A stretch of DNA of 64,000 nucleotides from a bacterium OM1 bin76 (GTDB lineage Bacteria > Actinomycetota > Acidimicrobiia > Spongiisociales > ZC4RG35), in the NCBI GenBank assembly GCA_002238785.1, contig MPNA01000009.1, positions 8,189 to 72,188 on the forward strand. Direction: 5' to 3'. Positions 1 through 64,000 of this stretch are shown piece by piece (position 1 is the first letter of the stretch; every line of letters starts with the position of its first letter). The notes below the pieces were generated by a model that had not been told where the DNA came from, searched no databases, and worked only from the letters and a program-made list of their open reading frames with translations. Both the position numbers and the translations under genes were made by a program.

Positions 1-1221
1 CGTACGTCTTGTTGAAGTGCTCCGAGCAACGGGCCAGGATGTGATGCTCGGCGCGGGCGAACCGGTAGAAGCGGGCGATGTCGGAGGAGTGCGGGTCGAT
101 CTCGGGGTAGCCCTGGGTCATCCACTCGGCGATCATCTTGCCCACCCCCGGGCCTTCCTTGATCCACACCGCCGCCGCCGACCAGAGGTTCTTCACCTCC
201 ACCGTCTCTCCCAGAAGCGGCATGGCGTCGGGGGTAAGGGACAGCAGGCCGTTGATGGCGTACCGGATCTCTGCCTGCGACAGGATCTCGGGCATCAACT
301 CCAGTGCATGCTCCATCTGTAGGTCGAAGTCTTCGTCTGTGAAGGGAAGTTCAGTGGGGGAGAGCAGCGACTCGCCCAGCGAGGGAATCTCATCGGGGTG
401 ATGGAAGATGGGGCGGTGGGCATAGGAACCCACTTCCATCGATCCGGCCGTCTGCCGCTCGTACATGTAGGTGTCCATATCGCGGACGATGGGGTATCCG
501 ATCTCCGAACGCGTCTGTTGCAAGACCGGAATGGGGCCGACGTCGATCATCTGGTGCACCGCGGGCGTTAGCGGGATGGTGGCGCCGGCCATCCGGGCGA
601 TCCGGGGACTCCACACCCCGCAGGCGATCACCAGATAGTCGGTCTCGATGCGTCCCTTGTCGGTCATCACCGCGTGTATCGCGCCGTTTCGGACCTCCAT
701 GCCCAGGATTTCGGTGTTGGGCAGGACGGTGAGTGCGTCCCGGGCCTGGGCTCGCTCCCGCATGATGGTTCCCGCCCGAAGCGAGTCAACCACCGTCACC
801 CCGGGACTGTAGAACCCGCCCACAATGACGTCGCGGTTGATGAAGGGCACCAATTCGAGCACCTCGTCGGGGGAGATCAGATGGGACTCGACTCCCCAGG
901 CGGTGGCGGAGGTCATCCGGCGGCGCAGTTCTTCCATGCGCTCGGAGGTGCGGGCCACCTCGATTCCCCCCGAAACCACCATGACACCCATCTCATCGTA
1001 CTGCCTGGTGGAATCTAGGGTGAGCAGGGTCATTTCCTTGGAGTGATCCACCGGAAAACAGAAATTGGAGGCATGCCCGGTGGAGCCGCCAGGGTTGGGA
1101 AGGGGACCCTTGTCGATTTGAACGATGTTCTTCCAACCCAGTTCGGCAAGGTGTCCTACCACCGAATTCCCTGCAATACCTGCTCCAATCACTATTACAT
1201 GGGCGCTGGTGGGGAAATTCA
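1..1221 (-). CDS. FAD-dependent oxidoreductase, DAO family (dimethylglycine oxidase / sarcosine dehydrogenase-like N-terminal flavin domain). Partial: the 3' end runs off the window start.
   Basis: Reverse-strand translation from ATG at 1221 gives MNFPTSAHVIVIGAGIAGNSVVGHLAELGWKNIVQIDKGPLPNPGGSTGHASNFCFPVDHSKEMT..., the GxGxxG Rossmann dinucleotide motif plus the conserved core typical of DmgO/SarDH-family amine oxidases. The frame stays open to position 1. Confidence 0.8.
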
Positions 1222-1287
1222 TGTCTCTACTCCCTATGCTGAGTAACGGTTATGTTTCTTGTGGCGGACGGTATGGTTGCGCGCATC

Positions 1288-1304
1288 GTTTACAATGTGT
1301 AAAC
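1288..1304. promoter_or_regulatory. Perfect 17-bp palindrome GTTTACAatgTGTAAAC in the divergent promoter region; candidate operator.
   Basis: Read directly in the sequence. The arms are 7 bp with a 3-bp spacer. It is AT-rich in a GC-rich intergenic region between the divergently transcribed DAO oxidoreductase and the corrinoid methyltransferase operon. Confidence 0.45.
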
Positions 1305-1403
1305 TCTACCGGGCGCTGCGGTGAAGGTTTGTCATCAAAGTTCTTTGCCGTAAGGCGCATCAACTCCACCGTCCCTGGCCTTCTCATTCCAACAGGTGAA
1401 ATC

Positions 1404-2090
1404 ATGAGCGAAGATTTTGACCTTGCTTCTCTTGACGACGAGGAGCTCGTCTACCAAATGCATGACGATCTCTACGACGGCTTAGCCGAGGAGATCGCCG
1501 AGGGAACCGAAATTCTACTGGCGCGGTCCTGGGATGCCCAAAAGGTGCTGAACGATGCCCTCGTAGAGGGCATGAGAGTCGTAGGGATCGACTTCCGCGA
1601 CGGGATCCTGTTCGTACCCGAAGTCCTGCTGGCCGCCAAGGCCATGAAGGCCGGGATGGAGATTCTCCGCCCCATACTCTCGGCTTCGGGCGTCGAGTCG
1701 GTCGGCAAGGTGGTGATCGGCACCGTGAAGGGAGACATCCACGACATCGGCAAGAACTTGGTGGGCATGATGCTGGAGGGGGCGGGGTTCGAAGTGTTCG
1801 ACTTGGGGATCAACACCGATGCGCAGGAGTTCTTGGATGCGCTGGAGGAGCACGATCCCGACATCCTGGGCATGTCGGCGCTGTTGACCACCACCATGCC
1901 CTACATGAAAGTGGTCATCGACGCCCTCAAGGAAGAGGGCATCAGGGAGGAGATCGTCGTGATGGTGGGCGGGGCGCCCCTGAACGAGGAATTCGGGGAG
2001 GCGGTGGGGGCCGACGCCTACTGCCGGGACGCAGCCGTGGCGGCCGAGACTGCCAAGACCCTGGTCGAAAAGAAACGCGCCAATGCCTAG
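1404..2090 (+). CDS. Corrinoid (cobalamin-binding) protein of a methyltransferase system (MtgC/MttC-like).
   Basis: B12-binding DxHxxG motif (GDIHDIGKNLV) followed by a Rossmann-like B12 domain. An N-terminal helical cap (EELVYQMHDDLYDGLAEE). RBS aggtga before the ATG at 1404. Confidence 0.8.
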   Translation: MSEDFDLASLDDEELVYQMHDDLYDGLAEEIAEGTEILLARSWDAQKVLNDALVEGMRVVGIDFRDGILFVPEVLLAAKAMKAGMEILRPILSASGVESVGKVVIGTVKGDIHDIGKNLVGMMLEGAGFEVFDLGINTDAQEFLDALEEHDPDILGMSALLTTTMPYMKVVIDALKEEGIREEIVVMVGGAPLNEEFGEAVGADAYCRDAAVAAETAKTLVEKKRANA

Positions 2091-2105
2091 GCGCGGGACG
2101 GGGAG

Positions 2106-3032
2106 ATGACCGAGACCGTCGTCTCCTCCGCCACCCGGGAGTGGGTGATAGGACCGAACCGGCCCTTTACCATTATCGGGGAGCGCATCAACCCCACCGG
2201 CCGCAAGCTCTTGGCGCAGGAGATGAAGAGCGGCGACTTCAGCCGCGTGGAGGCCGATGCCCTGGCTCAGGTGGGGGCCGGGGCTCACATGCTGGATGTC
2301 AATGCCGGAATTCCCCTGGCGGATGAGCCGGCCATCCTGGCTGAAGCCATCAAACTGGTCCAATCTCTCACCGATGTCCCGCTCTCCATCGACTCCTCCA
2401 TCATCGAGGCGCTGGAGGCCGGCTTGGCGGTATATCAGGGAAAGGCTCTGGTCAACTCGGTGACGGGGGAGGACGAAGTGTTGGAGAGGGTGTTGCCGCT
2501 GGTTGCCAAACACGGCGCCGCGGTGGTGGCGATTTCAAATGATGAAACCGGAATCTCCGAGGACCCCGATGTTCGTTTCGAAGTAGCCAAGAAGATCGTC
2601 TCCCGAGCCTCAGACTATGGCATTCCGGCTTCCGATGTGGTGGTCGATCCGTTGGTGATGCCGATCGGTGCGTTGGCGCACGCCGGCCGCCAGGTCTTTC
2701 ACATCCTGGGGCGGTTGAGAGATGAATTGCGGGTCAACTCCACCTGCGGGGCCTCCAACGTCAGCTTCGGCCTCCCCAACCGGGAAACCATAAACTCGGC
2801 CTTTCTCACCATGGCGATCGGCGCCGGGTTGACGTCGGCGATAACCAATCCGCTTCACACCCAAGTGCGTTCGGCCTTGATGGCGGCCGATGTGATGATG
2901 GCCAATGACCCGGAGTGCGCACGCTGGATCAGGGCCAACCGCGCTTCCCCTCCTCCGGGCAGCAGGGGTGCCCGTCGAGGAGGTGGTCGTCGGCGGCGAA
3001 CCGGACGAGGCGCCGATGGCCGAACCCGTTGA
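2106..3032 (+). CDS. Methyltetrahydrofolate:corrinoid methyltransferase (pterin-binding, DHPS-like TIM barrel; MtgA/AcsE/MtrH-like).
   Basis: Pterin-binding signature: IIGERINPTGRK ... MLDVNAG ... ALVNSV ... NVSFGLPNR. It directly follows the corrinoid protein. The C-terminal tail after ARWIRANRA is low-complexity and probably read-through, so the true stop may lie earlier. Confidence 0.75.
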   Translation: MTETVVSSATREWVIGPNRPFTIIGERINPTGRKLLAQEMKSGDFSRVEADALAQVGAGAHMLDVNAGIPLADEPAILAEAIKLVQSLTDVPLSIDSSIIEALEAGLAVYQGKALVNSVTGEDEVLERVLPLVAKHGAAVVAISNDETGISEDPDVRFEVAKKIVSRASDYGIPASDVVVDPLVMPIGALAHAGRQVFHILGRLRDELRVNSTCGASNVSFGLPNRETINSAFLTMAIGAGLTSAITNPLHTQVRSALMAADVMMANDPECARWIRANRASPPPGSRGARRGGGRRRRTGRGADGRTR

Positions 3033-5007
3033 ACTCCGGATAATTTTCACCCCGTCGGGTCGGAGGGGTCGGGTTCCCCGGGGGACGACGGTCCTGGAGG
3101 CGGCCCGGATGGTGGGCGCCGATCTTGCCTCTTTGTGCGGTGGTCGGGGTATCTGCGGGCGTTGCCAGATGACTCCGGTGTTTGGAGAGTTTGCCAAGCA
3201 CGGTATCTCGGTGGGACCGGAGGCGCTGACCGAGTGGTCTGAGACGGAGTCTTCCTATCGCAAGCGGCGGGGACTGGCCGCCGACCGGAGGCTGGGATGC
3301 ATGGCGAAGGTGCTGGAGGACGTGCTGGTCGATGTACCGCCCGAAAGCCAGACCCACCGGCAGGTGGTGAGAAAAGAAGTCGATGTCGGAAAGCTGCGCC
3401 TGGACCCGGTGACCACTCTTCATTATGTGGTGGTCGAGGCGCCGACTCTGGAACATGCTCCCGGAGACGCCCAACGGTTGGTGGCGGCGCTTGCAGAGCA
3501 GTGGGCCCTGACCGGCGTGGCGGTGGGCGCCGAGGTTCTGGGGATGCTGCAGGATGCGGTGCGGGCAGGCGATGGCAAAGTCACGGCCGCGGTGCGGGAT
3601 CGACGAGAGGTGGTGTCGGTGTGGCCCGGTTTTCGCGAGCAGGTGCTGGGGGTGGCGGTGGATGTGGGATCGACCACCATCGCCGGGCATCTGGCCGACC
3701 TGACCACCGGGGAGGTAATTGCCTCCCAGGGTTTGATGAACCCCCAGGTCAGATTGGGAGAGGACCTGATGAGCCGGGTCTCATACGTAGCGTTGAACGA
3801 GGACGGAGCGCAGAGGCTCACTTCCCTGGTCCGATCGGCGGTTTCGGAGTTGTGCTCGGATCTATTGGAGCAGGCCGGCGCTGATCGGGAGTCGGTGCTG
3901 GAGATGGTGGTGGTGGGCAACCCCATCATGCATCATCTGTTCTTGGGCTTGGACGTCCGTCCTTTGGGAGAGGCGCCCTTCACCCTGGCCACCGACGGAC
4001 CGGTCGAGATTCCGGCTTCGCGGGTTGGGATCGAACTGAACGAGGCGACACGCATCTACCTCCTACCGTGCATCGCCGGACATGTGGGCGCCGATGCGGC
4101 GGGGATGATTCTGTCGGAACGGCCCTATGGGGCCGACGAGATCATGTTGTTGTGCGACATCGGCACCAATGCCGAGATAGTGCTGGGGAATGCGGATCGG
4201 CTTCTGGCAGCCTCCAGCCCAACCGGTCCGGCGTTGGAGGGCGCTCAGATTTCCTCGGGGCAGAGAGCGGCGCCGGGGGCCATAGAGCGAGTCCGCATCG
4301 ATCCCCAGACCCTAGAGCCGCGGATCAAGGTGATCGGGGTGGGCCCCTGGTCCGATGAGCCCGGGTTCTCCGAACAGGAAGCAGAGATCGGGGTAACCGG
4401 CATTTGCGGATCGGGAATCATTGAAGTTCTCTCCGAGTTGGCGGCGGCGGGGGTGATTCTGGCCGACGGAAGAATCGACGGCGCCAGCAGCGAACGGTCC
4501 CCCCGGGTGGTGAGGGACGGTCGCACCTATTCCTACATCCTGTGGGACAAGGGTGCGGTCGTGCGAATAACGCAAAACGATGTCCGGGCGGTGCAGTTGG
4601 CCAAGGCGGCCCTGCTGGCCGGCGCCAGGTTGTTGATGGATCATCTGGGATCCGACCAGGTGGATCGCATCCGTCTTGCCGGGGCCTTCGGGTCCCACCT
4701 GAGCGCTTCCCACTCCATGGAACTCGGACTCATCCCCCGGATCGAAACCCACCGTGCTACATCGGCGGGGAACGCGGCGGGGACGGGGGCGTTGATGTGC
4801 CTGTTGAGCGGAGAAAGCCGCCGCGAGATAGAACTAGTCATAAGTGGAGTTGAAAAAATCGAGACTGCCATAGAGTCCCGCTTCCAGGAGCACTTTGTGG
4901 CGTCCATGTCCTTTCCCGGCGCCAGCAAGGGCCGGTCCGACCCGAGACGGAGGTCATCACGCAGAAACCGGCGGAGGACTTCCAGCAGAACAGAAGAGAG
5001 GCCGTGA
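3016..5007 (+). CDS. Corrinoid reductive activase (RACo-like: N-terminal 2Fe-2S ferredoxin domain plus ASKHA-fold ATPase).
   Basis: Plant-type ferredoxin cysteines (CGGRGICGRCQ ... C). DUF4445/ASKHA core (VDVGSTTIAG, LCDIGTNAEIVLG, GICGSGIIE). The ATG at 3016 fits better than the upstream in-frame start at 2905, which would overlap the previous gene by 111 nt. Confidence 0.7.
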   Translation: MAEPVELRIIFTPSGRRGRVPRGTTVLEAARMVGADLASLCGGRGICGRCQMTPVFGEFAKHGISVGPEALTEWSETESSYRKRRGLAADRRLGCMAKVLEDVLVDVPPESQTHRQVVRKEVDVGKLRLDPVTTLHYVVVEAPTLEHAPGDAQRLVAALAEQWALTGVAVGAEVLGMLQDAVRAGDGKVTAAVRDRREVVSVWPGFREQVLGVAVDVGSTTIAGHLADLTTGEVIASQGLMNPQVRLGEDLMSRVSYVALNEDGAQRLTSLVRSAVSELCSDLLEQAGADRESVLEMVVVGNPIMHHLFLGLDVRPLGEAPFTLATDGPVEIPASRVGIELNEATRIYLLPCIAGHVGADAAGMILSERPYGADEIMLLCDIGTNAEIVLGNADRLLAASSPTGPALEGAQISSGQRAAPGAIERVRIDPQTLEPRIKVIGVGPWSDEPGFSEQEAEIGVTGICGSGIIEVLSELAAAGVILADGRIDGASSERSPRVVRDGRTYSYILWDKGAVVRITQNDVRAVQLAKAALLAGARLLMDHLGSDQVDRIRLAGAFGSHLSASHSMELGLIPRIETHRATSAGNAAGTGALMCLLSGESRREIELVISGVEKIETAIESRFQEHFVASMSFPGASKGRSDPRRRSSRRNRRRTSSRTEERP

Positions 5008-5072
5008 TGAGCAGGAGAAGAAGATCAGGAGGACGGCGGGCCCGGGCGGTCGCCAGGGCGGCTGCCCAAGAG

Positions 5073-6539
5073 ATGAGAAGATCCCCCTTCCTCACCAGCA
5101 AACTCGCTCCCTATGAGGTGCTCAGCACCGAGGGTCTGGAGATAATCGAGCACAACGCAGAGACCATTCTGGAGAGGGTGGGTGTGGACATAACCGATGA
5201 GCCGGCCGTCCAGACCTTCCGGGAAGCGGGGGCCGACGTCGATGGACAGCGAGTGCGTTTCCCCCGGGGAATGTGCCGCCAGATAGTGACCGCCACCGCC
5301 CCGTCCATGTTCACCCAGGTGGCTCGCAACCCCGAGAAGTCGGTGGTGATCGGCGGCAATCACCTGGTGCTGGCGCCCGCCTATGGCTCACCTTTCGTCA
5401 GGGATCTCGATAAGGGGCGACGTTACGCCACCATCGAGGACTTCCGGAATTTCGTGAAGCTCGTTTACATGACTCCCTACCTGCACCACTCGGGGGGAAC
5501 GCTGTGCGAGCCGGTGGACGTGGCCATCCCCAAGCGCCATCTCGACATGGTGTATTCCCATTTTCGCTTCTCCGACAAGCCTCTGATGGGCTCGGTGACC
5601 GCTCCCCATCGGGCGGCCGACTCAGTGGAAATGGCAGCCTTGGTGTTCGGGGAGGATTTCTTGGAAGAGAACACGGTGATCATGGGGCTCTGCAACGCCA
5701 ACTCGCCTCTCACCTGGGACAAAGCCATGCTTGGTTCAGCCCGCGAGTACGCCAGCCGGAACCAGGCGGCCATAATCACGCCCTTCATCCTGGCCGGGGC
5801 GATGGCGCCGGTTACGGTGGCGGGAGTGGCGGCCCAGACCCTGGCCGAGGCGCTGGTGGCGCTGTCCTACACCCAGTTGGTCAGACCGGGAGCGCCGGTG
5901 ATCTTCGGGTCCTTCGCCTCCTCGCTCTCCATGCAGTCCGGGGCGCCGACCTTTGGCACCCCCGAACCCTCGCTGACGCTGTTCGTTCTGGCCCAACTCG
6001 GTCGGCGGTTGGGGATTCCATTCCGGTCCGGCGGAAACCTGACAGCTTCGAAAGTTCCCGATGCCCAGGCTGCTTACGAGTCGGCTGCGACTTTCCAGCC
6101 CACCTTGCTGGCGGGAATCAATTTCGTGCTGCATTCGGCAGGCTGGCTCGAGGGTGGATTGACCATGGGATACGAGAAATTCATCCTCGACTCCGACCAG
6201 TGCGGAATGGCCGAGGCTCTGCTGTCGGGGGTGGATCTCTCCGAGAACGGACAAGCGCTGGAGTCGGTGATCGAGACCGGACCGGGCCAGCATCACCTGG
6301 GAACCGCGCACACCCTGGCCAATTTCGAGACTGCCTTCTACCGGTCTTTCACGGCCGACAACAACAGTTACGAGCAGTGGTCGGAGGAAGGGTCGTTGCG
6401 ATCGGTGGAGCGCGCCAACTCCCTTTGGAAGAAGTCACTGGCCGATTATGAGCCTCCGGCCATCGACGAGTCGGTCGACGAGGCTCTGCAGGAATACGTA
6501 GTCCGCAAGAAGCAGACCTACCCGGACTTCGAGGCGTAA
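5073..6539 (+). CDS. MttB-superfamily (trimethylamine methyltransferase family, non-pyrrolysine) quaternary-amine:corrinoid methyltransferase. Glycine betaine or carnitine is the likely substrate.
   Basis: Full-length MttB-family TIM-barrel sequence (RRSPFL...YEVLSTEGLEIIEHNAETILERVGV ... TPFILAGAMAPVT ...) with no in-frame TAG. An alternative start at 5004 overlaps the upstream stop as ATGA, but that Arg-rich leader looks spurious. Confidence 0.85.
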   Translation: MRRSPFLTSKLAPYEVLSTEGLEIIEHNAETILERVGVDITDEPAVQTFREAGADVDGQRVRFPRGMCRQIVTATAPSMFTQVARNPEKSVVIGGNHLVLAPAYGSPFVRDLDKGRRYATIEDFRNFVKLVYMTPYLHHSGGTLCEPVDVAIPKRHLDMVYSHFRFSDKPLMGSVTAPHRAADSVEMAALVFGEDFLEENTVIMGLCNANSPLTWDKAMLGSAREYASRNQAAIITPFILAGAMAPVTVAGVAAQTLAEALVALSYTQLVRPGAPVIFGSFASSLSMQSGAPTFGTPEPSLTLFVLAQLGRRLGIPFRSGGNLTASKVPDAQAAYESAATFQPTLLAGINFVLHSAGWLEGGLTMGYEKFILDSDQCGMAEALLSGVDLSENGQALESVIETGPGQHHLGTAHTLANFETAFYRSFTADNNSYEQWSEEGSLRSVERANSLWKKSLADYEPPAIDESVDEALQEYVVRKKQTYPDFEA

Positions 6540-7414
6540 TGGCCTCCTCCGACTATGCCGGGCGGCTGGAAGGCTTGAGTCAGTCCACCCGTTCGGCGAT
6601 CGCACAGGTCCTGAGCAAGGTCCGCTTCGAGATAATCCCACTCAAGAACGCCGTCGCCCAGGCCGGGCACCTCCCGCGGGGGGCCGTGATCACCGTAACC
6701 GCCTCCCCCAACAAGGGAATGGAGGCCACCATGGACCTGGCTGCAGAACTGGCCGAATCCGGGTTCGACGTCACCCCCCATCTTTCGGCCCGCCTGCATC
6801 GAGACCGGGCTCATCTGGCCGCGACCCTGGACAAGGCCGCCGAGTTGGGCATTCGCCGAGCGTTCGTGGTGGGTGGAGACCACCTCCATCCCGGTGAATT
6901 CTTCGACGGCCTCTCTCTGCTTGAGGCCATGAATGAGATCGGGCACCCCTTCGAGGAAGTGGGCATTCCCGCCTACCCGGAAGGACATCCGGTGATTCCG
7001 GATGCCAAGCTGGAGCAGGCGCTGCTGGACAAGCAGCCCTATGCTCACCATCTCGCCACCCAAATGTGCTTTGATGCCGGCGCCATCCGCTCCTTTCTGT
7101 CTGAGGCCCGACGCCGCCGGATCGGACTCCCGGCCTTCCTCGGCGTGCCGGGAGTGGGCGGACGGATGAAGCTGCTGCAGATCTCGGCGCGGATCGGGGT
7201 GGGCGACTCGGTCAGGTTCCTCTCCAAGAACGCCAAGGTGGTCACCAAACTGCTGGGGCCGGGGGGATACGACCCCGGGGAATTGCTGGAGGGCCTGGGC
7301 GACAGGTTATCCGATCCCGTCATGGCGATTCAGGGGTTGCATGTCTACACCTTCAACCGCTGCGAGGCGACCGAGGCTTGGCGCAGGGAGTACCTCGAAG
7401 CTCTGAGCCAGTGA
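6539..7414 (+). CDS. metF: 5,10-methylenetetrahydrofolate reductase
   Basis: MTHFR family (ELSPPK-like start region, FVVGGD, ATQMCFD). TAATG stop/start overlap with the upstream methyltransferase. Confidence 0.8.
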   Translation: MASSDYAGRLEGLSQSTRSAIAQVLSKVRFEIIPLKNAVAQAGHLPRGAVITVTASPNKGMEATMDLAAELAESGFDVTPHLSARLHRDRAHLAATLDKAAELGIRRAFVVGGDHLHPGEFFDGLSLLEAMNEIGHPFEEVGIPAYPEGHPVIPDAKLEQALLDKQPYAHHLATQMCFDAGAIRSFLSEARRRRIGLPAFLGVPGVGGRMKLLQISARIGVGDSVRFLSKNAKVVTKLLGPGGYDPGELLEGLGDRLSDPVMAIQGLHVYTFNRCEATEAWRREYLEALSQ

Positions 7415-7445
7415 CTTCTTTCACTTAGGAGTAAGGTTTCTTACG

Positions 7446-8570
7446 ATGCTGGTTGACGTGGCCTGGGTGGTGGTGGGCATGGCGGCGCTCATTATCGGGG
7501 CGGAGCGCCTCGTAAGCGCTGCGGAGCGGTTGGCCCACTACTGGGGGATGTCCACTGTCTTGATCGGAGCGGTGGTGGTGGGGCTGGGCACCTCCCTTCC
7601 GGAGATGCTCATCTCCGGTCTGGCGGCCGCCCGCCCGGACGGGCTGGACCTGGCCGCCGGCAACATCGTGGGATCCAATATCGCCAATCTCTCCCTGGTG
7701 CTGGGCGTCTCCATAATCCTCGCTCCGCTCAAAAACGTCACCTCGGATCTGCGGCGCGAGTGGCTGGCCATGCTGGCGGGATCGTTGGTGCTGGTGATTG
7801 CGGCTTGGAACAACGCGTTGTCCCGGCCCAACGGGGTGATTCTGGCGCTTGCGATGGTGGTGGCCCTGATGCTGCTGGTGCGATGGTCCCGGGACATGCA
7901 CTCCATCGAAGGGAAGACGCAAGCCACTGAAGACCCCGGACCTGCCTATTCGGAAGAGGTCGGCGGGTGGTTGGAGAAGGTGAAGGCGAGGAAGGAGTTG
8001 AGTCTTGGGGGCCTGCGCCTTCGCATCAGCCTGGTCCTGTGGAGGGAAATCCTGATGGCCCTGGTGTCGCTGGTCCTGACACTGTGGGGGGCCGACCGGT
8101 TGGTGGACGGCGCCACCGGCATCGCCGAACGGCTGAACATATCCGGAGGACTGGTGGGCCTCACCCTGGTTGCACTGGGCACCTCCCTTCCCGAGTTGGC
8201 CACCGCGGTGGCTGCCGCCCGGCACGGGAACACTGAACTGGTGATAGGGAACGTGCTGGGTTCCAATCTCTTCAATGCCCTGGCAGTGGGTGGCATCGCA
8301 GGACTGGTCGGGGACGGGGCCTTTACCGGCAATTTCCGGGGGAGCCTGTTGTGGATGATGGGCGCCGCGGTGGCGGCCGGGGGGATCGCCAACGGCCTCC
8401 GTGGGTTTGACCAACTGCGACCGTTCCGCAGCAGCAACCGTGTTCTGCAGATGATGGGGGCTGCTCTGGCGACGGGAGACGTTGTCTTTTCCCGATGGTC
8501 CCAAAGCAGGATTGCGGGAGTGGTTCTGGTGGCCTTTTACCCGCTGGCCCTGTTGCTGGCCGGTCTCTAG
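7446..8570 (+). CDS. Ca2+/cation antiporter (CaCA, Na+/Ca2+ exchanger family)
   Basis: Two alpha-repeat signatures, GTSLPEMLIS and GTSLPELATA. About 10 TM helices. Internal duplication. Confidence 0.8.
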   Translation: MLVDVAWVVVGMAALIIGAERLVSAAERLAHYWGMSTVLIGAVVVGLGTSLPEMLISGLAAARPDGLDLAAGNIVGSNIANLSLVLGVSIILAPLKNVTSDLRREWLAMLAGSLVLVIAAWNNALSRPNGVILALAMVVALMLLVRWSRDMHSIEGKTQATEDPGPAYSEEVGGWLEKVKARKELSLGGLRLRISLVLWREILMALVSLVLTLWGADRLVDGATGIAERLNISGGLVGLTLVALGTSLPELATAVAAARHGNTELVIGNVLGSNLFNALAVGGIAGLVGDGAFTGNFRGSLLWMMGAAVAAGGIANGLRGFDQLRPFRSSNRVLQMMGAALATGDVVFSRWSQSRIAGVVLVAFYPLALLLAGL

Positions 8571-8571
8571 T

Positions 8572-9354
8572 TCACAGGCGGGATCGAGACCCGGAGGGAA
8601 AGCTGGCAAGCTCGGCGGTTAATTGGTCGGCCACACTTCGTATCAGCCGCCCTATCTCCATGCCGTCTGTGTTGCCGGGGAATCGATAGCTGGGACCGTG
8701 GAGGCCCAAAGCCGCCACTATCTTCCCATGGGGGCCGTACACCGGGGCCGCCACCCCGGAGATGTCCACCGCGAACTCTTCGTGAGCCCAGACAAACCCA
8801 TCGCGACGAGCGGCTTGAAGTCGGCACTGCAAGATGTGGGGATCGAGGATGGTGCTGGCGGTAACCCGGACCAGGTCCTGTCTGAGATAGTCCCGCAATC
8901 GATCCGGTTCCCATGCCGCCAGGCAGACCTGACCGGTGGCGAGGGTATGGAGTGGGAAGGTGTGGCCTGTCCAATCCTGAACCTGCACGGTTCGATCAGC
9001 CACCACCTGGCTGATGTACAGCACCTTCTTGCCCTCCGGCACCGCCAGGGCGGCGTCCTCCCCCAATCGGGAGACCAGATTCTCCAAGTGGGGCCGACCC
9101 AACTGCTTCAAGACTTGGGGGGAGGTTCCTCTGCCGGCCAGCACCTCCAATCCGGGGCCAACCCGATACCGACCTCGCCGGCCTACCTGCTCCACCATTT
9201 CGAGGTGCTCGAGGGTGACCAGCATGCGAGAGACGGAACTCTTCGGCAAGCGGGTGGCCTTGGTTATCTGGGCCAAGCTGGCACTGCGCGGGGAGGCCAC
9301 CACCACCTGCAATACCGCAAAGGCCCGCTCGACTGCTCTGACAGGGGCGGTCAC
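8572..9354 (-). CDS. IclR-family transcriptional regulator, probable regulator of the divergent carnitine genes.
   Basis: N-terminal wHTH (VERAFAVLQVV...SLAQITKATRLPKSSVSRMLVTLE) plus an IclR effector domain. I take the GTG at 9354 as the start. The longer 436-aa ORF to 9882 has an N-terminal extension with no protein-like character. Confidence 0.7.
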   Translation of the reverse strand: MTAPVRAVERAFAVLQVVVASPRSASLAQITKATRLPKSSVSRMLVTLEHLEMVEQVGRRGRYRVGPGLEVLAGRGTSPQVLKQLGRPHLENLVSRLGEDAALAVPEGKKVLYISQVVADRTVQVQDWTGHTFPLHTLATGQVCLAAWEPDRLRDYLRQDLVRVTASTILDPHILQCRLQAARRDGFVWAHEEFAVDISGVAAPVYGPHGKIVAALGLHGPSYRFPGNTDGMEIGRLIRSVADQLTAELASFPSGSRSRL

Positions 9355-9447
9355 GATGAGAGGTCGGGTCGGTGGGACGCCATAGTCATCAATGTACCAG
9401 TGGCTGGAATATACTACTAAGTGGGAATCGGCTAAGGAGTTTGCGAG

Positions 9448-10386
9448 ATGGCGGTTCACAGCAAGGTGGTTCTCACCTGCGCAGTTACGGGGAGTTCCCA
9501 CACTCCCACCATGAACATAGGTCTGCCGGTCACCCCAGAGGAAATGGTGTCCCAGTCGGTGGAGGCGCATTCGGCCGGAGCGGCGGTGATCCACATCCAC
9601 GCCCGTGATCCTCGCAATGGCAGGCCCAGCGCCGACGTGGGTTTGTTCCGGGAGTATTGCGTGGGCATTAAAGAGCAATGCGATGCGGTGATCAGCATCA
9701 CCACCGGGGGCGCCACCGGCCAGACCATCGAGGAACGCCTGGCAGTGATCAAGGCGTTGCAGCCCGAATTGGCCACGTGCAACCTGGGGACCATGAACTA
9801 CGGGCTTTTTCAGATGATCCCCAGGTACGAAGGTCGATGGAAGCACGACTGGGAGGAGGCCTTCCTGGAGTCCACTCGCCATGAACCTTTCGTGAACCGG
9901 TTTTCGGATATCGAGTACATGCTCACCGAGCTAACTGAGGAGACGGGTTGCCGCTTCGAGTTCGAGGCTTATGACGTGGGGCATCTCTACACGCTGGCCT
10001 ATTACGCCGATCAGGGCCTGGTGAAGCCCCCCATATTCATGCAGTTCGTGGTGGGCACCCTGGGGGGCATAGGGCCTGACATCGAGAACGTGGTGGTGAT
10101 GAAGCAGACTGCCGACCGCCTGTTCGGGACCGACATCGAGTGGTCGGTGCTGGGAGGAGGTCGGTTCCAGTTCGATATCGTCACCGCCGGGGCGGTTCTC
10201 GGAGGCCATGTGAGAGTTGGTCTGGAGGATGGGATATACCTGCGTCGGGGGCGATTGGCCGACAACAATGCCGAGCAGGTGGCCAAGATGGTCCGGATCC
10301 TCAACGAGTTGTCGCGCGAGACGGCGACCTCCGCCGAGGCTCGGGAGATACTGGATCTCAAGGGCCTCCACAATGTGGCGTTCTGA
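9448..10386 (+). CDS. BKACE-family beta-keto acid cleavage enzyme (DUF849, 3-keto-5-aminohexanoate cleavage enzyme-like), probably the dehydrocarnitine cleavage enzyme.
   Basis: DUF849 TIM-barrel signature (LTCAVTGS, AAVIHIHARDP, ITTGGATG, GGHVRVGLED). RBS aaggag 8 nt upstream. Context: a dehydrogenase/thioesterase fusion follows it. Confidence 0.8.
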   Translation: MAVHSKVVLTCAVTGSSHTPTMNIGLPVTPEEMVSQSVEAHSAGAAVIHIHARDPRNGRPSADVGLFREYCVGIKEQCDAVISITTGGATGQTIEERLAVIKALQPELATCNLGTMNYGLFQMIPRYEGRWKHDWEEAFLESTRHEPFVNRFSDIEYMLTELTEETGCRFEFEAYDVGHLYTLAYYADQGLVKPPIFMQFVVGTLGGIGPDIENVVVMKQTADRLFGTDIEWSVLGGGRFQFDIVTAGAVLGGHVRVGLEDGIYLRRGRLADNNAEQVAKMVRILNELSRETATSAEAREILDLKGLHNVAF

Positions 10387-10482
10387 TAGTCAAGCGCCTT
10401 GGATAAAGGGCGCGGTTGACCTGTGGCAGCCGTGAGAGACGAGGCGGGAGGGGCCGAGGATCGATTCCGCTCTCAAGTCGGG

Positions 10483-11949
10483 GTGGTGGGTCTGGTGGGC
10501 ACTGGGGTCATCGGGCGAGGATGGGCGGTGAGGGCGCTGTCCAGGGGGTGGGAAGTGGTGGCCACCGATCCCGCTCCCGGGGCGGGGGAGGAGTTGGTGG
10601 CATTCGTGGAGCGGGTCTGGCCCGCTTCCATGGCGCTGGGCCAGCATCCCGACGCCCGGCCCGACCGGGTCCAGTTCGTCGGAACCGTCGAGGAGGTGGC
10701 GGCCCGGGCGGATCTGGTGGTGGAGTCGGTGCCCGAGAGAGAGCACCTCAAGAGAGAAGTGGCCGCCCAGATCGACGCGGCTACTCCTTCCGACGTCTTG
10801 ATCTGCTCCAGTTCCTCGGGGCTACTCCCCAGCCGCCTGCAGGCCGGCCTGCGTCATCCGGGGCGGTATCTGATAGCCCACCCCTTCAACCCTGTCTACC
10901 TGCTGCCTCTGGTGGAACTGTGCGGCGGACGCCTAACCAACCCGGGCGCGTTAGAGACCGCCGGGTCGATCTACCGGGACCTGGGCATGCATCCCCTGGT
11001 GATTCGCAACGAAGTGGAGGGGTACCTCTCCGATCGGCTCCAGGAGGCTTTGTGGCGGGAAGCGCTGTGGCTGGTCAATGACGGAGTGGCCACCACGGAG
11101 GAACTGGATGAGGCCATCATTTACGGCCCGGGCCTGCGCTGGGCGGCGATGGGGACCATGCTCACCTTTCACCTGGCCGGCGGCGAGGGCGGGATGCGGC
11201 ACATGCTGGAGCAGTTCGGCCCGGCCCTGGAACTTCCCTGGACGGCGCTGGTGGCGCCGCCTCTGACCGATCGGCTGATCGAGGCGGTGGTGGAAGGAGT
11301 CGAGCAGCAGGCGGGGGGAAGAAGCGTCAGGGAATTGGAACGGCTTCGAGACCAGTACCTGATCTCGGTGATGCGGGCGCTGCGGCCGCACAACCTGGGC
11401 GCCGGACGGGTGTTGGCAGACCGGGAGGCGATCCGGTTGGCGGCGGGCGCCAAAACCTGGCATCCGGGTTCCGAGGTGGAGGCGCCCCTGGAGTTGTATC
11501 GCTGCGGGGTGGAACCTGATTGGGTGGATTACAACGGCCACATGACCGAGAGCGCCTACCTGGCGGCCTTCGGCTGGGCTTCGGACGCTCTGTTCCGCTA
11601 TGTGGGGATCGACGAACAGTATCGGGCCGAGGGCCACTCCTTCTATACCGTTGAGACCCATATCCACTATCGGCGGGAAGCTTCCGTTCACCAGGATCTT
11701 TTCTTCACCACCCAACTGTTGGGGGTGGATCAAAAGCGCCTTCACATCTTCCACACCATGTTCGACGCCGACCGCAACCGGCTCTCTTCCACCGAACAGA
11801 TGCTCCTGCATGTCGACACACAGGCCGGATGTGCGGCGCCCATCCGGTCCGAACCGGCCCGGGCCTTGGCTGAGATCGCTCGGGCCCACCAAACGCTTCC
11901 GGTTCCGCCCGAGGTGGGCGCCCGAATGACCCTTGACAGGCAAGGCTGA
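10483..11949 (+). CDS. L-carnitine dehydrogenase-like 3-hydroxyacyl-CoA dehydrogenase fused to a C-terminal hotdog (4HBT) thioesterase
   Basis: N-terminal NAD Rossmann (VGLVGTGVIGRGWA), 3HCDH N and C domains, then a hotdog thioesterase (VDYNGHMTESAYLAAF ... HIFHTMF). The start is uncertain: GTG at 10483 or 10423. Confidence 0.7.
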   Translation: MVGLVGTGVIGRGWAVRALSRGWEVVATDPAPGAGEELVAFVERVWPASMALGQHPDARPDRVQFVGTVEEVAARADLVVESVPEREHLKREVAAQIDAATPSDVLICSSSSGLLPSRLQAGLRHPGRYLIAHPFNPVYLLPLVELCGGRLTNPGALETAGSIYRDLGMHPLVIRNEVEGYLSDRLQEALWREALWLVNDGVATTEELDEAIIYGPGLRWAAMGTMLTFHLAGGEGGMRHMLEQFGPALELPWTALVAPPLTDRLIEAVVEGVEQQAGGRSVRELERLRDQYLISVMRALRPHNLGAGRVLADREAIRLAAGAKTWHPGSEVEAPLELYRCGVEPDWVDYNGHMTESAYLAAFGWASDALFRYVGIDEQYRAEGHSFYTVETHIHYRREASVHQDLFFTTQLLGVDQKRLHIFHTMFDADRNRLSSTEQMLLHVDTQAGCAAPIRSEPARALAEIARAHQTLPVPPEVGARMTLDRQG

Positions 11950-11965
11950 CAGAAAGGGAAATCCG

Positions 11966-13138
11966 ATGCACTTTGCTCTCACCGACGAACAGGAGTTGAT
12001 CGTCGCCACAGTTGCGGAGTTCACCGAAAGGGAGTTGATGCCCCACGAGGAAGAGGTGGAGCGACTGGGCCGCGTCCCCGGCCAACTGGCCGCGGGCATC
12101 AAGAAGAAGGCCATCGAGGCGGGGATCTTCTCGGCCAACATGCCGGTGGAGGTGGGGGGCGCCGGTCTTGACAACCTGACCATGGCGTTGGTGGAGAAGG
12201 AACTCGGCAAGACGGCGTATGCCCTGCATCATCTGGTGGCCCGCCCCTCCAACATCCTGCTGGCCTGCGTCGGAGAGCAAAGGGACCGGTACCTGTACCC
12301 CACGGTGGCCGGCCGGCGGATGGAGGCGTTGGCCATGAGCGAACCTGACGCCGGTTCCGATCTGCGGGGGATGAAGTGCCGGGCGGTCCGGGACGGGGAC
12401 GAATACGTGATCCGGGGGGTCAAGCACTTCATTTCCCACGGGGACATCTGTGACTATGTGATCCTGTTCGCCGCCACCGGCGAGGAGTCACCCCAGGATG
12501 CGGGAGGGGGGAGGGCGCCCCGGAAGATCACGGCCTTCCTGGTGGACGTGGGGACACCGGGCTTCGAGGTGCAAGAGGGCTACCGATGCGTCTCTCACCG
12601 CGGATACAACAATGCCGTTTTCAGCTTTGACGACTGCCGGATTCCGGCCTCCCAGATTCTGGGCGAGGAGCACCAGGGCTTCGAGGTGGCCAACACCTGG
12701 CTGGGAGGTACCCGTCTCGCGGTGGCCGCCAACTGCCTGGGCAGAGCAGAGCGGGCCATGGGACTGGCAACCGAGTGGGCTGCCACTCGCACCCAGTTCG
12801 GACAGACCATCGGTCGCTTTCAGGGGGTCTCGTTCAAGCTGGCGGACATGGCCACGCAGATGGCCGCTGCCGAGCTTCTGACGCTGCGGGCTGCCTGGAA
12901 GGCCGACCGGGGCGAGATGAGTTCCGCCGACGCCGCCATGGCCAAACTGGCTGCCACCGAAATGCTCGCCCATGTGACCGATGAGGCCATCCAGATCTTT
13001 GGCGGGATGGGCCTGATGGGCGAGTTGCCGTTGGAACGCATGTGGCGGGACGCCCGAGTGGAACGCATCTGGGACGGCACCTCCGAGATCCAGCGTCACA
13101 TCATCTCCCGGTCGATTCTCCGTCCCCTGGGAGGCTGA
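11966..13138 (+). CDS. Acyl-CoA dehydrogenase
   Basis: ACAD N, middle and C domains (LAMSEPDAGSDL, catalytic-base region IFGGMG..E). ATG at 11966 with an aagggaa RBS. Confidence 0.8.
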   Translation: MHFALTDEQELIVATVAEFTERELMPHEEEVERLGRVPGQLAAGIKKKAIEAGIFSANMPVEVGGAGLDNLTMALVEKELGKTAYALHHLVARPSNILLACVGEQRDRYLYPTVAGRRMEALAMSEPDAGSDLRGMKCRAVRDGDEYVIRGVKHFISHGDICDYVILFAATGEESPQDAGGGRAPRKITAFLVDVGTPGFEVQEGYRCVSHRGYNNAVFSFDDCRIPASQILGEEHQGFEVANTWLGGTRLAVAANCLGRAERAMGLATEWAATRTQFGQTIGRFQGVSFKLADMATQMAAAELLTLRAAWKADRGEMSSADAAMAKLAATEMLAHVTDEAIQIFGGMGLMGELPLERMWRDARVERIWDGTSEIQRHIISRSILRPLGG

Positions 13139-13143
13139 CGACC

Positions 13144-15234
13144 TTGTCGGCATTGGCCAGGTTGCTGAGGCCGAGGACGGTGGCCCTGGTGGGTGGGGGC
13201 TTGTTGGACCAGTTGGTGGACTCCTGTCGGCAGATCGGATTCGCCGGCGAAGTGTGGCCGGTGAATCCCCATCGTCGCCAGGTGTCGGGTCTTCGGTGCT
13301 TCCCTGCCCTCGAGGACCTTCCAAGTCCTCCCGACGCGGTCTTTCTGGCCGTAAACCGCAGGCGGACCATTGAAGCGGTGGAGACGCTTGCCAGGATGGG
13401 AGCGGGGTCGGCGGTGTGCTATGCGTCCCTCTTCGCGGAGCATGGTGAAGATGGATCCGGTCACCAGCGCCGGTTGGTGGAAGCGGCGGGAGGAATGCCG
13501 ATTCTGGGCCCCAACTGCTACGGGCTGATCAATGCGCTGGACCGGGTGGCGCTGTGGCCGGATCAGTCGGGGTGTCATCCCGTCCCAGAGGGAATGGCGC
13601 TCATCTCCCAAAGCGGCAATGTCGGACTGAACATGACGTTCCAGCGGCGCCGGCTTCCGGTCTCGCACCTGGTGTCGGTGGGAAATCAGGCAGTGGTGGG
13701 GATAGAAGACGTGATGGCGGAACTCCTCGAGGACCCCCGGGTCAAGGGCATCGGGTTGTTCCTGGAGGCGGTCAGGGATCCCGGTCGGTTCCTGGATGTG
13801 ACGCTCCGCGCCCTATCGGCTCGGATTCCGGTGGTGGCCCTCCTGGTGGGCAAGTCGCGCCGGGGGGCGGAGATCGCCCGCAGTCACACCGCTTCGATGA
13901 GCGGAATGGCCGACGCCTACCGGGCGCTGTTCGACCGGGGAGGGGTGATCGGGGTGAGCACCCTGCCGGAATTGCTGGAGACCCTGGCAGTGATGGTCGG
14001 CGCCGGACCTCTGCCCGGCAACCGGATCGTTTCCATGTCCTGTTCGGGAGGGGAGGCGTCATACGTGGCGGACCTGGCCGACGGGCGCCACTTGGACTTT
14101 GCTCCCTTCCCCCAGGGACAGCAGCGGAGCGTGAGCCGGATTCTGGACGGAAGGGTGGCGGTCGGGAATCCGTTGGACTACCACACTTTCATCTGGGACG
14201 ACCGGCGCCGCCTGGAGCAGTTGTTCGGTGAGGTCATGGCCGGTCCACAGGACGCCACCATGCTGGTTTTGGACGTTCCTGAAGCGAAAGGGGACTTCTC
14301 GGCTTTCCGGAAGACCGCCCGGGCCATGATCGCCGCCGGTGCGGCTTGCGGGCAACCCGCCCCGGGGGTGTCCCGCCTGCCCGGAAACCCCGCCCGCCGA
14401 GGGGCCCGGGCGCGGGGGGGCGGGGGGGTCGCCGGCCTGCCGGAAAACCTCTCCGGCGAAGTGGCCCGGGAGTTGGCGGACGGTGGGGTGACTGCGGTGC
14501 GAGGGATCGAGGAAGCGTTGGCCGGGCTGGAGGCGGCCGTGCGGTGGGGCGAGCGGGTGCGTGCCGGCGCACCTCATTACCCGGCGCCGGTCCCTCCCCC
14601 TGGTCACCGGACGATCCACCTCAACGAAGTCCAGGCCAAGGCTCGCCTCGCCTCCTGGGGTGTGCCGGTTCCCCGGGGCGCCGCGGCGCCGGCGGAGAGA
14701 TTGGGCGCGGCGGCCGAGGAGATCGGGTATCCCTTGGTGGTCAAGGTGCTGGGCTTTGATCACAAGACGGAGCGGGGAGGGATCCGGGCGGGCATGGCGA
14801 CACCCCGGGATCTGGATGAGGCTGTCACGAGCATGTCAGAGGGGTACCAGGGACTCTTCCTGGTCGAGGAGATGGTTGGCGAGGTGGTCGCCGAATTGCT
14901 GGTCAGCGTCCGGCGCCAGTGGCCGGTCGGTTGGCTGGTCACCCTGGGCGGGGGAGGGGTGCTGGCCGAGTTGCTGGATGATCTCGCCCACTTCCTGGCG
15001 CCGGTCGGCCGTGGGGAGGTCGTGGAGGCCTTGGAGACACTCAGAGTTGGCCGACTGCTGGCAGGCTATCGAGGTGGGGCTCCCGCCGACCTCGGGGTGT
15101 GCGCAACGGTGATCTGCAACCTGGTAAACGGGGCCCTGGGTGATGGTGATGTGGTGGAGATGGAGGTGAATCCCCTGCTGGTCACGGCTTCGGAAGCGGT
15201 GGCGGTGGACGCACTGTTGAGCGTGACTCATTGA
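13144..15234 (+). CDS. Acyl-CoA synthetase, NDP-forming (acetate--CoA ligase family: CoA-binding plus succinyl-CoA synthetase-like plus ATP-grasp domains)
   Basis: CoA-binding Rossmann (TVALVGGG ... PVNP), ligase-CoA domain (ILGPNCYG), C-terminal ATP-grasp. TTG start at 13144 just after the ACAD stop. It contains a G-rich low-complexity segment at 14395-14420. Confidence 0.65.
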   Translation: MSALARLLRPRTVALVGGGLLDQLVDSCRQIGFAGEVWPVNPHRRQVSGLRCFPALEDLPSPPDAVFLAVNRRRTIEAVETLARMGAGSAVCYASLFAEHGEDGSGHQRRLVEAAGGMPILGPNCYGLINALDRVALWPDQSGCHPVPEGMALISQSGNVGLNMTFQRRRLPVSHLVSVGNQAVVGIEDVMAELLEDPRVKGIGLFLEAVRDPGRFLDVTLRALSARIPVVALLVGKSRRGAEIARSHTASMSGMADAYRALFDRGGVIGVSTLPELLETLAVMVGAGPLPGNRIVSMSCSGGEASYVADLADGRHLDFAPFPQGQQRSVSRILDGRVAVGNPLDYHTFIWDDRRRLEQLFGEVMAGPQDATMLVLDVPEAKGDFSAFRKTARAMIAAGAACGQPAPGVSRLPGNPARRGARARGGGGVAGLPENLSGEVARELADGGVTAVRGIEEALAGLEAAVRWGERVRAGAPHYPAPVPPPGHRTIHLNEVQAKARLASWGVPVPRGAAAPAERLGAAAEEIGYPLVVKVLGFDHKTERGGIRAGMATPRDLDEAVTSMSEGYQGLFLVEEMVGEVVAELLVSVRRQWPVGWLVTLGGGGVLAELLDDLAHFLAPVGRGEVVEALETLRVGRLLAGYRGGAPADLGVCATVICNLVNGALGDGDVVEMEVNPLLVTASEAVAVDALLSVTH

Positions 15235-15472
15235 GGGAGGCCGGCCTGCCGATGATGCCAGCTTCAATGGCTGAAAGGGCCTTTGGAACTTTCGTCCGTC
15301 GGTTATGCACCGGCAACTTGGCGGATGCTGTTGGGTGTTGTGAATGCACTGACCTGGGGCTGTACCCGGTTGAGCCGCCGGAGTCCGATTATCTTTGCCA
15401 GTGGTGGTCAGCACTGCTGATACGACCAGAACCAATGGCACTATGACGAACCAATCAGAGGCGGTGGCGTGA

Positions 15473-16537
15473 ATGGCTGATTCAGGAATTCGACCGGAAC
15501 GCTCTTCGATCCGTCCGATCTCCGCCTCAGGGGTGTGGAAGGTCTTTGGAAGACGCGTGGCGGATGCCATGCAAATGGCCAGGGATAACGTGGACCAATC
15601 GACCATCCTGGCGGAGAGCGGATGCGTGGTGGCCGTGAAGGACGCCAGTTTTGAGGTGAACAGAGGGGAGGTATTCGTGGTGATGGGTCTGTCGGGCAGC
15701 GGAAAGTCCACGCTCATCCGCTGTCTCTCCCGTCTGATAGACGCCACCGCCGGCACGGTTCTGATCGACGGCAGGGACGTGGGGGAGATGTCCGATGACG
15801 AACTGCGTGACCTGCGTCGGCACACCATCAGCATGGTCTTCCAGAACTACGGACTGTTTCCCCACCGAAGAGTTATCGACAACGTCGCCTTCGGGCTGGA
15901 GGTGAGAGGCGAGGAAAAGGAAGAGCGTTACCAGACCGCCACGAAGATGATCGAATTGGTGGGCCTCGATGGTTGGGCTGACAAATACCCGGAGCAGTTG
16001 AGCGGCGGAATGAAGCAACGGGTGGGTCTGGCGCGGGCGTTGGCGGTGGATCCCGAGATACTCCTCTTCGACGAGCCCTTCTCTGCGTTGGATCCCCTGA
16101 TCCGAAGAGACATGCAAGATGAACTCCTGGGCCTTCAAGAGCGACTCCACTGCACCATGGTTTTCATAACCCATGACTTCTCAGAGGCCCTCAAAATCGG
16201 GGATCGGATTGCGATAATGCGCTCCGGCGCCATCGTGCAAGTTGGTACCCCCGAAGAGATCGTGGCGCATCCGGCCGACGACTACGTGAGGGACTTCACC
16301 CTGGATGTCCCCCGCCACAAGGTGTTGTCGGTGGGGGCGGTCATGGCGCCGGCAGAGAGCGTCGACTGGGCGGGCGTCCATCCGGAAGGGGAACCGGTGG
16401 CAGTCTCGGCGTCCTTGGAGGGTGTTCTTCCTCGCCTACTGACCGAGGGAGAACCGGTGGTGGTGGTCGATGACAAGGGCGGCAGATGCGGGGTGTTGGA
16501 GCCCGCCGTGGTCTCTCGGTATCTGTGGCCCGGATGA
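15473..16537 (+). CDS. Glycine betaine/carnitine/proline ABC transporter ATP-binding protein (OpuAA/ProV-like)
   Basis: Walker A GLSGSGKST, signature LSGGMKQRVGLARAL, Walker B LLFDEPFSALD, C-terminal regulatory extension. Confidence 0.85.
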   Translation: MADSGIRPERSSIRPISASGVWKVFGRRVADAMQMARDNVDQSTILAESGCVVAVKDASFEVNRGEVFVVMGLSGSGKSTLIRCLSRLIDATAGTVLIDGRDVGEMSDDELRDLRRHTISMVFQNYGLFPHRRVIDNVAFGLEVRGEEKEERYQTATKMIELVGLDGWADKYPEQLSGGMKQRVGLARALAVDPEILLFDEPFSALDPLIRRDMQDELLGLQERLHCTMVFITHDFSEALKIGDRIAIMRSGAIVQVGTPEEIVAHPADDYVRDFTLDVPRHKVLSVGAVMAPAESVDWAGVHPEGEPVAVSASLEGVLPRLLTEGEPVVVVDDKGGRCGVLEPAVVSRYLWPG

Positions 16538-18480
16538 CCTCTCTGGACCAGCGCCGATTCATCAAAATGCCACGTTCGGTGGGCCTTTTGGGTTTGGCTG
16601 CGCTGGTATTGGGCGGGCTGATAGTCTTCCTTCCCGAAGAAATAACGGCTTTCCCTCCTGAATGGGACATCGGCTTTGGTCCGGCTGTCAACGAGATGCA
16701 GCAGTGGTGGATCAGCAACCGCCGGGATCTGGGGCTTTACCTGTACTTCTTCGATCCGCTCTCCGACGTAATCGAATGGCTGTTGCGGGCTTTTGAGGGT
16801 CTCCTGCTGGGCATTCCGTGGTACGTGCATGTGGTGGGAGTGGGAGTCCTGTTCGGTTCCAGGATGGGTTTGTCCCGGGGACTGGCGGCGGGAGGGGGCA
16901 TGCTCTATTTCGTGGTGCTCGGCTTGTGGGAGTTGAGTGTTCAGACCTTTGCCCTGATGACGGTGGCGGTGGCCGTGTCGGTGGCGGTCGGCATCCCCAT
17001 CGGGATACTGGCTGCCCGCAGTGAATGGGTCAACCGGGTACTGAGGCCGTTGCTCGACTCCATGCAGACCCTTCCTGCTTTCGTTTACCTCATCCCTGTT
17101 CTGCTGTTCTTCGGCGTGGCGCGGGTGCCGTCCCTGATCGCCACCGTCATCTACGCCCTGCCACCCGTCATTCGGCTCACCAACCTGGGAATACGCCAGG
17201 TGCCCACCGAGAGCCTGGAAGCCGGAACGATGTTCGGGACGACATCGGGGCAGTTGCTGCGGAAGGTGCAGTTGCCCCAGGCGGCGCCCTCCATCCTGGC
17301 TGGGATAAACCAGACCATCATGATGGCGCTCAGCATCGTGGTGATCGCAGCCCTGATCGGGGCGGGAGGATTGGGTCAAGAGGTGCTGTTGGCGCTGCGC
17401 CACCAGGAGGTGGGGAGAGCGGTGGAGGCGGGCATGGGCATCGTGCTGATGGCTGTGATGCTGGACCGGTTCTCCCACTCGACGATCGGGCAGGGTCAGG
17501 GCCCACTGGCCTTCTCGGAGTTGTGGTCGCACAGGGGTGTCCGGATCCTGGGGTTCGTCCTGGGCGCCGCGGCTCTGCTTGGCTGGATCATGGGATGGAC
17601 TGATGTGCCATCCGGCCTGCAGGTCAGTTACGCGGCGCCCATCGACTGGGCGGTGGATTGGGCGAGGGACAATCTCTATCAGTTGGGCAACCTTCCCCTT
17701 GGCACCGGTCCCTTCAGTGACTTCCTCACCACCTACGGCACCCGTCCGATGCGGCTCTACCTGAGTGAGGAGGCCTGGCCGGTTATTGTGATCTTCTTCG
17801 GATTCGTGTCTTGGTGGGCTTCCGGCAAGCGGTTGGTGGTCGGTTCGGTTATCGGGACCGTGGTAATCGGCCTGCTGGGCATGTGGACTCTGACCATGGA
17901 CACCCTGTCGCAGACGGTGGTGGCGGTGTTGATGGCCATCGTGATCGGCCTTCCCCTGGGGATAGCGGCATCCCGCCGGGACTGGTTGGAGCGGAGTCTG
18001 CGCCCGGTTCTCGACACCTTGCAGACCATCCCCAGCTTCTGCTTCCTGGTGCCGGTGGTGATCCTTTTCAACGTGGGGCGAATCCCGGGGATAATCGCTT
18101 CGGTCCTCTACGCGGTGGCGCCGGTGGTGCGGCTCACCAACCTGGGGATTCGCAGCGTCGAGAAGGAGATTGTGGAAGCATCCGAGTCCTTTGGGGTTAC
18201 CAAGCGCCAGAAACTGTGGAAGATACAGTTCCCTCTGGCGATGCCCACTGTTTTGGCAGGCATCAACCAAACGGTCATGCTGGTGTTGGCGATGGTGGTG
18301 ATCGCCGGACTGGTGGGAGGGGCCGGGCTGGGTCTCGAGGCGGTCAAGGGCCTCGCCCGAAGCGACACGGGCCTGGGTTTCGAAGCCGGCGCCTCGATCG
18401 TCATTCTGGCCATGATCCTCGACCGGATAACTCAAGGCTGGGCAACCCGCTTCCAACCTCCTTCCTCCGATGGCCATTAG
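16534..18480 (+). CDS. Fused double-domain glycine betaine-type ABC permease (two OpuAB/ProW-like BPD_transp_1 modules)
   Basis: Two copies of the EAA-loop permease core (...ALPPVIRLTNLGIRQV... and ...AVAPVVRLTNLGIRSV...). ATGA overlap with the ATPase stop. Confidence 0.8.
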   Translation: MTSLDQRRFIKMPRSVGLLGLAALVLGGLIVFLPEEITAFPPEWDIGFGPAVNEMQQWWISNRRDLGLYLYFFDPLSDVIEWLLRAFEGLLLGIPWYVHVVGVGVLFGSRMGLSRGLAAGGGMLYFVVLGLWELSVQTFALMTVAVAVSVAVGIPIGILAARSEWVNRVLRPLLDSMQTLPAFVYLIPVLLFFGVARVPSLIATVIYALPPVIRLTNLGIRQVPTESLEAGTMFGTTSGQLLRKVQLPQAAPSILAGINQTIMMALSIVVIAALIGAGGLGQEVLLALRHQEVGRAVEAGMGIVLMAVMLDRFSHSTIGQGQGPLAFSELWSHRGVRILGFVLGAAALLGWIMGWTDVPSGLQVSYAAPIDWAVDWARDNLYQLGNLPLGTGPFSDFLTTYGTRPMRLYLSEEAWPVIVIFFGFVSWWASGKRLVVGSVIGTVVIGLLGMWTLTMDTLSQTVVAVLMAIVIGLPLGIAASRRDWLERSLRPVLDTLQTIPSFCFLVPVVILFNVGRIPGIIASVLYAVAPVVRLTNLGIRSVEKEIVEASESFGVTKRQKLWKIQFPLAMPTVLAGINQTVMLVLAMVVIAGLVGGAGLGLEAVKGLARSDTGLGFEAGASIVILAMILDRITQGWATRFQPPSSDGH

Positions 18481-18592
18481 GTTTGCTACAAGAGTCCCAC
18501 CTGATGGGATTATTGCCCAGATCAAGTAACCGTGGCGTAGAGAATCTGGTTAAATTTTGTTAAGACAAAGACCGACGCGAAAGGAGAATCGC

Positions 18593-19528
18593 ATGAGAGG
18601 AAAACCATTTTTTAGGGCGTCGCTCCTGCTGGCGGCCTTTTCGCTTATGGTCGCAGCCTGCGGCGACGACCTCGGCGATATCGACACCATCAAGCTGGCG
18701 GTCAACCCATGGGACGGTTCGGCGGTGAACGTTGCAGTAGCCGCAGCCGTGTTGGCGGGTGAGGGTTACACCGTGGAAAGAGTCGAGATAGATGAGCAAC
18801 CTCAGTGGGCTGCCATCGCCACCGGCGATCTGCATGCCAGTTTGGAAGTCTGGCCATCGGGGCATGCCGACAACGTTGCCTCCTACATCGACGGGGGCGG
18901 CGGCGTTGTCCACGGTGGTGACCTGGGAGCAATTGGCAAGATCGGCTGGTGGATTCCCACCTATGTGGTGGATCAAAACCCGGCAGCCGCGACATGGCAG
19001 GGTCTGCAGGATCCGGCCGTTGCCGGTTTGTACGCCACTGCCGAGACCGGGGACAAGGGACAGTTCCTGATCGGCGATGCTAGCTGGGTGTCATATGAGC
19101 AGGACATCATCGACAACCTGGGATTGCACCTCGAGGTGGTCTTTGCCGGTTCTGAAGACGCTCTTCTGGCGGCCATGGACTCGGCTACCAGCCGCGGTGA
19201 CCCGTTGCTGTTCTATTGGTGGACTCCCCATTCGGCGTTCAGCAAGTTCGACCTGAGCCCATTCGAGTTGCCTTCCTACTCTGACGAATGCTATGCGTCC
19301 GACGCGGTTGACTGCGACTACCCAGAGGATGTGTTGTTCAAGATCATGTGGGATGGCTTGGAGGAAAGTGCTCCAACCGCGTTCACCATTCTTTCCAACT
19401 TCAACTACACCAATGAAGACCAGATCTTCATGCTGGGCAAGTTGGATGAAGGATTGTCGGTTGACGAAGCGGCCGCCGCATGGATGGACGCCAACGAGTC
19501 CGTCTGGCAGAGTTGGATTCCCGGTTAA
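18593..19528 (+). CDS. Glycine betaine/carnitine-type ABC substrate-binding lipoprotein (OpuAC family)
   Basis: Lipoprotein signal (LLAAFSLMVAAC). OpuAC-like fold motifs (WDGSAVN ... GWWIPTYV). RBS aaaggaga before the ATG at 18593. Confidence 0.75.
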   Translation: MRGKPFFRASLLLAAFSLMVAACGDDLGDIDTIKLAVNPWDGSAVNVAVAAAVLAGEGYTVERVEIDEQPQWAAIATGDLHASLEVWPSGHADNVASYIDGGGGVVHGGDLGAIGKIGWWIPTYVVDQNPAAATWQGLQDPAVAGLYATAETGDKGQFLIGDASWVSYEQDIIDNLGLHLEVVFAGSEDALLAAMDSATSRGDPLLFYWWTPHSAFSKFDLSPFELPSYSDECYASDAVDCDYPEDVLFKIMWDGLEESAPTAFTILSNFNYTNEDQIFMLGKLDEGLSVDEAAAAWMDANESVWQSWIPG

Positions 19529-19557
19529 AGTCCCGATACAAACGTAAACGATGAGAT

Positions 19558-19581
19558 GAGGCCACCCCACCGGGTGGCCTC
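19558..19581 (+). terminator. GC-rich hairpin (gaggccaccc-cacc-gggtggcctc) downstream of the transporter operon
   Basis: Perfect 10-bp inverted repeat with a 4-nt loop, 30 nt after the SBP stop. No U-tract, which is common in high-GC actinobacteria. Confidence 0.5.
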
Positions 19582-19984
19582 ACTCGTTGCCCGGCCAATC
19601 ACGGCAGATGACGTTCCATAGGGTGATGTTTTGCCATCCGGGACGGCGGGGACCTCCCGGTAAACTCGGATAGAGCGAGAGGAGAAGGTTGGCGGGAGTC
19701 AAAAAGCAAAGAAGGCGCTATGCCGTGGGATGGTTGGGGCTTGCGGTGTTCCTCATCGTTGCCGAGGAGGCGGCTGACATCGAATTCCTGGGGGAGGCGC
19801 TGCTCGGTCTGGTGTGCATCGTCCTGATCGCCACCTCGGTTGGTGAGAGTCCCAGGGCCGCAACGGAGGTGCCGGCCGAGGATGCTGACGCCGCGAGGAT
19901 GATGGGTACGCCATCGCTCTGAGTGCTCGCCGGCAGTCACGGTTAGAGGTTGGGAAGGGCCTTTCATGGGCAGGCGGTTGAGTC

Positions 19985-20872
19985 TTGTTTGAGGGTCTAT
20001 CACAGGAGAAGGCTGTCCTCGTAGCGGATGGGGCCATGGGCACGACACTGTTCGAATTGGGGCTGGAGAGGGGAGATTCTCCGGAGAGGTTGAACGTGGA
20101 GAAACCGGAGATGATCGCCCAAGTCCACCGCAACTTTGTGAAGGCGGGAGCGGACCTGATTCTGACCAACACTTTCGGGGGCAACCGCAGGCGCATGTCT
20201 CTTCACCGGATGGAAGATCGGGTGGGGGAGTTCAACCGGGCTGGGGTGAGCATCGCAAAGAGGATTGCTGAAGAGGCGGAGAGGCCGGTGGTCGTCGCTG
20301 CCAGTGTGGGTCCAACGGGGGACCTGTTCGCACCGCTGGGTCTGTTGAGCCATGCCGAAGGTGTGGAGGTCTTCTCCGAACAGATGGAATCCCTGGTTGC
20401 GGCCGGAGCCGACATTCTCTGGATCGAGACGTTGTCCGCGTGGGAGGAGATCGCGGCCGCCACCGAAGCAGCCTCTGATCTCGCCACTCCCCATGCCGTG
20501 ACTCTGAGTTTTGACACCAACGGTCGAACCATGATGGGACTGCGACCCTCCGATTTCGGTAAATGGTGGACCGAACTGCCTCCAGACCGTCGACCGGTCG
20601 CCCTGGGGGCCAACTGCGGAACAGGTTTGCAGGAGGCATTGACCGCGGCGGCCGCCATCAAGGAAGCGGCGGCCGAGGCGACGGTCATCGTCAAATCGAA
20701 CTGCGGGATTCCCGTCTTCAGGGAAGGAGGGCTGAACTACCCGGAGGGTCCCGAGCAAATGGGCGACTACGCCCGCCAGGCACTGGAGGCCGGATGCAGC
20801 ATCATTGGGGCGTGCTGCGGTTCGACCCCACCTCACGTCAAAGCCATCCGAGCAGCATTGGATGGCGCCTGA
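19985..20872 (+). CDS. Homocysteine S-methyltransferase family protein (betaine--homocysteine S-methyltransferase-like)
   Basis: Pfam S-methyl_trans-like features: ADGAMGT, LILTNTFG, zinc-binding GANCG and GACCG cysteines. Putative TTG start at 19985. Confidence 0.75.
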   Translation: MFEGLSQEKAVLVADGAMGTTLFELGLERGDSPERLNVEKPEMIAQVHRNFVKAGADLILTNTFGGNRRRMSLHRMEDRVGEFNRAGVSIAKRIAEEAERPVVVAASVGPTGDLFAPLGLLSHAEGVEVFSEQMESLVAAGADILWIETLSAWEEIAAATEAASDLATPHAVTLSFDTNGRTMMGLRPSDFGKWWTELPPDRRPVALGANCGTGLQEALTAAAAIKEAAAEATVIVKSNCGIPVFREGGLNYPEGPEQMGDYARQALEAGCSIIGACCGSTPPHVKAIRAALDGA

Positions 20873-20876
20873 TCAC

Positions 20877-21926
20877 CTACTCCAGGGGTGTTTCATGGCA
20901 AAGGACGGTGGCCCGTCTGGCGTCAAAGACCCGGGGCTCGGAATGGAAACCGGTTCCTGGCCGGTCGGTCTCCAGGAACGCCACTATTGCGTCGGCGGTT
21001 GCTGCGGCAGCCACATTCAGGTACTCCTCAGTGGCGAACAATCGTGCCTCGGCGGGATTGGCGAGGTAGCCGTACTCCACCAGAACAGTGGTGGTGTCGG
21101 GCAGTCGCAGGATCCGGTAGAGGTCGTATCCCGAAGGATGCAGCACTCTTGACACACCGGTGAACCGGGTGCCGCTCCAGGAGATGTCGAACGCGCTGTC
21201 CAGGGCATGGGAGACCTCCTCGTAGAGCAGACCGCCCAACCGGGTCGAGGATGGGGAGTCCGACTGGACATAGACTTCGGTGCCCGGGGACCTTCGCGAG
21301 TAGTAGAGCGGGGCATTGTGATGCAACGACAGCATGACTTCGGCGCCCAGGATGTCCGCCAAGTCGGCTCGCATCGCGAACGAGGTCCCGTAATCGCCGG
21401 TGCGGGTCAGGACGGTGGAAACCCCCCGGGCCTCGAGTTCGCTTTGGATTGCGAAGCCCAGGGCCAGGTTGAGGTCTCCTTCCACCAGGCCGTTGTAACC
21501 CCAAGCGCCGGTGTTGTGGCGGCCCCCGTGCCCGGGGTCGATCACCACCCGGGCTGACCAGACCGGCTCCCCGTCACTCACCTCCACGATGTTGTCGCAG
21601 GGCGAACGCACCAGATATCCGCTTGACGCTAGTCCCGCCACTATGACCGGGACGCCGGTGGGAGTTATCAGGACCCTCGGCAGAGGGATGGGGGGAGGCA
21701 ACGGGGGAAGCGTCCAGGGTTTGTCACCCAAACCCATTGTGGAGACGTGGAGGGGCGCCGTCAACTCTGCGGCGATGGCGCCCGTTGCCGTTTCCGCTTG
21801 TCCCGGGCGTCCGGGGGGTTCGCGGTCCATCACCACCACAATGGCTGCCATCAGGAGCATCACCGCCAGTGCGGTGGCGGTCCCCAATCTCACAGCCGGA
21901 ATCCTGTTGGGGTCGACGGATTGCAT
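20877..21926 (-). CDS. N-acetylmuramoyl-L-alanine amidase (Amidase_3 family) with an N-terminal membrane anchor
   Basis: Amidase_3 motif VVIDPGHGG, a second motif SLHHNA, N-terminal TM helix. Confidence 0.8.
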   Translation of the reverse strand: MQSVDPNRIPAVRLGTATALAVMLLMAAIVVVMDREPPGRPGQAETATGAIAAELTAPLHVSTMGLGDKPWTLPPLPPPIPLPRVLITPTGVPVIVAGLASSGYLVRSPCDNIVEVSDGEPVWSARVVIDPGHGGRHNTGAWGYNGLVEGDLNLALGFAIQSELEARGVSTVLTRTGDYGTSFAMRADLADILGAEVMLSLHHNAPLYYSRRSPGTEVYVQSDSPSSTRLGGLLYEEVSHALDSAFDISWSGTRFTGVSRVLHPSGYDLYRILRLPDTTTVLVEYGYLANPAEARLFATEEYLNVAAAATADAIVAFLETDRPGTGFHSEPRVFDARRATVLCHETPLE

Positions 21927-22101
21927 CTTGGTTCGCTGTCTAGAGGTGTTTGGGCGAGGATGTTAGGGGTCCATCCTACGGGAGCCGTTCCTTTCCCCTG
22001 CGAGGTGTTGCCCCGCAGTTCTTAGTCGAGTCCCATCGCCGGCAAATCCTCCTTCGACCTCGGCTGGTGTCTCCCAGGAGTCGTAGGACGCAAATGCCCA
22101 C

Positions 22102-22245
22102 GCACTATTCGAGGGGTGTTTCCGGCTGGTCGGTCTCCAGGAACGCCACCATGGCGTCGGCGGTTGCTGCGGCTGCCACCTCCACGTAACCGGATGTGGC
22201 GAACAACCTTGCCTCGGCGGCGCGGGGTCGGAATCGGTGAATTGT
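22102..22245 (-). pseudogene. Remnant C-terminal fragment of a paralogous amidase gene
   Basis: About 100 nt at 22124-22225 is about 80% identical to 20958-21059, the 3' end of the amidase gene. On the minus strand it encodes ...AEARLFATSGYVEVAAAATADAMVAFLETDQPETPLE*, compared with ...AEARLFATEEYLNVAAAATADAIVAFLETDRPG...ETPLE* in the intact gene. Confidence 0.5.
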
Positions 22246-22270
22246 CATACCGGGTTCATACACTGCCCTT

Positions 22271-25264
22271 ATGCGGTTTGTGGTCTTCGACTTGGAAGCG
22301 AACGCCGACCACCCACGCGCCGAGGATCAGGAGGTCATCGAGATCGGCGCCCTCATGGTGGAGGACGGAGCGGTGGTGGACGAATTCACCAGTCTGGTGG
22401 CGCCCACCCCGGGTCGTCCTTTGGCGCCCCTGACGGTTGAATTGACGGGTCTGACCGTCGAATCACTGGAGGGCGCACCCTCCCGGAGGCCCGCCTTGCA
22501 GGGGTTCGCGGAATTCTGTGGTGGCTTGCCTCTGGTGGCCCACAATGGCAGCACCTACGACTTCCCGTTGCTCGACGCCGAATTGGAACGAGCGGGGCTG
22601 CCCGTTCCGTGGGGTGAACGACTGGACACCCTGGAGTTGGCCCATGTGGTGTTCCCCCGGGCAGGGAGGGAGTCCACCTCCGACATGTGGGGCAAGACTC
22701 CACCCCGGTCTCGTCGCCTGACCGATCTGGCCGATCACTACCGAGGCGGTGAGACCGCGGAGCCTGCCCACCGAGCCCTATCCGATGCGCGGAGGGCATG
22801 GGAGGTGATGGAAGGCCTGCTCGAAGACTTGAACCGAGACCAGGCTGCCCGCAGGGCCCAACGGTGGGTTCTGGAGGTCACGGGACATCCTTGGGCGTCG
22901 TTCTGCCGGCCCGATGTGAGCAACCTGGTGGGTTCATACCGGCCTGATCTGGTGGAGATAATCCCATTGCCCGTCCCCGACGGCACGGACGACTCTGAGG
23001 CTGACCCGTGGGACGAGGTGGATTGGGCTGAGGAGACCCAGAGGGAGCAGATCGATCTGGATGAGTTGGTTGACCCGCTCGGTTCGGAGGGGGAGTTGAT
23101 CACCGATGGGATGGAGCACCGGCCCTCGCAGGAGGAGATGGCTCGGCAGGTGGCCGCGGCTCTCGCCGAATCCGGGCGCCTGATGGTGGAGGCGCCGACG
23201 GGAACCGGCAAGACCCTCGCCTATCTGGTCCCAGCCTGCCGGTTGGCCGGCGCCTGGGACTCCCAGGTACTGGTTTCCACCTACACCAAGGCCCTCCAAG
23301 ACCAGGTCTGCAGGACGCTGTCGGACATCTCCGACCGCTTGGGGCCGGTTGAGTGGACTGTGCTGAAGGGCCTGAGCAATTACTTGTCGGTGAACGCCCT
23401 GGCTGAGGAGTTGAACCTGGTCAATCCTCTCGAAGCGGGTCGATTGCGAGATAATCCTCTCTTCGGGGACCGCAGCGATGAGCCGTCCTACGATCATCAT
23501 CTGGGTTTGGCATTGGCCATGGTGCTGGGCTGGGCGGCGGAGACTCCCACCGGAGAGTGGGATGATCTTCGCTACGGGTGGCTTGGGAGATACAACCCCC
23601 AGATGTACCGGCTGAGGTCCCGACTCTCCATGACCGAGACCCCAGGTCGGGCTCGAAGCGACCTGGAGAGGCGGTGCTTCTTCGTCCGTGCCCTGCGGCG
23701 GGTGGCCGAAGCCCAGATCGTGGTGGCCAATCACTCCCTGATGCTGCTTCGGGACCAGATGACGGATCACAGTCCTCATCTGGTAGTCGACGAGGCGCAC
23801 GAGTTGGAAGCGGCGGCACGGTCCGCGTTCACCGGTACGGTCAGCGAACGCGGACTTTGGCGCTTGCTCCATTCGGTGTACAGCTCCAAGACCTCTGGAA
23901 GTCTGCTCCACCGGTATCTGCGTTCCCTGCCGGCCGGCCGAGCCCGGGACCGGGGTCAGGCGGGGGCCGAGCAGGTAATCCGGTCCTGGCGACGCTGCCG
24001 GCCGCACATTGACGAGGTGCGCGCCATCCTGGTGGATTACTTCGAAAGCACTCGCAATTGGTCGGTCAACTGGGATGGGGCGCCGTTTTCTTCGAGAATC
24101 ACCCGGGTCGACCTCAACCGCTTGAGTTGGGGAACAGTCACCCAGGCGCTTCAAGGGCTGGCCGAGGCCGTTTCCCACCTGGGCGGCACTATCGAATCCC
24201 TTCCGGTGCCGGACCGGCTGTCGGGCGATCGGCCTGCCAAGGAGCTCAAGCGTCGTATCACCCAGGCCAGCGGCGACGCCAAGACGATCGCGGAGCTTTC
24301 CTTCCAGTTGGCCAACATCGATCCGGACAAACTGCTGGAAGCGGCTTTCGTCTGCGACCTGGAGTTGCGGGAAGGGGAGTGGAACTGGGGGCTCAGCGCG
24401 GTCCCCTTGGATGTGAATACCCGGTTGGAGGCAATCTGGGAGGAGAAGGAATCGGTGGTGATGACGTCCGCCACGCTCACTGTCTCCGGGTCATTTGACT
24501 ACATCGCCACCGGATTGGGATTCGAGGGCGGTCGAAGGGTGCTGCTGGACAGTCCCTTCTCCGATCTTCCCAGACAGATGCTGGTGGTAATCCCCGGGTA
24601 CCTTCCCAGTCCCAGCGGTTCCAGCCTGGAAGAGTTCGCCCGGTTGGCGCCCGAGGAGATGGCCCGCCTGTTCGAAGTCAGCCGGGGGCGGGCGCTGGTG
24701 CTGTTCACTGCCAACCGGAGGATGGAACAGGCTGCGGCGTACCTCAAGGACCGGCTCTATGGGGAGTACGCCGTGCTCTGCCAGGGAGAGGGGTCGGCGC
24801 CGGAGTTGACCGAGAGTTTCCGCAATCCCTCCCAACCCACCTGCCTGCTGGGGAGCGGCACTTTCTGGCAGGGCATCGACGTGCCCGGCGAGGCGTTGAG
24901 TCTGCTGGTGATGGAGAAACTCCCGTTCAACTCACCGCAGGATCCGGTGGTGGCTGCCCGCCAAGAGGTGATTGCCCGCCGCGGCGGAAACCCTTTCGAC
25001 GACTACCTCCTGCCTGAGGCGGTCCTGGGGTTCCGCCAGGGGGCGGGACGGCTGATCCGCTCCCCCAACGACAAAGGGGTGTTGATAGTTCTGGACAAGC
25101 GGTTGGGGTTCGCCCGCTACGCCTCATCCTTTCTGGACAGTCTCACCGGGTCGCCCCCGGTGTTGAAGGCGGCCAGCCCTGTCCAGTGCTATCGCGCCAT
25201 CGCCCGGCACCTGGGTACCGAATCGGAAGCGATCAGATCGGGCGCCGCCGCCGCGAGGAGATGA
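22271..25264 (+). CDS. dinG: ATP-dependent helicase DinG with an N-terminal DnaQ-like 3'-5' exonuclease domain
   Basis: DEDDh exonuclease motifs (VVFDLEAN..., HRALSDA), then SF2 DinG/Rad3-family helicase motifs (APTGTGKT, DEAHEL, Fe-S-less Gram-positive DinG-type layout). Confidence 0.85.
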   Translation: MRFVVFDLEANADHPRAEDQEVIEIGALMVEDGAVVDEFTSLVAPTPGRPLAPLTVELTGLTVESLEGAPSRRPALQGFAEFCGGLPLVAHNGSTYDFPLLDAELERAGLPVPWGERLDTLELAHVVFPRAGRESTSDMWGKTPPRSRRLTDLADHYRGGETAEPAHRALSDARRAWEVMEGLLEDLNRDQAARRAQRWVLEVTGHPWASFCRPDVSNLVGSYRPDLVEIIPLPVPDGTDDSEADPWDEVDWAEETQREQIDLDELVDPLGSEGELITDGMEHRPSQEEMARQVAAALAESGRLMVEAPTGTGKTLAYLVPACRLAGAWDSQVLVSTYTKALQDQVCRTLSDISDRLGPVEWTVLKGLSNYLSVNALAEELNLVNPLEAGRLRDNPLFGDRSDEPSYDHHLGLALAMVLGWAAETPTGEWDDLRYGWLGRYNPQMYRLRSRLSMTETPGRARSDLERRCFFVRALRRVAEAQIVVANHSLMLLRDQMTDHSPHLVVDEAHELEAAARSAFTGTVSERGLWRLLHSVYSSKTSGSLLHRYLRSLPAGRARDRGQAGAEQVIRSWRRCRPHIDEVRAILVDYFESTRNWSVNWDGAPFSSRITRVDLNRLSWGTVTQALQGLAEAVSHLGGTIESLPVPDRLSGDRPAKELKRRITQASGDAKTIAELSFQLANIDPDKLLEAAFVCDLELREGEWNWGLSAVPLDVNTRLEAIWEEKESVVMTSATLTVSGSFDYIATGLGFEGGRRVLLDSPFSDLPRQMLVVIPGYLPSPSGSSLEEFARLAPEEMARLFEVSRGRALVLFTANRRMEQAAAYLKDRLYGEYAVLCQGEGSAPELTESFRNPSQPTCLLGSGTFWQGIDVPGEALSLLVMEKLPFNSPQDPVVAARQEVIARRGGNPFDDYLLPEAVLGFRQGAGRLIRSPNDKGVLIVLDKRLGFARYASSFLDSLTGSPPVLKAASPVQCYRAIARHLGTESEAIRSGAAAARR

Positions 25265-25715
25265 AGCCGGTATTGAAACCGGCGGCGTGCAGACCGCCGG
25301 CAAAGCGGGCGTGCTCGATTTTCAGGCAACGGTCCTGGACGACTTGCAACCCTGCTTCCCGGGCCCGGGCGGCAGCACCCTCGTGCCGCAGGCCCAGTTG
25401 GAACCACACCACCTTGGCGCCCATTTCGATGGCTTCTTCCACCACTCCGGGGAGATGCTCGGGGCGACGGAACACGTCTACGATGTCGGGAGGCTCGGGG
25501 AGGTCGGCCAGGGTGGGAAAGGTGGGGATCCCCAGTATCTCGGAGTAGACCGGGTTTACCGGGAGGACCTGATAAGGGGTCCGCACCAGGTAGGTGGCCA
25601 CGAAGTTGGAGGACCGCAGCGGGTTGGCGGAGACCCCCACCAAGGCCACAGTGCGTGCTCGCCGCAGTATCCCCAGCCGTTCGGTGGCGGTGGCGTCGTG
25701 GGAACGATCAGACAC
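25233..25715 (-). CDS. CoA-binding domain protein (YccU/CoA_binding_2 family)
   Basis: TVALVGVSANPLRSSN ... VVWFQLG. The 3' end overlaps the dinG 3' end by about 30 nt (convergent). Confidence 0.65.
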   Translation of the reverse strand: MSDRSHDATATERLGILRRARTVALVGVSANPLRSSNFVATYLVRTPYQVLPVNPVYSEILGIPTFPTLADLPEPPDIVDVFRRPEHLPGVVEEAIEMGAKVVWFQLGLRHEGAAARAREAGLQVVQDRCLKIEHARFAGGLHAAGFNTGFISSRRRRPI

Positions 25716-27003
25716 GGGCCGCCTCCGCGAGGGCGCCGTCCAGGTCTGCCAGTATGTCCACGATGTCCTCCAGTCCCACCGAGATGCGAATGGTATCGTC
25801 TCCCACCCCCGCCGCCGCCCGGGCCTCGGGGGAGACCTGCTGGTGGGTGGTGGAGGCGGGGTGGATCACCAAGGTCTTGGCGTCTCCCACATTGGCGAGG
25901 TGACTGGCGAGCCGGATCGATTCGATGAATCTCACTCCCGCTTCGAATCCCTTCTTGAGGCCGAAGGTGAACACCGCACCCGGGCCGGCCGGGGTGTACT
26001 TCTCCACCAGGTCCCTGCCGGGGCTGTCAGGAAAGATCGGGTAGCTCACCCAGGAGACGGCCGGGTGTTCGTACAGGAACACCGCCACCTCCCGGGCGTT
26101 TTGTATGTGACGCTCCATTCGCAGGGGGAGCGTCTCCAGTCCCATCAGCAGGAGAAAGGAGTTGAAGGGGGAGATGGCCGCTCCCACATCGCGCAACAAT
26201 TCGGCCCGGGCCTTGGTGAGATAGGCGTACTCACGAAAGTTCTCCCAGAAACGGAGCCCGTGGTAGGCGGGAGAAGGGTCGGTCATCACCCCGAAACGTC
26301 CGCTGTCCCAGGGAAACAGGCCGGACTCCACGATCGCCCCGGCGATCACCACACCGTGGCCGCCGATGAACTTGGTGGCGGAATGGACTACGATGTCCGC
26401 CCCCCATTCGAAGGGTCGGCACAGCCACGGAGACGCGAAGGTGTTGTCGATCATCAGCGGGATTCCGTGGGAGTGGGCAAGATCGGCGATCGCCTCCAGG
26501 TCGAGTACATCTCCCCGGGGGTTTCCGATCGTCTCTCCGTAAACCAACTTGGTGCGGGGGGTGATGGCCTCCTCGATGTTCTCGAGGCGTGAGGCGTCCA
26601 CGAAGGTGGTGTGGATTCCCATCCGCCGCAGGGTCACGTCGAATTGCGTGATGGTCCCGCCGTACAGGTTGCGGGCAGCCACGATCTCATCCCCTTCCTG
26701 GCAGAGGGTGAGCACCGCCACCAACTGGGCAGCCTGTCCCGAAGCGGTGGCTAAGCCACCCAGGCCCCCTTCCAGGGAAGCCAGGCGCTCCTCGAAGGCG
26801 GCGGTGGTGGGGTTGCTGATCCTGGTGTAGATATCACCGTAGTTCTGGAGCGCGAACAGGTCGGCGGCCGACTGAGCGTCTTCGAAGACAAAGGAACTGG
26901 TGGCGTAGATGGGCATTGCCCGGGCGCCCGTCTCGGGATCGGGCGGTTGTCCGGCGTGGATGGCCCGGGTGGAGAAGCCTGCTGACTCTTCGTTAAAAAC
27001 CAC
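25708..27003 (-). CDS. metY: O-acetylhomoserine aminocarboxypropyltransferase / sulfhydrylase
   Basis: Cys/Met-metabolism PLP enzyme: lysine pocket SATKFIGGHG, NPRGDVLD. GTG start at 27003. Confidence 0.85.
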   Translation of the reverse strand: MVFNEESAGFSTRAIHAGQPPDPETGARAMPIYATSSFVFEDAQSAADLFALQNYGDIYTRISNPTTAAFEERLASLEGGLGGLATASGQAAQLVAVLTLCQEGDEIVAARNLYGGTITQFDVTLRRMGIHTTFVDASRLENIEEAITPRTKLVYGETIGNPRGDVLDLEAIADLAHSHGIPLMIDNTFASPWLCRPFEWGADIVVHSATKFIGGHGVVIAGAIVESGLFPWDSGRFGVMTDPSPAYHGLRFWENFREYAYLTKARAELLRDVGAAISPFNSFLLLMGLETLPLRMERHIQNAREVAVFLYEHPAVSWVSYPIFPDSPGRDLVEKYTPAGPGAVFTFGLKKGFEAGVRFIESIRLASHLANVGDAKTLVIHPASTTHQQVSPEARAAAGVGDDTIRISVGLEDIVDILADLDGALAEAARV

Positions 27004-27206
27004 AGGCCGGAGTCTAGGGATACCCTTGCTCCGGCCTGCAGCGTATCGGAGGGTTGTCCTTACTGTCCGTTCTGACCGGTGGCGATCGGAATCTTGCGGG
27101 GCCGAGATGAGGCCGCCACCGGGATGGTGAGAGTCAGGACTCCATTGGTATAGGAACTGGTCGTCTCGGAGATGTCGAGATCATTGCCGATCACGAACTT
27201 GCGGCG
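26997..27206. repeat. Direct repeat copy 1 (about 210 bp), paired with 29201-29410. Includes a terminator hairpin at 27003-27038.
   Basis: Near-identical to 29201-29410 at an offset of 2204 bp. It is identical over the about 125 nt covering the hsp20 3' coding part, with several mismatches in the last codons and the 3' UTR hairpin (caggccggag...ctccggcctg). Confidence 0.85.
27060..27206 (-). pseudogene. Truncated 3' fragment of a small heat-shock protein (Hsp20) gene inside repeat copy 1
   Basis: Minus-strand translation gives ...FRRKFVIGNDLDISETTSSYTNGVLTLTIPVAASSRPRKIPIATGQNGQ*, the same C-terminus as the intact Hsp20 at 29264-29653. There is no upstream continuation. Confidence 0.7.
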
Positions 27207-27374
27207 AAATCTGACATATCCACCGATATTTGGACGAAAGCCCTGCCGGCTGCACCGACTTCATCCCGGCCTTGTTGCAGCAGACCCCTCCAGCAGAACT
27301 CTGGGCGGCTAAAGGGCTGGGCTTTCGTTACTCTATGGGGGTATTGGCTAGCAAGGCAGGGGAGAGTTTTAGGA

Positions 27375-28505
27375 GTGACTGCCGGAAGAGAACTGCACCT
27401 TCCTGATCTTGCGATCGAGGGTTTCCGCGGTATCGACGAACTCGCGATTCCCCGCCTGGGACGCGTAAACCTGATCACCGGACCGAACGCCGTGGGCAAG
27501 ACCACGGTCTTGGACGCGGTGCGCATTTACGCTTCCCGAAGCGACGATCGGGTGCTGTCCGACCTCCTGACTGTGCGGGAGGAACTATCTGCCGGCACAG
27601 ACGAAGAGGGTGTTCCATGGCGCGAGCCGGATTGGTCCGCCCTCTTCCATGGTCGACAGATTTCAGCAGGTACCCCCATAACGGTTCGATCCGGTGGCGA
27701 CCAACTCATTGTCCAAGAGCACTACGCCAACCGTGAAGAGGCATCACACATCAGTCAACTCTATTTCGAATTCGGTGTGAGTGACCACATTAGGGTGCTG
27801 ACAGTCACATTCCGAGGTCAACAGTGGACGTTGCCATGCTTGATTGAACCCGATGTGGATTTCGCTGGTCGGCGGGACTGGAGAAGACGGCGCAGATTCG
27901 GGTCGGATGACTCACTTCCATCGAAACTCACCTGCGAGTCGCTGGGTCCTGGCGCTTTGACTAATACACAGTTGGCTCGGTTCTGGGACGAAGTTGCATT
28001 GACTGACCACGAAGATCGGGCTACCCGCGCCTTGAGCTTGGTGCTGGGAGATACTGTGGACCGTGTCACTATGGTCGGCGATAATGGCCCGAATCGCAGG
28101 GGCGGTGGACGCCGGGTTGTGGTAAAACTGCGAGGTTTCCGAGGGCGGGTCCCACTCAAGAGTCTCGGTGATGGCGCCTTGCGCATGTTTGGCGTTGCAT
28201 TGGCATTATCCAACAGCAGGAACGGGCTCTTGCTCGTGGACGAGGCAGAGAACGGAATCCATCACTCCGTCCAACCAGACTATTGGCACATGGTCTTCCG
28301 CACTGCTTTTGAGAACAACGTTCAGGTTCTGGCGACTACGCATAGCTGGGACTGCGTCACGGGTTTTGCCAAGGCTGCGGCAGCGAACGAGGATGTTGAA
28401 GGTGTCCTTGTCCGTCTCGATAAGGTCGGCGAGAGTATCCAGGTCGTCCATTACCCGGAGGAAGAGGTTAGGGTCGCCGCCGAGCAGGGCATTGAGGTCA
28501 GGTAG
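27375..28505 (+). CDS. ABC-type AAA ATPase (AAA_21/AAA_15-like; OLD-family/PARIS AriA/AbiLi-like ATPase component)
   Basis: Walker A GPNAVGKTT, ABC signature-like SLGDGALRMF, Walker B LLLVDEAENGIHH, H-loop ATTHS. Lower GC3 than its neighbours. Confidence 0.8.
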   Translation: MTAGRELHLPDLAIEGFRGIDELAIPRLGRVNLITGPNAVGKTTVLDAVRIYASRSDDRVLSDLLTVREELSAGTDEEGVPWREPDWSALFHGRQISAGTPITVRSGGDQLIVQEHYANREEASHISQLYFEFGVSDHIRVLTVTFRGQQWTLPCLIEPDVDFAGRRDWRRRRRFGSDDSLPSKLTCESLGPGALTNTQLARFWDEVALTDHEDRATRALSLVLGDTVDRVTMVGDNGPNRRGGGRRVVVKLRGFRGRVPLKSLGDGALRMFGVALALSNSRNGLLLVDEAENGIHHSVQPDYWHMVFRTAFENNVQVLATTHSWDCVTGFAKAAAANEDVEGVLVRLDKVGESIQVVHYPEEEVRVAAEQGIEVR

Positions 28506-28507
28506 AT

Positions 28508-29146
28508 TTGCCCACTCCTGGTGCGTCGGGGCAAGTTTTGCTGGTCGAGGGCCAAGACGATAAGCACGTCGTCAAGCATCTTTGCCGCGCCACAGGATCA
28601 ATGCCGGATTTCAACATCGAGGTTAAGGGTGGTCTGTACAACCTTCTCAGCGCCATTCCAGTGGAGGTCAAAGCTCCCGGTCGGAAGACTGTTGGAATCA
28701 TGGTTGATGCCAATGATGATCAACAGGCCCGATGGCAAGCGCTAGCGGACCGGTTAGGGAAGGTGGATGTCGCGCTTCCAGGCGATCTCGCTCCCAGTTG
28801 GACAATCATTGAGGGAAGCCACGAAGTCAATCGTCCCCGCATCGGGGTGTGGCTCATGCCTGACAACGTGTCGCCTGGCGAGTTGGAGGACTTCATTGCA
28901 GGCATGATTCCACAGGACGATCCTGTGTGGCCATTGTCTTGTGAATATATTGACGGTATCCCCGAGCCTCGCAAATTCAGCGAGAAAAAGGTCCGGAGGG
29001 CTGAAGTTCACGCCTGGCTGGCCACCCGCAGGGAACCGCGGCGGATGGGGGAGGCGATAAGGACACAAGACTTGGATGTGGGGGAGGACACCTGCAGGAG
29101 GCTTGTGGAATGGCTCCGTCAACTCTTCACGGATCCAGGTTCGTGA
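28508..29146 (+). CDS. Small TOPRIM-like protein (DUF4276/DUF4435-like partner of the ATPase; split OLD-family nuclease component)
   Basis: N-terminal VLLVEGQDDKHVV (TOPRIM catalytic Glu) and IMVDANDD (DxD metal site). TTG start 2 nt after the ATPase stop. 212 aa. Confidence 0.6.
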   Translation: MPTPGASGQVLLVEGQDDKHVVKHLCRATGSMPDFNIEVKGGLYNLLSAIPVEVKAPGRKTVGIMVDANDDQQARWQALADRLGKVDVALPGDLAPSWTIIEGSHEVNRPRIGVWLMPDNVSPGELEDFIAGMIPQDDPVWPLSCEYIDGIPEPRKFSEKKVRRAEVHAWLATRREPRRMGEAIRTQDLDVGEDTCRRLVEWLRQLFTDPGS

Positions 29147-29200
29147 AGAGTCCCGCCGTTCCGCACAACTTGTCCAAGCCACCTGGCCCCGTACTCGGAT

Positions 29201-29410
29201 AAACCACAGGCCGGAGTCTGGGGATACCCTTGCTCCGGCCTGCAGCGTATCGGTTGGCTGTCCTTACTCTCCGTTCTGCGAGGTGGCGATCGGAATCTTG
29301 CGGGGCCGAGATGAGGCCGCCACCGGGATGGTGAGAGTCAGGACTCCATTGGTATAGGAACTGGTCGTCTCGGAGATGTCGAGATCATTGCCGATCACGA
29401 ACTTGCGGCG
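29201..29410. repeat. Direct repeat copy 2 (hsp20 3' end plus terminator hairpin at 29207-29242)
   Basis: See copy 1. This copy is continuous with the intact hsp20 gene. Confidence 0.85.
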
Positions 29411-29653
29411 GAAGGAGCCGCTGGGGCGCTCCACGAAGAACACCCGGGCATCCTCGGGACGCTCCCCGGCAGTGTCCCGCTGGGCAGAGACGGTGAGGGT
29501 GTTCTTCGACACCTCCACATCGATGAACTCGGGGTCCATTCCCGGCATGTCAAGGGTCACCACGAAGTTGTCGTCCACCAGGTAGACCTCGGCGGGCAGG
29601 GTGTTGGAGACCGCCGAAGGGAACTCGAAGAGCGGATTGATCCTGGCCATCAT
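29264..29653 (-). CDS. Hsp20/alpha-crystallin family small heat-shock protein
   Basis: Alpha-crystallin domain (VYLVDDNFVVTLDMPGMDPEFIDVEV ... GVLTLTIP). ATGATG start. Confidence 0.85.
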   Translation of the reverse strand: MMARINPLFEFPSAVSNTLPAEVYLVDDNFVVTLDMPGMDPEFIDVEVSKNTLTVSAQRDTAGERPEDARVFFVERPSGSFRRKFVIGNDLDISETTSSYTNGVLTLTIPVAASSRPRKIPIATSQNGE

Positions 29654-29926
29654 TGGCGCTGTTCCTTTCTGTTGATGATATGAATATCAGATTACGTCCT
29701 ATATAACCCATAGATAATCTGATATATTCCCACTCAGATATAGGGTTACGCCAGTCCCCTGGTTGTCATCAGGTCTTCCCACTCCATCTCTTTTGCTGCA
29801 TCCCGGCTCAGCAAAAATACCTACCTCAAGACCGGATCAGGCCTGGTCACGCCGGTAGGATGCCAAGGAAAGCACAACCATCACAGCAAAACCAAAGGGG
29901 AAAGGTCAGCGGGAAAGGAAGGGGTC
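29654..29926. promoter_or_regulatory. AT-rich divergent promoter/operator region with inverted repeats (gaatatcagatta ... taatctgatatattc)
   Basis: It stands out against the about 67% GC background. It lies between hsp20 (-) and a hypothetical gene (+). The inverted repeat does not match the HAIR or CIRCE consensus. Confidence 0.45.
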
Positions 29927-31129
29927 TTGCCACTCGCCACGCGATTCGAAGAACTGATTGAAGCGGTAGAGGCGGGGGACTCTGGCCGGTGCCGTCTGAT
30001 CGCTGACCTGCTCAAGGCCGAGTATGTCATAGTCCACGACGGACTACGTAATGCCGTGGCTCGTACGCTGGCAGAGGGCATTGAGATCGCCGGCCCTAAA
30101 GAGGGGGAGGCTATCGGGCGACGGGTGGTGCTGGACCTGATGGGCGATGGGGAGATACCCCAGTATTCCCAGGGTCCCATAATGCAACGGCTGAACAACA
30201 TCGCGGCGGGGTGGCATTGGCACGCCACCCAGTTCGAGTTGGTGGAGGAACCGGAGCGGTTTACGTTCATCCTGGGTCCGTGTGGGAGCGGGATGCGTTT
30301 GATCCAGGAAGGCGCCTATAAAGGAGGTAGGGCGCTGCCGCTCTCGGTGCGTCCCACCCTGTCGACCTTCATGTCATCGGACTATCCGAGCTACTGCAAT
30401 CACTGCTCGGAGATGGGCCATGCCGCTCTCCGATTCAACAAAGCCGTTTTCATCGTGGAGGGATGGACGCCTCTTCGGGAGCAGGGCATTTGCCTGCAGC
30501 ACACCTACAAGGACGGTCATCTCCCGCCCGATGAGTTCTATCACCGCGCCGATCTGCCGGCGCCCGATCGGGACCGTCTGGAGTTGAAGGTCGCCGATCC
30601 GAAACGGTGGTTAACGGACGAACAACTGGTGTGGATAGCCACCCATCCTCTCGACCGCTTGATCCAACTAGTGGAAAGTGGGGACCGAGAGCAGGCGAGG
30701 GAATTGGTTGACGAATGCTTGTTCGGATGGAAAGAGGCCATCCATGATGTCTATCGCTTCTGGCTGGCGCTGTTGTGGATCGAGATGCGGGATTCTCTCG
30801 GTCGCCAGGTGATGGAAGACATTGTCAGAAGCTCCGGTTACGAGTTGTTGGCGGTCTTGGATCCCCGCGTGACCCCGGATCCGGGAGCCGCCTGGAAGGA
30901 ATACTGGCGCTGCCATCTACGGCTTAACGACTTTGAAGTCGGTGGGGGGATGGGCGTCTACCGCAACGCGGTTGAGGCTCTGGTGGATCCTTGTTTGGGT
31001 GAGGCGGGTGAGGATGCTGAGGCTCTGGTGGGTCTGATCAGTGAGGGGATCGAGGGTAACGGGCGCGATCTCGGCCGGGTGTTCATCGATAGTGGCGAAC
31101 TCGTACACGAGGTCCGGTTGGCTCTGTGA
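29927..31129 (+). CDS. Hypothetical protein (Cys/His-containing; no family recognised)
   Basis: 400-aa ORF with protein-like composition (CGSGMRL ... YCNHCSEMGH). Putative TTG start preceded by ggaaaggaagggg. Confidence 0.45.
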   Translation: MPLATRFEELIEAVEAGDSGRCRLIADLLKAEYVIVHDGLRNAVARTLAEGIEIAGPKEGEAIGRRVVLDLMGDGEIPQYSQGPIMQRLNNIAAGWHWHATQFELVEEPERFTFILGPCGSGMRLIQEGAYKGGRALPLSVRPTLSTFMSSDYPSYCNHCSEMGHAALRFNKAVFIVEGWTPLREQGICLQHTYKDGHLPPDEFYHRADLPAPDRDRLELKVADPKRWLTDEQLVWIATHPLDRLIQLVESGDREQARELVDECLFGWKEAIHDVYRFWLALLWIEMRDSLGRQVMEDIVRSSGYELLAVLDPRVTPDPGAAWKEYWRCHLRLNDFEVGGGMGVYRNAVEALVDPCLGEAGEDAEALVGLISEGIEGNGRDLGRVFIDSGELVHEVRLAL

Positions 31130-32148
31130 CCTCCCGTCGGCTGGGAATCGGCCTGGTAGGCGCCGGTGAAATCGCCCGGGCAGCGCACCTGCCCGCGTAC
31201 CGCAACAACCCGGATGTCGTGGAACTTCGCGGGGTATTCGATGTTGATACCCGAAAGTGCCGTTCACTGGCACAGGAGGCGGGGGTAGCGGCGACGGAGG
31301 TCATGCAAGGTTTGTTGGAGGACCCTGAAGTAGACCTGATAGACATTGCGGTACCTCCCGGGCGACAGCCTGGTATTGTGATGGCCGCACTGCAGGCGGG
31401 AAAGCATGTTCTTGCCCAGAAGCCACTGGCGACGGACATCGGCGCCGCCGCCCGGTTGGTTGAAATGGCTGATGCCTGTGGAAGGGTGCTGGCGGTCAAC
31501 CAGCAGATGAGATGGGCGCCGGCGATCCTGGACTTTCAGCGGTTTGCCGAAGGCCGGTCGGTGCAGACGGTTGCGTTCGATCTGGTGTGGCCGATCGAAA
31601 GAGGGGACGGGCTGCCGGATTGGCTGACGAACGCGCCGCGTTTTGCCGGTCTGTTCAATACCATCCATTTTCTGGACGCCTGCCGCGCCCTGTTCGGAGA
31701 GCCCGAAGAAGTCCGGGCTTGGGTGGGCCCCAGCGACATTCCGGGGATTGCCGGCGAGTCGGCCCTGTACGCCATTGTGAGGTTTTCCCACCTGTCAGTG
31801 GCGATCCGGGACTCCCGGCGACGGGAGGGTAGGCCCACGGCCTCGCTGCGGGCTGTGGCCGCCGACGGACTCTTCTTCGCCCATCTGGGAATCTGGGACG
31901 CCTACCCGAATCCGAGTCCCGACTTCCTGGTTGAGACAGTGTCGGGTTCGGGACCCACGCTGGTCCGGACCGCGGATTCGTGGGTGCCGGACGCCTTCTC
32001 CAAGGCCTTGCGTCATGTGGCGGAGGCCATCGGCGTCGGCAGGCAACCGCTCATATCAGGGCGGGACAATCTCTTGACGTTGCGTCTGGTGGACGCCTGC
32101 TACGAATCGGCCGAACATCACGGGAGGCCCATCGCCCTTACGGGTTGA
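31126..32148 (+). CDS. Gfo/Idh/MocA-family NAD(P)-dependent oxidoreductase
   Basis: N-terminal Rossmann IGLVGAGEIARAAHLPAY plus a GFO_IDH_MocA C-terminal domain. Confidence 0.8.
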   Translation: MTSRRLGIGLVGAGEIARAAHLPAYRNNPDVVELRGVFDVDTRKCRSLAQEAGVAATEVMQGLLEDPEVDLIDIAVPPGRQPGIVMAALQAGKHVLAQKPLATDIGAAARLVEMADACGRVLAVNQQMRWAPAILDFQRFAEGRSVQTVAFDLVWPIERGDGLPDWLTNAPRFAGLFNTIHFLDACRALFGEPEEVRAWVGPSDIPGIAGESALYAIVRFSHLSVAIRDSRRREGRPTASLRAVAADGLFFAHLGIWDAYPNPSPDFLVETVSGSGPTLVRTADSWVPDAFSKALRHVAEAIGVGRQPLISGRDNLLTLRLVDACYESAEHHGRPIALTG

Positions 32149-32175
32149 CCGCCCACGGCCCACCGGTGTGGCAGA

Positions 32176-33024
32176 TTACAGCATGGAGGGCAAATCTTCT
32201 CCCTTGAGGGATTTGAGGAGTTGTCTCGATTCCTCGGTGACATCGATCTGGTCGCATCCCCACTTCTCCATCCAAACATATTCGGTGCCAAGCCACCCCT
32301 GGTAGGAAGCTTGGTCGAGCGCGGATAGGATCGGCGCGAAATCTATCTGGTTGTGCTTCAGCCGCACCTGGACCTTGTCACGGCTGCCGGGGCGAAACTG
32401 GATGTGTCGGGTGCGGGATGCAAATGAGGCGATCTCTTCGACACTCATCCCGCAGAAGAACATCATCGAGACGTCCAGGGTGAGGCTCAGCCCGTCCACT
32501 GCGTCCAACAGATCGCCCACCCTTTCAGCGGTATCGATCAGTGATCCCCAATGCGGTTCAACTGATAACTCAAGCCCATTGAAGGACGCGATCTCGACGC
32601 GGGCGCGAAGAGCCTTGGAGGTTCTGAGCAGGGCCTGCTGGTGGGTATCCCCTTCGTGTACCACCCCTGGGCAGATAGTCAAACCAGGCGCCTTCAGGCG
32701 GCGGGCAAAGAGAGCCGCTATTTCGAAGATCCTGATTGCTTCAGACTGCATCTGGGGGTCGGGATGAGATGCGGTCAGACAGGATAGATCAACGCTTGGG
32801 ACGAGAAACACGTCGGCGCATTGCAGGCCCATATTGTTGAGATCCCGATTAATCCTGGCGGACTTCTCCCGCCAGTGCTTCAGGTCTGAGACTTTGGTAT
32901 GGGTGACTTCTTCGAAGATCCCAATGTCTATTCCTGAATAACCCAAGTCACTGGCCACCGCCATTACGGTCCGGTGCTGCAGCGACGGCCATCCGTAGTC
33001 AGCGCAGGAATATCTGTTTTTCAT
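32176..33024 (-). CDS. Sugar phosphate isomerase/epimerase (xylose isomerase-like TIM barrel)
   Basis: AP_endonuc_2/xylose-isomerase-like TIM barrel features. ATG at 33024 (MKNRYSCADYGWP...). Confidence 0.7.
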   Translation of the reverse strand: MKNRYSCADYGWPSLQHRTVMAVASDLGYSGIDIGIFEEVTHTKVSDLKHWREKSARINRDLNNMGLQCADVFLVPSVDLSCLTASHPDPQMQSEAIRIFEIAALFARRLKAPGLTICPGVVHEGDTHQQALLRTSKALRARVEIASFNGLELSVEPHWGSLIDTAERVGDLLDAVDGLSLTLDVSMMFFCGMSVEEIASFASRTRHIQFRPGSRDKVQVRLKHNQIDFAPILSALDQASYQGWLGTEYVWMEKWGCDQIDVTEESRQLLKSLKGEDLPSML

Positions 33025-33148
33025 GCCCGAAACCCACGGTAGCAGGGTTTTTTCACTAAGCGGTTGTCCAGAAATTATACGACTTTGCCCCCTGATCGCC
33101 CGAATAGGCAGCAATAATGAACACAAGTCCGTTTAGAAGGGAGAAAAT

Positions 33149-34378
33149 ATGTTACAAGTTACACGCGTCTTTGTCGCAACGGTGTTGGCGTTGGTGATTG
33201 CAGCCTGCGGCGACGGGGACACCGAAGATGCTGCCGAAACCACGGCGGCACCGACCACCACGGCGGCGCCGGCTACCACCGCAGCACCCGAAACGACTGC
33301 CGCACCCGAAACGACTGCCGCTCCGGCGGGAGGGCTGGGAGCAGTGATCATGGAGTTGCCCACCACCATTTCCAACGCCGAGCAGGCGGCGGAGGCCACC
33401 TGGGTCGTCTGGGACGAGGACAGCTGTTCGTTCGTCGAGACCGATGACCACCCTGACTTCTATCAGGCAGTGCTCCGCGAGGCCGGAGATTCCGGCTACC
33501 GGTTCGCCTGGACTCCCGAGGACAACGTCTTCGACACGTTGATCGTGGCGAATGAGAGTTTCCGGGTTGCTGCCGCTGCTTCGGGTGCCGACGTAACGGA
33601 GTTCGACAACCAGTATCCCAGCGAGGAGCAGCCTTTGGTCGTTGCCGACCTGGTCGTCCAGCACGACCCGGATGTGGTCCTGTCGATGAACGTTCTCGCC
33701 AACCTGAACCCAGCAATCATGAGCCAATACAAAGAGGCCTGTATCCCGGCCGTAGCCCACTCTGTCCCGCATGAGGGCCAGCCCTTCTTCGGAGGTGGCG
33801 AGTGGTACGCCGTTGGTCGTGCGCAGGCTGAATACTTGATTGCGGTGGCGGAAGGCCGGGGTTGGACGACAGGTGACGTTGATGTCCTTCTTTGCTCCCA
33901 CTCCGCTTTCGTCCAGGATCGGACCAGTCCCTACGCATCCATCATCGGATTCCGTGAGGTGGTCAAGGAATCGTTCGATGTTGGCGATGACAACATCCAC
34001 GAACTCGAGTGTCCTTCCGATATTGTGACCGACCAGGCCAACGTGGCTGACTGGTTGACAGCTCATCCCGATACCCAGAACATCATGGGCTTTGGCATCA
34101 ACGACCTGAGGACCCTGGGCATGGTGAACGCCCTCCGCGAGTCGGGTCGGGCCGAGACATCGATTGCCGGCGGTGTGGGACTCTCCCAAGAGTCGGTTGG
34201 TCCGTTGTGCGCCAACGACCCCACGTTCCTCACCTCGGTGGACTTCGTTCCCCAACTGTGGGGTGAGTACGGTATCGCCATCGCCCAGGATATTGCAGAA
34301 GGGAATCCGATTCCGTCTGAGATCTACCCTCAAGCCACGGTGGTGGACGCGGAGACCATCGACCAAGCGACGTGCTGA
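33149..34378 (+). CDS. Sugar (ribose/inositol-type) ABC transporter substrate-binding lipoprotein
   Basis: Lipoprotein signal (VIAACGDG). Thr/Ala/Pro linker with a tandem 18-bp repeat (ETTAAP x2). Periplasmic binding protein type-1 fold. Confidence 0.7.
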   Translation: MLQVTRVFVATVLALVIAACGDGDTEDAAETTAAPTTTAAPATTAAPETTAAPETTAAPAGGLGAVIMELPTTISNAEQAAEATWVVWDEDSCSFVETDDHPDFYQAVLREAGDSGYRFAWTPEDNVFDTLIVANESFRVAAAASGADVTEFDNQYPSEEQPLVVADLVVQHDPDVVLSMNVLANLNPAIMSQYKEACIPAVAHSVPHEGQPFFGGGEWYAVGRAQAEYLIAVAEGRGWTTGDVDVLLCSHSAFVQDRTSPYASIIGFREVVKESFDVGDDNIHELECPSDIVTDQANVADWLTAHPDTQNIMGFGINDLRTLGMVNALRESGRAETSIAGGVGLSQESVGPLCANDPTFLTSVDFVPQLWGEYGIAIAQDIAEGNPIPSEIYPQATVVDAETIDQATC

Positions 34379-34403
34379 TAGTGATTAAGGGTCTTATCAA
34401 CCT

Positions 34404-35432
34404 GTGATAGGCAAGAAGCCACATTCAGGTGGCCCTAGCCGTAGGATCCGAGCGAACGTCGGCGGAAGTCGGCGTTCGCTCGGACTCGCCCTGGCGATCG
34501 TGGCCATCAGCATCGTCATGACCATGGTCAGCCCGTACTTCTTCGCGGCAGGCAACTTCCTGAACGTAGCCCGGGCGGTGGCGATCACCGGGATCGTGGC
34601 GGCAGTCTCCACCCCGATGCTGATCTCCGGCAACGTCGATCTGTCGGTGGCAGCCACGATGGGCCTCTCGGGGATGACTGCCGGGGCGCTTTTGGTCCAG
34701 GAACTCCCGGTGCCGGTGGCGATTCTCGGGGCCTTGGTAGTTGGCCTGCTCATGGGGTTTGTCAACGCGGTGATCGTTGTGAAGTTCCAGGTCAACTCGC
34801 TGATTGCAACAATCGGCACGGCCTTTATCGCCAGGGGTGTGGCGTTCCTGGTAAACAGTGGAAGATCGATATTCATCCCTGCCGAGTCCTATGTGAATCT
34901 CGGCCAGGGGTCGGCGCTGGGGATTCCGAAACCTGTTTTCTATACGGTGGTGGTCTTTGTCCTGATCGGCTTCGTGATGCGATATACCAAAGTGGGCGCC
35001 CACATCTATGCGGTGGGCAGCAGTCCCGAAGCGGCGCGTCGGGCCGGGATCAGCGTACCGAAGATCACCTGGGGCGTCTTCCTGGCGTCAGGGTTTTTCT
35101 CGGCGCTGGCCGGGGTGGTTCTCACCAGCCAAGCCGGATCGGCCTTTCCCTACGGGGGCCAGGGTAGGGAACTGGAGATCATCGCGGCGGTGATTGTGGG
35201 CGGAACGGCTCTGACCGGAGGTCGGGGTTCGATCACCGGCACGATTCTGGGGGTGGTGCTGTTGGGTATTATCGCAAACTCCCTCAACCTGGTCGGACTT
35301 CCTGTGCCTTACCAGGACATCTCGAGAGGCTTGCTGCTGGTCGCAGCGGTGGCCACCGATCAACTGTCCGGACGGACGCTGGGAGGAAGGGGCGTCTTCC
35401 GGGGACTTCGTGCGGGAACGGAGGAATCCTGA
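34404..35432 (+). CDS. ABC transporter permease (BPD_transp_2, ribose/xylose type)
   Basis: GTG start. About 9-10 TM helices. Conserved motifs (GNVDLSVAATMGLSGM). Confidence 0.8.
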   Translation: MIGKKPHSGGPSRRIRANVGGSRRSLGLALAIVAISIVMTMVSPYFFAAGNFLNVARAVAITGIVAAVSTPMLISGNVDLSVAATMGLSGMTAGALLVQELPVPVAILGALVVGLLMGFVNAVIVVKFQVNSLIATIGTAFIARGVAFLVNSGRSIFIPAESYVNLGQGSALGIPKPVFYTVVVFVLIGFVMRYTKVGAHIYAVGSSPEAARRAGISVPKITWGVFLASGFFSALAGVVLTSQAGSAFPYGGQGRELEIIAAVIVGGTALTGGRGSITGTILGVVLLGIIANSLNLVGLPVPYQDISRGLLLVAAVATDQLSGRTLGGRGVFRGLRAGTEES

Positions 35433-36205
35433 TGTCGGTGAAAAAGGGCCGAGTGGTAATTGAAGGAATCGGTCTCAGTAAGTCCTACGGGCCGATCATC
35501 GCGCTTGACAACGTGGACATCGAAATCCGCGCGGGGGAGATAACGGCGTTGGTCGGTGACAACGGGGCAGGCAAATCAACACTGATCAAGATCCTGGCCG
35601 GGGCCGTCATCCCCGATGCGGGTGAGGTTCGGGTGAACGGTGAAAGGGTGGTGCTCAGGACCCCGGCCGACGCCCGGGATCTGGGTATCGAAACCATTTT
35701 TCAGGACTTGGCGCTGGCTCCGGATCGCGATGTGGTCACCAATCTGTTCCTGGGGAGGGAGGTGCTGAGGAAGGGGATGGCAGGAAAATTCGGCATGCTT
35801 GACAGAGGGGCGATGGAAGCCCAGGCTCTCACCCAAATAGATGCCCTGGGAGTCAACATTCCCCGATCCACAGGCGTTTCAATCGGGGAGATGTCAGGCG
35901 GACAGCAGCAGTCGGTAGCAGTCGCACGGGGGGCGTTCTGGGCGAAGACGGGCATGTTTATGGACGAGCCGACCGCTGCCCTGGGAGTGCGAGAGTCCTC
36001 ACGGGTGCTTCAGCTTGCCCGTCAAATCGCCCAGGGTGGGGTGGCGGTGGTGCTGATCAGCCACATCCTTCCGCATGTAATGGAATTGGCTGACCGGGTG
36101 GTCGTCCTGCGACACGGTCAGAAGGTGGCTGAACTCACCGAGGACATCTCCATGGACCGGTTGGTCACTCTGATTGTGGGGGTGGACGCAGACGACGCAA
36201 CATAG
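35432..36205 (+). CDS. ABC transporter ATP-binding protein (single NBD)
   Basis: Walker A GDNGAGKST, signature SGGQQQSVAVARG, Walker B MFMDEPTAAL. Confidence 0.85.
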   Translation: MSVKKGRVVIEGIGLSKSYGPIIALDNVDIEIRAGEITALVGDNGAGKSTLIKILAGAVIPDAGEVRVNGERVVLRTPADARDLGIETIFQDLALAPDRDVVTNLFLGREVLRKGMAGKFGMLDRGAMEAQALTQIDALGVNIPRSTGVSIGEMSGGQQQSVAVARGAFWAKTGMFMDEPTAALGVRESSRVLQLARQIAQGGVAVVLISHILPHVMELADRVVVLRHGQKVAELTEDISMDRLVTLIVGVDADDAT

Positions 36206-36300
36206 TGAAGCCGGTCCCTAGGAAGTACACCTACGGACATGGCGGTTGATCCGAGCCCTTTTGGAGGGTTGCATTTGTCAAAGCGTGGATGGAACCAGTT

Positions 36301-36876
36301 TCAGCGCGGGATGGTGGTGTGCTTGTACTCGTTGAGACGGTTCCAGGAGAGTAGTTGCAGAGCGCGGTCCAGGTCGTCCAGTCGGCCTCGCTCCATGAAC
36401 CGGATGAAGACCGCCTGGTCGCCGGTGATGAAGGTGGGCACTCCGAAGGCCATCCATTGGTCGACCGCCATCATGTGTTCTCCGGCGATCTTGCACAGCG
36501 GTTCCCCGGTGGAGACCACTTTGGCCACCTCGTCGGGGTCACACCCGGCGCTGGACACGGCGTCCGCCAGCACCTGGGTGTCCTTCAAATCGAGGCCGTG
36601 TTGATGGCGGGCCGCGAAAAGCGCCGAGTGGGCTTTCCCGAACAGTTCCGGCCAGTGGTCGCGAATCGCCACTCCCCATTGGAGAGCATCCAGGCCAGAC
36701 TGACCGGCGGGGTTGTACCACACCGCCGGATCGTCCTCCGAGGTGTGGGCCTGGGCGAGGGAGAAGGCCAGAAAGTCCACCTTCCAGGGTCGGCCCCCAG
36801 CCAGACCGGCAAGCACAGCCTCGTGGGCGTTCCAGGCGAAGGGACACAGATAGTCGAAAGTGACGCCGAACTTCAT
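36301..36876 (-). CDS. DsbA-like thioredoxin-fold protein (2-hydroxychromene-2-carboxylate isomerase / DSBA family)
   Basis: CPFAW active-site motif. gaggaggag RBS before the second ATG at 36876. Confidence 0.7.
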   Translation of the reverse strand: MKFGVTFDYLCPFAWNAHEAVLAGLAGGRPWKVDFLAFSLAQAHTSEDDPAVWYNPAGQSGLDALQWGVAIRDHWPELFGKAHSALFAARHQHGLDLKDTQVLADAVSSAGCDPDEVAKVVSTGEPLCKIAGEHMMAVDQWMAFGVPTFITGDQAVFIRFMERGRLDDLDRALQLLSWNRLNEYKHTTIPR

Positions 36877-36893
36877 CTGATTCTCCTCCTCAC

Positions 36894-38132
36894 TCAATCC
36901 CATACATAGGGCTCCGGCACGAATCCGGGCTTGAAACGCCCTATCTCGGCTCTCGCCACCGCCCGGCGGTGAACCTCGTCGGGACCGTCAGCCATCTGGA
37001 GCCAGCGGCCCAAGGTGTAGAAGGAGGCCAGTGGGTAGTCGTCCGTGAATCCCGCCGCGCCGAAGACCTGGATCGCCCGATCAGCGACATAGCACAGCAT
37101 CTCCGGTACGACTACTTTGATGGCCGAAATCTCCACCCGCGCCGATCTCACCCCAACCTTGTCGATCATCCAGGCCGTCTTCAGCACCAGCAACCGGGCC
37201 TGTTCAATTTTCATGCGGGCATCGGCGATCCATTCGCGGACCACCCCTTGCTGGGCTACGGTCTTCCGGAAGGCGGTCCGCGCCTTGGCGCGGCTCACCA
37301 TCATGGCAAAGCACCTCTCGGCGGCTCCGATGGCTCGCATGCAGTGGTGGATCCGTCCGGGTCCCAGCCGAGCTTGGGCGATGGCAAAACCGGATCCCTC
37401 GGTGCCCAACAGATTCTCGACCGGCACTCGCACCCGATCGAAGTGGATGGTGGCGTGACCTCCCCGATGCTGGTAGCCGTACACGGTTGGGGTGTGCTCG
37501 ACATGTACTCCGGGGATGTCCAGGGGAACCAGAATCATGCTCTGGCGGCGATAGGAATCGGCGTCGGGGTTAGTCACTCCCATCACGATGGCCACCTTGG
37601 CCCGCGAAGAAGCCCCTCCTGAGGAGAACCACTTCCGCCCTCTGATCACATAATGGTCGCCATCCCTCTCGATACGGGTTCTGATGTTGCGAGGGTCGCT
37701 TGAGGCCACGTCGGGCTCAGTCATGGAGATCACCGAGCGAATCTTGCCTTCCAGGAGGGGATGCAGCCAGCGTTCCTGCTGATAAGGCGTCCCGAACATG
37801 TGCAGTATCTCCATGTTGCCGGTGTCCGGCGCCGAGCAGTTGATGGCTTCAGGGGCGATTTCGGGACTGTGGCCGGTGATCTCTGCCAAGGGTGCGTATT
37901 CGAGGACCGACAAACCTCCACCATGGTCGGGATCGGGCAGGAACAGGTTCCAAAGCCCCTGGGAGCGGGCTTGCTCTTTGAGGTCCTCTATTACTTGCGG
38001 ATGATGATGGGGATCTCCGGAGTCTTTGATTTGTTGTTCATACAGGTGCTCGGAAGGGATGACCCGCTCCTCCACGAAGGTCTGGAGCTTTTGGCGGAGG
38101 GTCTCGACTTTGGGTGTGTAAGAGAAGTCCAT
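36894..38132 (-). CDS. Acyl-CoA dehydrogenase (ACAD10/11-like)
   Basis: ACAD N, middle and C domains (ISMTEPDVASSD, catalytic region QVFGAAGFTDDYPL). Confidence 0.8.
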   Translation of the reverse strand: MDFSYTPKVETLRQKLQTFVEERVIPSEHLYEQQIKDSGDPHHHPQVIEDLKEQARSQGLWNLFLPDPDHGGGLSVLEYAPLAEITGHSPEIAPEAINCSAPDTGNMEILHMFGTPYQQERWLHPLLEGKIRSVISMTEPDVASSDPRNIRTRIERDGDHYVIRGRKWFSSGGASSRAKVAIVMGVTNPDADSYRRQSMILVPLDIPGVHVEHTPTVYGYQHRGGHATIHFDRVRVPVENLLGTEGSGFAIAQARLGPGRIHHCMRAIGAAERCFAMMVSRAKARTAFRKTVAQQGVVREWIADARMKIEQARLLVLKTAWMIDKVGVRSARVEISAIKVVVPEMLCYVADRAIQVFGAAGFTDDYPLASFYTLGRWLQMADGPDEVHRRAVARAEIGRFKPGFVPEPYVWD

Positions 38133-38352
38133 ATCCCTGATACATTATCGGAAGTCCGGCGGGAGTCAACGCCTCTCACAGGCGGTGCTGTCGCCGATGT
38201 CATGGACTTGTGGGTGCGGTCCGGCCTGGCTGTCTCCGTGTGGCACCATGAACCGGAGCGGCCGATCCACTCACAGGCCAGCAAGCCCACCGACAGAACC
38301 TGTCCGAGAACCGGACCGGAAGCGTTCTGCCGGAACGAACCGCGGCCCGAGA

Positions 38353-39009
38353 TCAGTCGCGGTCGGGAAGGATCCTCTCCCACCACTTGCGGGCAACGGG
38401 AATGCCCCCCACGCCGAAGGCGATGGCGATGCTGACTCCGACGGTACTGACCACCGCGATGAACAGTGTGTTCACTATTTCCTCGGCAATGTTCAGGGTG
38501 TTGAGAGCGGCGAGGGCTCCGAATCCGATCACCATCCAGCGCGCCACCTCGGGCAACCACCTGATGCTGTGATCGCGTGACCATGGAGTGGAGACCTCGG
38601 CCAGGAAGGCTCCGATGGCAGATGCCACGATCACGATGATGATCGCCACCACTACGAGAGGCAGGTAGGAAATCAGTGCGCTGAGCAGGCTGCTGAGGTG
38701 GTCCACTTCCAGGGTTTGAGCTGCGAGTAGCAGAACCACTAACAGTAGGAACCAGTATATGGCGCGAGCCACCAAATCAGCGGCCGTGATCTCGGCAGAC
38801 TTGATGCGTTCACCGAGTCCGGCTCGTTCCAAGAGCCTGTCCAGACCCACACCCTGCAGCAAACGGGAAGCACCCCGATACACAATGCGTGCAACTAGCC
38901 ATCCAACGAATAGAATCACCAACGCCCCGATGAACTTGGGCACGAAAGTGATTACGTCCTGCCACGCCTCCTGGATGCCGCTGGACACCCCATCTATAAA
39001 GTCAGGCAT
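38353..39009 (-). CDS. Small mechanosensitive-channel-like / conserved TM-helix membrane protein
   Basis: Several TM helices. The loose MscS-like pattern makes this a weak family call. Confidence 0.45.
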   Translation of the reverse strand: MPDFIDGVSSGIQEAWQDVITFVPKFIGALVILFVGWLVARIVYRGASRLLQGVGLDRLLERAGLGERIKSAEITAADLVARAIYWFLLLVVLLLAAQTLEVDHLSSLLSALISYLPLVVVAIIIVIVASAIGAFLAEVSTPWSRDHSIRWLPEVARWMVIGFGALAALNTLNIAEEIVNTLFIAVVSTVGVSIAIAFGVGGIPVARKWWERILPDRD

Positions 39010-39212
39010 CTGATTAGATCCTCTCATCCGACATGGGGCAAACCCCAAGACAAAAAACCTCTTCGGCGAATTCTAAAGACTCCCCTTGGCGGTTGGCGGC
39101 TTTGACAGAGCCTTGGGAGGGTAATTGGCGGTTTAGAGAAGAGATTCGCCCTTCCTCAGGGGTCCGAATGCTCCCATGTGGCCCTAGAGGCAGTCTTCCC
39201 AGGGTGGGTTGG

Positions 39213-39986
39213 CTACCCGTCAGGTGTGTTCCTCCATGGACTCCTCCGTCGCCGCGGCCGGTCGACGCCCGTCGGCGGAGGTTGGAGTAGGAAGTGCTCG
39301 GAGGGAGGTGGTTGGGCTGGAGGGCGGGGGCTGCGGTTAGGGGCCACCAGGGCTCGTACCTCCATGATGAACATGGCGCCCGCGAACAGGGCGGCGATCG
39401 GCAGGCCGAAGTGAAAGGCAACCAGGGCGGTGGCTGCGGAGGAGCACAGGAAGAAGACCCTTCCGATGGCGCCGGCTCGCTTGGGCCATAGGACCTCGAT
39501 GACTCCTTGGAATATGTGGCCTCCGTCGAGAAGTCGAATGGGCAGCCAATTGATCAACCCCCAGCCCAGGTTGACCCAGACCACCCAGCTTAGGGTGAGG
39601 GAGAGAGTCCCGCTGCCGGGTGGAACCAGCTTCCAAAGCGGGAAGGCTGCTCCGCCCACCACGAAACCGAGTGCTGACCCGGCTGCGGCGATAGCGGCCC
39701 GTCGAGCCGGCGTGATGGGCTTGGGCCCCGGTTGCCATGATGTCATCCCCCCCAAGGCCCACAGTTCCATGCTTACCCTTGCTCCGAACCGGCGTGCCAG
39801 GAGGGCGTGGCCCAATTCGTGGACTATCACCGACACCATGACCACCGCCACCCAGATCCCCAGCCGCCCCGCCAGTGTCAGAGGATCGGTGTTCACATTG
39901 CGGATCAGGGGCATGCCCAACAGGCATATCACTATCAGGAACGAGAGCTTTACCTTGAGGGGTATCCCGAACAGTCTGACTGTCAA
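39213..39986 (-). CDS. M50-family site-2 protease-like membrane metallopeptidase
   Basis: HExxH (VIVHELGHAL) within TM helices, and a second motif LDGG. Confidence 0.7.
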   Translation of the reverse strand: MTVRLFGIPLKVKLSFLIVICLLGMPLIRNVNTDPLTLAGRLGIWVAVVMVSVIVHELGHALLARRFGARVSMELWALGGMTSWQPGPKPITPARRAAIAAAGSALGFVVGGAAFPLWKLVPPGSGTLSLTLSWVVWVNLGWGLINWLPIRLLDGGHIFQGVIEVLWPKRAGAIGRVFFLCSSAATALVAFHFGLPIAALFAGAMFIMEVRALVAPNRSPRPPAQPPPSEHFLLQPPPTGVDRPRRRRSPWRNTPDG

Positions 39987-40188
39987 CTTGATCCAATTCT
40001 GGCGACCCTTTCGAGCCTAACCCGGCCTGCCGCTGTAAACATTGGTAATCTTGCCGCTTGTGACAGAGGTCTCCGCCTCAACTGCGAGCGGTGAGCCCGG
40101 GTCACAGGGGTCCTGTGGTGAACCTGGAAGCACTCCCGTGGTTGCCGGGGGACCCGTTTCGAGATGGGAGCGATCAGGGCCGAGGTCA

Positions 40189-41556
40189 ATGAGTAGACAA
40201 CCCACCCCACACCAAGACATACGTGATGCAGTGGCATCCCACTTCCCCGGGCTGGTGGAGGACCTCGCCGGGCTGGTGGCCATTCCCTCCATCAGTGCGG
40301 CCGGCTTTGACTCGGGCGAGGTGCGGCGATCAGGCGAGGAATGTGCTCGGTTGCTGGAGGAAGCAGGGTACCGTGATGTCCGGTTGTTGGAGATCGAGGG
40401 CGCCCATCCCGCCGTGTACGGCAACATCGGAGGTCCCGAGGGCGCTCCGACAGTCCTGCTCTACGCCCATTACGATGTCCAGCCGGTCGGCGACCTCGAA
40501 GTGTGGGACACCGAGCCCTTCGAGGCCGTGACCAAGGATGGCAGGATGTACGGCCGGGGGACAGCCGACGACAAGTGCGGCGTGATCGTCCATCTGGGGG
40601 CTGCGAAGGCATTCGGAGGGTCGCCTCCGGTGGGTATGAAGGTGTTCCTGGAGGGCGAGGAGGAGGTCGGTTCGCCCAACCTGGCGGCATTCCTGGATCG
40701 CTATGCGGACCTGCTGGCCGCCGACGTGGTGGTGATAGCCGACGCCAAGAACTGGGAGGTTGGAATACCCGCCATCACCACCTCTCTTCGGGGGCTGGTG
40801 GGATGTGTCGTGGAAGTACGGACCGCCGGGCTGGGAGGGCACTCCGGTGCTTTCGGGGGCTTGTTTCCGGACGCCATAACAACGCTGGCCCGCCTCCTCG
40901 CCACACTGCACGACGAGGCAGGCAACGTGGCCGTCGAAGGGCTGGTCAGCAACGACGTATCAGGCTTGGAGGTACCGGTGGACACGATGGCGGAGGATTT
41001 GGGCGCCGTGAGTGGGTTGCAGACCATCGGCACCGGTTCGGCAGCCTCCCGGCTTTGGGCCAAACCGGCGATATCGGTGCTGGCAGTGGACGCCCCTCCG
41101 ATCTCAGAGGCCATCAATCTGCTGGTGCCGGTGGCGCGGGCGAAGGTCAGCATGAGAATCGCCCCGGGTCAGGATCCCGCTGCGGCGCGCCGGGCTTTGG
41201 ACATCCATCTTCGACAGCACCTGCCCTGGGGAGCGGAGTTGAGAGTGGACTTCGGGGAGGAGGCGGAGGGTTTCCTCCAGGCGGGCAGCCATCGGGCCTT
41301 CGATGCCTGGCGCCAGGGCTTGGAGATCGCATGGGGCGTCTCCCCGGTTGAGGCGGGGGAGGGTGGCACCATCCCCTTCCTGGCCTCTTTTCAGAAGGTG
41401 TTTCCCGATGCTCCCCTGCTGCTGGCCGGAATCGGAGACCCGGGATCGGCTATTCACGCTCCAAACGAGAGCCAGGACCTGGGGGAACTGGAGAAGGCGA
41501 TAGTTGCCGAGGCGGTTGCTCTTCGCATTCTGGGGGCAGGTACCGGCCAGCCATGA
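40189..41556 (+). CDS. M20-family peptidase/dipeptidase
   Basis: M20 motifs [27 protein letters not shown] at 40189. Confidence 0.8.
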
Positions 41557-42224
41557 GGCTGGTGATCGCCGAGTGCACGGTCAACTACCAAGGCCGGGTG
41601 GATGCACATCTTCCTCGTTCCCGCCGGCTGATAATGGTCAAGGCGGACGGCTGTGTGGCCGTGCACGCCGATGGCGGCGCCTACAAACCGCTCAACTGGA
41701 TGTCGGCCCCCAACACCTTGGAAGAGGGTGAGGACCTGTGGTTGGTCACCAATCCCAAGGGCGAGAGCCTGGAGATCAACATCCATGAGGTGTTCTCCGA
41801 TGTCTCCCATGAGCTCGGCATTGACCCGGGTCTCTCCAAGGACGGGGTGGAGACTCATCTGCAGGAACTCCTGGCTGACAACCCGGAGGCAATCGGGCCG
41901 GGCTTGAAGCTGATCCGCCGGGAGTATCCCACCGCAATCGGACCCATCGACCTGCTTTGCACCGACCCGGAGGGAGGAACGGTGGCGGTGGAGGTCAAGC
42001 GAAAGGGAGAGATCTCGGGAGTGGAGCAATTGACCCGGTACGTGGCCCAGTTGGAACTGGACCCCAGGCTCACCCCGGTCCGGGGGGTGCTGGTTGCCAC
42101 CTCAGTTGCTCTCCAGGCAAGAGTCCTGGCCGAATCCCGGTCGCTGGGAGTGCGGGAGGTGGATTACCAGTTGCTTCGAGATCCTGATTCGGGGGCCCCT
42201 CGGCTTTTCGACCATTATCATTGA
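41553..42224 (+). CDS. nucS: Endonuclease NucS (EndoMS, mismatch-specific RecB-like nuclease)
   Basis: N-terminal DNA-binding domain plus a C-terminal RecB-like nuclease (IDLLCTD ... VAVEVKR). Overlaps the upstream stop. Confidence 0.85.
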
Positions 42225-42234
42225 GGCCAAGCAA

Positions 42235-42335
42235 ACACGGGAGCTCGGTGAGACCGGGCTGAGAGGGAGGATGGATTCCTCCGACCGTTAGCACCTGATC
42301 CGGGTAATGCCGGCGAAGGAAGCTTTCGTTGGCAA
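42235..42335 (+). promoter_or_regulatory. TPP (THI-box) riboswitch
   Basis: Contains the conserved CUGAGA element and ACCUGAUCCGGGUAAUGCCGGCGAAGG (the pyrimidine-sensor / J3-2 consensus), immediately upstream of the thiamine-type ABC SBP. Confidence 0.8.
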
Positions 42336-42378
42336 GTCCGGGTTTCTGGGGCTCCCTGCACAAGACAAGGAGTCCCAA

Positions 42379-43491
42379 ATGCGTACCAGACTGGCCGTTT
42401 TCACAAGCATCGTTGCACTGCTTCTTGCTGCCTGCGGCGACGGGGACACGGACGACACCGGCGAAGAGGCGACCGCGCCAACTACGACGGCCGCGCCAAC
42501 TACGACGGCTACAACTCAAGCCCCCGCAGTCCCCGAGGAACTGACCATCATCAGTCACGACTCATTTGCAGGTGGCGTCACCGAGGAGACTTTTGCATCT
42601 TTTACCGCCGAGACCGGTGTCAGGGTGAAGGTCCTGCCGGCGGGAGATACCGGATCACTTGTCAACCAGGCCATTCTGACCAAGGACAACCCCTTGGCAG
42701 ATGTCCTGTTCGGCGTGGACGACACCTTCCTGTCACGGGCCTTGGATGGTGGGATCTTCATCTCACACCGTTCCTCTCTGCTGGACCAGACCCCGGAGAA
42801 CATTCGTCTTGATCCCCAAAACCGGGTGACTCCCATCGACTTTGGCGATGTGTGCCTCAACTACGACCGCGACGTCATGTCCGATGCCGATGCCCCCGGC
42901 AGCCTCGCGGACCTCATCACCGAGCAGTACCGGGGCCAATTGGTGGTGGAGAGCCCTGCCACTTCTTCTCCGGGGTTGGCCTTTCTGCTGTCCACGATTG
43001 CAGTATTCGGAGAGGACGGATGGAAGGACTACTGGCAAGCCTTGGTAGACAACGACGTGGAGGTGGTGCCCGACTGGGACACCGCCTACTACGCTTCCTT
43101 CTCCCGATGGGGAGGCGACCGGCCGCTGGTGGTCTCCTACGCATCCTCGCCACCCGCCGAAGTGATCTTTTCCGATCCGCCCACCGATGTGGCGCCCACC
43201 GGGGTGGTGACCGACGGCTGCTACCGGCAGATCGAGTTCGCCGGGATCCTGGAGGGCACCGACTTCCCCGACGCCGCCGGCGACCTGATCGACTACATGC
43301 TGTCCGTGGAATTCCAGGAGCAGATCCCGCTCACCTGGTTCGTGTTCCCGGCCAACACCGCAGCCGCACTGCCTTCCGAATTCGTTGAGCACACCGTTTT
43401 GCCCGACCAACCGGCGAACGTCGATCCGGCCCTCATTGACGCCAATCGAGAACGATGGATACAGGAGTGGACCGAGTTGGTGCTGGGATAG
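42379..43491 (+). CDS. Thiamine ABC transporter substrate-binding lipoprotein (TbpA/ThiB-like, PBP2 Fe3+/thiamine family)
   Basis: Lipoprotein signal (LLLAACGDG), Thr-rich linker, TbpA-like fold. aaggag RBS. The TPP riboswitch lies upstream. Confidence 0.75.
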   Translation: MRTRLAVFTSIVALLLAACGDGDTDDTGEEATAPTTTAAPTTTATTQAPAVPEELTIISHDSFAGGVTEETFASFTAETGVRVKVLPAGDTGSLVNQAILTKDNPLADVLFGVDDTFLSRALDGGIFISHRSSLLDQTPENIRLDPQNRVTPIDFGDVCLNYDRDVMSDADAPGSLADLITEQYRGQLVVESPATSSPGLAFLLSTIAVFGEDGWKDYWQALVDNDVEVVPDWDTAYYASFSRWGGDRPLVVSYASSPPAEVIFSDPPTDVAPTGVVTDGCYRQIEFAGILEGTDFPDAAGDLIDYMLSVEFQEQIPLTWFVFPANTAAALPSEFVEHTVLPDQPANVDPALIDANRERWIQEWTELVLG

Positions 43492-43546
43492 CAGACCTGC
43501 GGGGACAGAGGGTTGAACGGAGACGGGCCGGGTTGATGGAGCGCCG

Positions 43547-45152
43547 GTGACCTACCGTCGGGTGGCTGCGGGGGTGGCGGTGGCTTTCCTGGGATATCTG
43601 TTCCTCTATCCCCTAGCCCGCATCCTGGGACTATCGCTGGGACTCGAGGGCGCGGGGGGCGCCTTCGGGGAAGTCCTTTCCAATCCGGGTCTGCGAAAGG
43701 CGCTGTGGTTCTCGGTCTGGCAGTCTGCGGCGTCGGTGGCTCTGACCCTGGTGGCGGCAGCCCCCATAACCTGGGCTGTGTCGAGGTTCAGGTTTCCCGG
43801 CCGCGCTCTGGCCAAGGCCCTGGTGACGGCGCCCTTCGTGTTGCCCACGGTGGTGGTGGCGTCGGCCTTTCTCTCCTTGGGTATCGGAGGAAGCGTGTGG
43901 GCCATTCTTGCCGCCCATGTCTTCTACAACGTGGCGGTGGTGGTCCGGACCGTGGGGGGTGTGTGGGCTCGGATCGACCGTTCTCTGTTCGACGCCGCCC
44001 GGATCTTGGGCGCCAGTCCCCGGCAGGTCTTCTGGAGCTTGACCCTTCCCCTGCTCCGTCCTGCCTTGGCCGCCTCCTCTGCCATCGTGTTCTTGTTCAC
44101 ATTCACGTCCTTCGGGGTGGTGCTGATCCTGGGAGGACTCCGGTACCGGACGCTGGAAGTTGAGATCTGGCAGCAGACCGTGGTGTTCCTGAATCTTCCG
44201 GCCGCCGCTGCCCTGGCGATCTTGCAATTGGTGGGGGTCACCGCGGTGCTGGCCTGGTACTCCCGATACCAAGAGCGGCAGTCAGTGGGCTTGGAGTTGG
44301 CGGCGGAGGACCGCAACCTGCAGCGTCCCGGCACGCTCGGGCAGCGATTGTCGGTGGGAGTGGCGGTCGGTGGGACGCTTGCCGCACTCTCGGTTCCCCT
44401 GGTGATGCTGGTGGCCAGGTCGCTGCACTCCGGGGGCGCCGGATGGCTTTATCTGATGGATCCGGGACCACTGGCGGTTACACCGGGCCGGGCGATGGTC
44501 AACTCCTTGCTTTACGCCCTGGCCACCGCCTTGGTGGCGGTGACGGTGGGATTGTGCGCCTCCACGGTGATCGTCTCCGGGAAAGGCCGCGCTGCCCGAT
44601 GGTTCGATGTGGTGTTGATGCTCCCACTGGGGGCTTCGGCGGTGACGGTGGGATTCGGAATGCTGGTGGCTCTGGACTGGCCGGTCGACCTGAGGGCCAC
44701 GGTGGTGCTGGTGCCTCTTGCCCACGCCTTGGTGGCCACACCGTTCGTGGTGCGCATTGTGACCCCCATATTGAGGTCGGTGCGCGCCGGTCTGCGGGAG
44801 GCGGCCGCGGTGCTGGGGGCCTCTCCCTGGCGGGTCTTCCGGGAGATCGACCTGCCGATTGCGGCTCCCCCCCCCCCCGCGGGGGGGGGGGGGGCGGGGG
44901 GGGGCGGGCCCGGGGGGGCGGGGGGGGGCGGGATTCGCGGCGGCAGTCTCCCTGGGCGAGTTCGGGGCGACGGCTTTCATCGCCCGTCCCGGCACCATAA
45001 CGGTTCCTGCCCTGATCTTCAGGCTGTTGGGACGGCCCGGAGCGGTGAGCTACACCGGCGCCATGGCCATGGCCGTGGTGCTGGCGCTAATGGTCACGTT
45101 GCTGATCATGCTGATAGACCGCGTCCGACTGGGGGAGTTGGGGAGCTTCTGA
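43547..45152 (+). pseudogene. Thiamine/iron-type ABC permease (two-domain ThiP-like), disrupted by a frameshift in a G/C homopolymer tract
   Basis: Both permease halves are recognisable, but the C-terminal part (AVSLGEFGATAFIARPGTITVPALIF...) is in another frame (ORF 44859-45152). The join is the tract at 44868-44936. The 808-aa single ORF to 45973 is an artefact. Confidence 0.6.
44868..44936. repeat. Anomalous G/C-only homopolymer tract (C12-GC-G13-C-G9-C-GGGCCC-G7-C-G9)
   Basis: Read directly. It is palindromic at its 5' end, and the plus strand has G4-forming potential. It causes the permease frameshift. Confidence 0.9.
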
Positions 45153-45293
45153 ATAACTTTTGGTGGGTGGCAGAAGCGACCAAGATTTCGTTTTTTGGCG
45201 GTTCTCATCCAATCTTCAGGTCAGTCTCAGTGAAACCACAGGTTGGTGTCAGAAGATTGTTAGTGCATGGCCGAACAGTGAAAGGAGAAGGAC

Positions 45294-45746
45294 ATGCGCA
45301 AAGCAATATTTGCGGTGGCGGTGGTGCTGCTGCTGGGAGTTGGATCCGTGGCGGTGGCCCGGGTGGGCGACGGCTGGGGCAAGGTTGGAGACGCAGCCGA
45401 TCGAGTCGCCATTCTGGAAGAGGCTCTGAGCGATCTGGTGACGGATGGCACTATCACACAAGACCAGTCCGACGCTATTGTCTCAGCGCTCGAAGAGAAA
45501 GGGGAAGAGATGGCAGAACAGCGTCAACAGTTGAAGGACCAACTCGAGTCCTTCTGGGAAGACGATGTGTTGACCGCCGAAGAGATCGAGCAACTTCCCT
45601 TTGCAGATCGAATTCTCGAAGCCGAAGAGTTGTCCGACGCGTTGGAGGACGGCCAGATCACCAAGGAAGAGATGGAAGAACTCCGCTCAGCCAAACCCGG
45701 TTTTCACAAGGGCCGCGGGGGACGTCACGGCGGAGGGGGCCGCTAA
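45294..45746 (+). CDS. Secreted acidic hypothetical protein (signal peptide, coiled-coil-like, Gly-rich C-terminus)
   Basis: RBS gaaaggagaagg. Signal peptide MRKAIFAVAVVLLLGVGSVAVA. Followed by a hairpin at 45803-45840. Confidence 0.5.
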   Translation: MRKAIFAVAVVLLLGVGSVAVARVGDGWGKVGDAADRVAILEEALSDLVTDGTITQDQSDAIVSALEEKGEEMAEQRQQLKDQLESFWEDDVLTAEEIEQLPFADRILEAEELSDALEDGQITKEEMEELRSAKPGFHKGRGGRHGGGGR

Positions 45747-45802
45747 CCGTCTCGCTCTCGGAGGGTTGGGCAATCAACTCGACTCCTTCCTTCCCGCCCG
45801 CT

Positions 45803-45840
45803 GGTAGACGGGTCCTGGTTTCCACTGGGACCCGTCTACC
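45803..45840. terminator. Bidirectional terminator hairpin (13-bp perfect stem ggtagacgggtcc / ggacccgtctacc, 12-nt loop)
   Basis: Lies between convergent genes (the secreted protein on + and the histidine kinase on -). Confidence 0.55.
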
Positions 45841-45891
45841 AATTCATATCCCTAACCGGGTGAGAGGCATACAGGTGACGACAGTCAACTC

Positions 45892-47259
45892 TCATTTGTC
45901 TTCCACAGGCAGGATGAAGCCGACTTCCGCTCCGCCATGGGCGCGGTTGCCGGCGAAGACTGTTCCTCCATGAGCTGTGATCAGGTGTTCCACGATCGCC
46001 AATCCCAGACCGGAGCCGGGGGTGGGGTGCGCTTGGCGAGACCGGTAGAAGCGCCGGAAGATGTGGGGAAGGTCATCCTTGGGGATGCCTGGACCATCAT
46101 CTCGGACCGTTACCTTTCCGCCCTCCAGGTTGATCTCCACCGTGGTGGTAGCCCATTTGGCCGCGTTGTCGACCAGGTTCCCCAGGGCCCTCTCCAGTTG
46201 GGATCGCCGTCCCCTCACTGATGTGCCTTCCCCCGTGACCGATAACTCTGTGGGGCCGATCTGACGAAACCGCAGCGCTACATCGGCGGCCAGTTCGCCC
46301 AGGTCTATGTCTGTTGGGTCCTCGTCGTGGTGCTGGACATCGGTGGCGAGATCCACCAGTTCGGTGGCCAGTCCCGCCAACTGGTTGGATTGGGTCACAG
46401 CAGCCTCCAACAGTTCGCGGCGTTGGATGTCGGAAAGCTGCCGGTCCTGGCGGAGCAGAGTTTCCAGATTGGTCTTGAGAGCGGTGATTGGAGTCCTGAA
46501 TTCGTGACCGGCATCGGAGACCAGACGTTGCTGCTCCCGTCGCGAAGCAGACAATGCGGAGAGCATCCTGGAAAAGGCGGCGGCCAGACGTCCGATTTCT
46601 CCTGGTGCAGAGTGGTCGAGTTGTCCGGCGGAATGGAATCGTTCGGTGGCGGCGATCTCTTCCGCCGCCTCAGTGAGGTTTCTGACCGGCCGGACCGCCC
46701 GTGAGGCCAGGAACCAGCCGGTGAGTCCCACCAGGAGGATGCCAATCCCACCGATGGGGACCATCCGGCGGGTCAACCCCACCAGATTGGCGTTGACCCG
46801 GGTCATATCCCTGGCGATCTGAAAGCCGAGACCGGATGAATCCTCGGCCAATAGGTGCGGCAGGCGCGCTGTGATCATACGGAAGGGGACCCCGCGTATC
46901 CGTACATCTCGCAGGACCCACCTGCGGTTTCGGCTTACCACCTCGACATCTACCGTTTCGATCGGGGGTATCAGGTCCCCCCTTCCGATCCGGAGGACCG
47001 TTTCTCCGTTAGGACGAAAGATCTGCAGGATCATGCCCTCTTCCACGATGTCCAGCCCTAGCTTCGCCAAATGCGGTCTGCTTCCCGTGGGCAGCGCGCC
47101 GGCGCTTTTGATGACAACGGCGGCCTTTTCTCGCAAGTCGGCGTTCACGGCGCCGTGAAGTTGTCGTTCTGCCGACAGGATTGCGGCCCAGGCCGTCAAA
47201 CCAATCGCCACGGCAGCCACCAGTCCCAGGCTCAGCGCCCATCTCCAGCGGAGGCTCAT
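45892..47259 (-). CDS. Two-component sensor histidine kinase (TM-HAMP-HisKA-HATPase)
   Basis: H-box [15 protein letters not shown] boxes ([23 protein letters not shown]). Confidence 0.85.
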
Positions 47260-47939
47260 GTTTCCCTCGCCACGTATCCCACTCCACGGACGGTATGAAT
47301 CAGCCGGGGCTCTCCTGCCGCCTCCAGCTTCCGCCGCAGGTACCCGATGTACACCTCCAGGGGATTGGAACTTGTTTCGAAGTCATATCCCCATATCCGA
47401 TCCATGATCAGATCCCGCGGCAACACGATCCTGGCGTTGAACATCAACAACTCCAGCAGGTCAAACTCAGTCTTGGTAAGCCTGACTTCCCGTTTGCTCC
47501 TGAAGACCCGCCGGGCGGCCGGATCGAGCGACAGGTCGGCCAGGCGCAACTGCTCACTCTGTCCGGATAGTCCCCCTCGGCGCAGCAAGGCCCGGATACG
47601 GGCCAGGAGTTCTTCCAAAGCGAAGGGCTTCACCAGGTAGTCATCTGCCCCGGCGTCCAGCCCCGCCACCCGGTGGGCGATTTCGTGGCGGGCGGTGAGC
47701 ATCAGAATCGGGGTGTGGTCCCCACTGGCCCGGACCCTGCGGGCCACGCCCAGGCCGTCCAGATAGGGCATCATCACGTCCAAAATGATGGCGTCGGGAG
47801 GAGAGGAGGCGATCATGTCGAAGGCTGCCATGCCGTCTGGCGCCGTGGACACATCGAACCCTTCCAGGTCAAGCGCCCGGCCCAGCGAGTCTCTGATCCG
47901 ATCGTCATCCTCCACAATCAGCAACTTTCCCGCATTCAT
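47256..47939 (-). CDS. OmpR-family response regulator
   Basis: Receiver domain (LLIVEDDD, D of LDVMMP, KPF) plus a winged-helix Trans_reg_C domain. 4-bp overlap with the kinase. Confidence 0.85.
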
Positions 47940-47954
47940 CTGACTAGTGCCACC

Positions 47955-49133
47955 TCAATGTCGGGGCTCGGAGGGGGGTGTGGCGTCCAGCCTCCAATGG
48001 GCGCCCGAAGGAGTGTCTCGTAGGGTCACCCCAAAAGACTCCAGTCCCGCGCGGATGCGGTCTGCTTCTTCCCAGCGTTTCCCGGCCCGCAGGTCCGACC
48101 GGATCTCCACCAGGAGGTCCACATAGTCCCCCACCCACTCGACCGGCTGGACCAAGCCCGATGCCGCCAGTTGTGCTATCTCCAGGATCACGGAGCGAAG
48201 CGACTCCCGGGCCCTTTCGGAGCCCTGTGCGGCCTGTGATTCCAGTTCTAGGAGAGCGGAGGCGATCTGTGACGCCGAGCGGTTGGCAAGGGCCTGCGGA
48301 AGATCATTCACTGGATCCGGCGGCTGAACCGTCGGCGGTGGGGAGTAGGCGCCCAACAGCTTTGAGGCGGCTTCCAGGCCGATGGACTCGCCATCGCCCA
48401 AGGCCGAGGTGCTCTCCCCGCAAAGAGTTACCTGACCAGCGCCGATGACCTGCAGTTGTGCTGCGCCGAAGTCGATCACGGCCGCGGTGTGCTCGTCCAC
48501 CCCGATGATCCCCATACCGGCTGGGAGCATGGCTTTGAGCAGGTCGAACCTTCGCCGTCCCATGTAGCACCGGCTGGTGTCGAATCCCTGCCCTTCTGTG
48601 TTGTTCCAGTGGGGGATGAACACTGCTTCCAGGCCCAGATGGGAGGTGAGATCCAAACCTTCCGACCACCCCAGCGCGGCGCCCACTTTGTAGATGTCGT
48701 AGACGGGGAGAGTCAGGGTCCCTGCGGTGAGGGCGGCGGCCGATGCCATCGTCACAGTGGCGCCGGAGGAGAGACGGTCTCGCAGCGCCGGGGCAAGCGG
48801 CGTCTCCTTCCACACGCCCAAGGCATAGGTGGGCGATCCCGGTCCTGAGAAGACGTAACGGGCGCCGCGGACCGCGGCCAGCATCGCTTCGCAGGCGACG
48901 GCGCCCTCTTCACCAGAGCGATAGGAGGCCGTGTCCGCCTCGATCGAGAGACTGGTCCTGAAGAAAGCCGCCAGTTTCCGGGAGATGAGGGGGGCGTTCT
49001 CCTGGAAGCCATAGGGAGTATCAAGTACCAGCACATGATCAGCCCCGGCCGCCTCGATTCCCAGCCGGTGGGCGGCCACCAGGTGGGTGGAGGTCTCTCC
49101 CGATCCCATGAGAATGAGACGTCCGGCCATCAA
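47955..49133 (-). CDS. Hypothetical protein, possibly peptidase S51 / class-I glutamine amidotransferase-like
   Basis: ILMGSGETS ... FSGPGSP pattern reminiscent of cyanophycinase/peptidase E. A weak call. Confidence 0.35.
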   Translation of the reverse strand: MMAGRLILMGSGETSTHLVAAHRLGIEAAGADHVLVLDTPYGFQENAPLISRKLAAFFRTSLSIEADTASYRSGEEGAVACEAMLAAVRGARYVFSGPGSPTYALGVWKETPLAPALRDRLSSGATVTMASAAALTAGTLTLPVYDIYKVGAALGWSEGLDLTSHLGLEAVFIPHWNNTEGQGFDTSRCYMGRRRFDLLKAMLPAGMGIIGVDEHTAAVIDFGAAQLQVIGAGQVTLCGESTSALGDGESIGLEAASKLLGAYSPPPTVQPPDPVNDLPQALANRSASQIASALLELESQAAQGSERARESLRSVILEIAQLAASGLVQPVEWVGDYVDLLVEIRSDLRAGKRWEEADRIRAGLESFGVTLRDTPSGAHWRLDATPPSEPRH

Positions 49134-49987
49134 CGGGCTGCCTCCATGGCCAGTCTCTCGAGCCAGCCCGAAGTCAGACTCGGATACTGGGCGTGCAGGT
49201 CATGGTGGGCGTCCAGCCAGATCACCCGGCCGTCGGGGAGGAGATCTGCAAAGCGGGACACGCTTTCTCGCTTGGCGGCTCTCCCTGCCACGGTCTGGGA
49301 AGTGGCAACCACCAGGACCGGGCACCGAATGGAAGGAGCAATCTCGCAAGGTTGATGGTTCCACATCTCACGGAGCAGCAGAAAGTGGTGTTCTCTCTTC
49401 AAATGTGGACGAGCAGTCCCGTCCGGCGCCACTTCGAAATTGGCGAGTTGTCCTCGTACACCGCTCTCAGGCCAACCCGAAAAGTGCTTGCGTAGTCTTT
49501 TCTCCAGATCGGAGTAGAGGACGCCGTCAAAGGAAGGAGGGGCGAGTTGGCGGGCGGCGGTGTCCCAGTCGGGAAGCGTATTGCTCAAGGTTATGAACCC
49601 TCCGTCTATGCAGGCCACCGCGGCGATCCGGGTCGGGTGGCGGTGGGCAAGTTCCAACACCACGTTTCCTCCCAGGGACTGTCCTGCTGCGACGACCGGC
49701 ATATGGGGCGGGAAGACTTCGGTGATTACCTGGGCCAGATCATCGGCCAAGGTGGCGAAGTCGAAGGGCCCGTCTACCTGGTCGGACAGGCCATGGGAGC
49801 GTTGATCAACCGCCACCGAGGAGTAGCCTCTCGATGCCACATGATCGGCAACGCCGTCCCAGAGGTGTGCATTTGATGCCAGGCCATGCACGAAGAGAAA
49901 GGCGACAGGTCGAGGACCCTGCCGGCATACACCGCTGATAGCAACTCCTCGATCGATATGGATTCGTCGCCGTTGCGGTTCTTTCAA
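49130..49987 (-). CDS. Alpha/beta-fold hydrolase
   Basis: Nucleophile elbow GQSLGG, and HGLASN near the N-terminus. Confidence 0.75.
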   Translation of the reverse strand: MKEPQRRRIHIDRGVAISGVCRQGPRPVAFLFVHGLASNAHLWDGVADHVASRGYSSVAVDQRSHGLSDQVDGPFDFATLADDLAQVITEVFPPHMPVVAAGQSLGGNVVLELAHRHPTRIAAVACIDGGFITLSNTLPDWDTAARQLAPPSFDGVLYSDLEKRLRKHFSGWPESGVRGQLANFEVAPDGTARPHLKREHHFLLLREMWNHQPCEIAPSIRCPVLVVATSQTVAGRAAKRESVSRFADLLPDGRVIWLDAHHDLHAQYPSLTSGWLERLAMEAAR

Positions 49988-50088
49988 TGTTGTATCCGCT
50001 CTTTACCTGGTCAGTATCCCCTCAAGTCTGGTGAGGAAACCTGAGAGGAGCATGAGATTTATCGCAACGGTCCGATGGGCTAACATCA

Positions 50089-51366
50089 ATGCCTGTGACA
50101 GCCACCATCGTGTTGGGCGCACAGTGGGGCGACGAGGGGAAGGGCCGGGTAACCGATTTCTTCGCGGAGTCCGCCGATTATGTCGTCCGCTACCAGGGAG
50201 GAAACAACGCGGGACACACCATCACCATCGGTGATGACTCCTATGCTCTTTCGGTGGTCCCCTCGGGAGTGATGTACCCGGACTGCGTTCCCGTGATCGC
50301 TTCCGGTTGCGTACTGGACCCGGCTGTGCTGCTCGAGGAGATAGAGATGCTGAAACGGGAAGGGATCGACCCCAAGCGCCTTCGCATCTCTTCCAATGCT
50401 CACCTGATCATGCCCTATCACCGGGTCCTGGACGGGGTGATGGAACGTTACCTGGGTCGCAACAGGATCGGCACCACCAAGAGAGGAATCGGTCCCGCTT
50501 ACACCGACAAGTACTCCCGGGTGGGCATCCGGGTGCAAGACTTGTTTGACCCCGGGATCTTTCGGAAAAAGGTGGAATCGGCACTGGTGGACAAGAACAA
50601 GATACTCACCAGGGTGTACAACCGCCTTCCCATGGACCCCGGGGAGATAGTCTCCCAGTATCTGGAGATGGCCGATGGTCTCCTTCCCTATGTGACCGAC
50701 ACGTCCCTTCTGCTGTGGGAGGCAATCGCCAATGGGCGGGAAGTGCTGTTCGAAGGCGCTCAGGGGACCCTTCTGGACATCGACCATGGCACTTATCCCT
50801 TCGTCACCTCTTCCAACCCCACGGCTGGTGGAGCACTGATTGGCGCCGGACTGGGCCCCACCGCCATTGACGCCGTGGTGGGAGTGGCCAAGGCCTACAT
50901 CTCCCGGGTTGGGAGCGGGCCGTTCCCTACCGAGTTGTTCGACGGGGTGGGGGATTGGCTGGTGGACCGGGGCCGGGAGTATGGGACGGTCACCGGTCGC
51001 CGGCGTCGCTGCGGGTGGCTCGATCTGGTGGCCCTTCGCTATGCGGCGAGGATCAATGGGTTGACTCATCTGTTCATCACCAAGCTTGACATTCTGTCGG
51101 GCCTGGACACTCTGAGGCTGGCGGTCGGTTATGAAGGCGCCGGGCAGAGCTACGAAGAGTTTCCTCGCCAGCAACGGGTGCTGTACAAGTGCGCTCCCGT
51201 TTACGAGGATTTGGAGGGATGGTCGGAAGACATCACCGGGGCAAGGAGCGTCGAAGACTTCCCGCCTGCCGCGCGCCGCTACATAAGCTTTATCGAGACC
51301 GCGGTGGGAGTTCCGGTGGGATGGGTCTCGGTCGGTCCGGAGCGCAGCCAACTGGTGGTTCGGTAG
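50089..51366 (+). CDS. purA: Adenylosuccinate synthetase
   Basis: GAQWGDEGKGR P-loop, GGNNAGHT, and the rest of the PurA family pattern. Confidence 0.9.
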   Translation: MPVTATIVLGAQWGDEGKGRVTDFFAESADYVVRYQGGNNAGHTITIGDDSYALSVVPSGVMYPDCVPVIASGCVLDPAVLLEEIEMLKREGIDPKRLRISSNAHLIMPYHRVLDGVMERYLGRNRIGTTKRGIGPAYTDKYSRVGIRVQDLFDPGIFRKKVESALVDKNKILTRVYNRLPMDPGEIVSQYLEMADGLLPYVTDTSLLLWEAIANGREVLFEGAQGTLLDIDHGTYPFVTSSNPTAGGALIGAGLGPTAIDAVVGVAKAYISRVGSGPFPTELFDGVGDWLVDRGREYGTVTGRRRRCGWLDLVALRYAARINGLTHLFITKLDILSGLDTLRLAVGYEGAGQSYEEFPRQQRVLYKCAPVYEDLEGWSEDITGARSVEDFPPAARRYISFIETAVGVPVGWVSVGPERSQLVVR

Positions 51367-51383
51367 CTCTGAAAGGGGAACCT

Positions 51384-52562
51384 TCAGATTTGACTGGAGA
51401 GGGGTGAAGCGAGGTCACCCTTTGCAGACACGGTTATCTTGTTTGCGCCGAGCCACTCAGCCATCTCGGAGAGTTCTGCGGCCAGGTTTCGGCACACCCT
51501 GTCCGCATCGATACCGGCCTCGCCGTAACAGCCCAGGACCCGCAGTCGCCGGCCTTTGCGGTCCAACTTGAGGTCCACGCGGGCCACCATCGTGTCTCCG
51601 AGCAGGAAGGGCAGCACGTAGTAGCCGTAAACCCGCTTGGGGCGGGGGACATAGATCTCAATCCGGTAGCGGAAGTCGAACAGTCTCTCCAACCGGGGCC
51701 GGTACCAGACCAGAGGATCGAAAGGGGAGAGGAGCGCCCGTCCCACCACCCGGCGGGGAATGACGGCATCCGGATCCAGGTACGCCGGCTCCGACCAACC
51801 CTCAACTTCCACCTGCAGGATCTCACCGGAAGTGACCAGGTCGGTGAGTGCCGCGCGGGCCGGCCGAATCCGCAAGCGGTAGTAATCGGCCAGAGCGGCT
51901 GCGGTTCCCACCCCCGATTGCGCGATTGCCAGCCGCAGGAGTTGGCGGAGGGCTTCCGGCTCCTCAATCGGCGGTTCGGCCATGGCCGCGCCGGAATGAA
52001 CTCGTTCGGGAAGGTCGTACCATCGGATGAAACGGCGCCGGTCGGAGACGGTTACCGCGCCTGTCCAGAACAGCCACTCCAAGGCCCGTTTACCCATCGA
52101 GTGTCCCCACCAGGACCCTCCGGAGGTGCCCGGTTCGCTCAACTCCGAGGCGCGCAGGGGCCCTTTCTCCGCTACTTCCCGGTGCACCTGCTGCACATAG
52201 CCGGGGTTGTCGTAGTTGACAGACTCGACCCATCTGTGCGGTGTCTGGCGCATGCGGTGGACGAAGAGCGGGCGATGGCTGATCGATATCAGGGACCGTT
52301 CGTGTCCCCAGTACTCGAAAAGTTCCTGAGATGTCCACAGCCATCGGTCGAGGCGGTGGCGGGGATAGGCTCCCAGCCTCGAATAGAACGGGAGGTAGTG
52401 GGCCCTGGCCAGCACATTCACCGAATCCAGTTGGATGAGACCGGTGCTTCGCAGGACCCTTCGATAGTGGCGAACATCCAGCTTTCCGGACGGTCGGGCT
52501 CCTGCCAACCCGGTTGCGGAGATGGCAAGCCGCCGGGCTTGGGAGGTCGAGAGTCGTGTCAT
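51384..52562 (-). CDS. Winged-helix DNA-binding domain protein of the AlkZ/YcaQ family (putative interstrand-crosslink DNA glycosylase)
   Basis: Characteristic YcaQ-family N-terminal region (RLAISATGL ... IQLDSVNVLARAHYLPFYSRLG) and QxQ-region architecture. Confidence 0.65.
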   Translation of the reverse strand: MTRLSTSQARRLAISATGLAGARPSGKLDVRHYRRVLRSTGLIQLDSVNVLARAHYLPFYSRLGAYPRHRLDRWLWTSQELFEYWGHERSLISISHRPLFVHRMRQTPHRWVESVNYDNPGYVQQVHREVAEKGPLRASELSEPGTSGGSWWGHSMGKRALEWLFWTGAVTVSDRRRFIRWYDLPERVHSGAAMAEPPIEEPEALRQLLRLAIAQSGVGTAAALADYYRLRIRPARAALTDLVTSGEILQVEVEGWSEPAYLDPDAVIPRRVVGRALLSPFDPLVWYRPRLERLFDFRYRIEIYVPRPKRVYGYYVLPFLLGDTMVARVDLKLDRKGRRLRVLGCYGEAGIDADRVCRNLAAELSEMAEWLGANKITVSAKGDLASPLSSQI

Positions 52563-52859
52563 GGCGCCAACCGGACTTGACTTGCCACTCGGGAGGCGGG
52601 TCGGGCTGGGGAGTGCATCTGAGGGGAGCCTATATGCCGTGTCACAGGAGGATGAACACCTACCCCGGTTGGGCGCTGTTGTCCCAGGCGTCTGACGCGT
52701 CGTATTCCTACAGGCGGTTTGGCGAGGTTCGCAGAGTGGTGACGAGCCGCAACTCCAGATGGGACAGCCGACCCAGACAGCCCGTTAGTGCTCGGAGTCC
52801 TTCGCTTCGGGTGGGTAGGCTCCAGTAGGCAGTGGGATTGTGGTACCCGGTCGGACGAG

Positions 52860-54167
52860 ATGATTGATCGTTACACACTACCGGAAATGGCCGAATTGTG
52901 GTCTCCGGAACGCCGCTTGGCCACTTGGAAGAGGGTGGAGGAGTTGGCGCTGGAGGCTTGGGCACTGCAGGGAGTGGCCCCGTCGGAAGCGGTCACGGCC
53001 ATTCGAGAAGCGAGGGTCCCCACCCCCGAGCAGGTAGCAGAGCGGGAAGCCGTCATTCACCACGATCTTGCCGCGTTCGTTGATGTCCTGGCCGCCGGAA
53101 TGGAGAGCGGAGGGGAGTGGGCTCACTACGGGCTGACATCTTCGGATGTGATCGACACGGCTTCCGGGGTGATCATGGGCGAGGCGGCCCAGGTGTTGGT
53201 GGCTGGGGTTGAGAATCTGTTCTCGGTGATCAGGCGGGAAGCCTTGGTACACCGAGACACCCTCATTCTGGGTCGTACTCATGGCATGTGGGCCGAGCCG
53301 ACCTCGTGGGGTTTGAAGCTTGCCAACTGGGCCTTCCAACTGGCCAGGGACCACGAGCGGTTGAGTGCTGCCCGCAGAGCGGTGGCGGTGGGAAAGGTGA
53401 GCGGGGCGGTGGGCACCTATTCGCAATGCCCTCCCGCCATAGAGGAGTATGTATGCGGGGGGCTTGGAATCGGGTCCGAACCGGCCTCCACCCAAGTTAC
53501 CGCCCGGGATCGCCATGCGCAACTGCTGGGGGCAATCGCATTGGCGGGGGCCTCGCTGGAGCGTTTCGCCACCGAGATCCGATTACTGCAACGCAACGAG
53601 GTGGCGGAGGTTGCGGAGGGCTTCCGGCCCGGCCAGAAAGGCTCTTCGGCCATGCCCCACAAGCGGAATCCCATCTCGTCGGAGCAGATGGCCGGAATGG
53701 CCCGCCTGCTGCGAGGTTATTCAATGACGGCCTTGGAGAATGTTGCGCTATGGCATGAGCGGGACATAAGCCACTCCTCGGTGGAGAGGATCATCCTCCC
53801 CGATGCATGCACGATCCTCCATTACATGCTGGCGACCTTTACCGGGGTGATGCAACGCCTGGAGGTCAACACCGACCGGATGCGGGCCAACCTGGACGCC
53901 ACCGGTGGACTGGTGATCAGCGGCGCGCTGCTGTCGGAACTGATCAGTGTGCAGGGCCTTAGCCGCAACCGGGCCTACCGGATCGTGCAACGGGCTGCGC
54001 GGGAAGTGATGGACAGAGGGGGAACTCTGGGGGAGAGACTGGCTTCTGACCCCGAAGTCACCGTCCCTGCGGCCAGGTTGGCAGAACTCTCCGACCCCAC
54101 CCGTTTCCTGGCCGGGACCGGGGTGGTCTTTGAGCGACTCCGTGGCCTTGAATTCTGCCGCTCCTGA
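52860..54167 (+). CDS. purB: Adenylosuccinate lyase
   Basis: Lyase_1 family fumarate-lyase signature (GSSAMPHKRNP). PurB N-terminal MIDRYTLPEMAELWS. The start coordinate is within about 1 nt. Confidence 0.9.
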   Translation: MIDRYTLPEMAELWSPERRLATWKRVEELALEAWALQGVAPSEAVTAIREARVPTPEQVAEREAVIHHDLAAFVDVLAAGMESGGEWAHYGLTSSDVIDTASGVIMGEAAQVLVAGVENLFSVIRREALVHRDTLILGRTHGMWAEPTSWGLKLANWAFQLARDHERLSAARRAVAVGKVSGAVGTYSQCPPAIEEYVCGGLGIGSEPASTQVTARDRHAQLLGAIALAGASLERFATEIRLLQRNEVAEVAEGFRPGQKGSSAMPHKRNPISSEQMAGMARLLRGYSMTALENVALWHERDISHSSVERIILPDACTILHYMLATFTGVMQRLEVNTDRMRANLDATGGLVISGALLSELISVQGLSRNRAYRIVQRAAREVMDRGGTLGERLASDPEVTVPAARLAELSDPTRFLAGTGVVFERLRGLEFCRS

Positions 54168-54372
54168 GAATTCATGGAGGTTTGATCCCATACCTGACCC
54201 CGTTACCGACCCGACCGGTGTCCCTTGCCACTGACCCAAGTCAGCGCCCATGAGCCTGTTGACTTGGTTGAGGTGTTACGAAAGGGCTGTGGATTCTGAC
54301 ATGACCATGCGGAGCGCTTATACCGACCCATTAAATCCGGGTCAAGGAATCAAGACAGAATAGCCTTGCGAC

Positions 54373-55611
54373 ATGACCTCCTCCTTGACTTGGCTTGACT
54401 ACTCGGAGAAAGACCGGCGTCGTGCCATTGAAGTCATCGACCTGTTTCGGGAGACCGGTACCCTCGACGAGCTTGGGGTGGCCTCCGTTCGCAACAGCTT
54501 TTCGGACCTGTTCTTCCCCGGGACCAGCACGGTCCAGACTCGGGCGTGCTATCTCCTGCTCGTACCGTGGACATTCCTGCGGCTCGAACGGTTGAAGTTC
54601 TCATCAAGCAAGGTCGAGGCGAGGGCTCGGCAGGCAGAACTAAGACTCAACCGGAGGATGCTGGCAGGGGACGACAGTCGGGGCGTGTTCGGGTCCCAAG
54701 CGGGGGATGCTCTGAAACGGCTCCCGAGCGAGGTCTATTGGGGTGGGCTCCGAAGTTGGGGTATCTTTACGTTCTCAGGTCATAAGTGGGCATACTTCCG
54801 ATCGCTTGACGGTTTCTACCGAAGTCGCGGCCGGTTTCAGAGCATGTCGCCAGATGCGGAGGGCAGGAGCGCTCCCCCAGCGAACTGGCACCCCCACCTC
54901 CCTGTCCCTCCGTCCGGATTCCCCTATAAGAACGTCTCGGTGACACTCCGCCGCCAGGATGCCGAGTATCTCAGGGAACGGATCCAGGCCCGGCATCCCG
55001 AGAGTCTTTTGGCTGTGCTCGCAGGCCGGGCTAAACCGGAGGACCTCCAGGTGAACCGACCGTGGCACCTTTACCACTTGAGGGAGATGACGCCAGCCCT
55101 TGTAGTGCAGTTGCGCGACGCCGAGTTATTCGCGGTCTGCATGCAAGGGGCGGCCCTCCTCTACAACCTCATGCTCTCCGAACTGCAGCAGCATGAGCAG
55201 CGCATCGAGACCTACCGCAGCGAACTAGAGAATTGGGCCGCCGCCGCTAATGGGTTGGCGACGGCTATTGAGGATTGGCGATTGGATGGGGTGTGGCGGG
55301 TAGTTCGAGCACAGGGCAGGTCTCCGGCTTTTCCGATGCAGTCCTTTGTGGAGCGCTGGGTTCGAAACCTCAGGCGGGGTGGGCCTGAGGCTATCGTCCC
55401 GACCAACTCCGCGGCGCGGGGTCTCGTGCGGGAGCGTGAGGCGCAACTCAAGCGGGGTCGTGCGCGGTTATCAAGTTCTCGGCATCTCGAACTGTGGGGC
55501 GGACGGTCCGGCACGGGACGGATGACCTACCGGTGGCGCGTAGCCAAGGGGCTTCTCAAGGACATCTTCGATGGGCTGGCGCGGAGCGAGGGCGATGCTG
55601 GGAACCCGTGA
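54373..55611 (+). CDS. Hypothetical protein, first gene of a putative three-gene helicase/PLD defense-like operon
   Basis: 412-aa ORF, ATG start, no recognisable motif. Lower GC3 than the flanks. Its 3' end overlaps the next gene. Confidence 0.55.
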   Translation: MTSSLTWLDYSEKDRRRAIEVIDLFRETGTLDELGVASVRNSFSDLFFPGTSTVQTRACYLLLVPWTFLRLERLKFSSSKVEARARQAELRLNRRMLAGDDSRGVFGSQAGDALKRLPSEVYWGGLRSWGIFTFSGHKWAYFRSLDGFYRSRGRFQSMSPDAEGRSAPPANWHPHLPVPPSGFPYKNVSVTLRRQDAEYLRERIQARHPESLLAVLAGRAKPEDLQVNRPWHLYHLREMTPALVVQLRDAELFAVCMQGAALLYNLMLSELQQHEQRIETYRSELENWAAAANGLATAIEDWRLDGVWRVVRAQGRSPAFPMQSFVERWVRNLRRGGPEAIVPTNSAARGLVREREAQLKRGRARLSSSRHLELWGGRSGTGRMTYRWRVAKGLLKDIFDGLARSEGDAGNP

Positions 55612-57502
55612 GCGGACCCTCCTTCTTGATAGCCTGCGCCCCCCACCCGGCTATCGGCTGCGGCGCGCGGTAGGGACTAGCTTCACGCTGGACCTAATGG
55701 CACTTCTGACAGCGCCACTTGCCTTTACATTCTTCGATGCCCACGACCAAGATGGCGCGCCCGTGGCCGACCCTGTGGCTTTGCTCGAGGCGCTCCGGCG
55801 GCATGCCGAGAAGATCACGCTCTTTTGTCAGGCTGGTGCGATCGGTGTGCCGGGGCCGGACCAGCCACTCTTGGCTTACCTGGAGGGCTCGGTCATTGAA
55901 GTTCAACCGCGCCAGGAGGGAGGGATCTTCCATCCGAAGCTTTGGGTGCTCAACTTTCAGGCTGAGGAGCGGCCAGCTATCTACCGTGTATTGTGCCTAT
56001 CCCGCAACCTGACTTTCGCCCGGACATGGGATACTTGCCTTCGCCTACAGGGGCGACTTGTAACACGCCAGCGCGGATTCGGGAGGAACAAGCCGTTCGC
56101 GGATCTGCTTTTGGCGCTCCCAAAGCTGGCAACACGATCGGTTACGGCAGAGTCTCGGGAGGACCTCAAGCGAATGGCCTACGAGATTCGGAGGGTGAAA
56201 TTCCAGACGCCCGGATCCTTCCAGGATTTCCGTGTCCACAATTTCGGCCTGGGGCGTAGGCGTGGATGGCCTTTTCCAAAAGGTGGGCGGGGCCTTGTGG
56301 TTTCGCCTTTTATCAGCGGCTCCACTGTTCGAAATCTCGTTCATGATCACGGACTCGATGTTCTTATTTCCCGTCCGGAGGCATTCGAGGATGTAGCCCG
56401 TGGGACGGGACGAGAGGTTCTGCCTACGGAGTGCTACGTCCTCTCCTCCGCTGCGGATCTCAACTCCCGAGACGGGGAGGAAGAAAAACCACAAGACGGA
56501 TCGCCACCTCTTGAAAACGAGGTCGAACTATCGGGCCTCCACGCTAAGTTGTTCCTGTTCGAGAACGGCCGGGAGTCTCATCTGTTCGCAGGTTCGGCGA
56601 ACGCTACTGACGCCGCCTTTCGCTCCAACATGGAGGTGCTGGTTGAACTGGTTGGAAGGACGAAGGATTGCGGCATCGCTTCGTTCCTCGGTCCGGAAGA
56701 CGACCCGAGGCTCGAAACCATCCGATCGCTACTACAAAGCTATCGCCTACCAGATTGTTTGGGACCGGAGCCACCCGAGAGCAAATCGAAAGAGAGGGTC
56801 GACCGGTTGGCGCGGATCCTCGCGGCTGTACCGCTCACCGCGAAAGTCTGCGAGATAGATGAGGGGCACCGGTGGGATATGAGATTGTCTGGAGTCTTTA
56901 CGGGGTTCCCCGCCGGAGTAGAGGTCAAGGTGTGGCCCGCGACACTCTCTGCGGAGGCGGCCCAGCGGATTGCGGATCCGGCCGGGCAGCGAGACGAGAC
57001 AGATGGTTGGACCAACGATCCGATGGACCCGGTGGCCATCTTCAAAGGGCTCTCCTTCGAGGCGCTGACCACCTTCTTCGCCTTCGAGGTTTCGCTGCGG
57101 GAAGAATCGCACAAAGTTCGACGTCGCTTCGTAGCCACCGCTGAGTTGATAGGGGCACCTGAAAACCGGAGGGAGCGCTTGCTGCGATCACTCTTGAAAG
57201 ATCGCCGTCGCGTGATCCAGCTCTTATTCCTCATCCTCATGGGTGAAGGCGCTGACGTGTCAGTGTTTGTGCGGGCCGCTAAGGATGGTGAAGACGCTTT
57301 CCGGGGATCCTTCGGAGGTTGGGACCGGGAGGCCCTGCTTGAGGCTCTTCTCCGGTGCCTGAGTCACAAGCCGACGCGAATCGACGAGGCCGCTGCGTTG
57401 ATTGCCGACTTGACAAGGACGCCGGAAGGAGAGGACCTTCTCCCTGAGGGTCTGAACGAGATATGGGAACCAGTTTGGGCGGCCCGTCAGGAACTGGAGT
57501 GA
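55595..57502 (+). CDS. Phospholipase-D-family (dual HKD) nuclease-like protein
   Basis: Two HKD-type motifs: FHPKLWVLNF and LHAKLFLFENGRESHLFAGSANATDAAF (HxK...GSxN). A good ggagcgaggg RBS before the ATG at 55595, with an alternative ATG at 55571. Confidence 0.7.
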   Translation: MLGTRERTLLLDSLRPPPGYRLRRAVGTSFTLDLMALLTAPLAFTFFDAHDQDGAPVADPVALLEALRRHAEKITLFCQAGAIGVPGPDQPLLAYLEGSVIEVQPRQEGGIFHPKLWVLNFQAEERPAIYRVLCLSRNLTFARTWDTCLRLQGRLVTRQRGFGRNKPFADLLLALPKLATRSVTAESREDLKRMAYEIRRVKFQTPGSFQDFRVHNFGLGRRRGWPFPKGGRGLVVSPFISGSTVRNLVHDHGLDVLISRPEAFEDVARGTGREVLPTECYVLSSAADLNSRDGEEEKPQDGSPPLENEVELSGLHAKLFLFENGRESHLFAGSANATDAAFRSNMEVLVELVGRTKDCGIASFLGPEDDPRLETIRSLLQSYRLPDCLGPEPPESKSKERVDRLARILAAVPLTAKVCEIDEGHRWDMRLSGVFTGFPAGVEVKVWPATLSAEAAQRIADPAGQRDETDGWTNDPMDPVAIFKGLSFEALTTFFAFEVSLREESHKVRRRFVATAELIGAPENRRERLLRSLLKDRRRVIQLLFLILMGEGADVSVFVRAAKDGEDAFRGSFGGWDREALLEALLRCLSHKPTRIDEAAALIADLTRTPEGEDLLPEGLNEIWEPVWAARQELE

Positions 57503-60500
57503 TCACCCCAAGAGTGGGCGAGCGCCCCGACACCAATGCCGTGCTCAACGGTTTGAAGGGGTTCCAGCGAGACACTGTCGAGTACGCATTCGAGCGGCTC
57601 TACCAGGCGCCGGACTCTACGCGCCGCTTCCTGGTTGCCGACGAGGTGGGTCTGGGGAAGACGCTCGTGGCTCGGGGGGTAATCGCCAAAGCTCTCGATC
57701 ACCTTTGGGACGGACCCAGAAGGGTTGAGCAGATCGACATCGTTTACATTTGCTCCAACGCGCAGATTGCCAGACAAAACGTTCGTCGGCTTCAGATCGG
57801 TCGCGGCAAGTTTGTCCGGGCCGCCCGGTTGGGGCTGTTGCCGCAGGAGATCCATGGGTTAAGGGAGAACAGAGTCAACTACCTCGCGCTAACACCCGGA
57901 ACCTCCTTCAACCTGAGGAGCAGTATGGGTACGAAGGAAGAGCGGGTCCTCCTGTATCACCTCTTGCAACGCGTATGGCCGGACTCACGCAAGGGTCCTA
58001 TGAACCTTCTTCAAGGGACGGTGAAGAGGACAGATAACTTCCGCTGGCATCTGAAAGAGTTCAGGCGTTGGAAGAGCGTCGACAACGATCTCGCGAGAGT
58101 CTTCGAGCGGCGACTCATTGAGGAGGGAGAGGGTCTCCGAGGACAGTACGAGGATCTCTGCAAACGATTCTGGCGCAGCCGAAAGCGGGTCCCGTGGCAT
58201 GACCGGCGAAGGCAGATATCCTTCATCGGCCGGCTTCGCACGATGTTGGCCGAGGTCTGTGTCACAGCACTTGAGCCCGACCTCGTGATCCTGGACGAAT
58301 TTCAGCGTTTCAAGCAGTTGCTCGACGGAGGGGATACCACGGCGCTCTTGGCGAAACGGCTCTTCACCTATTCGGACGAGACGACCGACGTTCGTCTCCT
58401 GCTCCTCTCGGCGACCCCCTACAAAATGTACACGTTGCATCACGAAAGCGCCGAGGACGACCATTACGCGGATTTCCTGCGGACCGTAGAATTCCTTGAC
58501 CCGGATCTCAAGAAGAGTGGCACCCTCCGTGGCCTCCTGGATGACTACCGGCAGGCCATGTATCGGATCAAGTCAGGTACAGAGGAACTGCAGCGGATCA
58601 AGGAAGAGATCGAAACCCAGCTCCGCCGCATCATGTCGCGTACAGAGCGGCTTCGAGTCTCCGGGGACGCCCAAGGCATGTTGCGCGAAGTTCCGAATTC
58701 GGGGCTGCAACTCACCCCGGACGATGTAAGGGACTTCTTGGCTCTTCAAGAGATCGGCTACGCAGTGGGACAGCCACGGGTCCTCGAATACTGGAAATCG
58801 GCACCATACCTTCTGAGTTTCATGGACAACTACAAGTTGAAGTCGGAGGTTCTAGCGAGGCTTGACAAGCCAGTGGATGGCGGACTGACCAACCTCTTGT
58901 CCGAAAGCGGACGGGTGTTCCTTTCGTGGGAGGACGTTGAAGCGTACGCTCGACTGGACCCTGCCAACGCTCGTCTGCGGAGCTTGCTCATTTGGCTGGA
59001 GCGCGGCGAGGGATGGAAGCTGCTCTGGCTACCTGCCTCGCTTCCCTATTACCGGGAGTCCGGCGCCTGGAAGGCGGCCCGCGAGCAGCAACTCTCCAAG
59101 CGTTTGATCTTCTCAACCTGGGGCGTGGTTCCCAAAGCCATAGCGAGCATGGTGAGCTACGATGTAGAACGTCGGATCTTCCGGCGCTTCGACAATTCGG
59201 TCCTAAACAGTCCGGAGGAGCGAAAGAAGCGCCGCCCCCTGCTTCGCTTCGCCTATGCGAACGAGCGCCTCACCGGAATGCCGGTCCTAGGCATCCTGTA
59301 CCCCAGTCCCAGCCTCGTCTCACTGGGTGATCCTGTCCCTGTGCCGCAGGACGGGGCTACGTTGGAAGACGCCATTGCCCGTGCCCGGGCGCGGCTCGAA
59401 CCGCCTCTCGGCAGGATTACGGCGCCGTACCTCGACAAACTACGCCAGGACGAGAGTTGGTACTGGGCGGCGCCGATCCTGCTTGATCTCGAGAGACACG
59501 GCGAGTCGACCAGGGAGTGGTTCGCCCGCAGGGATCTTGCACACCGGTGGAGCGGCGCGAAGAAGGAGGACGACGATGAGGGTTCCCGGTGGGTGGAACA
59601 TGTCAGAGAAGCAAGAAGGTTCGTAGACACGGCTTATAGCGGACAGACGGAACTCGGTCGACCGCCCGCGGACCTCTTGGATGTGCTAGCGACGCGATCC
59701 GTGGCTGGCCCTGCGACGACCGCGCTCAGGGCCCTCATACGTGCCTCGGGACCGGAAGCGTCGGTAACCTGCGCGGCCCGGGACGCGGCCGCCTGGATCG
59801 CCTGGAGCTTCCGGGCACTATTCAACCTCCCGGAAGCGACTGCGCTCATCCGAGGAGAGCGGCCCGGGGACGAGACACCCTACTGGCGGCAGGTGGTGGA
59901 TTACTGTGCGGCAGGCAACCTCCAGGCTGTGCTGGACGAGTGGGTTCACACGCTACGGGATCTCGAAGGACTCTTCGCAGCTACGGAAGGGGAAGCCTGG
60001 GAAAGGCTGGCCTTGGTAATGTCAGGAGCGATCTCGCTTCGCACGGGCGCTCCCCGTGTGGACGAAATCCAATCTGGCGATGGTTCCGCGCGGATTGAGA
60101 GCCGCCGTCTACGCAACCACTTTGCCATGCGCTTCGGTGCACAGGAGGGAGACGATGGCAAGGCGGGGGCTCGAGAAGGACAGGTGCGTCAGGCATTCAA
60201 CTCACCCTTCTGGCCTTTTATTCTCGCTTCCACTTCGGTTGGCCAAGAGGGTCTGGATTTCCATGCCTACTGCCATTCCGTCATGCATTGGAACCTGCCA
60301 TCGAATCCGGTCGATCTCGAGCAACGTGAAGGCCGTGTTGATCGCTACAAGGGTCATGCAGTGCGAAAGAACATCGCCGCCAAGTACGGGGGCGACATCC
60401 TCTGCGGCAAGTCGGAGGACGTGTGGTCGGCCCTTTTCGAAGCGGCGCGGGAGCAATCATCCAGCGGACGCGGTCTCGTTCCGTACTGGCTCTTCCCACT

Positions 60501-60732
60501 TTCCGATGGCGCACATATAGAGCGGCATGTCCCGGCCCTGCCCTTGAGCCGAGACGCTTCTCAACTCAAGGCGCTCCAGCGGTCCCTTGCTGTCTACCGA
60601 ATGGTCTTCGGGCAGCCGAGGCAGGACGATCTGACCACGTTTCTGCTTGAGCAGTGCGACCCTGGGACCTTGAGGGACATAGAACCCTTGTTGCGCATCG
60701 ATCTGTGGCCCCGGCCATTGGAACACATGTAG
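57499..60732 (+). CDS. SNF2/RapA-like SF2 helicase with a split ATPase core (about 600-aa insertion between lobes)
   Basis: Motif I LVADEVGLGKT, motif II LILDEFQRF, motif III LLLSATPY near the N-terminus. Motifs V/VI (FILASTSVGQEGLDF, QREGRVDRYKG) near the C-terminus. A GTG at 57499 overlaps the upstream TGA (GTGA) with ggag 5 nt upstream. Alternative ATG at 57463. Confidence 0.7.
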   Translation: MITPRVGERPDTNAVLNGLKGFQRDTVEYAFERLYQAPDSTRRFLVADEVGLGKTLVARGVIAKALDHLWDGPRRVEQIDIVYICSNAQIARQNVRRLQIGRGKFVRAARLGLLPQEIHGLRENRVNYLALTPGTSFNLRSSMGTKEERVLLYHLLQRVWPDSRKGPMNLLQGTVKRTDNFRWHLKEFRRWKSVDNDLARVFERRLIEEGEGLRGQYEDLCKRFWRSRKRVPWHDRRRQISFIGRLRTMLAEVCVTALEPDLVILDEFQRFKQLLDGGDTTALLAKRLFTYSDETTDVRLLLLSATPYKMYTLHHESAEDDHYADFLRTVEFLDPDLKKSGTLRGLLDDYRQAMYRIKSGTEELQRIKEEIETQLRRIMSRTERLRVSGDAQGMLREVPNSGLQLTPDDVRDFLALQEIGYAVGQPRVLEYWKSAPYLLSFMDNYKLKSEVLARLDKPVDGGLTNLLSESGRVFLSWEDVEAYARLDPANARLRSLLIWLERGEGWKLLWLPASLPYYRESGAWKAAREQQLSKRLIFSTWGVVPKAIASMVSYDVERRIFRRFDNSVLNSPEERKKRRPLLRFAYANERLTGMPVLGILYPSPSLVSLGDPVPVPQDGATLEDAIARARARLEPPLGRITAPYLDKLRQDESWYWAAPILLDLERHGESTREWFARRDLAHRWSGAKKEDDDEGSRWVEHVREARRFVDTAYSGQTELGRPPADLLDVLATRSVAGPATTALRALIRASGPEASVTCAARDAAAWIAWSFRALFNLPEATALIRGERPGDETPYWRQVVDYCAAGNLQAVLDEWVHTLRDLEGLFAATEGEAWERLALVMSGAISLRTGAPRVDEIQSGDGSARIESRRLRNHFAMRFGAQEGDDGKAGAREGQVRQAFNSPFWPFILASTSVGQEGLDFHAYCHSVMHWNLPSNPVDLEQREGRVDRYKGHAVRKNIAAKYGGDILCGKSEDVWSALFEAAREQSSSGRGLVPYWLFPLSDGAHIERHVPALPLSRDASQLKALQRSLAVYRMVFGQPRQDDLTTFLLEQCDPGTLRDIEPLLRIDLWPRPLEHM

Positions 60733-60843
60733 GGCTGCGCCTTTGACCCCGGGACGCTATGAGAGTCCGCTTGGAAGATGTTCCTTGTTAGGGAATTCGG
60801 ACCCGCGCCAGCGTAGCGAAAGATCTGAAGGAAGAGGAAAGTG

Positions 60844-60877
60844 GTTGGGTTGGTCGGCTAGCGCCAACCAACCCAAC
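60844..60877. terminator. Bidirectional terminator hairpin (15-bp stem with 1 mismatch, loop tagc) followed by a T-rich run
   Basis: gttgggttggtcggc-tagc-gccaaccaacccaac. Lies between the convergent helicase (+) and SBP (-) genes. Confidence 0.55.
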
Positions 60878-60890
60878 TTAGTTTGAGTAT

Positions 60891-61823
60891 TTAGCCTCGG
60901 GCGGTTGCGAGCCAACTGTCGACTTTGTCGCGGTTGGCCGCTATCCACGCCGCGGCGTCAGCCTTGATGTCGTCCTCGGTGTAGTCCCCGGAGGCCATCT
61001 TGGAGTTTTGAGCCGCGATGTCGCTTAGGGGGATTGCCACCACCTCGAGGAGACGGTGTATGTCGGGATTGTCATCCAGGAAGTCGGTGTTGGCCACCGC
61101 TCGGATGTCGTTCACGGTGGACTGCAGCCATACGGCGTTGTCGCCCGCCACCAGGACGGTGTTCGTCCAGTTGGGCGTCCATGCGTAGAACAGTGCCGAT
61201 TCACCGGCCGCTACTCTCTCCACCACTCCTTGGGCCAACTCGTTGTAGACACCGGAGATCTGTTCGACTCCTGAGCCCCAACTCTCGTCGGCGATCTGGT
61301 CGTTGATGGCGGTTTCGCATCCCCATCCGACGTTGCAGCCGAACAGGTCAGCTTTGCCGTCACCGTCGTGGTCGAAGGCGCCAGCGTTGGCTGCCACCCC
61401 GTCCATGGAGGTGATTCCCAGGCCGTCGGCCGTGGCCTTGTCGATCATCAGGCCGTCGGTGGCCCCATCATCCACCTGCCAGCCGACAGGTTCGATGGGG
61501 AGATCAACCGCTTGGCCGGTGACGTTCTCTCCTTCCAGGTAGATGTCGTGGAGGGGGAACCAGCCGTTTGCCCACAGGTCGTACTGGCGGGCGGCCAGAG
61601 CCGGATAGAACGAATAGGGGCTGAGGGTGGCTGCGGCAGGGTCGGTGACCTCGTGCCCCAACTCCTCGATCAGCGCCGCGTATATGGCGGCCTGCATGTA
61701 GCCAGAGTCCCAGTTGGCCCGAGCGATCTTCACCGGCCCGGCAACCTCTTCGGTGGCGCAAGCCGAAAGCATCAGCACGAAAGCCGCAGCAGCGGCGACC
61801 AATACGTTCAATCTAGTTTTCAC
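60891..61823 (-). CDS. Glycine betaine/choline-type ABC substrate-binding lipoprotein (OpuAC/ProX family)
   Basis: Lipoprotein signal (VLMLSACATE), OpuAC-like motifs (ARANWDSGYMQAAIY). GTG start with a strong ggaagaggagg RBS. Confidence 0.7.
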   Translation of the reverse strand: MKTRLNVLVAAAAAFVLMLSACATEEVAGPVKIARANWDSGYMQAAIYAALIEELGHEVTDPAAATLSPYSFYPALAARQYDLWANGWFPLHDIYLEGENVTGQAVDLPIEPVGWQVDDGATDGLMIDKATADGLGITSMDGVAANAGAFDHDGDGKADLFGCNVGWGCETAINDQIADESWGSGVEQISGVYNELAQGVVERVAAGESALFYAWTPNWTNTVLVAGDNAVWLQSTVNDIRAVANTDFLDDNPDIHRLLEVVAIPLSDIAAQNSKMASGDYTEDDIKADAAAWIAANRDKVDSWLATARG

Positions 61824-63586
61824 TTTCCACCTCCTCTTCCCAGTTTCTCGATCAGACCGGCATGCTGGGATTGGAAGATGGCTTCGTCGTAGTGGGCCTC
61901 CAGGAGGTCGAGTTCCTCATCGAAGGCCTTCTTGAGGCTGTACAACATGATCAGGAGCACGAACAGGAACGGCAGTCCGGTGGCAACTGCGGCCGTTTGG
62001 AGCGCCGACAGGCCACCTCCCAACAGCAGCACGCACGCTACCAGGCCTTCCATCAACGCCCAGAACACCCGCTGGGGCTTGGGCGAGTCGAGTTTTCCTC
62101 CTGAGGTGAGGTGGTCCACCACCAAGGATCCTGAGTCCGACGAGGTTACGAAGAACGAAACCAACAGCAGAATGCCGACTATTGAGACGAAGAAGGTCCA
62201 TGGGAAGGCCTCCAACATCACGAACAGAGCGGTGGCAACGTTTTCGTTGACCGCGGTGGCAACGTCCAGTTCGCCACGCATCTGCAGGTCCATGGCGGCT
62301 CCGCCGAACACTGCGAACCACAGGAAGCAGAGGAGGCAGGGGAGGACGATCACACCGATGATCATTTCCCGCACCGAGCGTCCCTTGGAGATCCGGGCGA
62401 TAAACATGCCCACGAAGGGAGACCAGGATATCCACCATCCCCAATAGAAGATGGTCCACCACTGTTGCCATTGGGTCTCGATCAAAGCGGCGTTCCAGAA
62501 CGAGAACTCCGGCAAGATCTGGATGTACACGCCGATGCTTTCGACGTACAGCGAGAGCACCAACAACGTGGGTCCCACCGCTAGCACAAAGACCAAGAAG
62601 GCCGCGGCCAGCCACACGTTGAGTTGGCTAAGCCGCTTGACGCCGGCGTCGAGTCCTGCCACAACCGAGATGGTTGCCAGCCCGGTGATGAAAGCGATAA
62701 GGACAATCTGAAACCCGGTGCCCGACGGGAGACCGAAGAGTTTGTTCAACCCCGCGGCCGCCTGACCGGCGCCGAATCCCAGCGAGGTGGCAAGACCGAA
62801 GAGGGTAGCCACAACGGTGAGGATGTCGATCGCGTTGCCCCACGCACCGTAGATCCTCGGACCCAAAATCGGGTAGAAGACCGAGCGGAACGTCAGCGGA
62901 AGGCCTCTGTTATAGGCAAAGAACCCTAACGCCAGGGCCACCAGTCCGTATAGCGCCCATCCATGAATCCCCCAATGAAGGTAGGAAGTCGCCAGAGCGC
63001 CTCGGGCCGCGCCCGCTGTCAAGGGTTCTACCTCGAACAAGGGAGGCGGGGCGGTCAGGTGGAAGATTGGCTCTGCCACACCCCAGAACATCAGCCCGAT
63101 ACCGAGACCGGCGGATATCAACATCGCATACCAGGCACCCGTGGAAAACTCCGGAAGGGCCCCTGGGCCGCCTAGTCGAATCTTGCCGTACCTTCCTAAC
63201 GCAAAGTAGAGCGCCGCGCCGATAAAGACGTTGAAGGAGATGATGTACAGCCAGCCCACCTTCTCATTAATGAAGTTGAGAATGGTGCCGAAGACATCGC
63301 TGGCCGACTCCGGAAAGAACAGAGTCCAAACGATGAACAGCAACAGGAAACCGGCGGCGACGAACGTCACCTGTGGATGGATGTCGAATCCCCACTTGAC
63401 AATGTTCTTGTCACCGGGTTCACGGTCGGCCACTTCGGGATAAAAGTCGATCTCAGGATCGATTTGGAGACCTTCGAACTGGGGACGATTACGGATCGCC
63501 TCCTCACGAGCTCGTTCCTCGTGCTCTTCCCAGTCCTCGTAGGCCTCAGAAATCCGAGTGAGATCGAGTTCTTCTTTCTCAGCCAT
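61820..63586 (-). CDS. BCCT-family betaine/carnitine/choline transporter
   Basis: BCCT signature region (WGWWISWSPFVGMFIARISKGRSVREMI), 12 TM helices. aaaggag RBS before the ATG at 63586. Confidence 0.85.
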   Translation of the reverse strand: MAEKEELDLTRISEAYEDWEEHEERAREEAIRNRPQFEGLQIDPEIDFYPEVADREPGDKNIVKWGFDIHPQVTFVAAGFLLLFIVWTLFFPESASDVFGTILNFINEKVGWLYIISFNVFIGAALYFALGRYGKIRLGGPGALPEFSTGAWYAMLISAGLGIGLMFWGVAEPIFHLTAPPPLFEVEPLTAGAARGALATSYLHWGIHGWALYGLVALALGFFAYNRGLPLTFRSVFYPILGPRIYGAWGNAIDILTVVATLFGLATSLGFGAGQAAAGLNKLFGLPSGTGFQIVLIAFITGLATISVVAGLDAGVKRLSQLNVWLAAAFLVFVLAVGPTLLVLSLYVESIGVYIQILPEFSFWNAALIETQWQQWWTIFYWGWWISWSPFVGMFIARISKGRSVREMIIGVIVLPCLLCFLWFAVFGGAAMDLQMRGELDVATAVNENVATALFVMLEAFPWTFFVSIVGILLLVSFFVTSSDSGSLVVDHLTSGGKLDSPKPQRVFWALMEGLVACVLLLGGGLSALQTAAVATGLPFLFVLLIMLYSLKKAFDEELDLLEAHYDEAIFQSQHAGLIEKLGRGGGK

Positions 63587-63817
63587 ACGAACTCCTTTCT
63601 GTACGCAGATCAACCATGTGCATCTCCTTTCGCTTACCTACACTCGTCTCCCGCACCTAGGCGCGGCTCTGTGTAAAGACCCTAGCGCAAGAATGGGGGG
63701 GTGCCGCAAAAACCGTGGAATTATCTCGCCCGGGACACACAGCAGTCACACTTTTCTGCCGGGTCGCTACACTGTTGCCACAGCCACTACCCTGTGGCTC
63801 AACCCACCGGATACCTT

Positions 63818-64000
63818 CCATGCGCAGAACCGCCATCGCTGTCTTGGGAATCCTGGCAGTGCTATTGCTCTCCCCAATAGGTGCTGGGATAGCCGTGGGC
63901 CAGTCTGACGAGGAGGCAGCCGAGAACCCGCCGGTCCGGATGGCCCGCGCAACCTGGGACACCGGTTGGTTCCAAGCCGAGGTCTACAGGTTGCTCGTCC
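63818..64000 (+). CDS. Glycine betaine-type substrate-binding protein, N-terminal part (continues past the window end)
   Basis: Signal peptide MRRTAIAVLGILAVLLLSP, then ARATWDTGWFQAEVY, paralogous to the N-terminus of the SBP at 60891-61823. Confidence 0.6.

What the first reader, a model, noticed from the sequence alone, without database searches (positions are those of the whole stretch)
54373..60732. Three-gene operon (unknown 412-aa protein, dual-HKD PLD nuclease, split SNF2/RapA-like helicase): candidate undescribed anti-phage defense system
Three co-directional ORFs are translationally coupled. Gene 1 and gene 2 overlap (gene 1 stops at 55611, gene 2 starts at 55595 or 55571). Gene 2 and gene 3 overlap as GTGA at 57499-57502. 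The middle protein carries two phospholipase-D HKD motifs (HPKLWVL... and HAKLFLFENG...GSANAT), the hallmark of PLD-family nucleases. The 1089-aa third protein has SNF2/RapA-type motifs I-III (LVADEVGLGKT, DEFQ, LLLSATPY) at residues about 50-330, but motifs V/VI (STSVGQEGLDF, QREGRVDRYKG) only at about 960-1000. That is an ATPase core split by a roughly 600-aa insertion. The first protein has no recognisable domain. By eye the codons are richer in A/T at third positions than in the flanking purB and transporter genes. The operon sits between housekeeping purB and betaine transporter genes, behind a 205-bp lower-GC intergenic spacer, and ends at a bidirectional hairpin. Helicase plus PLD pairings recur in known defense systems (for example DISARM DrmA/DrmC, and Mokosh). 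This trio lacks the DISARM DUF1998 and methyltransferase partners and the Mokosh SF1 RNA-helicase type, so I could not place it in a described system.
Basis: partly seen in the sequence, partly recalled or inferred. Interest (0 to 1): 0.85.

Follow-up and report, generated by a model that had tools for sequence, protein, structure and literature searches.

The report
Azaca anti-phage operon (zacABC)
The three-gene operon is real, but it is an ordinary copy of Azaca, an anti-phage defence system described in 2022, acquired horizontally by an uncultured marine Acidimicrobiia bacterium.

Summary
The three overlapping, co-directional genes are present as described. They are not an undescribed system. 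All three proteins match the PADLOC models of the Azaca system end to end: ZacA 1.3e-119, ZacB 5.1e-163, ZacC E=0 at 1129 bits. Gene 1 was said to have no recognisable domain, but it is Pfam DUF6361 (3.2e-58), the Azaca marker. A 2025 preprint shows that Bacillus ZacABC forms a complex, protects more than 10^6-fold against T4, and cleaves T4 DNA only when all three subunits, the PLD site and the ZacC Walker A motif are intact. The same DUF6361–PLD–helicase trio, in the same order, occurs in other phyla, on a Cronobacter plasmid and on a haloarchaeal plasmid, each time with different neighbours. None of 80 purB loci from other species carries it. It is therefore mobile island content, as expected for a defence system. 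The new results are minor. A confident ZacA model (pLDDT 91.5) has no relative among solved structures. This clade is 65-83% identical across several phyla. Verdict: already known, low interest.

The parts
54168..54372 (.). 205-bp intergenic spacer between purB and zacA, the presumed promoter region of the operon
   Evidence: GC is 0.537 against 0.621 for the window. No sigma-70-type consensus was found. The scan does not cover actinobacterial promoter types, so the promoter is inferred and not shown.
54373..55611 (+). zacA: 412-aa DUF6361 protein, the third subunit of Azaca, all alpha-helical
   Evidence: PADLOC ZacA 1.3e-119, residues 1-403 on profile positions 1-395 of 396. Pfam DUF6361 3.2e-58. 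AF2 model with pLDDT 91.5 and pTM 0.89. No relative among solved structures.
55595..57502 (+). zacB: 635-aa PLD-family nuclease with two HKD-type motifs (H113/K115, H316/K318) and an unassigned C-terminal part of about 270 aa. An alternative upstream start at 55571 is unlikely.
   Evidence: PADLOC ZacB 5.1e-163 on profile positions 1-583 of 586. Weak Pfam PLDc_2 match at the second motif. Motifs located. The N-terminus MLGTRERTLLL and both motifs are invariant in homologues. The gene overlaps zacA by 17 nt.
57499..60732 (+). zacC: 1077-aa SF2 (SNF2/RapA-like) ATPase-helicase, or 1089 aa if it starts at ATG 57463. About 600 aa without any Pfam match lie between motif III and motif V.
   Evidence: PADLOC ZacC E=0, 1128.8 bits, profile positions 5-1016 of 1019. 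Pfam DEAD and Helicase_C. GLGKT 63, DEFQ 278, SATPY 316, STSVGQEGLDF 923 and QREGRVDRY 954 in 1089-aa numbering. GTGA overlap with the zacB stop. The insertion has no Pfam match but is conserved in homologues.
60844..60877 (.). Inverted repeat (hairpin) between the convergent zacC and opuAC genes, a likely shared transcription stop
   Evidence: 15-nt arms, 93% complementary, 4-nt loop. Present in both the MFE and centroid folds. The consensus terminator scan did not call it, so its function is inferred.

Best explanation
The locus is a complete, apparently intact Azaca anti-phage defence operon (zacA-zacB-zacC). It was acquired horizontally by an uncultured Acidimicrobiia bacterium and sits between purB and a glycine-betaine transporter gene pair.

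Likely mechanism, by homology to the characterised Bacillus system:
- The three proteins assemble into one ZacABC complex.
- ZacC, an SF2 ATPase, binds DNA and uses ATP to engage or translocate on it.
- ZacB cuts the DNA. Its two HKD half-sites in one chain should form a single PLD active centre that works through a covalent phosphohistidine intermediate.
- ZacA is an all-alpha subunit that is needed for cleavage. I infer that it acts as a scaffold or specificity adaptor.

Shown here: family membership, intact catalytic motifs, operon structure, conserved synteny and mobility.
Shown elsewhere for a homologue: defence, the need for all three subunits, and the need for the PLD site and the Walker A motif.
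Inferred: that this copy is expressed and active, what it recognises, and the role of ZacA.
For: - Full-length PADLOC matches to ZacA, ZacB and ZacC, with no competing model for ZacA or ZacB. The next-best ZacC hit scores 78 bits against 1129.
- Gene 1 is DUF6361.
- HKD, Walker A and DExQ motifs are intact, and there are no internal stops.
- The genes overlap, which is consistent with co-expression.
- Literature: Azaca is helicase + PLD + DUF6361. BmAzaca gives more than 10^6-fold protection against T4. Only ZacABC together cleaves T4 DNA. PLD-site and ZacC Walker A mutants are dead. Azaca is enriched in Actinobacteria.
- The same trio in the same order occurs in Ca. Palauibacter, where it sits beside Mrr, NA-iREase, SLFN_AlbA_2/HATPase_c_4 and type I HsdR genes. 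It also occurs in Bryobacterales and in another Acidimicrobiia.
- The trio is on a Cronobacter IncFIB plasmid next to a tyrosine recombinase, and on a Halomarina plasmid. All three proteins align over full length.
- ZacA homologues are found on 48 plasmids.
- Zac proteins are 65-78% identical across phyla, whereas purB is at most 61% identical to any of 185,579 species genomes. None of 80 purB loci has zacABC nearby.
Against: - There is no experimental evidence for this copy: no data on expression, complex formation or targets.
- The compositional signal of foreign origin is weak (GC3 z-scores -0.55, -1.81, -0.71).
- No integrase, tRNA or flanking direct repeats mark an island boundary.
- The known T4 (glucosyl-hydroxymethylcytosine DNA) preference of BmAzaca may not carry over to a marine actinobacterium.
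- In BmAzaca, mutating conserved ZacA residues had no effect on cleavage, so the role of ZacA remains open.
Confidence: 0.93

Rival explanations
1. It is a previously undescribed helicase-PLD defence system, distinct from all catalogued ones.
For: ZacB and the ZacC insertion have no Pfam or NCBIfam family above threshold. None of the three proteins has a relative of solved structure. From sequence alone the system therefore looks unplaceable.
Against: All three proteins match the PADLOC Azaca models over their full length, with E-values from 1e-119 to 0. DUF6361 is the published Azaca marker. Public annotation of identical trios already reads DUF6361 / phospholipase D family / helicase.
Confidence: 0.02
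2. It is a variant of DISARM (DrmA/DrmD helicase plus DrmC PLD), or of Mokosh, that has lost its partner genes.
For: ZacC gives secondary hits to DrmD, DrmA, DpdE and BrxH models and to NCBIfam DISARM_DrmD and DpdE. ZacB gives a faint DrmC hit.
Against: These hits cover only about 45-80 residues around helicase motifs V-VI. Scores are 53 bits for PADLOC DrmD against 1129 for ZacC. The NCBIfam DrmD hit is 62.9 bits against a cut-off of 610, and DrmC is 18 against 133. No DUF1998 gene or methyltransferase lies within 10 kb. No Mko model hit at E<=0.01.
Confidence: 0.02
3. It is a housekeeping DNA-repair or transcription (RapA-like) operon linked to purine metabolism, and not a defence system.
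For: It lies between purA/AlkZ-like/purB and osmolyte transporter genes, with no mobile-element genes nearby. RapA is the closest solved sequence match to ZacC.
Against: The RapA match is E=0.0035 over 46 residues, and NCBIfam RapA scores 32.7 bits against a cut-off of 576. The purA-AlkZ-purB backbone is kept in related Acidimicrobiia without zacABC. The trio moves as a unit among unrelated contexts, phyla and plasmids.
Confidence: 0.02
4. It is an Azaca operon that is silent or decaying in this genome, a remnant without current function.
For: No promoter consensus was found. A Bryobacterales homologue has a split zacB, so decay does happen in this clade.
Against: All three ORFs are intact with invariant catalytic motifs. 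The identical protein is found on about 20 contigs from several samples, which suggests a stably maintained gene.
Confidence: 0.08

Closest known systems
Azaca (ZacA/ZacB/ZacC), first described by Millman et al. 2022; the Bacillus system BmAzaca was characterised in bioRxiv 10.1101/2025.07.10.664194
   Same: Same three components in the same order: DUF6361 protein, PLD nuclease with HKD motifs, SF2 helicase with Walker A/B. All three give full-length HMM matches. The genes are adjacent, co-directional and overlapping.
   Different: The host is an uncultured marine Acidimicrobiia, not Bacillus or Enterobacteria. This copy belongs to a clade shared at 65-83% identity among several phyla. It is only 35-47% identical to the plasmid-borne trios compared here. 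Its target specificity is untested.
DISARM (DrmA/DrmB/DrmC plus DrmD or DrmE and a methyltransferase)
   Same: It pairs an SF2/SNF2-like helicase with a PLD-family nuclease in a defence operon. There is local similarity in helicase motifs V-VI.
   Different: There is no DUF1998 (DrmB) and no methyltransferase. Scores fall far below the family cut-offs. DUF6361 is not a DISARM component.
Mokosh (MkoA/MkoB or MkoC)
   Same: It is another nuclease-NTPase system that uses a PLD-like nuclease.
   Different: The Mokosh helicase is SF1 (RNA-helicase type), whereas ZacC is SF2. No Mko model was hit.
Hachiman (HamA nuclease / HamB helicase)
   Same: The logic is the same: the nuclease is active only in complex with an SF2 helicase.
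   Different: The nuclease fold is different (DUF1837/Cap4-like, not PLD), and Hachiman has two components. In BmAzaca the Walker A motif is required for cleavage, whereas in Hachiman the NTPase motifs are not.
RapA (bacterial SNF2-type RNA polymerase recycling ATPase)
   Same: It is the closest solved sequence relative of the ZacC C-terminal RecA lobe.
   Different: The match covers only 46 residues at E=0.0035. NCBIfam RapA scores 32.7 bits against a cut-off of 576. The domain layout and genomic context are different.

Membership tests
Azaca | ZacA component (DUF6361 protein) | tested here: met
   PADLOC ZacA 1.3e-119, profile positions 1-395 of 396. Pfam DUF6361 198 bits against a cut-off of 25.
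Azaca | ZacB component: PLD-family nuclease with HKD catalytic motifs | tested here: met
   PADLOC ZacB 5.1e-163, profile positions 1-583 of 586. HxK motifs at residues 113 and 316, each followed by an SxN element, and invariant in homologues.
Azaca | ZacC component: SF2 helicase/NTPase with Walker A and Walker B | tested here: met
   PADLOC ZacC E=0, 1128.8 bits, profile positions 5-1016 of 1019. GLGKT at 63, DEFQ at 278, motifs V/VI at 923-968.
Azaca | All three genes adjacent and co-directional in one operon | tested here: met
   Order A-B-C, with 17-nt and 4-nt (or 40-nt) overlaps. The same order is seen in L087, L088, L090, L093 and L094.
Azaca | Protects cells against phage infection | not testable with these tools
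   Shown only for homologues (more than 10^6-fold against T4). It needs cloning and phage challenge.
Azaca | ZacABC complex with ATPase-dependent DNA cleavage that needs all three subunits | not testable with these tools
   Shown for BmAzaca. Here only the catalytic motifs could be checked, and they are intact.
DISARM | DrmA/DrmD helicase at family score | tested here: not met
   NCBIfam DISARM_DrmD 62.9 bits against a cut-off of 610. PADLOC DrmD/DrmA hits cover only residues of about 907-986.
DISARM | DrmB (DUF1998) and a DNA methyltransferase in the locus | tested here: not met
   Genes within 10 kb on either side are purA, AlkZ-like, purB, OpuAC, BCCT, a two-component system and a hydrolase. 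There is no DUF1998 or methyltransferase.
DISARM | DrmC PLD protein at family score | tested here: not met
   NCBIfam DISARM_DrmC_I 18 bits against a cut-off of 133.
Mokosh | MkoA/MkoB/MkoC models; SF1 RNA-helicase type | tested here: not met
   No Mko model among PADLOC hits at E<=0.01 for any of the three proteins. ZacC is classed as SF2.
RapA / housekeeping SNF2 | Full-length RapA equivalog score | tested here: not met
   NCBIfam PRK04914 (RapA) 32.7 bits against a cut-off of 576. The PDB RapA match covers 46 residues.

The most novel reading that the evidence does not exclude
This copy belongs to an Azaca clade that has spread recently among unrelated phyla (Acidimicrobiia, Gemmatimonadota 'Ca. 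Palauibacter', Bryobacterales/Acidobacteriota, Gammaproteobacteria), which I infer share one habitat. The clade may recognise a different cue from the glucosyl-hydroxymethylcytosine DNA of T-even phages that BmAzaca prefers. ZacA, whose confidently predicted all-alpha fold has no relative among solved structures, may be the subunit that sets that specificity.
Probability: 0.25. Interest if true: 0.4.

Novelty: already known. Interest (0 to 1): 0.1.

Why it matters
It matters little as a discovery. The locus would be called Azaca by PADLOC, and presumably by DefenseFinder, without further work.

Its modest value is threefold:
- It documents Azaca in an uncultured Acidimicrobiia lineage. The MAG naming suggests a sponge or marine origin, which I infer and did not verify. 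This fits the reported enrichment of Azaca in Actinobacteria.
- It shows near-identical Azaca operons shared across phyla, an example of defence-gene exchange within a community.
- It gives a confident structural model of ZacA (DUF6361) with no solved relative. That flags ZacA as the least understood part of a system whose mechanism is only partly worked out.

Tried and rejected
- The first ZacA structure used a shallow alignment of 38 sequences at 66-83% identity. It gave pLDDT 60, with the N-terminal half unreliable, and its Foldseek search found nothing. It was replaced by a 142-sequence alignment with 34% mean identity, which gave pLDDT 91.5.
- The afdb50 library was not available.
- A profile search of ZacA against PDB sequences gave one chance hit at E=0.3.
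- Single-sequence PDB searches for ZacB and ZacC gave nothing useful except a 46-residue RapA match.
- The ZacC insertion and the ZacB C-terminal part gave no Pfam match even at E<=10.
- I looked for island boundaries. There is no tRNA in the window, no flanking direct repeats and no integrase within 10 kb.
- I looked for an 'empty site' in close relatives. The nearest purB in 185,579 species genomes is only 61% identical. I could show only that the purA-AlkZ-purB backbone exists without zacABC, not an exact empty site.
- The promoter and terminator consensus scan was uninformative.
- I did not predict ZacB or ZacC structures.


Full report
**Observation.** The window holds three co-directional + strand ORFs at 54373-55611 (412 aa), 55571-57502 (643 aa from the first ATG) and 57463-60732 (1089 aa from the first ATG).

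Gene 1 ends with TGA at 55609-55611. It overlaps an in-frame ATG of gene 2 at 55595 by 17 nt. Gene 2 ends with TGA at 57500-57502, inside a GTGA whose GTG (57499) is in frame with gene 3.

The gene 2 N-terminus MLGTRERTLLL, starting at 55595, is identical in two homologues. The real protein is therefore 635 aa. Most gene callers start gene 3 at 57499, giving 1077 aa, and one uses 57463.

The motifs are present:
- ZacB has HPK at residue 113 and HAK at residue 316, each with a downstream SxN element.
- ZacC has GLGKT at 63, DEFQ at 278, SATPY at 316, STSVGQEGLDF at 923 and QREGRVDRY at 954.

The upstream spacer is 205 bp with GC 0.537. A hairpin with 15-nt arms lies at 60844-60877.

The claimed third-position A/T enrichment is right in direction but weak. 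GC3 is 0.719, 0.649 and 0.708, against 0.750 ± 0.055 for 36 other genes of the window. Only zacB (z = -1.81) stands out.

**What it is.** A scan against PADLOC-DB gives one strong full-length match per protein:

| Protein | PADLOC model | E-value | Profile positions covered |
|---|---|---|---|
| Gene 1 | ZacA | 1.3e-119 | 1-395 of 396 |
| Gene 2 | ZacB | 5.1e-163 | 1-583 of 586 |
| Gene 3 | ZacC | 0 (1128.8 bits) | 5-1016 of 1019 |

The next-best hit for gene 3 scores 78 bits. All the DrmD, DrmA, DpdE and BrxH hits cover only 45-80 residues around helicase motifs V-VI.

Pfam assigns gene 1 to DUF6361 (3.2e-58). For the other two it finds only weak PLDc_2, DEAD and Helicase_C signals. NCBIfam gives sub-threshold hits only: DrmD 62.9 bits against 610, RapA 32.7 against 576, DrmC 18 against 133.

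The literature describes Azaca as 'helicase, PLD nuclease, and DUF6361' and lists it among PLD-containing systems from Millman et al. 2022. The locus is therefore an Azaca operon.

**Source and context.** The identical proteins are on record from an Acidimicrobiia MAG (GCA_026713945.1, contig JAPONN010000007.1) and from about 20 metagenome contigs.

The neighbours are purA, an AlkZ-like gene and purB upstream, and OpuAC and BCCT transporter genes downstream. No integrase, methyltransferase or DUF1998 gene lies within 10 kb. The window has no tRNA, and no direct repeats flank the operon.

The rest of the window is metabolic: methylamine and betaine catabolism, ABC transporters and acyl-CoA enzymes. 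The exception is a candidate defence pair about 25 kb upstream, described under 'Noticed in passing'.

**Synteny and mobility.** The A-B-C trio recurs with the same order and overlaps in several settings:

| Locus | Host | Context |
|---|---|---|
| L087 | Ca. Palauibacter genome | Between Mrr_cat/NA-iREase1, SLFN_AlbA_2/HATPase_c_4 and type I HsdR genes, a typical defence island |
| L088 | Bryobacterales MAG | Different flanks |
| L090 | Another Acidimicrobiia MAG | Near a methyltransferase-HNH gene |
| L093 | Cronobacter sakazakii IncFIB plasmid | Directly after a tyrosine recombinase |
| L094 | Halomarina (archaeal) plasmid | Beside HNH and conjugal-transfer genes |

All three proteins align over their full length to these trios. 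Identity is 65-78% to the MAG copies and 35-47% to the plasmid copies. The long region between ZacC motifs III and V is therefore a conserved family feature, not a peculiarity of this gene.

ZacA homologues occur on 48 plasmids, 16 of them predicted to be conjugative. The ZacA family has 3215 representatives at 50% clustering with E<=1e-3.

By contrast, the best purB match among 185,579 species genomes is 61% identical. None of the 80 purB loci retrieved has zacABC within 10 kb, including Acidimicrobiia loci that keep the purA-AlkZ-purB backbone.

The operon is therefore horizontally acquired, variable content. The housekeeping alternative is excluded.

**Mechanism.** For the Bacillus system BmAzaca, a 2025 preprint reports:
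- more than 10^6-fold protection against T4;
- preferential in vitro degradation of T4 dsDNA, with the glucosyl-hydroxymethylcytosine modification suggested as a cue;
- cleavage only when ZacA, ZacB and ZacC are all present;
- loss of cleavage on mutation of the PLD site or of the ZacC Walker A motif;
- no effect on complex formation or cleavage from mutating conserved ZacA residues.

From established knowledge of PLD-family nucleases, two HKD halves form one active centre that works through a phosphohistidine intermediate (summarised). ZacB carries both halves in one chain.

My model for this locus is therefore an ATP-dependent ZacABC nuclease complex. ZacC engages or translocates on DNA, ZacB cuts it, and ZacA is a required non-catalytic subunit. 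Activity, expression and target preference of this particular copy are inferred, not shown.

**Additional result on ZacA.** With a diverse 142-sequence alignment, AlphaFold2 gives a confident all-alpha model (pLDDT 91.5, pTM 0.89).

The ZacC insertion (571 aa) and the ZacB C-terminal 266 aa have no Pfam match.

**Comparison and verdict.** The locus meets every sequence-level defining feature of Azaca that could be tested. It fails those of DISARM, Mokosh and RapA.

It is a known system in a new host, and standard defence-annotation tools would find it. The interpretation 'undescribed system' is refuted, although 'anti-phage defence operon' is right. Interest is low.

**Noticed in passing.**
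- A PDC-M38 / AbiL-like ATPase + DUF3226 pair at 27375-29146 has the lowest GC3 in the window.
- An RNase T-DinG fusion lies at 22271-25264.
- This Azaca clade shows high identity across phyla.

Noticed in passing
window 27375-28505 (+) and 28508-29146 (+): A two-gene pair: a 376-aa AAA_15/AAA_21/AAA_23 ATPase and a 212-aa DUF3226 protein. They match the PADLOC candidate system PDC-M38 (PDC-M38A 1.5e-74, also AbiLi 9.6e-42; PDC-M38B 2.8e-38). They have the lowest GC3 in the window (0.62, z about -2.3). This is probably a second, less characterised defence module acquired horizontally.
   Followed up: partly
window 22271-25264 (+): A 997-aa fusion of an RNase_T (DEDDh exonuclease) domain with a DinG-type helicase (DEAD, Helicase_C_2). 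It matches PADLOC typeIV_DinG at 2.2e-107. No CRISPR or Cas genes are nearby, so it is more likely a housekeeping DinG.
   Followed up: partly
P0001-P0120; L087, L088, L090: ZacA homologues at 67-83% identity carry source names from Acidimicrobiia, Ca. Palauibacter (which I take to be Gemmatimonadota), Bryobacterales, Acidobacteria and Gammaproteobacteria MAGs. Housekeeping purB is at most 61% identical to anything in the species-genome set. This points to recent exchange of this Azaca clade among unrelated bacteria. That they share a habitat is my inference from the MAG naming.
   Followed up: partly
L088 11223-13126; L003 11925-13130: In the Bryobacterales MAG, zacB is called as two ORFs (546 + 96 aa), which suggests a frameshift or an assembly error. 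In the NCBI annotation of this window's own MAG, zacB is called from an internal start (401 aa, not 635 aa).
   Followed up: no
[not shown]
   Followed up: yes
window 1-21000 and 60891-64000: The window is dense in methylamine, glycine-betaine and osmolyte genes: MTTB methyltransferase, corrinoid protein and RACo activase, MTHFR, a DAO-FAO_M-GCV_T oxidase, BKACE, at least three OpuAC binding proteins and a BCCT transporter. This suggests a lifestyle centred on quaternary amines.
   Followed up: no
window 51384-52562 (-); L009, L010, L012-L014: An AlkZ-like (PF06224) gene sits between purA and purB. This arrangement is conserved in several related Acidimicrobiia/Actinomycetota MAGs at 48-51% identity.
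   Followed up: no
phage record MT835621.1, 13075-13845 (H13): One unannotated 'Bacteriophage sp.' contig from human faeces encodes a partial ZacA-like stretch (31.5% identity over 59% of the query, E=2e-26). It could be a phage-borne or mis-binned Azaca fragment.
   Followed up: no
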